A DNA stretch of 64,000 bases from Dictyostelium discoideum (lineage: Eukaryota). The stretch spans positions 64,001-128,000 of the forward strand of contig CM000153.2 in the NCBI GenBank assembly GCA_000004695.1, read 5' to 3'. The position numbers and the translations under genes are program-made. The notes beneath the pieces are model-generated. The model was not told the DNA's origin and did not search any database. It worked only from the letters and a program-made list of their open reading frames with translations. Each line of letters opens with the position of its first letter. Positions within the stretch are counted from its first letter, which is position 1. This document shows positions 1 to 64,000 of this stretch, in pieces.

Positions 1-2
1 AT

Positions 3-627
3 GATAAAGTTTTAAGCGTTCAGAAAAAGTGGAGTGGCCCTTCAATTTTTGTTTTAAAAAATAATTGTACAAAGTCATCATCATCATCAACATCATCATC
101 ATCATCGTCAAATAATACTAATAATAATAATAACAATAATAATACTATTAACAATAATAGTAATAACACCGGAACAAGATACTCAGTGAGTTCAATTACC
201 TCTGAGTCATCCGAACAAAGTAGTAATTCACATAATTCATTAAATAATAACAATCATAATAATAATAATAATAATCATAGTCATAATCATAATAATAGTA
301 ATAATAATAATCATCATCATCATCACCACCATCATCATAATAATAATAATAATCAAAATGGTCAACAAGAGGGCGTAGCGGATTCATCATCTAGCTCACC
401 TTGGTCATCACCTGCTTTATCATCACCGTCAAAACAACATTCACTTCAATATTTTGAAAATATACCTACTCTTGCATTGGATTCGACTAATAACAACAAT
501 AACAATAATAATGATACAGATTCAACATCATCAAATATGGGTACACCAACTACAAGTAGAAGAATTACAACAATATTTCAAAAACAACATAGTAGAAATA
601 ATAGTAGCAACAATCAAAATAACAACA

Positions 628-682
<55 letters not shown>

Positions 683-809
683 ACATTTAACACCATTATC
701 AAATTCTACATCACTATCTAGTGCATCATCAATATCATTTTTAAATTCTAGTAATGGTAATAATAGTCCTAATAGTAATAATAGTAATAGTAATAATAAC
801 AATAATAAC

Positions 810-846
<37 letters not shown>

Positions 847-1808
847 CTACAACTACGACAACAACAACAACAATGAATAGTAATGGTGAATGTTGGAAAA
901 ATGCAGAAAGACCAAGAACTGGAGTTAGATGGATTAGTAGTACAGATTTATTTTTAATAAAAAAGATTGGAGCAGGATCATTTTCAAAAGTTTACAAAGC
1001 TAAATATATGGGTGAAATAGTTGCGATCAAAGTATTAAAGGGTGAAGCAACCTCTGAACAAATTGAACTCTTTAAGAAGGAATATGATATACTAAGTTTA
1101 GTATCATCACAAAATCTAATTAAATTCTATGGAGCATGTAAAGAGAAAAAGTTGAGAATGGTAACAGAGTATTGTCAACATGGAAGTCTCTATCATATAA
1201 TGTCAAAGAGAAAGATGGACATATCATGGCCATTGGTATTCAAATGGATGCATCAAGCTGTCGATGGTATCAACTCATTACATACGATGAGACCAGCATT
1301 GGTCCATCGTGATATCAAATCTCAGAATCTATTGATAAACTCTCAATTCGATTTAAAGGTTGCCGATTTTGGTCTAGCGAAACCAACAGAACTACAAACT
1401 GGTTCCAATTCAACCATTAAGGGTACAATGGCTTATTGTGCACCCGAACTTTACAATGGAATTTCATATAGTGAAAAAGCCGATGTCTATTCACTTGGTA
1501 TCGTACTTTGGGAGATTACCACTCGTGTCATCACTGGAAAGTATCAAAGACCCTACGAAGATAACACTGAGATTAGCTTTGACTTTCAAATTGTAATCAT
1601 GTCCTCAAAACAAGGTATACGTCCAACTATGCCCCCAAATGTTCCTCCAAAATTATCCTATCTAATTCAAAAATGTTGGAATCAAGATCCAAACGAAAGA
1701 CCATCTTGTCAACAAATACTTTTAGCCATAACTTCCCTATATGATGATTATATTTATAATCCTTCAAGATATAATGATTTAATTTTAAATAATGATTTAA
1801 ATAATTAA
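3..1808 (+). CDS. Protein kinase (TKL-like) with a long Asn/His/Ser-rich N-terminal region. The CDS is 5'-partial: the reading frame is open from nt 3 to the track's start at 186, and that start is a GTG, not an ATG.
   Basis: Gly loop GAGSFSKVY, VAIKVLK, catalytic loop HRDIKSQNLLIN, DFGLAK, activation segment GTMAYCAPE. No in-frame stop between nt 3 and 186 (..DKVLSVQKKWSGPSIFVLKNNCTKSSSSSTSSSSSSNN..), so the true start lies upstream of the window or in an upstream exon. Confidence 0.8.
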
Positions 1809-1832
1809 AAAATTTAATAAATAAATTAATAG

Positions 1833-1883
<51 letters not shown>

Positions 1884-2697
1884 AAATATACAATTGAAAA
1901 GCATGTGAAATAGTAATTCTTCATTGTTTAAAGATTGAATTTAAAAATTTTCTCAAATTTTTTATTTTATTAAATTAATTTTATCTATTCAAATATTAAA
2001 AAAAATATTATTAATAATTTATAAATGTTGGTTAAATTTTTTATTAATTTTAATATGATCTTAATTCAATTTCCATTTTATTTATTTTAAAAAAAACTAT
2101 TAATTATTTATTTGTACAATTTCCGACAACAAAATTTACCCAATTTTGGAATTACTAAATTAATATGGGAAAATTAATTGTGAATAAATTTTTTTTGTCA
2201 ATCATACTATTTATTTATTTATTTATTATATTTTTTATTTTAATTGTGAATAAATGAAAAAAATTAAAAAAAAAAATAATACGGCCAATGAAAAATTTTT
2301 CGCGAAAAGATTGATCTTTTCCGGGATAAATCGATCTTTTTCAAAATAACTTTTTTTGTTCAGAATTAATTCAATTATTCACAGAAAGGTCCATTATATA
2401 TGGTATGATTATTTTTGAAAATAAAAATAAAACAAGTAAAAAAATGGTAGCAAAAATTTAAATTACAAAAAAAGCGTATTTCAATTTTTTAAAAAAAAAA
2501 AACCAAAAATTAGATAAAATAATTAAATAAAACATATTAAAAAAAAAGTTTAAAAAAAAAAAAAAATTTCCCAATTATTCAAGAATAGCAAATTATGTTT
2601 ATAATTAAGGTTATTAAAATTGAAAAAAAATAAAATAAAATAAAAAAAAAACTAAAATAGATTATGAAAATATTGAAAGATAAAATTGGAATTTGAG

Positions 2698-2738
<41 letters not shown>

Positions 2739-2810
2739 GGCTGGGGAGGGGTGTTTTAATTTTTAGATCTGAAAAAAAAAAAAAAAATTTTATTTTTTTA
2801 TTTTTATTAT

Positions 2811-2859
<49 letters not shown>

Positions 2860-3133
2860 TATTTTTTTTTCAATTTAAAAGTTTTTCAAAAAAAAAAAAA
2901 AAATAAAATAAAATAAACAAATAATATTTTTTATACAAATAATTAAAAAACATTTTTTTTTTTTTTTCCTAATAATATTTGCAATAAAATAAATTTTAAA
3001 TTCATTTTTTAATAAAAAAAATAAAAAAAAAAAAATATTAAACCAAAAAAAAAAAAAGTATTAAAAAAATAAAAAAAAAAACAACAAAAAAAAAAAAGTA
3101 TTAAAAAAAAGAAAAAAAGAAAAATATAAAGAA

Positions 3134-3898
3134 ATGATCTCGGATTACGAAGGACCAACACCAACTAAAAAATTTGATCAAGATATATTATTTGATTACT
3201 CTGAAGGTGAAAAGGAATTTACTTTTGAACTTTTAGATTCATATATTTCATCAGTAGAAGAACATTTACCAGAGTTATTGAATTCATTTGAAGCAAAAGA
3301 TTTAAAGGGTGCAGTACTTCATTCTCATGATATTAAAGGTTCATCAAGTTATATTGGTTGCGAAGCTGTGAGATATGTTAGTGGTAAGATAGAGGCATAT
3401 TGTAAAAATGATGAATTAGAAAAAGCAGAATCATTTTATCCAGAATTAAAGAAAGAAGTTGAAGAAGTATTTAAAATTTTAAGTGATTTTAAGAAAAATT
3501 GGGATAAAAATCATGGTGAAGGTGGTAGTGATGATGGTGGTGATGATAATGAAAGTGAACCAACTGAAAACAATAATAATGATGGTAGTAGTGTAAATAA
3601 TAATGATAGTAGTAGCGGTGGTGGTGGTAAAGACATAGAAAATAAAAACACAGATGAAAATACTGGAAAGAATCTAAACGAAAGATCTAAATCACCAGTA
3701 CCCTTACAAACAACATTAAAACCAGTAACTATTGAAACACCCAAAACTGCTTCTGATAAAATTGCAACCGAAACTCCAACTTCTTTAGCTAATAATACCA
3801 ATAGTAGCAGCAACAATAACAGTAAAAATGAAAATGGTTTAAATAGTAAACAACCTCAAACTTCTTCAAATTCACCAACAAAAATTCAAACAAAATAA
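3134..3898 (+). CDS. rdeA: Histidine phosphotransfer (HPt) protein of the YPD1/RdeA type, 254 aa, with an acidic/Ser-Asn-rich C-terminal tail.
   Basis: HPt signature H-x-x-K-G-S-S-x-x-x-G present as LHSH(65)DIKGSSSYIGCEAV with His at residue 65. The length (254 aa) and His65 match my recollection of Dictyostelium RdeA. Single exon. Confidence 0.75.
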   Translation: MISDYEGPTPTKKFDQDILFDYSEGEKEFTFELLDSYISSVEEHLPELLNSFEAKDLKGAVLHSHDIKGSSSYIGCEAVRYVSGKIEAYCKNDELEKAESFYPELKKEVEEVFKILSDFKKNWDKNHGEGGSDDGGDDNESEPTENNNNDGSSVNNNDSSSGGGGKDIENKNTDENTGKNLNERSKSPVPLQTTLKPVTIETPKTASDKIATETPTSLANNTNSSSNNNSKNENGLNSKQPQTSSNSPTKIQTK

Positions 3899-3921
3899 AG
3901 CAAAAAAAAAAATAAAACAAA

Positions 3922-3954
<33 letters not shown>

Positions 3955-4064
3955 AAATAGGAAAAAAAAAAATAAATAAATAAAATTATGTAATATAAAC
4001 AAATAGAATTTCAATTTTTTTTTTTTTTCTTTTTTTTTTTCTTTTTTTTACTATATCCTTTATT

Positions 4065-5168
4065 TTAATATTCTAAATAAACTTTACGAACAATACCATT
4101 TTTAATAGAACCATGACATTTTTTAAATTTTTGTTTTGATTTACATGGACAATTTTCGTTTGGACTAACTTTTAATTTTTGAATTGGTCCTTTATTAAAT
4201 GATTCTCTATATGCATTAATAGATTCTAAAAAAAAAGATATAAGAGTTATTATTATAATTATTAATTAATTATTATTTTAATTATTTATTTTTATTTTAT
4301 TATTTATTTTATTTTTAATTTAATTTATAAATAAGAAAAAAAAAAAAAAATACATACGAAATAATTGATCAATAAAATTATTTAATTGAGTTGAATTAAT
4401 TGTTTTATGAACTTTTAAAAAAGAATCCAAAAAATTAACATATTTATTTGGATCATTATTAAGGAAATCATTTGCTAATGGATTTGGAGTTGTTACTTGA
4501 TGAATTAATTTTTCATTCCAACAACCATCTTGAAAGATGATAATATTTTCAGGTGGACCTTTTAATTCGATAGCAGGATCAACGAAATCGTTAATGATTG
4601 AAATTGAATTTAATAATGTTTGATTGATTGAACAAGTTTGAAGGTTTTCTAAAGAGATTCTAGCCAATTGTGGTGTTTTATCATCCAAAGAGATACTAAT
4701 ACTTTCAACGACATTAATCTCTTTAAATTCTATTAAATCTTTTAATTTCTCTTTTAATTTCTCTTGAATATCAAACCAAATCAATTCAATTGTTGAATTG
4801 GTTTCTTGTTGTTTTGCAACGGCATCTTTTCTAACTGGTATATTAAAACATCTCCAAACCATGATTTTATTGGCAGAACCATTCTCCTCATCCATTAATA
4901 CATATTGTAATTCCTCTTCAATCTTTCCTAAACTAATATTATCATCATAATTTGCATCTACATGTACAAATGATACACGATTCTTTGATTTAATTATGAA
5001 TACACTCGAATCTAATGTAATCTCATCTGTATAAAATCTAATATTTGATCTCTCTTTAAATAATATTTCATCTCTTCTATTTCTTGCTATATATCCAATT
5101 GGTACTAAATAATTTAATTTTGATTTTTCATTAACACCATTATTAATTTCTTGTGTTGTAAATATCAT
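4065..5168 (-). CDS. Hypothetical protein, about 323 aa, with a C-terminal CPCKSKQKFKKCHG (SEC-C-like Cys/His) motif. Two exons: 4358..5168 and 4065..4225.
   Basis: ORF 4320..5168 ends in an implausible FFFFF tail. A minus-strand GTATGT donor follows ..NNFIDQLF (last exon base 4358, phase 1), and a poly-T/AG acceptor gives an exon 2 start at 4225. The split codon is restored and the joined frame ends ..QSINAYRESFNKGPIQKLKVSPNENCPCKSKQKFKKCHGSIKNGIVRKVYLEY* at 4065. Confidence 0.55.
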
Positions 5169-5390
5169 TTTTTTTATTTTATTAATTATATATAGTTTTT
5201 AAATAAAAAATAAAATAAAATAAAAAAAAAAAAAAATAAAAATAAAAATAAAAATAAAAAATCTTTTTTGTTGGTTTGAAAAAAAAAAAAAAAAAAAAAA
5301 GTGAAAATAAAAAATCTTTCGTTCGTTTTTTTTTTTTGTTGGTTTGAAAAAAAAAAAAAAAAAGATATTTAATCCTTTTTCATTGGATTG

Positions 5391-5395
5391 TTAAG

Positions 5396-5485
<90 letters not shown>

Positions 5486-6422
5486 GAAAAGTAGAAGGAT
5501 TAACTTTTGGATCATCATATGATACAGTTAATAATGTTAAAGGTTCTGGAGAAGCAGTTGGAGGAGCAGCACCTCTATCTTTTTTATCTTTAATTTCTTC
5601 CAATTGTTGAATTGAAATTTCTCCTTCACCAACTTTAATTAAGGAAGCAACCATAATTCTAACTTGATTATGAAGGAAAGCTCTAGCTTTAATTTCTATA
5701 CCAAAATATTGTAAACCTGTATTTTTTTTATCTAGATTCTTTTCACCATCACCAATTGGATAATTTGTATTTGATCTTGAAATATTTTGAAAAGATGGAT
5801 TATATTGAAAAATATCTGGTAATGGTAAATCATAAATTTTAATATGAGAAATTGATCTAATTGGTCTAGTGGATGAACATTTTGCACTCCTAAAACTTGA
5901 GAAATCATGAGTACCAATGAACATTTCCGAAGCTTTTCTCATTTCATCAAGATTTAAAATGGGACCAACCAGATATACTCTATCCAATAATTCCAATGGA
6001 ATTTGTTTTCTCCCACAATTTGCCATTACTCTATAGAGATAGGTTCTAGAGGTTGCATTAAATCTACAATGAAATTTGTCATCAACAATCTCTGTTTTTA
6101 TAATTCTAATTGATTTTAAATATTCTTTACCAACATTATAATTTATTGCCATTGTTAATTCTTCTGGTGATAATAGTGGCATTTCAATACCACTTTTTGA
6201 TGTACGAGTTTTAACATCAAAATGTGAAACTTGTCCAACTGCACTAACACCATGATCTGTTCTACTTGACCCAACAATTGGTATTTTATAACCATGAATT
6301 TTCTCTAATGAATCTTCTAATACTTGTTGAACTGGTAATTTTACAACTGGATACTTTAATCGTTGAAATCCAGTAAATGATTTACCAATATATTCATATA
6401 TAATCTTATATCTTGGTGACAT
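5391..6422 (-). CDS. tRNA pseudouridine synthase of the TruA/Pus family, with a C-terminal poly-Gln tail.
   Basis: N-terminal YEYIGKSFTGFQRL, the catalytic-Asp motif region GSSRTDHGVSAVGQV (TruA GxGRTDxGVHA-like), FHCRF, NFxR. Confidence 0.8.
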
Positions 6423-6874
6423 TTTTTTTTAAAAAAATTATATATTTATAATTTTGTAAAAGGTTGCGTAAACAAAAAAAAAAAAAAAATAAAAATAAAA
6501 ATAAAAAAAAATAAAAAAAAATAAAAAAAAAATTTTGGTATTTATATTTGATTTTTTAAAAAAAAAAAAAAAACAGTGTTTGGGAGTAAAATAAAAAATT
6601 TAAAATAGTTTTTATAAATATAAATTATTTTTCTATTAATTTTAAAAAAAAAAAATATCTAAAATAAATAATGGACAAAACCTTATAAAAAAATGAATTT
6701 ATTTTTTTAATTTTTATTTTAACCCATATCTCGAAATGTTTAAAATTTTTAAAATATGAAATTAAAAAAATTTTATGAAATTTAATTTTTTTTTTTTATT
6801 TTTTTTTATTTTTTTAATATTTCTTTCTCTCTCTCAACACATTAAAATTTTTTTAAACACGTTAAATAAAAAAA

Positions 6875-8116
6875 ATGATTAAAAAATTAATATTAGATCC
6901 AAAGAATGTATCAATAATTAAAAATGGTATTAGAAATTATTCAAAATCAAAATCATTTATTCAACCAATTACAACATTATCAGAAGAGGAAACTTTATTA
7001 AAAGAAACTGTTGCAAATTTTGCAAATGAAAAAGTTAGACCATTAGTAAAGGTTATGGATGAAACATCAGAATTAAATAAAGGATTATTAAAAGATTTAT
7101 TCGATATGAATTTAATGGGTATTGATATTTCAGATAGTTATGGTGGAGCCAATATGAATTTTATGGGATCAATCATTGCTATTGAAGAATTAGCAAAAGT
7201 TGATCCAGCCATTAGTGTAATAGTAGATGTACAAAATACACTCGTTAACAATTGTATCAATCGTTATGGTAGCATACAACAAAGAGAAAAGTATTTATCA
7301 ATGTTGGCAACCAACACAGTTGGTAGTTTTTGTCTAAGTGAATCAGGCTCAGGTTCTGATGCATTCGCATTGGCAACTCGTGCAGTCAGACAATCAGATG
7401 GCACATTCGTTTTAAATGGCACTAAACAATGGATCACAAATGCCAAAGAGGCAGGTGTTTTCATCGTTATGGCAAATGTCGACCCATCACAGGGTTACAA
7501 AGGTATCACTGCCTTCATTGTTGAATCTAATAATCCAGGTTTAAGAATTGGTAAGAAGGAGGATAAATTAGGTATTAGAGCAAGCAGTACTTGTGAAGTT
7601 ATTTTGGACAATTGTGTGGTAAAACCAACTGATATCCTCGGTGAATTGGGTAGAGGTTATAAAATTGCTATCGAGGGTTTAAATGAAGGTCGTATTGGTA
7701 TCGCTGCTCAAATGTTGGGTTTAGCTCAAGGTGTATTCGATTCAACTATTCCTTACTTGATGGAACGTAAACAATTTGGTAAACCAATCGCTACTTTCCA
7801 AGGTATGCAATTCACTTATGCAGATTTAGCTGTAGATATTGAAGCTGGTAGACTTTTAACTTATAATGCAGCTCGTATTAAAGAAGCTGGTCTACCATTT
7901 GTTTTCCAAGCTTCAATGGCAAAACTTCATTGTTCACGTGTCGCTGAAAAAGCAGCTTCTGCTTGTATTTCAATGTTGGGTGGTGTTGGTTTCACTAAAG
8001 AATTCCCTGCTGAAAAATTCTTTAGAGATTCAAAAGTTGGTCAAATTTATGAAGGTACTTCAAATATTCAATTACAAACAATTGCAAAAGAAATTGTTAA
8101 AAATTTTAATAAATAA
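6875..8116 (+). CDS. Short/branched-chain acyl-CoA dehydrogenase (ACADSB-like), probably mitochondrial.
   Basis: Full-length ACAD fold: CLSESGSGSDAFALATRA, the active-site region, and C-terminal ..IYEGTSNIQLQTIAKEI, which is close to the human SBCAD ..IYEGASNIQLNTIAK.. as I recall it. Confidence 0.85.
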   Translation: MIKKLILDPKNVSIIKNGIRNYSKSKSFIQPITTLSEEETLLKETVANFANEKVRPLVKVMDETSELNKGLLKDLFDMNLMGIDISDSYGGANMNFMGSIIAIEELAKVDPAISVIVDVQNTLVNNCINRYGSIQQREKYLSMLATNTVGSFCLSESGSGSDAFALATRAVRQSDGTFVLNGTKQWITNAKEAGVFIVMANVDPSQGYKGITAFIVESNNPGLRIGKKEDKLGIRASSTCEVILDNCVVKPTDILGELGRGYKIAIEGLNEGRIGIAAQMLGLAQGVFDSTIPYLMERKQFGKPIATFQGMQFTYADLAVDIEAGRLLTYNAARIKEAGLPFVFQASMAKLHCSRVAEKAASACISMLGGVGFTKEFPAEKFFRDSKVGQIYEGTSNIQLQTIAKEIVKNFNK

Positions 8117-8205
8117 AATAAAAAATTAAACAAAATAAATAATATTTAAAAAAAAAAAAAGTAAGAAAAAAAAAATAAAAAATCAAATTTATTTTTAAAT
8201 TAATT

Positions 8206-9834
8206 TTATAAATTTGATTTTAAAATAATTATATCTTTGTTTAAATTTAAAAGATATGGATATAATAATGTTGGCATAAAATCAATTAATTGATTTGAAG
8301 TTAAAAATTGAATTATTAATCTTTTAATTGTTTCATGTTGATTATTTGTAAATTTAATATCATCTTGTTGTTGTTGTTGTTTTAAAGATTTTTCAATATC
8401 ATTTAAATTTATTAAAATTGTTGAAATATTTAAAAGTTTATTATTATCTTCTTTAATTGCAACACCAAATTTTAACCATTTCCAAAGTAAAACACGATTA
8501 ATTTCAGAGGTAGCTAAATCTTCAATTACGCCATTAATAGATGATGCACCTTTTTCTTTAAAAATCCAATTTCCAATGTAAATATATAAAACTGTTAAAT
8601 AAGATTTAACATCTTGAATTGATACAGAAGCGATTGGATAATTATGATTGAATTTATTTTCCAATGTTAAACCTTTACAAGTTTTAATTAAATTTGAAAA
8701 ATATTGATCACATTGAATAGGTGAAAATTTAAATAAACGATTTGAAGATAAATGATTTGTATTATCATTACCAATCACCTCTTTAAAAGCATTTCTACAA
8801 GCGGATACAGCAGATTTATGAGCTATTAATGCACCATCGAACCCCATTTTAGCTTCTTCTTTTTTTCCATTGAAAATAGAGAGTAGCTCTTTATCTGATA
8901 GGGTTTGACCAACATTGGTTGGATAATGAGGTGCCATACCACCAGTAGCTAAACAACCTCTTTTGTGTGAAATATTTGATAAAAGATTATAATAAGATAC
9001 TAAAAACTCTTGATTAAATGATAACATTGATTTTGAAGGAATATTATAGTTTGGTAATTGACTAAACTTTTTAATGTAAGAAAAGATGTAATCCCATCTA
9101 CCAGTATTTAAAGCGATACAATGGTCACGTAAATAATATATAATCTCTTCCATTTCAAAGGAAGCTAAAATATTCTCAATCAATACGATTGCTTTAATTG
9201 TGAATGGTGGTATTGATAATAACTGTTCACATCGCTTCAAGAGTGAATCCCACCATTGTGCTTCACGATAATTTTCAATCTTTGGTATGTAAAGGAATGG
9301 TCCACGATTCATCTCTATTAGCTTTGCTGCATTATTGAATAGAAATACACCCAAATCAAATATCGTACCTGAAATTGGGACACCATCAACACAATGATTA
9401 ATTTCATCTAAATTCATCGAACGAGGTCTAACCAATAATAATGCTTTATTGGATTGATTCAATCTATTATCATTTACAATCTTGTTAATGTTTGATTGTG
9501 CCTTTAAATTATTTGAATGAGATGGTGAATAACCGTCATCGAAATCAACTTGAACACCATTACTACCACTTTCAACACATTCAACCATGCTTTGATAATT
9601 GGTAACATCTAAACAAACTATATCAACACTTCTATCTTGAAGAATCTTTGGAATCTCTCTAATCTTCCATGTTGAATCATTACGAATTTCAAATGTTTCA
9701 ATTGGTTTCTTTAAACATTTACCAAGACTTTGAGTTATATTTGATTGAATTAATATTCTTTCCTTTAATAATTCTTGTCTTTTCCCTTCAAATTCTAAAT
9801 GTAAGACTTTTAGAAATTCATTAATTTTTTCCAT
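8206..9834 (-). CDS. Malate synthase (glyoxylate cycle).
   Basis: 542 aa with RPRSMNLDE, GPFLYIPKIENYREAQWW, LNTGRWDYIFS and GGMAPHYPT, which are malate synthase A hallmark blocks. Confidence 0.9.
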   Translation of the reverse strand: MEKINEFLKVLHLEFEGKRQELLKERILIQSNITQSLGKCLKKPIETFEIRNDSTWKIREIPKILQDRSVDIVCLDVTNYQSMVECVESGSNGVQVDFDDGYSPSHSNNLKAQSNINKIVNDNRLNQSNKALLLVRPRSMNLDEINHCVDGVPISGTIFDLGVFLFNNAAKLIEMNRGPFLYIPKIENYREAQWWDSLLKRCEQLLSIPPFTIKAIVLIENILASFEMEEIIYYLRDHCIALNTGRWDYIFSYIKKFSQLPNYNIPSKSMLSFNQEFLVSYYNLLSNISHKRGCLATGGMAPHYPTNVGQTLSDKELLSIFNGKKEEAKMGFDGALIAHKSAVSACRNAFKEVIGNDNTNHLSSNRLFKFSPIQCDQYFSNLIKTCKGLTLENKFNHNYPIASVSIQDVKSYLTVLYIYIGNWIFKEKGASSINGVIEDLATSEINRVLLWKWLKFGVAIKEDNNKLLNISTILINLNDIEKSLKQQQQQDDIKFTNNQHETIKRLIIQFLTSNQLIDFMPTLLYPYLLNLNKDIIILKSNL

Positions 9835-10286
9835 TTCAAATAATTAATTTAATTTAAAAAAAAAAAAAAATTAAAATTAAAAAAAAAAAATTAAAAAAAA
9901 AATTAAAAAATAAAATATTAAAAAAATAATTTTTAAAAAAAAAAAAAAAATTAAAAAAAAAAAAAAGATATTTTTAATTTTTTTGTCCACACTGTTTTTT
10001 TCATTATTTTAAAATAATAAATTAAAAATAAAAAACTTTTCCCATTAATTTTTATTTTTTTTTTGTTTTTATTTTTTTTTTTTTTTTTTTTTTTTTTTTG
10101 TTTAACTTTTTTATTTATTTTTTTTACAAGATTGATTTTTTTTTTTTTAATTGTATATATATATAAAACACATATGTAAAATTTCCATAGACAAAAATAA
10201 TATATTAAGATAATTGTAATAAAAAAAAAAAAAAAAAGGAAAATTAAAAAAAAAAAAAAAACGAATTGTAATAAATAAAAAAAAAT

Positions 10287-12772
<2,486 letters not shown>

Positions 12773-12897
12773 TAAAAAAAAAAAAAATTAAATAAAAAAA
12801 AAAAAAAAAATGTATATATTTTTTTCCAAACCATAAATCATTAAGTAGCCCAGAAAATGACAGTTTTGTCATGAATTATTTTTTAAAAAATAAAAAA

Positions 12898-12974
12898 ATT
12901 TAAATTAAACAATCAAATAAAAAAATAAAAAAATAGTATTTTTTTATTTTTTTATTTGATTGTTTAATTTAAAT
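12898..12974. repeat. Perfect 77-bp palindrome: 38-bp inverted-repeat arms around a single central G at 12936.
   Basis: Checked base by base: pos i pairs with 25872-i for all 38 positions (..atttaaattaaacaatcaaataaaaaaataaaaaaata g tatttttttatttttttatttgattgtttaatttaaat..). It lies about 125 bp 3' of the channel gene stop. Confidence 0.9.
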
Positions 12975-14266
12975 AGTATGGAATCAAATTATTAAATAAA
13001 TATTAATAAAAATAATAATAACTTAAATAATAATAAATAATAATAATATTTATAATATAATAATAATAATCAATTATTCAACTATCAAATAAACTTTTTT
13101 TTGCAATAATTATAATAGCATTATTAATTACCCTCCATTTTTTACAATATATTTTAAATTTATATACCACAATTTATTTCACAATTAACACGACAGCAAA
13201 TTAATACAGTCATTGGAACACCAAATGAAATACTAACTACTGCTACTTATAAAGCAACAAATAAACCATAGTAACAACAGATTTTAATACAAATTCAACT
13301 AATACACCATAATCAACAATTACAATTCACCATCACTGGTATTTATCATATTGTACCAACCAATCTAAATGCTGCTGGTACTAGAACTTCGTCACCAAAG
13401 GTACAACAATATGTAAATCCACCACCACCATCACCACAACCATCAAATGCACAACAATGTGTAAATCCACCGCTACGACAACAATAAGAACAACAAATTA
13501 ATCATAGGAATACCAACAACTACACCAACAACCATGATTTAAAAGGATGATACTTGTATTAATGGTTTTGGTGATAAAATTCCAGCTTTAAATAAAAAAT
13601 TATTGCAGCTCTAATTTTTAAACGATAGTCCCAAATAAAAAATAATTAAAAAAAAGACAAGCTGACGGGAGGTTTTCTGCAAGATTTGCTGTAACTTAAA
13701 TGTTTTACACATTTAAAAAAAGAATTAAAAAATTTTTGTGGGATAGTATCTAACCAAATTAAAAAAAAAAAAAAAACTCTTTTTTATTTTCTTATTAAAT
13801 TATCAAAAAAATAATTAAGAATTTTTTTTTTTTTTTTTTTAAACAAAAAGCCTTTTTTTTCCATCAGTAATTAATTTGCATTTATTAAATCAAAAAATCA
13901 GATGTTGGACTGGAAATATTCTCTCCACGATATTATCTTTTCCCCTCAAAAAAAAAAAAAATAAAATAATAAACAATGTTATATGATCAAACTAATTAAT
14001 TATTTTGATCAAATTTTTCAATACTATTATGTTAATTATTATTTTCCTTTTTTTTTTTTTTTCCACACTAAATAACATTTTTAAAAATAACCATTTTCAA
14101 AAATAAAAAAAAATAAAAAAATTAAAATTTTATAAAAAATATCTTTTTTTTCGTGTCGCGTTGGCCAAAAATAAAAAAAAATAAATGCATTTTGATTTTT
14201 GTTTTGTTTTGTTTTTTTTTTTTATTTTTTTTTTTTTTTATTATTATATTTTATAACCACACAAAT

Positions 14267-15172
14267 ATGCAGAAAAAAAATAATAAATTTATTTTAATTA
14301 CAATTATTTTAGTAATTTTATTTGTAATTACCAATAGCCAAACAACAAGTAAAGAAGAATTTTTAAGTAAAATTGATCAATATCTTTTAGAAGATTCTTT
14401 ATTATTGAATAATGGAGATAAAGAATATAATGAATTAGAGAAACAAATGATTGAACAAATTTATAGAGATGCATTAAAACGTATTAAAAATAGATTGGTT
14501 GAACAACAACCAATTCAATTTAATCCACCAACTTATAATCAAACAGTGATTGATGCATTTTCATCAAAAACTTTATTAAATCCACAACAAAATCTTACCT
14601 ATAATCCATATGATCTTCAAAATTTAAATACAACATTAAATGATTCAGTTTGTGGTGTACTATATCCAAATGAAAATGATCGTTCAACTTATTATTTAGT
14701 GAATTATACATCTGCTCAAGAAGCGGAATCAGCAGGTGCTTTCATAACTCATCTTCATAATTGTGGTTATTGTTCAACAACTAAAGATTTAGCTATGTAT
14801 ATGTTTCACTTTGATTTAACATCACCAATTAGAGATTGTGGAATTGTTTCTTTCATTTCCTATGAAGCCTCTTTAGATTGTATTCAACATTCAGCTGGTT
14901 TAACCTATAATTGTGCTGTGATTTGGTTATATGATGCTTTAAACACTAGAAAGGATTGTCTCGATATTTGTCTCTACGATTGGATAATGCATATTCCAAA
15001 TAATGTTCCTGCAAATTCAACAATCTTAAATCCTTGTATTCAATGTGATGAAGATAAAAGTGGTCCTATCTTTAAATTGGTTGCTGCAAGAACTCGTAGA
15101 GATAGTGGTTTATTAAGTGCTATCAATAGACCACCCAATTCAATCTATAACATTACTCATTATTATTATTAA
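14267..15172 (+). CDS. Secreted cysteine-rich protein of unknown function, about 301 aa with a signal peptide.
   Basis: The track ORF starts at 14153 inside a poly-T tract. The first plausible ATG is at 14267 (MQKKNNKFILITIILVILFVITNSQ, a signal peptide). The mature part has about 16 Cys and N-glycosylation sequons. No recognised domain. Confidence 0.55.
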   Translation: MQKKNNKFILITIILVILFVITNSQTTSKEEFLSKIDQYLLEDSLLLNNGDKEYNELEKQMIEQIYRDALKRIKNRLVEQQPIQFNPPTYNQTVIDAFSSKTLLNPQQNLTYNPYDLQNLNTTLNDSVCGVLYPNENDRSTYYLVNYTSAQEAESAGAFITHLHNCGYCSTTKDLAMYMFHFDLTSPIRDCGIVSFISYEASLDCIQHSAGLTYNCAVIWLYDALNTRKDCLDICLYDWIMHIPNNVPANSTILNPCIQCDEDKSGPIFKLVAARTRRDSGLLSAINRPPNSIYNITHYYY

Positions 15173-16209
15173 AATATCTTTTTTTTATTGTACAATTAAA
15201 TTCTAAAATTTTTAAAAAATAAATATCTCACTTAAAATTTTCCACTTTTTTAGGATTAATTTTTTTTTTTTTTTTTTCTTTTTATATTATATTGTATAAT
15301 TGGTTCACTTTACCAAAAAAAAAAAAAAAAAAAAAATAGAAATCTAAAATTTAGTAATTTCAATGTTATATTTATTTTTAGATTTTTGATAATATTTTTA
15401 ATATTTCAAATTTCATTAAAATTTTTATTTTCATTTTTTTAATTATATTTATAATATGAATTTAGTATAGATAAATATAAGAAAACAAAATAAATAACAA
15501 TAGAAATTTTCCAAATTATCTAAAAAAAATTTAAAAAAAATTTTAAAATCAAGTAATAAATTAATAAATAATAATAAAATTAAATTTTTTTTTTATAATC
15601 CCAATGATAACTCTAAAAATAAAATGTTTAATTGAGACAACAAAAAAAAATTAAAAAAAAAAAAAAAAAACAGAATATTAACATTTTTTTTATTATACTA
15701 AATTCTAATTAAAAATAAATAAAATTTAATCATTGCTATAAAAAATAAAATAAAATAAAATAAAATAAAAAAAATTAAATATAATATAAAATAATTTTTT
15801 ATTTTTTTTTTAAGCCTTCAAAGAATATTTTTGTTGAAAATAATTAATTAAACCATTGTTTAAAATTAAATATTTAATTCTTTTTTTTTTTTTTTTTTTA
15901 TGGGGTGTTTTTAAACACGATATAATAAAAAAAATGTAAATGAATTTAAAAAATAAAATAAAATAATAAAAAAAAAAAAAAAAAAATTAAATTAAAATGA
16001 ATAGGATCTTTAAAAAGTTCCATTTTAAGAGTTCTGTTTATTTAGAACTTATAGGGGGGGGGGGGTGATTCATATTAATATTAAATCAAATATTTAAAAT
16101 TTTATTTGTTCAATTTATGTATATCTTTTTTTTTTTTTTTTTTTTAATCAATCAAATTTAAAAATAAATCATTGATTGAGTTTATTATTATTTATTTATT
16201 ATTTATGTT

Positions 16210-16241
<32 letters not shown>

Positions 16242-16706
16242 GATTTTTTTTTTTTTTTGGTAATAAATATATTCAATCATTGATAGTTTATAAAAATAAT
16301 TGAATTTTTTTTTTTTAAATACTATGAAATTAATTTAAAAATTTCTTTTTTGGATATAATAGATCAAAAAAACAAACCCATTTTTGGATTAAAAAAAAAA
16401 ATAAAAAATTATAAAAAAAACCTTTTAGAGTAAACTTTGCAATAGGGTTTTTTATTTTTTTATTTTTTTTTTTTATTTTTATTGTAATAAAATTGCAAAA
16501 AGGGTCAACTCCAGAGAAAAAAAACTATTGATTAAAATTTACCACGTACTAATTTTAAAACAAACCCATAAAATAAAACAAAAAAAGAGTATATAAATAA
16601 AAAAATAAAAAATTATATATTTTAAATAAAAATAATAAATAAACAATATTATTAAAAAAAATATTTAAATAAACTTTTTATTAAATAAAATTAAAAATTA
16701 ATAACA

Positions 16707-17484
16707 ATGTTTTTCCAAGAAAGAAATTTTGCTTATGCGTATGAAATATTAGAATATTTGAAAAACAATAATAGAGATAGAAATGGTTTATACGATGAAA
16801 CAATTTATAATTACATTAAAAACGATGTCAAATGTCCAAAAAATTTAGATGAAATAATAGAATTAATAATCTCACATCAATTAGAATCATCAACAACCAA
16901 GTGTTTCGATAAACATTACAAAACCCTTAGAGGAACATTCCCAATCAAAACATTTGGTTCAACCGCTACAATCTCTGCTTTCCATTTAGTCTATGAAGCT
17001 GATGTTATTGAAATATTCTCCAAATTACATGGTCCAAAGCATAGAAAGTCAAAGACTGCTATGAATGTATTCCGTAAAGAGCATGACTTATACTTTCCAG
17101 GTTTCCATTCCGCATTTGATCAATTCATCTCACATTGCAATGATTGTAATCAAAAGAAACTTATTTCTAGTGAAAAAAAGAACCATGTATCCAAGCAATT
17201 GGATCTTATTAAACAACAACTCAATGACATAGCTCTTAGACAACATTTTTTTTCAAATATTACACAACAATTTCAAAACCATCATCAACCACAACCACAA
17301 CCACAACCACAACCACAACCACAACCACAACCACCAATTAATGTATCAAATGAATACCAAAATGATATTAATAATTCAATAATGGTTGATAATCTACCAA
17401 TTCAACTTCCACAACCAATTTTGCCACAACAAACTTATCAACCAATTCAACAACAACAACCAATTCAACAACAACAACCAATTC

Positions 17485-17543
<59 letters not shown>

Positions 17544-17807
17544 CCAATTCAACAACAACAACCAACTCAACAACAACCAATTCAACAACAACCAATTCAT
17601 CAACAACCAATTCAACAACCATCACCACCACTACAACATCCAAAAATTATTTTCTGTAAAAAACCTGTTGTAAAATCAAATGGTCAAAAGAAGCATACCA
17701 TTGAAATAAGTGATGATTCTCAAGATGATGATGAAGATGTTGTTGAGATTAGAAATAATAATAAGAGACAAAGACTAATCACTATTCAAATTAATATGAA
17801 TGAGTAA
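16707..17807 (+). CDS. Hypothetical protein with a structured N-terminal domain of about 180 aa, then (PQ)n and long poly-Gln.
   Basis: Single 366-aa ORF. The N-terminal part is non-repetitive (..CFDKHYKTLRGTFPIKTFGSTATISAFHLVYEAD..HCNDCNQKK..). The (CCACAA)n and (CAA)n runs encode PQ/Q repeats. Confidence 0.6.
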
Positions 17808-17933
17808 TGTAAATAAACTATAATATTATTAATATATAAAAATAATAATAAAAAAAGTAAAAAAAAAAAAGCATATATATATAAAAAAAGAAAATAAAAA
17901 AAAAAAAATGTTATTGGAAAAAAAAAAAAAACT

Positions 17934-21011
<3,078 letters not shown>

Positions 21012-21813
21012 ATTGTTAATTTTATTTTTGATCTATTATTGTTTTAATATTTTTTTTTTTTTTTTTCAATTTTTTTTTTTTTTTTTTTTTCCTATTTATT
21101 ATTTTGATTCATTATATCTTATTATTAGCTTGACTTTGTTTCTCTTTTTAAAAAGGTTTTTTTTTTTTTTTCTTTAAAAATAAAAAATGTTTTTTTTTTT
21201 TTTAAAAAAATATATTCTAAAATAAATGATTTAAGTTTTGTTTATATACAAACGAATAATAATACAACTGATTTTTTTTTTTTTATTTTTTTTTTTGGAA
21301 AATTTAAAAATAGAAAATGATGATCTAAAAAAAAAAAAAAAAAAAGAAAAAAATAAGATAAAAAATAAATAAATAAATAAATAAATATTGAAAGAAGGGG
21401 AAAGAGAAAAAAAAAAAAAAAAAAAGATAAATATAATTATTTAATACAAAACACTTTAAAAAAAAAAAAATTAAAAATTAAAATTTTAAAAAAAAAAAAA
21501 TTAAACTTTTTTTTTTTTTTTTTTTTTTAAATTTAAAAAAATAAAAAAATAAAAAAATAAAAAAAAAAAAAAATAAAAAAAAAATAAAAAAAAAAAAGTG
21601 TTATGTGATATTTAAATGGTAAAAATGATATCATTTAATTTAATCTCAATTTTTGATAAAAATAAAAATAATAAAGGCTTTTTAAAAAAAATAAAATAAA
21701 AAATAAAGTTATTATTGTTTTTGATTTTAATATATTATATTAAAAGTTTAAATTTTACTAACTTTGGTTATTTATAAATTTTTATTTAAATTTTTATTTT
21801 TATTTTATTTTCT

Positions 21814-21844
<31 letters not shown>

Positions 21845-22150
21845 AATGGGTGACATCGAATAATCAAAAAGAATTCAATTTAGGAACAGCAAATATGAGA
21901 AGAGAATCCGCGCCATTTTGGCAATGGTCAAAAAATAAAAATAAATTTATTTTTTTATTTTTTTATTTTTTTAATTTTTTTTTTTTTTTCATTAATTTAT
22001 CACTTTTATGTAAAAAAAAAAAAAAAAAAAAAAAATGAAAAATTAAATTTATAAACACACAATAATTTTCCATTACATATATAAATAAATAAATAAATAA
22101 ATAATAAATACAAATAATAAAAACAAATAATAAAAAAAAAAATTAAAAAA

Positions 22151-24130
22151 ATGATGGAAACTGAAACTATACCTGAAATTAATTTTTTCAAAATTGAATT
22201 AATTCGAAATTCAACATTGGCAATTTTAAAAAAAATATTTAAGAATAGATGGCAAAAAGAATTTAAAAGTGAATGGAAAAGTGAAAATGGTGTATCTTTA
22301 AAAAAAATTTTAAAAAGTAAAAAATTTGAAGAATCAATTGTAACAAATATTCAAAATGGTAATTTAAATGGTTGGAATCTTGAAATACTTTGTTTAATTT
22401 TATTAAATTTTCCAAATAAAAGAATTGATGATAAAAATAATGAAATAATATCAACTCAAAATAAATTAATTTTAAATATAAATGAAATTAATAATAATTG
22501 TAAATAATAATAATTATTATTTTATTTTTTTTTTTTTTTTTTAAACATTTAATTTATTAATTTTATTTTTTTCATTTTTTTTATTTTTTTTTATTTTTTT
22601 TTATTTTTTTTTTTTTTAACAAAAGTTTTAAAGATAAATGAAAATAAAAATATTGAAGAAACTTTTAAAATTAAAGAAAATGAATATAAAAAGATGAAAG
22701 AAATTTTATTTCAATCAATACTTGGATTAATGGAAAAAGAAGAAGGTGAATCATTTATAAGATTAATTAAAGATAGAATTGATGTTGTGCCAAGTAAAGA
22801 GACGATTGAGAGATGTAAGATTGGTGGTGATAGTGAGGAGGAGGCGGATGCTAATAAGTTTGTGGAGATGGGAGAGATTGAATTTGAAAAATTCAATTTT
22901 CAAAGATCAATCGATTGTTATAATGATGCGTTGTTGTATAATGGGTTCAATGATATTAAGAGATCGTTACTGCTATCGAGACTATCGATGATCAATTTAA
23001 GATACTATCAACAGATGATGCTAGACAGTGAGTATAGTTATATATTCTATATAAAGAAACAGCAATTGGAGGACTCTAAAAGGGATGCCGTCTTGGCATG
23101 CTCGCTCTGTCCGTTGCAGTATCAAGGCTATTTCAGAGGTGCTCAGATTCTATGCTTTTTGGGGTACTTGGAAGTGGCAATCTCTTTCTTAAATGCTGCA
23201 CTTGCAATTGATGAATGTAATGCAGACGTATTGGAATTTAAAAATCAAATTCAGTTAAAGATAGATTCGCGATGTTGGGCCGTTGATAAATTCACGTCAG
23301 AGAGAAAGAGGGATTTTGAGAAAGAGGCGGAAAACTTTATTGAGGCTCATAAATATACAGAGTATTATAATGGTAAAGATTTACAATTGGATACCTATAC
23401 CAAGGGCATTGATGAAATGTCCAAATTGTATCATTTACCAAGACAGCATTTTGTGAATATTGCATGCTCAAGAGTTGCAGGTACTTATTCAAAAAAGAAA
23501 AACTATGAAATGGCAATTAAGTATCTCAGTCATGCTGCGGGTGGCGATTTTGCGATTTGCGCCTACAGATTGGGTTCGATATATGAACGTGGTCTAGGTG
23601 TGGAAAAGGATTTAAATTTAGCATTGTCACTTTACTATGAGGCATCTTTGAAACCATTGAAATTTGAAATACCAAATGATATACCCGATATGCGAGAAGA
23701 GAATAAACAATTGATGGAAAGGAATGAAGGTGTCAATATGGCATGCGTGGTGTTGGGTCATATATTTTCCAAAGGTATCGGCGCAGAGATTGATATGGAT
23801 CAGGCTATTCACTACTATGAACGTGCAGTCAATCAATCCAATTCACCAGAAGCACTATTATCATTGGCTCAAATTAGTTTCTATGGTATGGATGGTAAAG
23901 AACCAAATAAAAAGAAAGCAATTGAATTGGTTAAACGTGGTGCTGATCTTGGTGATAAAGATTGTCAACGTGAATACTATCATTTCTCTGGTACACCTCC
24001 ACCAAATAAACTCACTGGTGTCGGTATCAATGCTTCTTTTAAAACTTTCTTTATTCTCATGTTTACTTTTTTAATTATTTTTTCAATTTTTTGTAAATTT
24101 TTAATTGATTATTTTAATAATAAAAAATAA
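22151..24130 (+). CDS. Sel1-like repeat (SLR) protein with a C-terminal transmembrane anchor, possibly SEL1L/Hrd3-like. Proposed two exons: 22151..22499 and 22626..24130.
   Basis: Sel1 repeats: ..YRLGSIYERGLGVEKDLNLALSLYYEAS.., ..LGHIFSKGIGAEIDMDQAIHYYERA.., ..AQISFYGMDGKEPNKKKAIELVKRGADLG... C-terminal TM FFILMFTFLIIFSIFC. The upstream ORF 22151..22507 joins in frame through GTAAAT (22500) and a poly-T..AAAAG acceptor (22625). The join is an inference. Confidence 0.5.
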
Positions 24131-24642
24131 ATAAACAAATAAAATTACAAAATTAAATTAAACAAATTCTTTTTATTTTTTTTTTTTTTTAAAAAATTAA
24201 TAATTATCTCATTTATCTATATTTTATTTGTTTTTTTTATTTTTATTTTTTTTTTAAGATAATTTCACTGCTTTTTTCCAAGTTTCTTTTTTTTTTTTTT
24301 GGTGGAAATTATTTTAAAAAGTTTGGAGAGTGTTTCATCAAATCTTTATAATTAACCAAACACACTCCAAGTAGGATTAAAAAAAAAAAAAAAAACTAAC
24401 ATCAAGAAAAAAAAAAAATAAAAAAAATAAAATAAAAAATAAAAAAATAGTTAATTAAGTAGTTTTTTTGAAAGCTTCATATGTTCAACCAAACAAAAAT
24501 AGCTCAAACAAATGAATTAAAAAAAATAAAATAAAATAAAATTGAAAAATTGTTTTTTCTCTAGAGAAAAAAAAACGAAAAAAAAAAAATTAAATTTTAA
24601 TTTTTTTTTTTTTTCAATTTTTTTTTTTTCCTTTATAAACCT

Positions 24643-24675
<33 letters not shown>

Positions 24676-24700
24676 GTTGAAATTTTCACATCAAAACAAA

Positions 24701-26098
24701 ATGGTCATGGTGCGTATACATACAAATAATAATCTTAAGATTCTATATTATTATTTTTTTTAAAAAAAAAAAAGAAAATTATAAAAAAATAATAAAATAA
24801 AAAAAGAAGAAATAAAAAAATAGTAATAATAAATATATTAATTTTTTTTTTTTTTTTTTTATATATTATTTTAGAAATTATACACCTACCCACAAAACAG
24901 CCGTGCTTTCAAAAGTTTAATTGCTGCTAAATACGTCAATGTTGATATTGAAGTACCAGCTTTCAACTTTGAAACTGATCGTTTAACTGAAGAGTTCAAA
25001 ACCAACTTCCCATTAGGTAAAGTTCCAGCTTTATTAACTGAACAAGGTCCACTCTTTGAATCAAACACCATGGCTCGTTATGTTGCTCGTTTAAATAACA
25101 GCACCATCTATGGTTCAGATGCATACACTGCCGCCCTCAATGACCAATGGATTGATTATGCAGCCAACGAAATCGACCCAAATGCCATTCCATGGTTATA
25201 TGCCATCCTCGGTTATTACGATTACAATGCTAAAGACAGCAACAAAGCCAAAGAAAACATGAAAAAAGTCTTAGCTTTCCTCGATGCCCAACTCCTCAAC
25301 AAGCCATTCCTTACTGGTTTCCGTGTCGCTCTTGCCGATATCATCGTTGTTTGTTCATTATTCAACTTTTACAAAATGGTCTTTGAACCAACTTTCCGTT
25401 CCCCATACGTTAACGTCAACAGATGGTTCACCACCTGTATCAACCAACCAAACTTCAAAGCTGTCATTGGTGAATTTGCTCTCTGTGAAAAGATGATGGT
25501 CTACGTTGCTCCAAAGAAGGAAGTCAAAGAAGAAAAACCAAAAGCTGCCCCAAAGAAGGAAGTCAAAGAAGACGCTGGTGACGATGAAGTCGATGAAAAA
25601 CCAAAAAAGAAAAACCCATTAGATGAATTAGCTCCATCAACCTTTGTTTTGGATGAATTCAAACGTACCTACTCCAACAATGAAGTCTCCATGTCCATTC
25701 CATGGTTCTTTGAACACTTTGACAAGGAAGGTTTCTCTGTCTACCAATGTACCTACCAATACAATCACGAATTAGGTCCAGTCTTCAAAACTTGCAACTT
25801 GGTTGGTGGTTTCTTCCAAAGACTCGAAACTCTCCACAAATACGCTTTCGCCTCTATGATCATTTTCGGTGAAGAACAAGGTGGTGCCGTCAAAGATCAA
25901 ACCGTCTCTGGTCTCTGGGTTTTCCGTGGTCAAGATTTACCAGCTGACATGAAAGATTGTGATGATTCTTTAGTCTATGACTGGAAGAAACTCGATGTTG
26001 CTGCTGATAAAGCTATCATTGAATCTTTCCTTGCTTGGGAAGATAAAAACGGTGGTTTCGCTGGTAAGAAATTCTTACAAGGTAAATTATACAAATAA
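24701..26098 (+). CDS. Translation elongation factor 1-gamma (eEF1B-gamma), with a GST-like N-domain and the EF1G C-domain. Two exons: 24701..24709 and 24875..26098.
   Basis: Exon 2 translates as KLYTYPQNSRAFKSLIAAKYVNVDIEVPAF..GKVPALLTEQGPLFESNTMARYVARL..NRWFTTCINQPNFKAVIGEFALCEKM..STFVLDEFKRTYSN..WVFRGQDL..FLQGKLYK*, strongly EF-1-gamma-like. It begins right after a TTTTAG acceptor, so a 5' micro-exon is required. The only ATGs are in ATGGTCATG (24701..24709), followed by GTGCGT. Exon 1 is 9 nt starting at the ATG at 24701. A GT directly after the second ATG (24707) lets the phase-0 exon 2 join in frame. Confidence 0.85.
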
Positions 26099-26122
26099 AT
26101 TAATTTAAATTTAATTTAAAAT

Positions 26123-26157
<35 letters not shown>

Positions 26158-26981
26158 CTTTTATTTGTTTATTTTTTTGAGTTTATTTTATTTATTTTGT
26201 TTTTTTTTTTTATTGGTAAATCTAAAAATAACTTTAAAAAAAAAAATCTAAATTTTCTCACCTCAAGGGACAATCCTTTTTAGTTTTATAATTATTAATA
26301 TTACAATGAAAAAAAAAAAAATATAATATAAAATGGGATAACTTTTTTTTTGCCCAGAAAAATTAAAAAAAGAACATGATCCTATTTTGATGACATTCCG
26401 CATTCTATTTTTTTTTTGGGAAGTAATTTAAATTTAAAAAAAAAAAAAATAAAAAAAAAATAAAAAAAAAAAAAAAAAATTTTAGGTTGGTTGACGTAAT
26501 TGTTTAATTTCTTTTATAAATTTATATTTTTTTAATATTTATTAAATATTATTTTTATTTTTATTTTTTTTTCTTTTTCTTTTTCTTTAAATTCAAAAAA
26601 AACTTGTAAATTGTTTAAATTTATTCTCTCCATCCATAGATTCAGTTCTTTCGTCTTTGTTAAATTAACACATTTTTTTTTTTTAAATATAAATATTTTT
26701 TTTTTTTTTTTTAATTAATTTCATTGTAAAAATAATAATAATAATAATAATAAATATTTTTTTTCTTAATATTTAATTTTTTAATTTTTTAATCTTTCAA
26801 TAAATTTTTTTATACATTCTTTTTTATTTTTTTATACATTCTTTTTTATTTTTTTTTATTATTTTTTTTAATTATTTTTTTTTTTTTTAAAACACTTTTT
26901 CCAAATAATAAATTGCATATAAATTAAAATCAACAAACTGTATATATATAAATATTATAAATCGAAATAACAAATAAAATC

Positions 26982-27403
26982 ATGAGCGTTTATACTCAAT
27001 TAATATCAGTAACAGAAATGCCAATGAGCGTAATCCATAGACCACTTCCAAGTGAATTGGACGAAGAAAAAGTTTTATCATTAATGGAAACAATCAAAAG
27101 TGGTGTTGAAATTCCACCAATCGATGGTATGTTTTGTTTATTTATTTTATAAATAAAAAATAAAAAAATAAAAAAAATTGACTAAATATTGACTAAATAT
27201 AAATATATATATTATAAAACTTTATAGTAAATTGGGTTAAAGGTAAAGATGAAAATAATAATTACTATTTTTCTTTTGGTGGATGTCATAGATATGAGGC
27301 AACAAAAAGATTAAATTTAAAAACAATTAGAGCAAGAATTATAAAATCAACTCCAAGTGATATTAAAGTGTATCTTGGTGCAAGTTGTCCTGACTTTAAA
27401 TAG
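26982..27403 (+). CDS. Sulfiredoxin (Srx). Two exons: 26982..27126 and 27228..27403.
   Basis: Not in the ORF track because it is split by a 101-bp intron (GTATGT donor at 27127, TTTATAG acceptor at 27227, phase 1). The joined protein is MSVYTQLISVTEMPMSVIHRPLPSELDEEKVLSLMETIKSGVEIPPIDVNWVKGKDENNNYYFSFGGCHRYEATKRLNLKTIRARIIKSTPSDIKVYLGASCPDFK*. The FSFGGCHRY active-site motif and the ..VYLGAS.P.. C-terminus match sulfiredoxin. Confidence 0.8.
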
Positions 27404-27909
27404 CGCTAAAAAAATAATAAAATAAAAATAAATAATAATAATATATAACATTACTTTTTAAATAAATCCATAAAACTGGAAATGCTCTATGGATTATTAT
27501 TTTTTTTTATCAAATCATAATTTTCAATTTCACTATCATCATCGTCTTAGTTATTAAATTCAATTGACCATCAAAAAAAAAAAAAAACAAAAAAAAAAAA
27601 AAAAAATTAGTGGTGTTTGGTTTCCTTTTTTTTTTTTTGTCCATTGATGATTTTTATACATTTAAGTGGAAAGGAAAAGTGGTAATAATTTTTTTATTTT
27701 TTTTATTTTATTTTTTTTTTTTTTGAAAAAAATAAAACAACAAATATTATTTTTTTGAATTCAAGGTTACATAACCTAACTGCCTTCCTGGTTTTCATTC
27801 TCGATAAAAAAATAAAAATAAAAAAAAAAAAAAAAATAAAAAAAAAAAAAAAATAAATTAAATTTTTATTTTTTTATTTTTTTTTTATTTTTTTTTAATT
27901 ACCTTATAT

Positions 27910-27946
<37 letters not shown>

Positions 27947-28081
27947 TTCTTTTAATTTTGTGTTTAGACAACAAAAGGGACGACATGAAATATTTATAAC
28001 ATATCAATAAATTTATAAATTAAAAAAAAAAAAAAAAAAAAAAATAACCAATATATTGTAAAAAAAAAAAAAAAAAAAAAA

Positions 28082-34705
<6,624 letters not shown>

Positions 34706-34814
34706 AAAAAATAAAAAAATAAATAAAAATAAAAAAAAAAATAATAATAATAAATTAAAGGATTAGATTGGGGGAGGGTTATATAGAAAAAATTAAAGAT
34801 AGTTATTTATTCAT

Positions 34815-35600
34815 TTATTGTTTTTTTTTTAAAATATTTGAAATGAATAATGAAATGATTATTAAAATTGATAATAGATTTTGAAAGATATTTCTGGCAT
34901 CAGAGTATTGATGAACATCATCAGATTGAGTTAAATATTTGAATACTTTTGATTTGCCACTTTTACCATTGGCTGAAACATTGATAAATATCATTTCACC
35001 ATTTTTTATATTATTATTGGTTGTTTGAATAAAACATGTTATCATTGTATCATTAATATAATTTGGTTCATTACAATTTAAAATATCAATACCACTACTA
35101 TTACCACTACCATTACTACAAATTATTGTAACTTTATCAATTGGATAATAGAAATCATTACCAATAATTGTTAAAATACCTCCTTGTTTTAAATTAATTA
35201 TACTATTTTGATTAATTGATGGTTATTTATAGATTATATTAAATGTTGATACTATTTTATTATTATTGTCAAATTGAATCACCAACTGTTATTGATATAT
35301 TAATATTATTTGACGATGGTGATCAAGTTAATCTATTACCATTAATTATTAATAAACCACCTTTTAATTTTGGAATACTATTTACACTTGTTGGAATTGG
35401 TGGACATGTAATTTGAAATTTATTTGGCCAATAATCACAACAACCAACTTGAACATTTAATTTTGATGAGAATGGATCTGAATAATTAAATTTTAATTTA
35501 ATATTTTCAAAATCAACTGAAATAATATCATTTGGATCAAAAGTATTATTATCAATTTTAACAGCAACCAAATTTGATTATTGTATTAATTTGTACCAGT
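34815..35600 (-). pseudogene. Decayed 3' fragment of an IPT/TIG-domain cell-surface protein gene (tgr-like), with a C-terminal TM segment. Interrupted by frameshifts and an in-frame stop, and truncated at its 5' side.
   Basis: Minus-strand pieces in shifting frames: ..DIISVDFENIKLKFNYSDPFSSKLNVQVGCCDYWPNKFQITCPPIPTSVNSIPKLKGGLLIINGNRLT*, then ..QGGILTIIGNDFYYPIDKVTIICSNGSGNSSGIDILNCNEPNYINDTMITCFIQTT..GEMIFINVSANGKSGKSKVFKYL..LSILIIISLFI. The IPT-like G-G-x-hydrophobic-x-I-x-G-x-x-F pattern repeats. No continuous ORF and no start codon. Confidence 0.45.
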
Positions 35601-35974
35601 TATATCAAGTACTGATTCAATAATATCAATATTTTCAAATTTTGGATCTTGATATGTAGTATTTTATAGTGCTTCGCTGGTCAATGAAGCACTAACTCCT
35701 ACCTGCTTGTGCCTTGAGTCATTAATGACCTAAAATAATTTTTTTTTTTTTTTTAATTATCCAAGAAACTAACCATAGTCATCATTATTTTTTGAGTTTA
35801 AATTTTGGAATAGGCAACTGGTGGTATTAGATTTTTTTTAATTTTTTTTAATTTTTTTCAAATTTTTCTTTTTTTTTATTTTTTTTATTTTTTTTTTTTT
35901 TTTTTTTTTTAAAAAAAAATCTAAAAAATACGATTTATAAAAAAAAAAAAAAAAAAAAAATAATAAAAAAAAAA

Positions 35975-37720
35975 ATGATTTTTAATAAACCAAGTTTAAG
36001 AAATCATTTACCAAAACGTTTAACATTTAAAAAATTAATAAAAAAAGAAAAATATGTTAATACCAATCCAAAATATAATAGAGACAATAATTGTATTCAA
36101 GATATAAAGGTTACCAATGAAGATAGATTATCAAGAAAAATATTAAATAGTTTAGTATTTCATGATGTTTTGGAACATTTAATGGTAAAGATGAAATTTG
36201 AACAACTTTTAGAGCTATCATTAGTATCGAAAACAACATTCAATCTTATTAGGTCTCAACTGTCATTCAATTTTCAACATTATAAATTCAATATTGGATC
36301 ATTCGTTGGTGTTAGAAATTACATATCGGATACATTAGAAAAAGAAATGGATGATCCAAACATATATCAATGTAAACTTTTACCATTCAGAGAAATGGAA
36401 TATATTGCAATGGAATTTGATTCAGATCAACATAAAACCGAAATTTACAATGACTCACATGGTTATGTGTTTAGACAAACAAAGAAATTTAAAAAACTCT
36501 TTAGCTCAACTTGTACAAATCTAAAGAAAGTTCATATTTTAATGAATATTTGTGCACATTTTATAACGGCTCAAGAAATAGATTTTGAAAGAAAATCAGT
36601 ATCCGATCAATTTAAAAGTTCAACATCAGTTGAAATTAAAAAGAAGGCAAGAATGGAATTAATTAGAGATTACTCTCATAACGGATTCTTTACCTATGAA
36701 ACATTAATATTTAATTTAAACATGACATCAATTCCAGTTTCAGATGAACAAGAATTTTATGAACATAGAACATATAAACAACAACCATTTGAACAACCTT
36801 TACCTGCTTTTAAATTTTCATTTAAATTAATTAATAAATATCAACCGAGAGTACTTATAATTAGATATATTCCACCAGCATCATCATCACCACCTGAAGA
36901 AGAATTGGATGTACAATATCCAATATCAGTTTTTAATTTAATAAATTTTGAAAATATTTTTAATTTCCCATCAATTGAAATCGTCAAATTCTTTGATGTG
37001 CCAATTTCAAAATCATTTATAAGGAAACTTTTCACACAAAAAACATGTAAAATTAAAAAATTATTTTTAACAGGTTCTGAAGTTTCCCATTCGATTATTA
37101 GTGAAATCTCATTGGCTTTGGTTGAAAATAAAACAATGTTGAAACAACTTTGTTTAAATACAAATTCCCCAAGAAAGATTTTTCTATTTCAAGCAAATTC
37201 TTTACAACAAAGTTTATTATATCATAAATTTGCATATAAAGATGAAAGAGAAACTTTAGATATAATTCCAAATGATTTCTTTGAAAATTTAAAAATTTTA
37301 ACTCATTTTCATTCTTTAACTTGTATGGATTTATCAAGTCTTACTTTTAATTTAACTAAACTTTTACCTTTAAAACAAATTTTATCACTAGAGAAATTAA
37401 AATATCATTTTCGTTCAAATTATGATGTCTCTCTTTTAAATATTCTATTAGAATATTGTAGAGATCAAAATAATGAAATCATTCAATTAAAATGTATTTT
37501 CGATGATATAAAATCAGTTGGTGATTACTTTAAAGCATTCATTCAATTCTTTTATAATTATACTCTACCAGATAATTATCCACCTTGGTACTTTACTATT
37601 AATATTAAAATTATTGATAAATCTTTCCAAAAAAAAGAATATTTTATTGATTATTTAGAATTAAAATATAAATTATTAAATTCTTCTGAAAATAAACAAA
37701 TTAATGTTATAATAAAATAA
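35975..37720 (+). CDS. Hypothetical protein with an F-box-like N-terminus (lineage-specific family).
   Basis: 581-aa ORF. Residues about 50-95, ..LSRKILNSLVFHDVLEHLMVKMKFEQLLELSLVSKTTFNLIRSQL.., resemble an F-box. The rest is Asn/Lys/Phe-rich with no recognised catalytic motif. Confidence 0.55.
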   Translation: MIFNKPSLRNHLPKRLTFKKLIKKEKYVNTNPKYNRDNNCIQDIKVTNEDRLSRKILNSLVFHDVLEHLMVKMKFEQLLELSLVSKTTFNLIRSQLSFNFQHYKFNIGSFVGVRNYISDTLEKEMDDPNIYQCKLLPFREMEYIAMEFDSDQHKTEIYNDSHGYVFRQTKKFKKLFSSTCTNLKKVHILMNICAHFITAQEIDFERKSVSDQFKSSTSVEIKKKARMELIRDYSHNGFFTYETLIFNLNMTSIPVSDEQEFYEHRTYKQQPFEQPLPAFKFSFKLINKYQPRVLIIRYIPPASSSPPEEELDVQYPISVFNLINFENIFNFPSIEIVKFFDVPISKSFIRKLFTQKTCKIKKLFLTGSEVSHSIISEISLALVENKTMLKQLCLNTNSPRKIFLFQANSLQQSLLYHKFAYKDERETLDIIPNDFFENLKILTHFHSLTCMDLSSLTFNLTKLLPLKQILSLEKLKYHFRSNYDVSLLNILLEYCRDQNNEIIQLKCIFDDIKSVGDYFKAFIQFFYNYTLPDNYPPWYFTINIKIIDKSFQKKEYFIDYLELKYKLLNSSENKQINVIIK

Positions 37721-38022
37721 ATAAAAAAAAATAAAAAAATAAAAAAATAAAAATAAAAGTTGTAACTTTAAAAATTTAAAATAAAAAGGTTGGAGGTAAA
37801 AAAAAACTCAAACATCACCATCACCATCGTCATCTCACTATATATATTTTACTATTTTTGATTAATATAACTAATAGTTGGTAATAAATAATTGATAATT
37901 TCTTAAAAATTAATTTTTATTGATTTTTTTATTTTTAATTGATTTTTAACTTTATTTAAATTAAACATAAATCGTTTATTTTTTTATTTTTTATTTTTAT
38001 TTTTATCTTTTTTTTATTGTTA

Positions 38023-40770
<2,748 letters not shown>

Positions 40771-41229
40771 TTTGATACTTGTGGTAAAATTTTATCTTTT
40801 GGTCAAAAATAAAAAAAATAAAAAAAATAAAAAAAATAAAAAAATAAAAAAAATTAAAAAAAATAAAAAAAAATTAAAAAAATAAAAAAATAAAAAAAAC
40901 TCTTGGTATTAATTATAAAAATAAAAAGATATAGAATCTACAACTATCATATTAATATATGTCTACTTATTTATAAATAATTTTAAAAAGAATATTTAAA
41001 AATTAAAAAAAAAAAAAAAAAGACAAATTCGCTCAATATTCCGAAATTACAAAATTCACCATATAAGGGGACCGACAAAGTGTTTTAATTTTTACAAATA
41101 TTTATATTGCGAAACATTTTAAAAGAATATATTTTTTTTTTTTTGCATAAAAATTTCTTTATTATTTATTTTTTTTTTTTTAATTTTAATTTTTTTTCAA
41201 AAATGTATACCATAAAAATAGTAGCATAA

Positions 41230-41350
41230 CTAAATTATAACTAAAGTTTGCTGTGGAGATGGAACATTTAATTTGTTCTTGCCAGATCACAACACCTATA
41301 AGTTAATAGATTATCTGATTACGGTGGGAAAAAATGATTTGGCGTTGATA
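41230..41350 (-). ncRNA. Candidate small ncRNA locus (class unknown), inferred only from the DUSE-like motif and local composition.
   Basis: An island of about 120 bp of mixed composition (..ctgtggagatggaacatttaatttgttcttgccagatcacaacacctataagttaatagattatctgattacggtggg..) between AT-only stretches. A minus-strand TATA-like cattTATAAtc lies between the motif and the island. It has a partial match to the class I RNA 11-nt motif (minus strand CTCCACAGCAA vs CCUUACAGCAA). Weak. Confidence 0.2.
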
Positions 41351-41409
41351 TAGTAAAGATTATAAATGAAAAATATTTTTTTTTCAAGGTTAATAGTATA
41401 TTCACACAT

Positions 41410-41417
41410 TTATGGGT
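41410..41417 (-). promoter_or_regulatory. DUSE-like motif (Dictyostelium upstream sequence element, [A/T]CCCA[C/T]AA), reading ACCCATAA on the minus strand.
   Basis: Plus strand ttatgggt at 41410..41417. The DUSE is described as sitting about 60 nt upstream of Pol II/III ncRNA genes in Dictyostelium. The adjacent minus-strand downstream region 41230..41350 is unusually GC-rich for intergenic DNA. Confidence 0.35.
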
Positions 41418-41575
41418 CTTTTTTTTTTTTTTTATTTTATTCTTTTTTTCATTTTTTCAATTTTTTTTTTTAGAAAAATTTGAATTATTCCAAAAAAAAA
41501 AAAAAAAAAAAACAAAGCGGGAAGGCAACACTTTTTTTTAAAAATTATTTCAAATAACAGCTAAAATTGTAAAAA

Positions 41576-42310
41576 ATGGGAAAAAGAGATAAAAAAATAA
41601 TAATAGAAGAACCAGAAGAACTAGAGGAAGCAGAAGATGTTTTTGAAGTTGAAAAAATTTTAGATAAAAGAGTTCAGCATGGAAGGATTCAATATAATGT
41701 AAGATGGATAGGATTTTCATCAGATTATGATACATGGGAAGATGAAGATAATGTTGCAGGTTGTCCAGAACTAGTTAAAGAATTTGAAAGTTCAAGACAA
41801 CAAGAAAAAAAAAAAAGTAAAAAAAGAAAACATACTATAATTAACGACGATCCAACTGCAGTAGAAATATCATCATCATCATCACCACCAACCACCAAAC
41901 CTTCATCATCAACAACAGCAGCAGCACCAGCATCATCATCAGCATCAGTAACAACAAAAACAGCAACAGCAACAGTAACAACAGATACATATTTTTCTAA
42001 TAATACTACATCAACACACCAAAAAACAAATCATTCAGTTGAGGTTGAAGAAAATATAAAAAATGAATATATAAAATTTGGTGTACCTTATATTGAAGGT
42101 GTTGGTTTTGAAAATGGTCATTGTGTTGAGGAGGTTATAGGTTGTAAACCCTTTGGTCAAGATAATACACTATTTTTCTTTGTTAAATGGAGAGACCAAG
42201 AAAAATTATCTTGGGTACCAAATGAAATCCTTAAACATAAAGAACCATTACAATTAATTGAGTTTTATGAAAGTAGACTTAAATTTGGTTATAGTGGTCA
42301 GCCAAGTTAA
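41576..42310 (+). CDS. Heterochromatin protein 1 homolog, with a chromo domain and a chromoshadow domain (hcpA/B/C family).
   Basis: Chromo domain: ..VFEVEKILDKRVQHGRIQYNVRWIGFSSDYDTWEDEDNV... Ser/Thr/Ala-rich hinge. Chromoshadow domain: ..EEVIGCKPFGQDNTLFFFVKWRDQEKLSWVPNEILKHKEPLQLIEFYESRLKF.. Confidence 0.8.
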   Translation: MGKRDKKIIIEEPEELEEAEDVFEVEKILDKRVQHGRIQYNVRWIGFSSDYDTWEDEDNVAGCPELVKEFESSRQQEKKKSKKRKHTIINDDPTAVEISSSSSPPTTKPSSSTTAAAPASSSASVTTKTATATVTTDTYFSNNTTSTHQKTNHSVEVEENIKNEYIKFGVPYIEGVGFENGHCVEEVIGCKPFGQDNTLFFFVKWRDQEKLSWVPNEILKHKEPLQLIEFYESRLKFGYSGQPS

Positions 42311-43110
42311 AAAATAAAAAAAAAAAAAAAATAAAAAACGAAGGATAAAAAAAAAAAAATAAAAAAATAAAAAAAAAGAAAACATCTGTACTTTATTAAT
42401 CTTAAATCTTCAAACAATTTCTTTTTTTTTTTTTTTTTTTTTTTAAATCTTTCAATAAAATATATTTCCTCATTTTTCTTCAAAACAAAAAGATAATTAC
42501 AAAAAATGAATGACAAATAATTAAATTCTAAAAATAAAAAAACATTCATTTTATGTATTTTATATTTTGTGTATTTTATGGGTATTCTATTTTTTTATAC
42601 AAAATCGATATTAAAATAAAAAAATTAATTGATTATTTTTTTAAAAAAAAAAATAAAAATAAAAAATAAAAATAATTTAAAAATAAATCAGATTCTCATT
42701 GTTTGGATGGGGTAATTTTTTTGATTATTTATTTTTTTTAATCAAATTTTAAAACGAATAATAAAAACAAATAAATTAATCCAATAAAAAAAATATAAAA
42801 TATAAAATAAAATTAATTATAATATCAAACCTTCTATTTTTTTATTTTTTTTTTTTTTTCTTTTTAAAAGAAAAAATTTAATAAAAACATTTATATTTTT
42901 TTTTTTATTAACAAAAAGAAATCCTCAAAAATATGAAAAAAAAAAAAAATAAAATAAAATTTAAAAAATATCTTGAACATCAAAGAAACTAAAATGTCAA
43001 AATGTTCGTTAATTTCCCAATGGACCATATTTTTTTTGTATTGGGGTGGTTTTTTTTTTTTTTAAAAATAGAATTTTTTTATAAAAAAAATAAAAAAAAT
43101 AAAAAAAAAA

Positions 43111-43145
<35 letters not shown>

Positions 43146-43174
43146 CCTTTTTACTAAAAATATAATAAAGAAGT

Positions 43175-43750
43175 ATGGTTATAAATAAATTAATATTATT
43201 AATTTTATTATTTTTTTGTAAAATTTCATATGTTTTTACACAAAAATTACCAGATGGATTTTGTCCATCACCTTTAATTTATAAAAATTCAACTGACAGA
43301 ATTAGTGATATCAATAGAGGTTATCAATTTATTGGAGAAACAAATTGTGTACAACCTTGTCCATCTTTGGTTTATTCAGAATCTGATTGGAAAAATTTTT
43401 TTGATGCTAGTTTATATGGTGGAGCAATTTCCATATTTTGTTCATTATTTTTATTAATAACCTATAGTCCATTAGTAAATAATAAACATAATAGACATAC
43501 TATTTCAATTATGTTTTTATTTTCTGGAATTTTTATAATGTTGGCATCAAATGGAAGAGTTTTTTGGAATAATAATGAAGGATATTTTGATAGAATTTGC
43601 CCTGAAAAAGGTAGATTTGCAAGACAATCTGATAGATATTGTTTAGCTATGGGAATATTTTATCAATTTGGTTGTTTAACTGGAATGATGTATGTAATTA
43701 TTGATCAATTATAAAAACAAGAAAATAGTAAATTATTAATAAATTATTTT

Positions 43751-43792
<42 letters not shown>

Positions 43793-44589
43793 GGTGGTGG
43801 ACAACATTATCTGTTGATGTATGGATGACAATTAAAAAGATTAAAATTTCAAATCGTCAAATATTTTATTATGCTTGTATTGTTAATTTTTTAGCGATTT
43901 TCTTAACATTTATACCAATTGCAAGAGATCAATATGGTGCTTCAAATTTTGGAATTGGTTGTTGGATTTTAGGTTTGTGGGATCAAGTTTTTGGATTTTG
44001 GGCACCATTAGGTATTTGTTTAACAATTGGTTGTATATTTATTACTCTTATAATGTATGAAATTTATAAAGCAACAGGTCAAATTAAAAAGAAATTATTA
44101 TTAAAATATTATAAACCACTCGTTTTGATAATTTTAATGTTTTTTGAATTTTTTTATATGTTTATTTTCATAACATATATTATTGATCATAGAAATAAAT
44201 ATAATGATGAAGTTGCTGAATATATAGTTTGTATATTAATAAATTCTGGAAATCCAAATTATGATGAAATTTGTAAAATTAAAAGATCAATTCCTCCTGC
44301 AGCTCAATTTTTATTCTTTTTATTTTCTAGATTAATGGGTTTTGAAGGTGTAATTTTCTATGGATTAACTAATCAAACTAAAAGAATATGGTTAAGATCA
44401 TTTTGGTTTAATAATAGAATTTCATTAAAATTTAGATCTTCTTTTAATATTTCTTCAAGTACAAATAGTAGTACAAATACATTTGAAAAACAAACTCCAT
44501 CACATTTAGTTGACCCAATTGATCAATTTGATAATATTGAAATTTCAAATAATCAAAATATAGAATTATCTCAAATCGAAAACAAATAA
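43175..44589 (+). CDS. Frizzled/smoothened-like 7TM receptor (fsl family), with a signal peptide and seven predicted TM helices. Two exons: 43175..43689 and 43794..44589.
   Basis: N-terminal signal peptide plus a Cys-containing ectodomain (..[21 protein letters not shown]..). Seven hydrophobic helices and a post-TM7 ..[15 protein letters not shown].. that resembles the Frizzled K-T-x-x-x-W region. The two track ORFs join via a GTATGT donor (43690, phase 2) and a poly-A..ATAG acceptor (43793). The junction reads ..GCLTGMM|[10 protein letters not shown].. Confidence 0.6.
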
Positions 44590-45029
44590 AAAAAAAAATT
44601 AAAAAAAAATTAAAATAATAAAAAAAAAAAAAAATTAAAAAAAAAAAATAAAAAACCAAAATGTAGTTTTAGACTATCATTAGATGATTTAATTTGAAGA
44701 GAAAAAAAAATATCTTTTGTTGATTTGATTTAAAAAAAAAAAAAAAATTTGATTAGCAAAGCAAAGCGGCAGTGGTTTACAAAAAAAAAAAATTTTGTAA
44801 AGGGGAAGATTAAAAAAAAAAAATAATTAAAAAAAAAAAATATATTTTTGATCTTAGGTTTTGTGATTTTTAAAAATTAAGTACCCCATATTAAACAAAT
44901 TTTAACTAAATTTTGTAGTATGATGGTTTTTTTTTTTTTTTTTTATTGATTACTTTTACTTTTTTTTTTTTTTTATTACTATTATTTAAATTATTCTGTA
45001 TTTAATTATTTTAAAAAATATAAATAAAA

Positions 45030-46049
45030 ATGAAATTATTAATTCTTTTAATAATTTTAATTATAAATTTAAAATTGTATTTATGTAATTTAGAAATTGA
45101 AAATTTATTTATTGAATGGACAAATAAATATAATAAAATATATAGTAATAAAGAATTTTATATGAGATTTAATAATTTTAAAAAGAATAAAGAATATGTT
45201 GATCAATGGAATGAAAAACAATTGGAAACTATTTTAGAATTAAATTTTTTTGCTGATTTATCAAGAAACGAATATATAAATAATTATCTTGCAAGTTTTA
45301 TTGATATTTCAAATATTGAACAAAAGAATACTAAATATGAAGGAAATTTAAAAAATAATTTTAACAATTCAATAAAATCAATTGATTGGAGAAATTTTGA
45401 TGCAGTAACACCTGTAAAAAATCAAGGTTTATGTTCTGGAGCTGGTTATTCATTTTCTGCAATTGGAGTAATAGAAAGTTCACATTTTATTAAAAATAAA
45501 GAATTAATAACATTATCTGAACAAAATATTATTGATTGTACAACTGATATGGGCAATAATGGTTGTATGGGTGGACTTGCTTTAATTGCATTCGACTATA
45601 TTATTAAACAAAAAGGAATTGACAGTGAATTTAATTACCCATATGAAGGATACCTAATAGAACCATATGAAGGTAGAGGAAGATGTCGTTATAATTCATT
45701 CTATTCAAAAGCTTCAATTAGTTCATATATTGAAATTGAAAGATTCAATGAGAATGAATTAACTCAATCTCTAATAAAATCTCCAGTATCTGTAATGATT
45801 GATGCTTCACAATTATCATTTATGCTTTATAAATCTGGTGTTTACAAAGATCCATCTTGTTCAAGTACAATATTAAATCATGGAATATTAAATATTGGAT
45901 TTGGTGTGACACCTGAAAATGGTAATGAATATTATATTTTAAAAAATTCTTTTGGTTCGAAATGGGGAATGAAAGGTTACATTTATTTATCTAGAAATTT
46001 TAATAATCATTGTGGTATATCTTCAGTTGGAATTTCTGTTGTTATTTAA
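45030..46049 (+). CDS. Papain-family (C1, cathepsin L-like) preproprotein that lacks the catalytic cysteine; probable secreted pseudoprotease.
   Basis: Signal peptide MKLLILLIILIINLKLYLC. Propeptide with an ERFNIN-like EFYMRFNNFKKNKEYVDQWN. The mature domain has the oxyanion Gln, His (..LNHGILNIGFG..) and Asn (..LKNSFGSKWGMKGYIYL..). The active-site block reads QGLCSGAGYSFSA instead of QGxCGSCWxFS, so the nucleophilic Cys25 position is Ala/Gly. Confidence 0.75.
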   Translation: MKLLILLIILIINLKLYLCNLEIENLFIEWTNKYNKIYSNKEFYMRFNNFKKNKEYVDQWNEKQLETILELNFFADLSRNEYINNYLASFIDISNIEQKNTKYEGNLKNNFNNSIKSIDWRNFDAVTPVKNQGLCSGAGYSFSAIGVIESSHFIKNKELITLSEQNIIDCTTDMGNNGCMGGLALIAFDYIIKQKGIDSEFNYPYEGYLIEPYEGRGRCRYNSFYSKASISSYIEIERFNENELTQSLIKSPVSVMIDASQLSFMLYKSGVYKDPSCSSTILNHGILNIGFGVTPENGNEYYILKNSFGSKWGMKGYIYLSRNFNNHCGISSVGISVVI

Positions 46050-46199
46050 ACAAAATAAAAAAAAAAAATAAAAAAAACTAATAAATTTTAATTTTAAATA
46101 AATAAATAAATAAATAAGTGTTTTTGTTTTATTATTATTATTAAACTTTCTAGGATAAATCAACTAAAACAAAAAAAACATTGATTTTTTTTTTTTTTT

Positions 46200-47283
46200 T
46201 TAAAGCAAAGCAAAGATAATTGAGAAAATAATTAAAGCAAAGAATGGAATAACAGTTGATGATGAACCTGGTTCATTGTCGTTATAACTTTCACTGTTCA
46301 TACTTGTTGACATATCACCATAGTATGAACCATTTGCACAAATGACATCCCATTTCCAATCCATTGGAAGATTTAAACTGTAATCAGCATCTTGAATTAA
46401 AGCAATGACACCTTGACCACAACGAGAACCACCAACATCACTATTACCTTTATCAGTAAAGTTATGAACGGCCATACCTCTACCAATGACTAAAGCGGCA
46501 GTGACATGATCAGTCTCATAATAATAGTAACCAGTATCCATCATATCTTGAGAGAAAGCACAGAAATTACCAAAATCACCATAATGTCTAGTTCCAGATG
46601 GTGGGAGAGAATGTTCTTGACCAGTCTTTAAGAAATGACCACCAATTGAAGTACCATTATCCGATGAAACATCACCAAATTGATGAACATGGAAACCATG
46701 AGCTTGATAAGATAAACCGGAAACTTTAGCAGATACTTGAATGAATGAAGAATTGAGTGCTTTGAATAAAACTCTACCTTCAATGTAATCACCTTTGGTG
46801 ATGGTAGTATTGTAAACTACTGCTAAACCAATTGCATTCTCTAAATTTGAATAGGATGATGCAGTGTTGACACCTGTTAATTTAGATTTATCAAATGATG
46901 AATAATCGATATTACCAACACCAATAGTACAAAAACTAATCATATCACCAATTACTGATTTACTTGGATCTGAACAATCATAACTACCACCATAGATTGC
47001 AATTGAACGACCAATAATTGAATTGGCATCATCTTTAATATTTGGAATGTTTAATGAAATTGTTTGTGCTTCAACATTACCACCATTTGCTTGAATATTA
47101 CCAATATCACCTGCACGTGGTGTTCCACTTGGACATCCTGCTGTCTTTACATTGGTTGGATCAAATACACTTCCTAAATTGGTCATTGATGATGGATTAT
47201 AACCATATGTTAAAATTTGTGCAGCAAATTGTGTATTTTGTGCATATGATGTTGTAAAATCAAATGTAATATTTAATGTTGTT

Positions 47284-47326
<43 letters not shown>

Positions 47327-47541
47327 TAAAATAATTTAAATAAATAAATAGTTAATAATTATTCCAAATTTTTTTTTGGAAAATATTATTTTTAAACACT
47401 TACATCAGTACTTAAAAGATGAGCAATACCTTCAACACCACCAATTGATAATTCATTGAATTTACAAAAAGCATATTGGTAATCGGCTTTTGCAATGGAA
47501 ATAACTGAAATCAAAAATACTAATACAGATAAAAGTCTCAT
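46200..47541 (-). CDS. sodC: Extracellular GPI-anchored Cu/Zn superoxide dismutase-like protein (SodC-type), about 407 aa. Two exons: 47404..47541 and 46200..47285.
   Basis: SOD1 fold and ligands in ..AHGFHVHQFGDVSSDNGTSIGGHFLKTGQEHSLPPSGTRHYGDFGNFCA..HVTAALVIGRGMAVHNFTDKGNSDVGGSRCGQGVI... Hydrophobic C-terminal tail (..VIPFFALIIFSIIFALL), consistent with a GPI signal. Upstream minus-strand exon MRLLSVLVFLISVISIAKADYQYAFCKFNELSIGGVEGIAHLLSTD (signal peptide), then a GTAAGT donor and a phase-0 acceptor before GTTLNITFDF... The first SOD-like half lacks the metal ligands. The 407-aa total matches my recollection of SodC. Confidence 0.7.
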
Positions 47542-47875
47542 TTTTTATTTTGAGATAAATAATCAATCAGACTGTAACTTGGAGGAGAAAAAAAAAAAAA
47601 AAAAAAAAAAAAATGGCTATACGGAAAAAAAATTTTTTTAAAAAAAAAAAAAAATAAAAAAAAAAATAAAAATAAAAATAAAAATCAGAAAAGATATTTT
47701 TTTTTTTTTTTTTTAATAACAAACCAACTGCCTGCCACTTGGGTATTATTTGAAAAATAACAATCAAATAATTTATGAACTAATTTCTTGAAAATATCTA
47801 AAAAAAAAAAAATAAAAAATAAAAATAAATAAAAAAAAAAAAAATATTTAGACACTTAAGATAAAAACCAGATTT

Positions 47876-47918
47876 GTGAATTTAGGGATTTTTTGGTTGT
47901 AAATTTAGGGATTTTTGG

Positions 47919-47920
<2 letters not shown>
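47876..47920. repeat. Tandem duplication of a 22-23-bp unit (gt[g/a]aatttagggatttt(t)tggtt) about 330 bp upstream of the sodC-like start codon.
   Basis: Two adjacent near-identical copies, each containing TTTAGGG. Confidence 0.8.
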
Positions 47921-47958
<38 letters not shown>

Positions 47959-49296
47959 AATAAAAAAATAATCACTTCATTTTTTTTATTCTTATATGAC
48001 TTTGTGTATTTTTGAATGTTCTATTTATCTAAACTAAATTGATATTAAAAATTAAATAATTGTTTTTAGTGAAAAATAAAAAAAAAATAAAAAAAAAAAG
48101 AAAATTTTCATTTTTTTGTGTTAAATTTTTTTTTTTTCAACTTTTTTTTATTTTTAACAATTTTCCCAACACATTCAATGTCTCGTCTAAATTTAAACTT
48201 TTTTTTAGAGTGGTCGTCTGATTTTATATATTTTAATAGATGGACTTCAACTTCACCAGGTAAAACTATTTTTCTTGTAAGTTCCCAATGATAATAATAA
48301 TAATAATAATAAAGATTTAAGAAATTGACTAACATTCACAAAAATTAAAAAAAGGAAAAGGATAATTCCCTTTCATTAACAAGGGATTGGTATGCATCAA
48401 CTTCATCTATTCCCTCCCAACAAATACTTTATTGTATTATATTTATTCTATTTTATTATATTGCATTTTGTTAAACATAAGAGTTGAACAATGGATTTTT
48501 TTAAAAGAAAAAAAAAAAAAATAAATAAAAAAATATAAAATAAATTGTAAATAATCCTTATCTTTTTTTTCAAACCACAATATCGATAATAAACTTATTT
48601 TCATAAAAAAAAAAAAAGATTTAAAAAAAAAAAAAAAAAATATCTTATTTGTTGTAAAAACTTGGAAAATAAAAAAAATAATAATAAAAATAATAGTAAT
48701 ATTAATAGTTCATCTTTGGAATAGTTTTTTTATTTTTTTTTTTTTTATTTTTTTTTTTATTTATTTTTCTACATATATTATATTTTTTTTTTTTTTTGAA
48801 TTTTTTAGTAATTTCTCCTCTTTTACCTTCACTTTATTTTTATTATTTTTCTTATTTTTATTATTATTATTTTTTTTTTTTTTTAAAAAAATTTTTAAAT
48901 TAATTTAGATCTCTCTCTAAATTCTTAAAATAGTTTTTTAATTTTGGATAAAATCTAAAAACAATGAAAAAAAAAAAAATTAAAAAATTAAAAAATTAGT
49001 TTCCAAAAAAAGGAATTTTTGTTTTTTTTTTTTATTTATTTTTTTATTTATTTTTTTATTGTTTTTTTTTTTTATTTTTTATTTTTAAGAGATTCAATTA
49101 AATTGCCTTCACAAAATTGTGTGATTTATTAAAATTTTAAAAAAAATAAAATAAAATAAAAAAAGTAAACCAAAAAATAATAATAAAATAAATAAAAAAA
49201 AAAAATAAAAAAAAATAATCTTTTCTTTATTTTATTTTTTTATTTTTTATTTTTTAATTTTTTGTATAACAAACTTAAAGATACAAAACAGTTGTA

Positions 49297-49344
<48 letters not shown>

Positions 49345-49430
49345 TATTATAAAAATAATAAATAATAATAAATAATAAATTACAAATAATAAATAATAAA
49401 TAATAATAAATAATAAATAATTTTTAAAAA

Positions 49431-50507
<1,077 letters not shown>

Positions 50508-51314
50508 TTAATAAATATTTATTTTAAACTTTAAAGAATTCTTTTTTCCTTTTTTTTTTTTTTCTTTTTTTATTTCTTTTTTTTACAAATCTTTTTTCGC
50601 AAAAAATTAAAAACAAACCCAAAGAATTCCTTTTTTTCCATTTATTTTAATTGTTTCCAATAAAATAATAATACAATTTTGAATTATTAATTAAAGAATA
50701 TTAAAGGCAAATTAAAATGTAGGTAAACTTATTATCTTTATTATTTTTTTTTTTTAATAATTTTTTGCCTAATTCAAAAAAACTAATCTTGGTCTAGACT
50801 TTTACCTTTAAATTTTAAAAAAATAAAAAAGAATTTTTTTATGTTTGGAAACAATGAAAAATGTAGTTTTATAACATATAAAACCAATTTTCAATATTAT
50901 TTTATTAAATAAAGATTTATGTTGTAAACTAATTGACTTTGACTGATATTTTTGACTGTTTATAAAAAAAAAAATTTATAAAAAAAAAAAAAAAGGTACT
51001 GATACACGACTACTGTTAATTTACTATTGTTGCGTTGTTGTTACAACATAATAAATAGTTGCTGTTGTTACCAATGAAGATGACTAACCATTTAATTAAG
51101 AAGAAGAAAGGGGAAGGGAGGGGGAGAAATGGATTATAAATAGCCATTATTTGAAGTAATTGATACCACAAAGAAAAAAGCCATAACTTTACCATTTAGA
51201 GATATTGAAATAACTAAAATGTTCCACTATCACCACCACCTCACCTTTTACCTATTCGTGCGAGTAGTTAAGGTTGGGTGTTGAACATTTCAAGTTACTC
51301 CAATGTTATTCGGG

Positions 51315-51671
51315 TTAATGCGACCCAGCTACAACAGTAGAACTAATGTTTAACAACATCTTGAGTTGATTCGACATTGCTTCAAGATTTTGTTGTTGTT
51401 GTGGTAGAACTGGTGGTGGGACAGGTGCGACATCTTCTTCATTTGAGAAAAAGTCATCAAAATTAAGAACTGGTAATGCAGTTGGATTTGGAGAGTTGCT
51501 CCAACTTCCACCAGCATAATTTCCAGTTGAAGGTGAGGTAATTACTTTTCCTTTAGTTGGCGAAGTTGATCTTGGTGGTGTGTTTATTTTGTTATTTGAT
51601 GTATTTAATTTTTTTGGTGAAAAATTATTATCATTATTTAAATTTGTTTCCTTTTGTATGAATTAAAAAAA

Positions 51672-51710
<39 letters not shown>

Positions 51711-51718
51711 AACTAATT

Positions 51719-51769
<51 letters not shown>

Positions 51770-51772
51770 TAC

Positions 51773-51819
<47 letters not shown>

Positions 51820-52295
51820 ACTTTAATTAAAGGTGTTAGAAGTATACTAATATCATTTTGTTGTTGTTGATTTTGTTGTTGGAATTGTTGATGATATTGT
51901 TGATGTCTATTTTTAATTTGCATATATTGTTGTTGTTGTTGTTGTTTTAAAGCTTTCATATCCATATTGGTTTCTTCACTATTATTATTTAATTGGTTAA
52001 CATTTGGTAATCTCTTTCTTTGTGGTGAGTATTTGCTTTGAGAAATTGGTTTCTTTATTTTTTCATTTTCGTTTGGAGACATTATAAAGTAACCACCTTG
52101 AAATTCACCAACATCTGACTTGGCTACGACGGCATCTTGGAAAACGGGTTTTTTTGGTGTATTTGATAAAGGAGCTCTTTTGTTATTATTGTTGTTATTA
52201 TTATTATTATTATTATTATGGTTATGATTATGGTTATGTTGATTATTATTATTTACAACAACTCTCTTGTTATCGGTGTAATGTGTGTTATTCAT
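51315..52295 (-). CDS. Hypothetical protein, about 269 aa. Asn/His-rich N-terminus and a Q-rich middle, then a non-repetitive C-terminal exon. Exons: 51822..52295 and 51315..51650.
   Basis: ORF 51663..52295 ends in a poly-F artefact. A minus-strand GTATGT donor sits right after ..DISILLTPLIK (last exon base 51822, phase 0). A poly-A intron of about 170 bp and a CAAAAG acceptor give an exon 2 start at 51650. Exon 2 reads ETNLNNDNNFSPKKLNTSNNKINTPPRSTSPTKGKVITSPSTGNYAGGSWSNSPNPTALPVLNFDDFFSNEEDVAPVPPPVLPQQQQNLEAMSNQLKMLLNISSTVVAGSH* and is clearly GC-richer and codon-like. Phase checked. Confidence 0.5.
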
Positions 52296-53130
52296 TTTAT
52301 TAATGTTTGAGTTAAATTTTATATATAAAAAAAATTATTAATTGAAATTTTTGTTGTTTAAAATTTATATACAAGTGTTTAATTAGGTTTAAAGTGTATG
52401 AGTAGGTGTGTATATGATATAAAGTTTGCCTTTAAAAAAAAAAATCGGTCAAAATTTTAATATCTTTAGAAATTATTATTATTATTTAATAAATTGCTAT
52501 TATTATTTACTATTATTTTTTATTTGTCTATTAATTATTATATATTATATATTATCTATTGGATATATAGTATTTTTTTTTTTTTTTTTTTTATAAACTT
52601 TTTTTTTTTTTTTTTTAATATAAAATTTTAATATTTAAAAAAAAAAGAAAAAAGATGTTGGAGAGAAAAAAAAAAAATTATTTAAAGAGATAAAATATTT
52701 AATTTATATGTGGTTGAAATTTATAAAAAAATGTACAAAGAAAAAAAACAATAAATAAAAAAAATTGTTATTGTTATTAGTTTACTTGGTTACTTGTTTT
52801 TAATTATTATTATTATAATTATAATTATTATTTTTATTATTATTTAACCCCTTTATTTATTATTATTATTTTTTAAAAGTTAAGTGGGGAGTAAATATTA
52901 TTACTATGTTATTTATTTTTTTTTTTATTTTTTATTTTTTTAATGTGTGTGAGTGTGTTGAGAAAAAAAAAAAAGAAAAACAATAAAAAAAAAAAATTTT
53001 TAAAACCCAAAAAAAAAATAAAAAAAAAATAAAAAAAAATTTAAAAAAAAATAAAAAAAAATTTAAAAAAATTAAAATAAAATTAAAATAAATTTTTTTT
53101 AATTTTAATTTTTTAATTTTTTTTTTTTTT

Positions 53131-53165
<35 letters not shown>

Positions 53166-53201
53166 CTTTGGTGGTTTGTTAGTTTATTAATAATAGTGAG
53201 C

Positions 53202-53238
<37 letters not shown>

Positions 53239-53497
53239 AAATTTAAAATAAAGTTTAAAAAAAAAAAAAAAATCACACAATTGCAATTGTTGTGCATGTG
53301 TGAATGTTACCATAACGTGATATAATCTAATGTGTGTGAGTTAGTGGTGGTGGAGGTGTGGTGGTTATTGCAACAATTGAAATTTATTTGTTTTATTGTT
53401 ATCATAATACCTGCAAAAAAAAAAAAAAAAATGGTAGGGGGGTGTGTAAAAAATAAAATAAAAATAGATTTAAGATATGTAATATGAATGTAGATAA

Positions 53498-53530
<33 letters not shown>

Positions 53531-54730
53531 ATTAAAAAAAAAAATTAAAAATAAAAATAGAAAATAAAAAAATAAAAAAAATAAAAAAAATAAAAATAAA
53601 AAAATTTTATGGAGTGTGGCTACTAACTAGCACATCTCGATAATTAATTCTATTAAAATAATTTTTATCCCCATAGTTTTTTTTTTATTTTTTTTTTTTT
53701 TATTTTTTTATTGTATATCTAGATATTATTACCATTTTTTTTTATATTTTATTTTTTTATTTTTTTTTTATTTTTTTATAACCCTAATTATTTTACAGAC
53801 TTAAGTGTCTTTACTTTTTTAACTATTTAATAAATATAATAAATATTTTTCACTATTTTTCAAATAGTTTTTTATTTATTTTTTTTATTTTTTTTTTTTG
53901 TCATCATAGATTTCTTTTTAAGGTTATGATGTAAATATGAATATATTTGAATAAAAAAAAAAAAAAAAAAAATTAAAATTAAAATTTCTTAATATTACAA
54001 AGTAACCTTTTTCAAATAAATATTTTAGGTTATTGATTATTTTATTTTTTATTTTTTAAAATTATTATCATTTGACTTTAATTTTTATTACCTTTTTAAT
54101 TTCCCAAATTTGTTTTCAAAAATTAAAAATTAAATATTTTATTTGGAGTTTTTAACAATTTTCTTTGATTCAGATCCATTATGGGTTGGTTTATAATATC
54201 CTATAATCATAAAAAAAATCAAAACATAATTATAATAAAATAAAACTATTTTTATTTTAATTGTCTTAAAATTATTTTATTTATTTATTATTTAAATAAT
54301 TAATATTAATTTAAATTACAAATAATAATTTCTTATCTATCTAAAGAAAAAAATAAATAAATAAATAAATAGTTGTATTTCAGTAAAAATGTGAAAAAAA
54401 AGAAACAAATCATATTTTTACAGAAATACAACTATTTCTAGGAAATTTTAAAAATCGTGGGAAAATTTTTTTTTATTTTTTATTTTTTTTTTTTTTTTCA
54501 TTTTTTTTTTTTTTTTAATATTTTTTTATTTTTTTAATTTTTTAATTTTTAATATATATAATTGTGTAACATTGTATACTTACAAAAATAATAATAGAAT
54601 AACTTAATTGTTTTTTTTAATATATATTTAAATTAAGTCACATACAAAAATAAAATAAAAAAAAAAAAAAAAAAAAAAAAAAATATTAAAAAATAATAAA
54701 CAAATCTATAAATATATAAATAAATAAAGA

Positions 54731-55131
54731 ATGAAAAGAAGTTTAGCACCAAGTGCAATTTATGAAAATAAAAAATTAAAATACGATTTACCAGATATAG
54801 TTGAAACAACTCCAGATGATAGTGATAAAGGTAAAAGAGGTAGAAAGAAAGCACCTATACCAACAGTTAATCATTTAGAGAAATATTCAATAAAGAAAAA
54901 GGTTGAATTAAAAGATGAAGATAATAAAAGTGATGATGGTAGTGTTAGTAGTGGTAGTAGCAATGGTGATAAAATTAGAGAAGAAACAAAAAAAGGTAAA
55001 AATCAAAGAATGAACCCAGATTCTGACCCATATTACTTTTTAATTAAATATAAAAATACAACAAAAAATGATGAAGAAGATGGTTTAGGTTTGTATTTTA
55101 TTATTATTTATTATTTATTATTTATTTATTA

Positions 55132-55166
<35 letters not shown>

Positions 55167-57607
55167 AAGGTATTTTAATATTATATTATGATCAAGCAAT
55201 TGTTCAATCAATTGAAGGTAGACAAATTGGTAAAACTGGTTTAACAAGAAGTAATGATGATGATGATGATGGCAAAGGTCAATATCAAAAAGTAATGATT
55301 AAAAAGAAGGAAGTTTATTTTCAAGAGGATTTTGCAATGGCAATTGGTAATAAATGGATAAAGATTATTTTATCAGTTGGTGAAGAAGAGTTTAAGAATG
55401 GTTCAATCTTTTTGAAGACAGATAGTATTATAAAAAAGAAAAAAGAGGAAAAAAAAGAAAAAAAGGCACCAATTCTAGCAGCAGCTCATAGACCAAAAGG
55501 ATTTCAAGTACCAGTGAAGGGATTGGAGAAAGCAGTACGTCTTTCCAAACCATTACATAACCCATTGGCACCCAATTCATTGGTATTGTTTACACCAGTC
55601 GATATCACTGGTGAGAATAGAATTCATTGTGTTGTAGATCCTATATTATCACAAAAACTTAGACCACATCAAAGGGAGGGTGTTCAATTCATGTTTGATT
55701 GTTTGTTGGGATTTAGAGGTGGTTTCAAAGGTAATGGTTGTATTTTAGCCGATGATATGGGTTTGGGTAAATCAATTCAAGCGATCACTATCCTTTGGAC
55801 ACTCTTAAAACAAGGTCCTAAGGGTGAATCGACTGCAAAGAAGGCTGTAATCGTTGCACCATGTACTTTGGTTGGTAATTGGGGTCAGGAATTAAAGAAA
55901 TGGTTAGGTGATGGTGTAAATACGGTTGCAATTGGTGAGAGTACAAAAACAGGTCGTGCCAAATTGACAGAGTTGGAATTTGGTAAAGCAGATGTACTCA
56001 TCATTTCCTATGATCAACTTCGTATCTATTGCGAGGATATTTGTAAGATTACATCGATTGGTTTGGTAATTTGTGATGAAGGTCATCGTTTGAAAAATGC
56101 AGAAATTAAAACCACCAAAGCAGTATCGATGATACCAACAGCTCGTCGTGTTATTCTCTCTGGTACACCAATTCAAAATGATTTAACCGAATTTTATGCA
56201 ATGGTTAATTTCGTTAATCCTGGTGTATTGAAAAATGTTGCAACCTTTAAAAATGTTTATGATGCTCCAATTGTTGCCTCGAGAAATCCAGATGCTTCCG
56301 ATGAAGAGAAGGAGATTGGTCGTCAACGTTCTTTAGAGTTGAGTAGATTAACTAGTCAATTCATTTTACGTAGAACTGCATTTGTAAATACTCAATATCT
56401 TCCACCAAAGGTAGAATACGTTATCTTTTGTAAACTTACACCTCTTCAACTTTCAATCTATAAACATCTCATTAAAGAAGCAAAAGATTCTGCATTTGCA
56501 TCGACAACTGGTGCCTTACCATTAATTACCACATTGAAAAAGTTATCAAATTGTGCAGAGTTGGTTTACACACCCGATAAAGAGACAGATGTTGGTACCT
56601 CCATATTAAAGTTATTCCCAAAGGAATGGAATCCAAAAGTTTTCCAACCACAATACTCTAGTAAGTTATTGTTTGTAGATCGTTTACTTGCAAATATTAG
56701 AAACTCAAAATCTGGTGATAAAACTGTAATCATTTCAAATTATACTCAAACCTTGGAAGTATTGGCAACAATGTGTAAAACTCGTGGTTACGCATACTTT
56801 CAATTGGATGGTTCGACAGCCAATGCTAAACGTCAACAATTGGTCAATCTTTATAATGACCCAGCCAGACCAGAGTTTGTATTTCTTCTTAGTTCAAAAG
56901 CAGGTGGTGTTGGTTTGAATCTTATTGGTGGTAATCATTTGGTTTTATTCGATGCAGATTGGAATCCAGCAAATGATGCCCAATCTATGGCTCGTGTTTG
57001 GAGAGAAGGTCAAAAAAAAATCGTATCCATTTATCGTACCTTTACAACTGGTACCATTGAAGAGAAAATCTTTCAAAGACAATTAACCAAACAAGCACTT
57101 TCAACAAGTATCACTGAAGGGGATTCTGATAATTCACCATCTTTTGACTCAAAGGATTTAAAAGATATTTTTACACTTCGTGAAGATACACTTTGTGATA
57201 CTCATGATATGTTAAGTTGTAAATGTGCACCTACTGTTGGTGGTAAAATCCCAAAACATAAAAGAGATACCATGTCTATTAGTGAACTTAATTCATGGCA
57301 TCATTTCCATCAAATGGAAAAAATTAAAGATCAAAAAGTTGCTTCAGCATGTCAAGATATTGCAACATTTGTTTTTGTAAATGATAAAGGTCCAGTTGAT
57401 AAAAACAAATCAAAAGAAAAAACTTCAAATACTACTACAACTACTACAACTACCACTTCAACTTCAACTTCTAAATCTGAAAAATCATCACCACCACCAT
57501 CTTCATCAAAACATAAGAAAAAAATTATTGAAGAATCAAGTGATGAAGATGATGATACACCAGATGAAGCTTCAAGTGATGAAAGTTATAATTCTGATAG
57601 TGATTAG
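54731..57607 (+). CDS. rad54: Rad54-type SNF2-family DNA repair/recombination ATPase. Two exons: 54731..55088 and 55170..57607.
   Basis: SNF2 motifs: ..LRPHQREGVQFMFDCLLG..GCILADDMGLGKSIQAITILWTLLKQ..VIVAPCTLVGNWGQELKKWLG..DEGHRLKN..ILSGTPIQNDLTEFYAMVNFVNPGVL..HLVLFDADWNPANDAQSMARVWREGQKK.. A Rad54-like N-terminal exon (MKRSLAPSAIYENKKLKYDLP..) joins through GTTTGT (55089, phase 1) to a TTTTTAAG acceptor (55169). Acidic/Ser-rich C-terminal tail. Confidence 0.8.
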
Positions 57608-57767
57608 TTAAAAAAAAAAAAAAATTTCAAAATAATAATAATAACATAATAATAAACTGATGATTTTGTAAATGTACATAAAAATTTCTTTTTCAATTTT
57701 TTTTTATTGATTTATTTAAACTTTTTCTTATTATTTATTTTTTTTATATATTTTTTTATTTATTTTT

Positions 57768-57826
<59 letters not shown>

Positions 57827-58510
57827 TATTAATGGTTGAGAATATTTCAAATGGTGGTAAATAACATGACAAGGTTGTATCATTAAAATATTTTGTATTT
57901 AAACATTCACCATCATTGTATTATTATTATTATAAAGACAAAACCATTCACCATTCATTGTGATAGTACTATCAATTTTGAAATTGAAATTGTATCATAT
58001 TTTTGTTTAAATATTAAATTTTGATTAGTAACCCGAGTTACATTTATTAAACAGCTTCCACTTGGTAATTTAGTTTGAAGAGTTCTAATTATACCACTTT
58101 TTTTCAGTACTATTATTAATTGAATAATTAGAATTTGTAATATTAATGTTGTCGAAATAGTAAATCTGTATTATTTTTATTTAAACCACCACATTTTATT
58201 TATTGATCCACAAGCATAAACTAAAGGGTTGTAACATTAACTGTTAAATAAAATATCTTGGATTAATTAAAATTGAAATTTTATCATAAATTTTTACAAA
58301 TATGATTATCATCATTAACTTTTAATATAATTAATTCATGGTCAATAGAGAATATTTTATAGTTTTTATTGTTAACAGTTACTAATCACCAATTTTACAC
58401 TTTACATCATGTTGGAGATTTTAAAACTTTCTTCACAGAGCAACAACAAAATACAGATAATATCCTTGAATTATCAATAAATAAATATATTTTTTTAAAA
58501 ATATTTGAAA

Positions 58511-58591
<81 letters not shown>

Positions 58592-58740
58592 GAATAATAA
58601 TGAAATGATTAATAAATAAAAATAATAATTTTTTTTGAAATAATAAATAAAATAAAAAATTAAGTATCAATTTATTTATTTATTTATTTTTTAATTTTAA
58701 AATTAATCTTCAATGATTCTTAATTCTTGGTTATTAATAA

Positions 58741-59537
58741 TTAATTAATTAAAAAATTTTTGGGTGGAAAATTATCATAATCAGTTGAAATTTGATTAGA
58801 GAATGGTCTTGTAGCAAATGATTGAATTAAATGATCAATGAAATCAGTATCATTTGGATATTTTTGTTTTAAATTTGGATTTGTTTTTAAAACTGATAAA
58901 GATTTCTTTAATTTTGATAAAGTTGTTGAACGTTCCATAGTTGTTTTAAATTGTGATAACATTTCAAAGAAAATCACACCAACACTATATAAATCAGTTT
59001 TTTGATTATAATTATCACCTTGTTCTTGTTCATTACTACTATATAAATAAGTGCCTAATCCACCCACCTTTTTATTGTTATTATTGTTATTGTTAATGTT
59101 ATTGTTATTGTTATTGTTACTATCTACTGTTAATGATTCAATCGTAGTTGCTAAACCGAAATCACCAATTTTAATACCAAATGGTGATTGACAAACAAAT
59201 ACATTATCAGGTGTAATATCACGATGAACGAAACCTTGTGAATGAATATATTTCAATGCAACTAAGATTTGTCTAGTTATCTCTCTACATTGTTTAATAT
59301 CCAATGATATCAATATATTGGTTCCAATTGGATTTGCAATGGATGATGTTGATTGAATTGATGTTATTGATTTAATATTATTAATTTCATTTATTAAATT
59401 TCTTAATGTACTATATTTACATAATTCCATTTGTATATATAATGAAAATTTCTTTTGTTTTAATTGATTATAATTATTATTATCATCATTTGTGCATTCA
59501 CTTATTGATAAATTTCCATTACCTATACTATAACTAC

Positions 59538-59568
<31 letters not shown>

Positions 59569-60654
59569 GTTTGAAATATATGTTGCTTTGTTATTTGAAT
59601 AACTATTTGATGAATTTGAAACTAATGATGATGATGATGCTGCTGCTGATACTGATGAATAAGAAGATGATGGAAATGAATCAATATTCTCAAATAAGTT
59701 ATTATCATTTTCACCATAATGATCAATTGAGTTATTTGTTATAATTTCTTCTTCAATCCAAGAACCATAATATCTTACGATATTAGGATGATTTAATCTT
59801 GCCATTGCTCTAACTTCCATTAATTCTTTTGTTGGAATTTTTTGATTTACTTTGATTCTTTTTACTGCATATTCCATTTGGTCAAATATATTACAACATT
59901 GAAAAACAATACCAAACCCACCTTTACCAAGTACTCTTACATCATTAAATTCATTATTAAATCTACTATTATTATTATTATTATTGTTATTTAAAGATTT
60001 TGATGATACTGACGATGATGACGATAATGTTGATGATGACGATGATGATGCTGATGATGATGCTGATGATAAAGTTTGTGATGACTCTGATAATGATGAA
60101 GAAGATGATGAAGAAGATATTGAATCATTGTTATAATTATCATTATTATTATTATCAATAAGATTATTATTATCATTATTATTATTACTATTAGTTAAAC
60201 TATTATTAATACTATTTAAGTGAAGTAAACTTGAATTTAATTTATTTAATGTATTGATTTTTGAAGCTAGTGAAATCTTTTTATTACTAATTTTTGAAAC
60301 AGATATACCAGAATCTGCTAATAAATTGGTCATTTGACTAATATCCTTATTGTTAATAGCCACTAAAGTAATGTTACTTCTATGTGATGCTCTATTAAAT
60401 TTGTTATTATTTTTAATATTATCATTATTATTATTATTGCTATTGCTATTGTTAGTATTATTATTATTATTATCTATTGATTTTGTTGTGCTATTGTTTT
60501 GTGTATTGGCAGCAGTGATTGGTTTTGAACTTTCATTATTATTATTATTATTTGAACCATTAAAATTTAAACTGAACAAAAGACTTCCATTATTATTATT
60601 ACTCGAAAGTGAATTTCCAATTCTTTTGGTTGCACTCGAGGTAAACTTCCACAT
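58741..60654 (-). CDS. Protein kinase with eIF2-alpha-kinase-like features (large kinase insert, FxTxMER-like motif). Asn-rich N-terminus.
   Basis: Kinase motifs: ..VLGKGGFGIVFQC.., ..YAVKRIKV.., ..HRDITPDNVFV.., ..GDFGLATT.., then an Asn-rich activation-loop insert, ..GTYLYSSNEQEQ.. and ..FKTTMERSTTLSKLKK... The last resembles the eIF2AK ..T.MER...L..LR.. block. Confidence 0.55.
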
Positions 60655-60797
60655 CTTTTTTTTTTTTTTTTTGAAAAAAAAGAAAAAATAAGTGGAAGGT
60701 GTTTTTTTTTTTTTTTTTTGTATAATAGATTGATTGTTCTTGATTGATTAATTAATCTCTGATTTTAAAACCCAAACTCTATTACTAATTAATTGTT

Positions 60798-60829
<32 letters not shown>

Positions 60830-61456
60830 TATAATTGAGAGGAAAAATGATCCGTAACACGTGGAGATTAATTCTCAAAAATTTCAAAATTTTTTTTTTC
60901 AATTTTTTTTTTTTTAATTAATTTTTTTTTTTTTATTATTTTTATTTTTTTGGGCAACGCTAAATAATTTAACCATTAAAAAAAAAATTTATTAATGACA
61001 CCTTAGAAAAAAAGAATTGATAAAATCGGAAATCCTTTTCCACTTTTTACCGATCTACAATTTTTGTCCAAAAAAGAAATTTGATTTTTTTTTTTAAAAA
61101 AAAAAAAAAAAAACCACACATATAGAAATCACCGAATTTGTTCATTTTGGTAATAAAAAAAAAATGATAAAATGAAAAAAAATCAAAAAAAAATAAAATT
61201 GGGTTCCATTTTACAATTATTTTGATCAGACAAATTTTTTTATTTTTTTTTATTTTTTTTTATTAATATTTTCAATTTAATAAAAAAAAGAATAAAAAAA
61301 AACCACAATATTAATATTGAGAGGGCGAGTATTTATTAAATCACAAATTTCTTTTTATGATTATTTTTTTTGTATCACTGTTTAGATTATTATAATATTC
61401 AATGTGGTTTCATCTTTTTAAAACTTGATATTTATCAACAAAAAAAATCTTATTTT

Positions 61457-61496
<40 letters not shown>

Positions 61497-63874
61497 TTTA
61501 ATTTTTTTTTTTATTTTTTTTTATTTTTTTTTATTTTTTTTTATTTTTTTTTATTTTTTTATTTTTTTATTTTTTTTTTTAATATAATTATTTTTCATTT
61601 ATCAATATTATTAATAAATAAACAAAAATAATTAGGGTTATTACTAAAATAAAACTATTTTCAATCAATTATTATTGTATTTTTTTACTTGCAATTTAAA
61701 TCTTTTTTTTTTTTTTATTTTTTTTTTTTATTTTTTTTTTTTCCCTAAAAATTTAAAAAAAAAAAAAATTTAAAATTTTAAAAATAAAAACAATTTTTTA
61801 AAGGTAATAGTTTAAACAATAAACCAATCAAAAAAACCATAAATAATTTTTTAATAGCAAGACAAAAAAAAAAAAAAAAAAAAAAAAAGTTGTGTGAAAA
61901 CTTAAAAGGTTTTTTTTTTTTAATTTATTTTTTATTATTTTTTTTATTTTTTTTTAAAATTACTTTTTTTTTTTTCTTTTTAAAATTTTATTTTTTTAAA
62001 TTAAATAGGAAAAAAAAAAAAAAAAAAAAAAAAAAACCAAAAACAATAATAATATGTAGATATTTATTTCATATATTCATTTTTTTTAGTTTTTTTAAAA
62101 AATATTATTATTATTTTTATTTTATATTTTTTTTTTTAAATTTTTTTAATATTATTTTTTTTAATATTATTTTTTTTTTTTTTTTTTTTTGTATAAATAT
62201 AGAAATAAATAAAATTTATATTATATTTATTTAAAAAAAAAAAAAAAACCGTAATATTTTTTTGTTTTGTTAAAGCTGGAAATCAATTGGCAGATTTTCC
62301 CTTTTTAAGAATTTTGACCTCTAAGCCCATATAATCAACTATATATGCGCAATTACAATGCTTAAAAAAAAAAAAATAATAAATAAAAAATAAAAATTAA
62401 AAATAATAATAATAAAAAAAAAATTAAAAAAAAAAAATAAAACGAAAAGAAGAAAGAAAAAAAAAAAAGTAGGAAAAAAAAAAAACAATAATTATTTCAT
62501 TTTTTTTTTTTTTTTTTTTTTTAAATTTTGTAATTATTAAGCGATAAAAACAAATAAACTAGGTAATTTTAAGATTTTTTATAATTATCCAGATTTTTTT
62601 AATTTTTTTTTATTTTTAAACATAATTTTAAAATAGTAAAATTAATTTTGGAAAACAAAAGAGTAAACTTCAAATACTAAAAATAATATACACATTTTTT
62701 TTTTTTTTTCCAAAATTATTTTATTCTTAAGAATTCAACAACAAACCCTTTCACATTTTTCCTTTTTTTATTATTTTATTTTATTTTTTTTTATTTAAAA
62801 TTTTTTTTTTTAATTTAATATTTTATTTATTTTTTTATTTTTTTTTTAAAATTTTTTTTTTATTTTTTTTAATTCAAGTCATTTTAAAAATTATTTCTTT
62901 AAGATTTAAGACAAAATAAATAATAAAAATAAAAATAATAATAATAATAATAATAAAACACATTGTTTTCTCTCATTAAATAACCCCTATCTCACCCCAT
63001 TTTCGAAAACAAAACAAAAAGTAGTGTTTTCAGAATACACACTTTTTTTTTTTTTTTTTTTTTTAATATTTATTTTTAACAAAAAAAAAAAAATAAATAT
63101 TTATTTAGCGCATTTATAAATGCTGCCACCCACTACGAATTATACACGAATATACAAAAAAAATAAAATTTTAAAAAAAAAAATAATAAAGCAAAAATAA
63201 ATTAAAATATACATTTATAAGTTTAAATAAAAGTATATAGGTTTTTTTTTTTTTTATGTGTAAAGGTAAAAAGAGGTTTTTTTTTTAATTATTATTTTTG
63301 GTTTTTTATTTATTATTATTATTATTTAAAAATTATTCATTATATTTTATTTTTTAAAAAAAAAAAAAAAAAAAAAATTTTTACTCTATTTTATTATTAT
63401 TTTTATCATTATTTATTTATTTTCCATCTATATACCCCCAAAAAAAAAAAAATAAAATAAAATAAAATAAAATAAAAAAAAATAAAAACTATAGTTTCGA
63501 AAAAAAACAAAAAAGCATGGATTTTAATGAATGGAAATACTAATTATTTATCATATATAATTTTTTTTTTTATTTCTTTTATTTTTTTTAATTTTTAAAA
63601 ATTTGTTTTTACAATTATATTTTTAGAGTACCATTATTAATTTAATAGTAGTGAAATTTAAAAAAGAGTAAAAAAATAAAAAAAAAAATAAAAACAATTA
63701 AAAAAAAATAAAAAAAGAAAAAAAAAATAAGAAAGAAAGAAACAAATATAAAGTTTTTTCAAAAAAAAAAATAAATAAATATAAATTATTTTATTTATAG
63801 GGATAATAAAAATAATTAATAATAATAACTAAAAAAAAAAAAAAAAAAAAGTCAAAAAAATAGTATAAAAAGAA

Positions 63875-64000
63875 TGGAAGGTTCTAAAAGGGATATTATT
63901 GAAAATAGTAATAATGGCAATAATAAAGGTGTCGTAATTGAAGAATTGGGTGAAACGTACTACACAAATTCAAAACCAAGCACTAGTGCAGATTGTAAAT
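63875..64000 (+). CDS. 5' end of a protein-coding gene that runs off the window (MEGSKRDIIENSNNGNNKGVVIEELGETYYTNSKPSTSADCK..).
   Basis: An ATG after a poly-A tract, then an open, non-repetitive frame to the window edge. Too short to classify. Confidence 0.3.

Follow-up and report, generated by a model that had tools for sequence, protein, structure and literature searches.

Guide RNAs for one pseudouridine of the small-subunit rRNA have been described in several eukaryotes. Position SSU1315 of Entamoeba histolytica is the equivalent of yeast 18S U1290, which is guided by snR83, and of human 18S U1347, which is guided by ACA4, and a Plasmodium guide is also listed for it (PMC3542256, Table 3). 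The Entamoeba guide, ACA-Eh-SSU1315, was detected by RT-PCR and northern blot, and its sequence reads UGCAAGU-CUCCAC-AGAUUGACAU..AUGUCUUAUCU-ACUAAGA-CUUUGCA-AGAUUA (PMC3542256).

In Dictyostelium discoideum the box C/D snoRNAs and the ribose-methylation map have been catalogued, with 17 original box C/D RNAs and 30 new ones (PMC8817022), and a 2024 tally of 47 snoRNAs agrees with the sum of these two sets. A single H/ACA snoRNA, DdR-18 (sno18), was reported for this organism in 2019 and 2022 (PMC6912284, PMC8817022), and DdR18 is also named among the snoRNAs identified with Rfam models in a D. giganteum preprint. The literature that we searched yielded no pseudouridine map for Dictyostelium rRNA.

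Many Dictyostelium ncRNA genes have the promoter motif DUSE, [AT]CCCA[AT]AA, about 63 bp upstream (PMC3188802), and the motif serves genes of two polymerases, Pol II and Pol III (PMC7919456). In the papers that we read it is described for the spliceosomal RNAs and the class I and class II RNAs, not for H/ACA snoRNAs (PMC3188802, PMC7919456). Class I genes additionally have a TGTG box (PMC7919456). Their RNAs measure 42-65 nt; in them CCTTACAGC directly follows a 5' stem (GTTGA in D. discoideum), to which a 3' stem is complementary (PMC3188802; PMC7919456).

Here we describe an island upstream of an HP1 gene of D. discoideum that, as far as its sequence tells, is probably a DUSE-preceded box H/ACA snoRNA gene, the 3' hairpin of which would guide pseudouridylation of 17S U1285.

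The island and its promoter motif

The window, that is the whole 64-kb stretch of DNA that was analysed, contains an HP1 (chromo/chromoshadow) gene at 41576-42310. The 244-aa protein is 100 % identical to a D. discoideum AX4 protein, and exactly the same protein is also encoded on the chromosome record GCA_054883475.1 CM142510.1, where positions 5,445,972-5,446,207 correspond to 41430-41195 of the window and the candidate gene lies on the plus strand of the record. Upstream of this gene the GC content is 0.29-0.36 across 41200-41349 and 0.09-0.15 in the flanks on both sides. A GC-richer island surrounded by A/T had been noticed here in an earlier reading made without database searches (the sequence-only reading), and the GC profile agrees with it, except that the island is longer and reaches about 41201, slightly past the earlier left limit of 41225. 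It was also right that no protein ORF fits the island; the longest overlapping frames are 32-40 aa in one count and at most 34 aa in another.

For comparison we used two genomes of the D. discoideum complex in which the gene order is kept, ACTFIR (L002) and ACTFIY (L003). The elements of the candidate gene are, in the order in which they would be read on the minus strand:

41410..41417, minus strand: DUSE promoter motif ACCCAUAA, read from the sequence; invariant in ACTFIR and ACTFIY
41405..41411, minus strand: AAAUGUG, the consensus of the class I TGTG box, overlapping the 3' end of the DUSE; invariant in ACTFIR and ACTFIY
41201..41354, minus strand: predicted box H/ACA snoRNA of about 154 nt, from its folding architecture, with predicted ends
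41354-41344, minus strand: leader, 11 nt
41281..41343, minus strand: 5' hairpin, which in isolation adopts this shape (MFE -11.6 kcal/mol)
Within the 5' hairpin, minus strand: lower stem GCCAAAUCA/UGAUCUGGC, with one A.C mismatch
41334-41327 and 41292-41290, minus strand: asymmetric internal loop of the 5' hairpin, UUUUUUCC and UUG
Within the 5' hairpin, minus strand: upper stem CACC/GGUG and the apical part
41280, minus strand: spacer, a single A
41274..41279, minus strand: H box AGAACA (ANANNA) in the hinge, the same in the window and ACTFIY; AGAACG in ACTFIR
41273-41263, minus strand: hinge, 11 nt
41210..41262, minus strand: 3' hairpin; the isolated MFE is exactly this structure, SNORA4 aligns with it, and it is 100 % identical in ACTFIR and ACTFIY
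Within the 3' hairpin, minus strand: strands in the order CCAU, CUCCAC, AGCAAACU, 13-nt loop, AGUUAUGCU, ACUAUUUUU, AUGG
Within the 3' hairpin, minus strand: lower stem CCAU/AUGG and upper stem AGCAAACU/AGUU(A)UGCU
41253..41258, minus strand: 5' strand of the 3' pocket, CUCCAC, predicted to pair with 17S GUGGAG (nt 1287-1292)
41214..41222, minus strand: 3' strand of the 3' pocket, ACUAUUUUU, the ACUA of which is predicted to pair with 17S UAGU (nt 1281-1284)
41209-41207, minus strand: spacer UAU
41204..41206, minus strand: ACA box, 3 nt after the 3' hairpin
41203-41201, minus strand: tail UUU, followed by UUGAAAAAA

The DUSE-like 8-mer that the sequence-only reading had placed at 41410..41417 is indeed present, reading ACCCATAA on the minus strand from 41417 to 41410. 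How often such a motif occurs by chance was a question that this reading had itself raised. In the whole 64-kb window there are 11 matches, against 9.8 ± 3.4 in dinucleotide shuffles, so that no enrichment is seen. In the AT-rich 40 % of the window the matches number five, where a mononucleotide model predicts 0.4, and Markov models of order 1 and order 2 predict 1.8 and 2.7 (P(≥5) = 0.03 and 0.13 for the two Markov models). By frequency alone the motif is near chance, and the enrichment in the AT-rich part is only modest at best. Its weight comes from the context, namely a spacing of 63 nt to a sensible predicted start of the RNA and an unchanged sequence in both of the diverged genomes compared.

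Counted from the first DUSE base, 63 nt lead to 41354, the predicted start, from which the 11-nt leader extends to the 5' hairpin. Transcription of the candidate would thus begin near 41354 and proceed divergently from the HP1 gene, the DUSE (41417-41410) recruiting the snRNA-type transcription machinery shared with other small RNA genes of Dictyostelium. The TATA-like element noted earlier does exist, as TATAAT at 41364-41359 on the minus strand; it occupies positions -10 to -5 relative to the predicted start and is therefore probably not a -30 TATA box. The candidate RNA has internal U6 and U5 runs, and internal U runs of this length would terminate Pol III, so RNA polymerase II seems the more likely of the two enzymes for this gene.

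The predicted RNA and its predicted target in 17S rRNA

The predicted RNA has the hairpin-hinge-hairpin-tail arrangement of a box H/ACA RNA, and each hairpin, when folded in isolation, adopts its pocket structure; for the 3' hairpin alone the pocket-containing fold is the MFE structure at -4.4 kcal/mol. The H box follows ANANNA and lies in a single-stranded hinge, the AGAACG of ACTFIR deviating at the last position. The ACA is followed by 3 nt, UUU, at the predicted 3' end, and conservation stops about 12 nt later. The distance from the base of the upper stem to the ACA is 16 nt in the 3' hairpin (canonical 14-16), whereas in the 5' hairpin the distance to AGAACA is 13 nt, or 14 nt if the closing C-G pair opens, which is borderline with respect to the usual 14-16 nt. 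At 4 bp, the lower stem of the 3' hairpin is short.

When the whole RNA was constrained to the full canonical structure, its energy was -16.0 kcal/mol, compared with -23.8 kcal/mol for the unconstrained MFE. The stability of the whole-RNA fold is not unusual (z = -1.2), which is unsurprising for an AU-rich sequence. A relaxed, wobble-tolerant H/ACA descriptor was also tried; it returned 95 low-complexity matches, missed the candidate with its bulged upper stem, and was discarded. In the cell the RNA would be expected to assemble with dyskerin, Nop10, Nhp2 and Gar1.

No match was obtained with Rfam at gathering thresholds in the whole window. At E ≤ 10 across 40950-41550, an Rfam scan of the kind that the sequence-only reading had suggested as a check found one family touching the island, SNORA4 (RF00394), on the minus strand at 41309..41202. 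The score of 21.5 bits is below the gathering score of 56 and is not significant alone (E = 0.99 in a 601-nt search), and only the 3' hairpin aligns; the candidate is therefore not filed as a member of the family. Within this alignment, the consensus pocket columns CUCCAC and ACUAUUU and the closing AG..CU of SNORA4 are exactly reproduced in the candidate. The rli60 and cow-rumen-4 matches in the same interval and at the same threshold were regarded as noise.

The internal loop of the 3' hairpin predicts a target of the form 5'-..UAGU-UN-GUGGAG-3', with bipartite pairing around an unpaired U-N. To locate it in rRNA, we joined two overlapping D. discoideum 17S contexts, around Um1255 and Um1264 (PMC8817022 supplement), into a 31-mer. 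This retrieved three metagenome contigs, one of which (L009) is a complete eukaryotic SSU-5.8S-LSU unit; this dictyostelid rDNA contig reads GUUCUUAGUUGGUGGAG immediately 3' of the 31-mer. The two further SSU contigs, 93-98 % identical, have the same target sequence, and all three read ...GGUGCAUGGUCGUUCUUAGUUGGUGGAGCGAUUUG....

The 3' pocket pairs with dictyostelid 17S UUAGU[UG]GUGGAG through 4+6 Watson-Crick base pairs and no wobble. The pairings ACUA:UAGU and CUCCAC:GUGGAG flank U1285-G1286, which remain unpaired where the upper stem begins (the uridine was numbered by counting from U1264), so that the 3' pocket shows the bipartite complementarity around an unpaired U-N that is characteristic of a guide. 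We then scanned the 1634 uridines of the SSU, 5.8S and LSU rRNAs of L009, asking for a minimum of 3 bp on either side and of 9 bp altogether, and a single site was found, namely the predicted U1285. Among shuffled pockets, 7.8 % find some 10-bp site in rRNA, and for this reason the evidential weight lies in which site is matched, not in the pairing alone. 17S U1285 is the counterpart of yeast 18S U1290 and human 18S U1347, and it would be converted to pseudouridine by the RNP that the candidate guides.

For the 5' pocket no convincing target was found in the rRNAs, its best sites being no better than those of shuffled pockets. This applies to SSU U543/U544 in AACACAAUUGGAGGG and to SSU U1197 in GACUCAACUCGGGAAAAC, both of which were rejected. 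The 5' hairpin may be structural, or it may be a guide for another site.

The same stretch of sequence also bears on whether the locus could encode another kind of DUSE-driven small RNA, that is a class I, class II or novel ncRNA that is not a modification guide. The DUSE and the AAAUGUG motif are in favour of such an RNA, and the partial likeness to the class I 11-mer noted at the outset is real: CUCCACAGCAA, at 41258..41248 on the minus strand, matches CCUUACAGCAA at 9 of 11 positions. The class I layout of a GTTGA stem followed by CCTTACAGC(C)AA is nevertheless absent, ACAGCAA alone being shared. There is no GTTGA 5' stem, no full motif, no 3' stem and no length of 42-65 nt, and the pocket's 5' strand, together with the first part of the upper stem, accounts for the motif-like stretch. 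The length of the conserved unit is moreover about 150 nt. The sequence-only reading had likewise seen no fit to a class I RNA of about 60 nt, and we regard a small RNA of this other kind as extremely improbable.

Conservation and the neighbouring HP1 gene

The HP1 protein of the window is 86 % identical to that of ACTFIR and 79 % identical to that of ACTFIY. Identities of the window to the two genomes along the locus, in the order ACTFIR / ACTFIY, are:

41201-41345, minus strand, RNA body: 96.6 % / 98.6 %, without gaps
DUSE to start, minus strand: 96 % / 91 %
HP1 coding DNA: 92 % / 91 % (90-92 % overall)
Spacer towards HP1: 75 % / 68 %
Spacer downstream of the ACA: 57 % / 51 %, effectively unalignable

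The block from the DUSE to the ACA is thus 91-99 % identical in both genomes, and conservation extends from GACCCATAAATGTGT to about 12 nt past the ACA. Of the five variable columns, two fall in the apical part of the 5' hairpin and three fall within or next to the H box and hinge. No position of the 3' hairpin or of either pocket varies among the window, ACTFIR and ACTFIY. No compensatory change occurs among these three similar genomes, and covariation neither supports nor contradicts the stems.

It seems very improbable that the island is a GC-richer patch accompanied by a DUSE-like 8-mer, both having arisen by chance and without function. The chance frequency of the 8-mer in the whole window, the unremarkable z-score of -1.2 and the Rfam E-value of 0.99 would all be in keeping with this, but the sharp-edged conservation of 97-99 %, the exact identity of the pocket with two independent guide families and the unique match to a known, conserved pseudouridine site are jointly very unlikely to be coincidental.

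Conservation could also be due to the neighbouring gene. The island precedes the ATG of HP1 by 230-375 bp and is conserved in both genomes that keep the gene arrangement, as would be expected of a conserved cis-regulatory element of HP1 (a promoter, an enhancer or part of a plus-strand 5'UTR) in which the H/ACA features were coincidental. However, the HP1 orthologue of ACTFIZ, with the same downstream synteny, has a 340-bp upstream spacer without any trace of the island, and in the HP1 paralogue of AX4 the sequence shared with the window begins only at 41543, which is 33 nt before the ATG. In addition, the island exceeds the HP1 coding sequence in conservation, and a hairpin-H-hairpin-ACA geometry with the pocket of a known guide is unexpected in a regulatory element. 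That the island might turn out to be the HP1 promoter or 5'UTR was, together with a chance frequency of the motif, an outcome by which the sequence-only reading would have fallen; the ACTFIZ orthologue and the AX4 paralogue speak against it, and we consider an HP1 element most unlikely.

We also looked for copies elsewhere by blastn with word size 7, to which a strict pocket pattern was added on L001-L008 and L012-L014. The loci covered were the HP1 loci, syntenic or paralogous, of D. citrinum, D. dimigraforme and D. firmibasis (L005-L007), the HP1 locus of ACTFIZ with its 10-kb flanks (L008), the cathepsin-anchored syntenic loci (L012-L014) and the locus of the AX4 HP1 paralogue (L015); none of them yielded a copy. 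A search for distant orthologues at the protein level, for which an exon of the adjacent 413-aa gene was used, gave nothing useful. The gene content of the interval differs among ACTFIZ, D. citrinum, D. dimigraforme and D. firmibasis. The candidate gene appears to have moved recently, as it is located in an unstable interval beside a lineage-specific HP1 duplicate and is missing from this interval in the sister genomes. As yeast, human, Plasmodium and Entamoeba all have a guide for the target pseudouridine, ACTFIZ and the three named Dictyostelium species, at whose syntenic loci no copy was found, probably carry the guide elsewhere.

A recent arrival, as suggested by the absence of the gene from other Dictyostelium syntenic loci, might be a silent or decaying extra copy of an H/ACA gene, with the functional copy elsewhere in the genome. 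The H-box change in ACTFIR and the 5' pocket without a clear target would fit such a pseudogene. Against this, the boxes are intact, the DUSE is kept at the canonical spacing to the predicted start, and the 3' hairpin is 100 % identical in three lineages although the adjacent spacer is unalignable, which argues for ongoing purifying selection. A pseudogene is therefore unlikely.

The H/ACA architecture, the pocket of known guides, the unique target and the coincidence of the conservation edges with the interval from DUSE to ACA together support a small RNA gene at this locus. The sequence-only reading had proposed an unannotated, DUSE-linked small RNA gene on the minus strand, divergent from HP1; these sequence features support the proposal and give it a sharper form, that of a guide for 17S U1285.

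Comparison with known guide RNAs

DdR-18 is of the same organism and the same RNA class as the candidate. In the D. giganteum preprint DdR18 was identified with Rfam models, and on the island no Rfam family other than SNORA4 matched even at E ≤ 10, so that the candidate is a different gene. The published chromosome 4 cluster of the C/D genes CD18, CD26 and CD28 is not in the window. By the literature searched, the candidate is most likely the second H/ACA gene of D. discoideum, and an unnamed earlier prediction of it is possible. The chances are about even that it is also the first recognised DUSE-promoted, independently transcribed H/ACA guide RNA in the Dictyostelia.

If this is true, the snRNA-type promoter also serves rRNA-modification guides in Dictyostelia, and a grammar consisting of a DUSE at -63 and an H/ACA fold with an rRNA-complementary pocket could reveal the H/ACA repertoire and the pseudouridine map. 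For the remaining guides the candidate would provide a template, namely an AT-poor island, an upstream DUSE and an H/ACA fold. D. discoideum is a major model organism, for which the candidate offers a concrete testable site, 17S U1285, and it could serve as a positive control for pseudouridine mapping in Amoebozoa. Our understanding of how H/ACA RNPs function is unchanged by it.

Among DUSE-dependent genes, those of the snRNAs and the class I and class II RNAs have the motif about 63 nt from the start, as the candidate has it from its predicted start; the product of the candidate would differ from theirs in being a modification guide. Yeast snR83 resembles the candidate in its target, the equivalent pseudouridine being 18S U1290. 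snR83 also guides U1415, and no pocket for this second site was found in the candidate in the scan of the L009 rRNA; nor was there an Rfam match to snR83 in 40950-41550 at E ≤ 10.

SNORA4 is also a two-hairpin H/ACA RNA, in which identical pocket strands are found in the same (3') hairpin as in the candidate, with a pocket-to-ACA distance of 15 nt compared with 16 nt, and its target, human 18S U1347, is the equivalent of the candidate's U1285. In sequence, neither its 5' hairpin nor any of its stems is related to those of the candidate, and human SNORA4 is intron-encoded, whereas the candidate has a promoter motif of its own. The likeness may reflect either orthology or convergence forced by the common target.

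ACA-Eh-SSU1315, an amoebozoan RNA of intergenic origin, has the antisense core CUCCAC|AG..CU|ACUA in common with the candidate and no overall sequence similarity to it. Its pocket is located in the 5' hairpin, upstream of the H box AGAUUA, while that of the candidate is in the 3' hairpin, and it pairs 6+7 nt (ACUAAGA) where the candidate pairs 6+4. The Entamoeba RNA measures 121 nt, and its northern blot was taken to suggest a form with a single hairpin (PMC3542256). Since both SNORA4 and ACA-Eh-SSU1315 carry the pocket of the candidate, two independent guide families for one pseudouridine share it, and by its predicted pairing the candidate is most likely the functional counterpart of snR83, ACA4/SNORA4 and ACA-Eh-SSU1315.

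The HP1 gene and its upstream block

The HP1 gene of the window and the 225-aa HP1 paralogue at the AX4 locus L015 lie on the same chromosome, about 55-75 kb apart, and have 88-91 % identical DNA over window 41543-42379 and L015 9967-10743. This likeness is confined to the stretch from 33 nt 5' of the ATG through about 70 nt beyond the stop codon, and both HP1 copies are followed by a Sod_Cu-domain gene. Among Dictyostelium genomes, the content of the interval bounded by the 386-388-aa and 413-436-aa genes varies. Close to the start codon of the window copy there is a short block:

41513-41531, plus strand: CAAAGCGGGAAGGCAACAC, 45 nt 5' of the HP1 ATG

This block is GC-rich, surrounded by variable A/T runs and nearly invariant in L002 and L003, the two D. 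discoideum-complex genomes that keep the window gene order. Probably it represents either the core promoter of HP1 or the beginning of the HP1 5'UTR. Upstream of the HP1 orthologue of strain ACTFIZ the block was absent.

The 915-aa gene and its surroundings

40035-40226: long serine-codon repeat within the 915-aa minus-strand ORF
41020-41085: small GC-richer islet containing TTCGCTCAATATTCCGAAATTAC and GGGGACCGACAAAGTG

The repeat encodes more than 50 serines, its GC skew reaches +1.0, and it is ordinary Dictyostelium low-complexity coding sequence. The islet was observed 250-300 bp 5' of the 915-aa gene; it is partly kept in L003, and TTTA repeats are found in its place in L002.

The rDNA reference contig

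The metagenome contig Ga0307414_10002705 (L009, 1-9332), our rRNA reference for the snoRNA target search, carries a complete dictyostelid-like rDNA unit:

6558-4680, minus strand: SSU
4383-4226, minus strand: 5.8S
3801-53, minus strand: LSU

Judged by sequence, its source is a close relative and not AX4 itself, because the 26S-G711 context does not match the published D. discoideum one, despite the agreement of several other rRNA contexts.

DUSE sites and the TGTG box

13655-13743, minus strand: second DUSE site, with DUSE TCCCACAA
16564-16571, plus strand: DUSE-consensus 8-mer in AT-rich intergenic DNA
42576-42583, minus strand: the same
54179-54186, minus strand: the same
41405-41411, minus strand: AAAUGUG, identical to the TGTG-box consensus of class I genes

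Together with the DUSEs at 13655-13743 and 41410-41417, the three intergenic 8-mers bring the count for the window's AT-rich part to five; the expected number is 0.4-2.7, varying with the background model. No obvious GC-richer RNA body was seen downstream of these three.

At 13655-13743, AAATGTG was observed 29 nt after the DUSE, followed by GUUACAGCAAAUCUUGCAGAAAACCUCCCGUCAGCUUGUC and a T8 run. The element agrees with the class I motif at 9 of 11 positions, but the GTTGA 5' stem of class I RNAs is missing, the DUSE-to-G spacing is only 48 nt and Rfam gave no match. This site may represent a class I-like gene that has degenerated.

The AAAUGUG at the predicted snoRNA gene is unchanged in L002 and L003. 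Whereas the TGTG box of class I genes lies about 60 nt 3' of the DUSE, here it directly overlaps the DUSE.

Follow-up and report, generated by a model that had tools for sequence, protein, structure and literature searches.

The window, the whole stretch of Dictyostelium discoideum DNA that was analysed, comprises 64,000 nucleotides. On its forward strand, positions 45030-46049 hold an intron-free open reading frame that runs from ATG to TAA and encodes 339 amino acids plus stop; at the composition of the coding sequence itself, 339 open codons would arise by chance with a probability of ~2e-16. The gene is DDB_G0282991 of D. discoideum AX4, and its product is identical to XP_639299.1 (UniProt Q54RQ2), which carries the annotation "hypothetical protein". 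An enrichment table assigns DDB_G0282991 to the GO term 'extracellular space'; no paper naming either DDB_G0282991 or Q54RQ2 was found by a full-text literature search. The features of the locus are as follows.

45030..46049, forward strand: complete single-exon coding sequence of DDB_G0282991, a cathepsin L-like prepro-pseudoprotease (open reading frame list; exact match to XP_639299.1 / Q54RQ2)
45030..45086, forward strand: putative signal peptide, aa 1-19, MKLLILLIILIINLKLYLC (hydropathy; presumed cleavage site)
45108..45275, forward strand: Inhibitor_I29 propeptide domain, aa 27-82 (Pfam PF08246, 2e-11)
45375..46028, forward strand: Peptidase_C1 (papain-fold) domain, aa 116-333 (PF00112, 1.5e-62; AF2 model; Foldseek)
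45423..45461, forward strand: altered active-site block Q132-A144, QGLCSGAGYSFSA (four alignments; helix start in the model)
45423-45425, forward strand: Gln132, equivalent of Gln19 (alignment)
45435-45437, forward strand: Ser136, inserted residue (alignment)
45444-45446, forward strand: Gly139 (GGT), at the position of the nucleophile Cys25 (alignment)
45654..45674, forward strand: clade-specific loop insertion of ~7 residues, ~aa 209-215, within EGYLIEPYEGRGRC, immediately preceding the conserved Cys219 (alignment gaps)
45879..45881, forward strand: His284 (CAT), equivalent of the catalytic His159 (invariant column)
45945..45947, forward strand: Asn306 (AAT), equivalent of Asn175 (invariant column)
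46200..47186, reverse strand: large 3' exon of sodC (DDB_G0282993), an extracellular Cu/Zn superoxide dismutase, context only (Sod_Cu, 7.6e-31)

A preliminary description of this DNA had read the frame at 45030-46049 as a cathepsin L-like preproprotein, and it is present as described. The product matches the Pfam profiles Peptidase_C1 (PF00112; 212 bits, cut-off 20.7) and Inhibitor_I29 (PF08246; 44.5 bits, cut-off 24.4) over the residues listed above, and it is aligned end to end with procathepsin L by phmmer (1e-60). The AlphaFold2 (AF2) model has a pLDDT of 93.2 and a pTM of 0.90. Its best Foldseek matches are the procathepsins L, S, and K, with TM values of 0.8-0.9; target-normalised, the TM is 0.88 against procathepsin L (1CS8; E-value 3e-32) and 0.97 against mature cathepsin S (1MS6, 1GLO; rmsd 0.9 Å). 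Homology and the papain two-lobe fold, which define the C1A family, are thus both found, by profile match, AF2 model, and Foldseek. The I29 propeptide with its two motifs, plus three disulfides, places the protein among the cathepsin L-like members (ERFNIN clade). The mature domain also contains the loop insertion before Cys219, which corresponds to a gap of 7 residues in procathepsin L and of 6-7 residues in other homologues. It is kept in all members of the clade to which DDB_G0282991 belongs, and no other stretch of the mature domain is modelled with lower confidence (block mean pLDDT 70).

In the propeptide, which forms two long helices in the AF2 model (H2-33 and H40-62), regular-expression searches find an ERFNIN-type motif at aa 42-61 (nt 45153-45212; E42-x3-R46-x3-F50-x2-N53-x3-V57-x3-N61, with Val replacing Ile) and a GNFD-type motif, ELNFFAD, at aa 70-76, in which Glu replaces Gly. 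Several propeptide positions that are otherwise conserved are changed in the alignment, including W27F and H60W. The ERFNIN propeptide claimed at the outset is consequently well founded, on Pfam and the motif search, while the signal peptide claimed with it remains putative and is suggested by N-terminal hydropathy. The N-terminus is strongly hydrophobic (mean Kyte-Doolittle value of 3.45 over residues 3-13), no membrane span follows later in the protein, and the putative signal stretch ends with a small residue (Cys or Ser) in the orthologues.

The active-site block reads Q132 G L C135 S136 G137 A138 G139 Y140 S F S A. In the phmmer alignment with procathepsin L, 'qglcsgagysfsa' stands opposite 'qgqc-gscwafsa', by which Gly139 is equivalent to Cys25, Ala138 to Ser24, and Tyr140 to Trp26, and Ser136 is a one-residue insertion. 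The same register is obtained in four agreeing alignments, namely, phmmer against procathepsin L and MAFFT alignments of 13, 78, and 242 sequences; none of them puts a Cys at the catalytic position, which was the check proposed in the preliminary description. That description had left the occupant of the Cys25 position as Ala or Gly, of which Gly is correct, Ala138 falling at Ser24. Its further statements that Cys22 is kept, next to a one-residue insertion, and that the oxyanion Gln, the catalytic His, and the Asn are conserved agree with the alignments: Cys135 is retained, and Gln132, His284, and Asn306 lie in invariant columns. In an active peptidase of this family, Cys25 would stand at the start of the central helix and form a pair with His159. 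In the AF2 model the central helix starts at residue 139, so that Gly139 takes this place, and His284 is present. Among the 233 other homologues collected, the Cys25 column contains Cys in 229, Ser in 3, and Phe in 1, loss of Cys25 thus amounting to ~2%, and an insertion of the Ser136 type is absent from all 233.

The protein has cysteines at positions 19, 135, 170, 179, 219, 277, and 328. The columns of 135/179, 170/219, and 277/328 are invariant, and these residues would be paired according to the papain pattern (22-63, 56-95, 153-200). Since these six are the sole cysteines of the mature domain, the latter is left without a thiol nucleophile. As read from its sequence, the DDB_G0282991 protein cannot be a thiol protease, nor can it activate itself. 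Of 101 columns conserved in active homologues, 71 are kept in all six aligned clade members. After Asn306 comes Ser-Phe308 instead of the Ser-Trp177 of active enzymes, this replacement of Trp177 by Phe being found in 6/6 aligned clade members, while Trp is found in 69/72 active-type homologues.

The protein might still be a hydrolase with a non-thiol nucleophile or new chemistry, in which, for example, Ser136 or a water molecule would be activated by His284/Asn306, in a manner like silicatein. His159, Asn175, and Gln19 are found in every clade member, the inserted Ser is invariant, and natural Cys-to-Ser relatives occur among the matches (silicatein, P0091), all of which would suit such an enzyme. 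However, the alignments and the predicted helix start place Gly, not Ser, at the nucleophile position, and Ser136 lies three residues upstream, in a loop beside the disulfide cysteine Cys135. Moreover, Trp177, the shield of the His-Asn pair, is now Phe, Trp26 is now Tyr, and engineered Cys25Ser enzymes of the papain family are nearly inactive. Residual hydrolysis is, on this balance, quite unlikely.

An error of sequencing in the QGLCSGAGY region, which the preliminary description had named as fatal to its reading, is excluded by independent assemblies. The motif C-S-G-[A/S]-G-Y-S-F is present in 9/9 sequences, drawn from strains of D. discoideum and from four sister species; all nine, which represent at least five species, share the change from Cys to Gly together with the Ser insertion. 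The motif was found in three further D. discoideum or D. cf. discoideum genomes, in D. firmibasis, in D. citrinum, and in D. dimigraforme, as well as in Logan read assemblies from six sequencing runs. In the five species, the codons of the block show synonymous differences around the unchanged peptide, and the GSCW motif is not restored in other reading frames of the same DNA. That the block would be an artefact of the AX4 reference, introduced in sequencing, assembly, or annotation, has nothing in its favour beyond the oddity of the motif itself, and its probability is next to nil.

The orthologues are 75-96% identical to one another. The invariance of Gln19, His159, and Asn175 is expected anyway at this degree of identity and is, therefore, no proof that the cleft is in use. 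By the NG86 method, dN/dS is 0.18-0.41 overall, 0.14-0.29 for the mature domain, and 0.24-0.75 for the pre-pro region, with an upper bound of the bootstrap 95% interval of at most 0.46; LWL85 gives 0.20-0.46 and maximum likelihood 0.03-0.10. The mature domain is under tighter constraint than the pre-pro region, where constraint is weak for some pairs (omega up to 0.75). In the comparison of AX4 with a ~93%-identical D. discoideum lineage, the coding sequence is 96% identical, above its flanks, with an omega of 0.17. Diversifying selection within "D. discoideum", as might be suspected from a best match of 96% identity, was considered and rejected, the assembly concerned being ~93% identical region-wide and omega being 0.17.

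These data bear on the possibility that DDB_G0282991 would be a decaying or recently inactivated pseudogene, or would be drifting neutrally after the loss of the catalytic residue, and have no function. The loss of the Cys itself, the long stem branch on which the clade is placed, the lack of protein evidence in the sources searched, and the annotation as hypothetical only are all in line with decay. Against this, the frame is open in 5/5 loci read as DNA, that is, in all five species, despite a probability of ~0.10 that a random codon of the composition of DDB_G0282991 is a stop. Depending on the method, dN/dS is 0.03-0.46, with bootstrap upper bounds of <0.5, and the constraint matches that on the functional neighbour sodC, for which the same method gives a similar 0.20-0.43. 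Conservation of the coding sequence exceeds that of its flanks, and the gene is transcribed and regulated. A functionless sequence is, accordingly, very improbable, and the early judgement that this is not a decaying pseudogene is borne out by the shared motif, the open frames, the low dN/dS, the conservation above the flanks, and the transcripts. What is seen instead is the combination that characterizes a pseudoenzyme, that is, a lost catalytic residue under purifying selection, with Gly in nine sequences, an omega of 0.03-0.46, and five intact frames.

Expression, which would also be demanded of a pseudoenzyme, is seen at the RNA level only. In autophagy mutants, DDB_G0282991 is up 2.36-fold and 2.95-fold (RNA-seq, Table S1; PMC8204557), the backgrounds with raised mRNA being atg9-/atg16-. 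The gene is also among the differentially expressed genes of starving cln5- cells (RNA-seq; PMC9686302). It is absent from the supplements of a cell-type RNA-seq study (PMC6198379) and of a bacterial-response RNA-seq study (PMC7078664), which may list selected genes only. In a whole-life-cycle proteome (PMC12821622) the neighbouring sodC is detected, but the DDB_G0282991 protein is missing from the supplement text; this is a weak negative, confined to that text. The Logan contigs were considered as a further source of expression evidence and rejected, as all six are colinear with the genome, contain sequence upstream of the sodC exon, show homopolymer breaks, and, therefore, look genomic.

From this scenario, DDB_G0282991 would most likely encode a catalytically dead, cathepsin L-like C1A protein that is kept functional by selection, enters the secretory pathway, and acts by binding; a probability of about 0.78 is assigned to this reading. 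The hydrophobic N-terminus would direct the protein into the endoplasmic reticulum, where the I29 propeptide would serve as a folding scaffold and cover the cleft as it does in procathepsin L. Because there is no nucleophile for self-activation, the protein would either stay in its pro-form or depend for trimming, in trans, on the cell's own active cysteine proteinases, whether lysosomal or secreted. The mature domain retains the cleft elements Gln19, the Gly-Gly strand, His159, and Asn175, and peptide or protein ligands might be bound without being cleaved, which would amount to a binding, trapping, or regulatory role in an endolysosomal or extracellular location. Structures without the nucleophile are found among the Foldseek matches, namely, a Cys25Ala procathepsin S zymogen (2C0Y) and a C25A cathepsin L with bound peptide (3K24). 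By analogy with these two, both a stable pro-form and binding without catalysis would be plausible.

The functional part could also be the I29 propeptide, which, once released, would inhibit active cathepsin L-like proteinases, with the dead domain as its carrier. The I29 domain with its ERFNIN and GNFD motifs is kept, free-standing I29 inhibitors offer a parallel, and the lack of self-activation would mean that the propeptide is delivered only where active proteases are present. This is difficult to reconcile, however, with an omega of 0.14-0.29 for the mature domain against 0.24-0.75 for the pre-pro region and with the alteration of several conserved propeptide positions (W27F, H60W); a carrier could do without three conserved disulfides or an intact cleft. 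A propeptide inhibitor is, hence, unlikely. Somewhat more room may be left for a lineage-specific extracellular or endolysosomal regulator that has gained a new activity on the dead cathepsin scaffold, although this, too, is rather doubtful. Such a regulator could resemble CfaD as a secreted signal or binding factor, or it could be a substrate or inhibitor trap that tunes active cysteine proteinases in starvation or autophagy stress, or, less likely, a new-chemistry enzyme using His/Asn and the inserted Ser.

The pseudoprotease clade is restricted to the D. discoideum species complex and has a long stem branch in the tree. The gene would have originated by duplication of an amoebozoan cathepsin L-like gene, with fast divergence of the copy, before the split of the five sampled species, and the duplication probably took place after the D. 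discoideum complex had separated from D. purpureum. No orthologue was found in D. purpureum, and its sodC-like locus, which holds a tandem Sod_Cu pair, has neither a C1-like gene nor the remnant of one within 10 kb. DICPUDRAFT_153222 (P0007) of D. purpureum, the best named match outside the clade at 40-42%, was rejected as an orthologue since its neighbours differ; its own best matches, at 50-53%, are active dictyostelid proteinases of the ordinary kind. The pseudoprotease family is of very recent origin and narrow range, and any long-term retention would be conjectural.

Gene order is kept at five loci, with a membrane-protein gene, the C1-like gene, and, on the opposite strand, sodC. The tail-to-tail arrangement with a SodC-like superoxide dismutase that had been noted beforehand is real: the neighbour contains a Sod_Cu domain and is DDB_G0282993 (sodC), the two stop codons, which end at 46049 (+) and 46200 (-), are separated by 150 bp, and the arrangement recurs in the four sister species. 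Adjacency that is conserved merely among very close relatives is explained by general colinearity, and beyond adjacency no support was found for a functional link between DDB_G0282991 and sodC.

For annotation, the consequence is that a "hypothetical protein" listed under 'extracellular space' cannot be a thiol protease. The host is a haploid model organism in which knockouts are easily made, the known orthologues span graded degrees of divergence, and there are hints that the gene is regulated along with autophagy and lysosomal stress. No new category of biology is implied, loss of Cys25 with a kept fold having been seen repeatedly.

The closest standard is human procathepsin L (PDB 1CS8/1CJL), with which DDB_G0282991 shares the (putative) signal peptide, the ERFNIN-type I29 propeptide, the papain fold, Gln19, His159, Asn175, and the three disulfides; to procathepsin L and other cathepsin L-like zymogens, identity is 34-45% and TM 0.83-0.88. 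It differs from procathepsin L in having Gly for Cys25, a Ser inserted between Cys22 and Gly23, Trp26 changed to Tyr, Trp177 to Phe, and mature Pro2 to Ile, and the 7-residue loop insertion before Cys219. Among the closest structural matches are the engineered proteins C25A procathepsin S (2C0Y), C25A cathepsin L with peptide (3K24), and C25S cathepsin S (1GLO). They lack Cys25 yet fold normally, exist in the zymogen state, and hold peptide in the cleft, which is the behaviour proposed for DDB_G0282991; they are, however, laboratory point mutants of active enzymes without an insertion, whereas DDB_G0282991 is natural and selected.

Silicateins (e.g., silicatein-M2, P0091) are likewise cathepsin L-like prepro-proteins with a replaced nucleophile and a non-proteolytic role. 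Silicatein-M2 is 38% identical in the same homology search and has Ser at the Cys25 column, where DDB_G0282991 has Gly; Ser can still act as a nucleophile, whereas Gly cannot, and silicateins serve in silica deposition in sponges. The silicatein family is also defined by sponge origin and a Ser cluster. Silicatein and the clade are on different branches of the tree, so that the two substitutions arose separately. In soybean P34 (Gly m Bd 30K), the residue replacing Cys25 is also Gly. P34 resembles DDB_G0282991 as a papain-superfamily prepro-protein without the catalytic cysteine; a one-residue insertion, in contrast, is not reported for P34, which is a plant seed vacuolar, oil-body-associated protein of storage type, with an independent loss in an unrelated lineage and with an abundance and biology unrelated to those of the amoeba. 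It is described as a glycoprotein precursor with pre- and pro-regions but without catalytic cysteine or enzymatic function (PMC2292165). Within D. discoideum itself, CfaD is a secreted chalone that belongs to the cathepsin L family and, as an extracellular signal, slows proliferation (PMC4010531). It is encoded by a separate gene and is likened here by description only, as a precedent, in the same organism and family, for signalling by a papain fold. Papain-family pseudoproteases are, thus, already well known from soybean P34 and silicatein, and DDB_G0282991 adds one more to them, as a clean, young, and experimentally tractable example.

The gene DDB_G0282991 (window 45030-46049, forward strand) consists of 339 uninterrupted codons from ATG to TAA. 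The G+C content of the window is 23%, and since about one in ten random codons at the composition of this coding sequence (CDS) would be a stop, the probability of 339 open codons arising by chance is about 2e-16. The translation is an exact match to D. discoideum AX4 XP_639299.1 (UniProt Q54RQ2), which carries the database name "hypothetical protein" only; the window is, accordingly, nuclear DNA of AX4. In Pfam, the cathepsin propeptide domain Inhibitor_I29 (aa 27-82; 44.5 bits versus a cut-off of 24.4) is located N-terminally to Peptidase_C1 (aa 116-333; 212 bits versus a cut-off of 20.7). The propeptide contains the ERFNIN-type motif E42-x3-R46-x3-F50-x2-N53-x3-V57-x3-N61, with Val in place of Ile, and a GNFD-type motif reading ELNFFAD. 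The N-terminus, MKLLILLIILIINLKLYLC, is strongly hydrophobic (putative signal peptide), and hydropathy analysis of the full protein revealed no second membrane-span-like stretch. The prepro-cathepsin L layout given in the preliminary description is, thus, borne out. The nearest sequences of solved structure are procathepsins L, S, and K (1e-60 to ~2e-53), in alignments spanning the propeptide through the C-terminus; by homology and fold, the protein belongs to the cathepsin L-like (ERFNIN) group of family C1A.

The active-site block 'knqglcsgagysfsa' is paired by phmmer with 'knqgqc-gscwafsa' of procathepsin L, and the placement is the same in MAFFT alignments with 13, 78, and 242 sequences of the family.

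Active-site residues of DDB_G0282991 and their papain equivalents in the alignments
Gln132: Gln19
Cys135: Cys22
Ser136: one-residue insertion, seen in no other homologue
Gly137: Gly23
Ala138: Ser24
Gly139: Cys25
Tyr140: Trp26

The insertion noticed earlier is, hence, Ser136, and of the alternatives "Ala/Gly" proposed for the nucleophile position Gly is correct, Ala138 being aligned with Ser24. Gln19 and Cys22 are conserved, and His284 (His159) and Asn306 (Asn175) occupy invariant columns. Beyond the signal peptide there are only six cysteines, all at the positions of the three canonical disulfides, so that the mature protein is left without any thiol nucleophile. The catalytic dyad that defines an active C1A peptidase is incomplete, with Gly139 at Cys25; judged by its sequence, the protein would not be an active peptidase, and it is grouped with the natural non-peptidase homologues of C1A. 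It is unlikely that the protein is a hydrolase in which the retained His/Asn pair works with water or with the inserted, invariant Ser, because the nucleophile position holds Gly, not Ser, and Trp177 is now Phe.

An AlphaFold2 model built from the alignment of 78 sequences has high confidence (mean pLDDT 93.2, pTM 0.90), and its central helix begins at residue 139, the family position of Cys25. Among solved structures, procathepsins L, S, K, and H come nearest to it (TM 0.8-0.9); an rmsd of ~1 Å separates the model from cathepsins S and L in their mature form. Among the matches are 2C0Y, a C25A procathepsin S solved as zymogen, and 3K24, a C25A cathepsin L with a peptide in the cleft.

Close relatives, as found by protein search, are confined to the D. 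discoideum species complex, namely, other D. discoideum and D. cf. discoideum assemblies (88-96% identity), D. citrinum (83%), D. dimigraforme (76%), and D. firmibasis (75%); the next-best matches beyond this clade are ordinary Cys-containing proteinases of 40-44% identity. The motif C-S-G-[A/S]-G-Y-S-F is read in 9/9 clade sequences, with synonymous codon differences around it (TGT/TGC, TCT/TCG, GGA/GGT/GGG) that leave the peptide unchanged. Occurrence of the same motif in independent assemblies excludes an artefact in this block. All five loci read as DNA contain an open frame of 336-344 codons; in D. citrinum it is a single 336-codon ORF (L003:4001-5011), and the 314-aa database protein (P0004) lacks ~22 propeptide residues owing to a spurious intron in its gene model. 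Read assemblies of six sequencing runs reproduce the protein except at residue 185. This residue is Leu in the AX4 reference (codon TTA, window 45582-45584; GGLALIAF) and Ser in every other strain or species and in D. discoideum read assemblies from Logan (GGLASIAF/GGLSSIAF), which looks like an AX4-lineage-specific change; it adjoins the position that corresponds in the alignment to Met70 in the S2 pocket of cathepsin L. Assembly GCA_054859385 (L013, labelled D. discoideum) is ~87-93% identical to AX4 over window 40323-50918 and, on this sequence comparison, represents a clearly diverged lineage rather than a near-identical strain.

Selective constraint was assessed from pairwise dN/dS values.

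Pairwise dN/dS of DDB_G0282991 and sodC
Whole CDS, NG86: 0.18-0.41
Whole CDS, LWL85: 0.20-0.46
Whole CDS, ML: 0.03-0.10
Mature domain, NG86: 0.14-0.29
Pre-pro region, NG86: 0.24-0.75
sodC exon, NG86: 0.20-0.43

For the whole CDS, bootstrapping gives 95% intervals with upper ends of ≤0.46 throughout, and sodC, an undoubtedly functional neighbour, lies in the same range. Between AX4 and a "D. discoideum" assembly of ~93% regional identity, the CDS is 96% identical (omega 0.17). Of 101 columns conserved in ≥85% of 72 active-type homologues, 71 show no change in any of the six aligned clade members, and the fixed clade differences are mostly conservative, with the exceptions of C139G, P115I, H60W, G150S, and G251S. 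These selection data contradict neutrality or decay of the gene; DDB_G0282991 is neither a sequencing error nor a decaying gene, and the earlier view of a retained gene stands on open frames at five loci, low dN/dS, and a CDS better conserved than its region. An inhibitory function of the propeptide is a poor match for the weaker constraint seen in the pre-pro region; the stronger constraint on the mature domain favours a role of the latter.

The surroundings of the gene in the window include the following.

41576-42310, forward: HP1-like protein with chromo (1e-20) and chromo-shadow (1.5e-10) domains
43175-43714 and 43825-44589, forward: two-exon gene, ~413 aa, N-terminus rich in Cys, several stretches of hydrophobic residues
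46200-47541, reverse: sodC (DDB_G0282993), extracellular Cu/Zn SOD; large 3' exon 46200-47186
47392-47541, reverse: ORF of the upstream sodC exon, encoding a signal peptide
25070-26098: EF-1-gamma-like protein, GST_C plus EF1G domains
55295-57607: SNF2-family helicase
58741-60654: protein kinase

The order of membrane-protein gene, C1-like gene, and sodC on the opposite strand is conserved everywhere. The tail-to-tail adjacency pointed out earlier is real, albeit with no demonstrated meaning. The two-exon gene, for which no Pfam match was obtained at 1e-3, is directly upstream of the pseudoprotease gene in all five species, and a second D. discoideum lineage and D. cf. discoideum likewise have the HP1-like gene at this position. 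Numerous short, near-perfect repeats of low complexity and triplet periodicity (window ~5390-5490, 17450-17640, 18210-18310, 20335-20570, 31910-32030, and 57700-57830) cross-match one another and, in the sister lineage, DNA between or within coding sequences; they are typical Dictyostelium simple-sequence tracts.

D. purpureum DICPUDRAFT_153222, the best named match beyond the clade, was rejected as an orthologue, because its neighbours differ and its own best matches are active dictyostelid proteinases (50-53%). The D. purpureum sodC-like gene is 50% identical and lies within a tandem Sod_Cu pair (L014:2223-5424); no C1-like gene or remnant was found within 10 kb of it. In a neighbour-joining tree, a long stem carries the clade, which falls outside the remaining cathepsin L-like sequences of amoebozoans; this position may be a long-branch effect. 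In the simplest reading, a duplicate would have arisen in the ancestor of the D. discoideum complex and changed rapidly, with loss of the nucleophile, insertion of Ser, and insertion of a seven-residue loop before Cys219 (counted against procathepsin L), and the pseudoprotease gene would have been conserved since then.

A full-text literature search found no mention of DDB_G0282991 in the running text of papers. In Table S1 of Xiong et al. 2021 (PMC8204557), it is listed twice among genes differentially expressed versus AX2 in RNA-seq (fold changes 2.36 and 2.95), in the first (atg9-) and the second mutant list, which we take to be atg16- from the table order. In the supplement of McLaren et al. 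2022 (PMC9686302), it is placed in the GO term "extracellular space" among the genes differentially expressed in cln5- cells on starvation. From both RNA-level supplements, the gene is transcribed and regulated; in the portion covered of the supplement text of a life-cycle proteome listing sodC, the protein was not found.

Architecture, missing nucleophile, selective constraint, and transcription are direct observations on DDB_G0282991; the remaining mechanism is extrapolated from what is established for the cathepsin family. The putative signal peptide would target the protein to the secretory pathway; folding would be chaperoned by the propeptide, which would also cover the cleft. Acid-triggered self-activation is typical of cathepsin L zymogens. 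It would be impossible without a nucleophile, so that the protein would remain in the pro-form or be trimmed by other cysteine proteinases. We favour a mature domain that would bind, trap, or regulate without cleavage, either in lysosomes or extracellularly; 2C0Y and 3K24 are direct analogues, the former of a pro-form, the latter of a peptide held in the cleft. The initial observation is confirmed and its interpretation as a retained pseudoprotease supported. Correction of the annotation is warranted, albeit of no surprise to the specialist.

Loss of Cys25 is a recurrent phenomenon, as 4/233 other homologues collected (~2%) are devoid of it. In functional terms, soybean P34 comes closest; it is described as a papain-superfamily glycoprotein precursor without catalytic cysteine or enzymatic function (PMC2292165). 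Silicatein, recovered in the same homology search, has Ser at the Cys25 position, where DDB_G0282991 has Gly. A local precedent for signalling by the cathepsin L-family fold is CfaD, described as a secreted chalone of D. discoideum (PMC4010531), the comparison with DDB_G0282991 being one of organism and protein family. Particular to DDB_G0282991 is the combination of Gly with a unique one-residue insertion, in one species complex and a tractable host.
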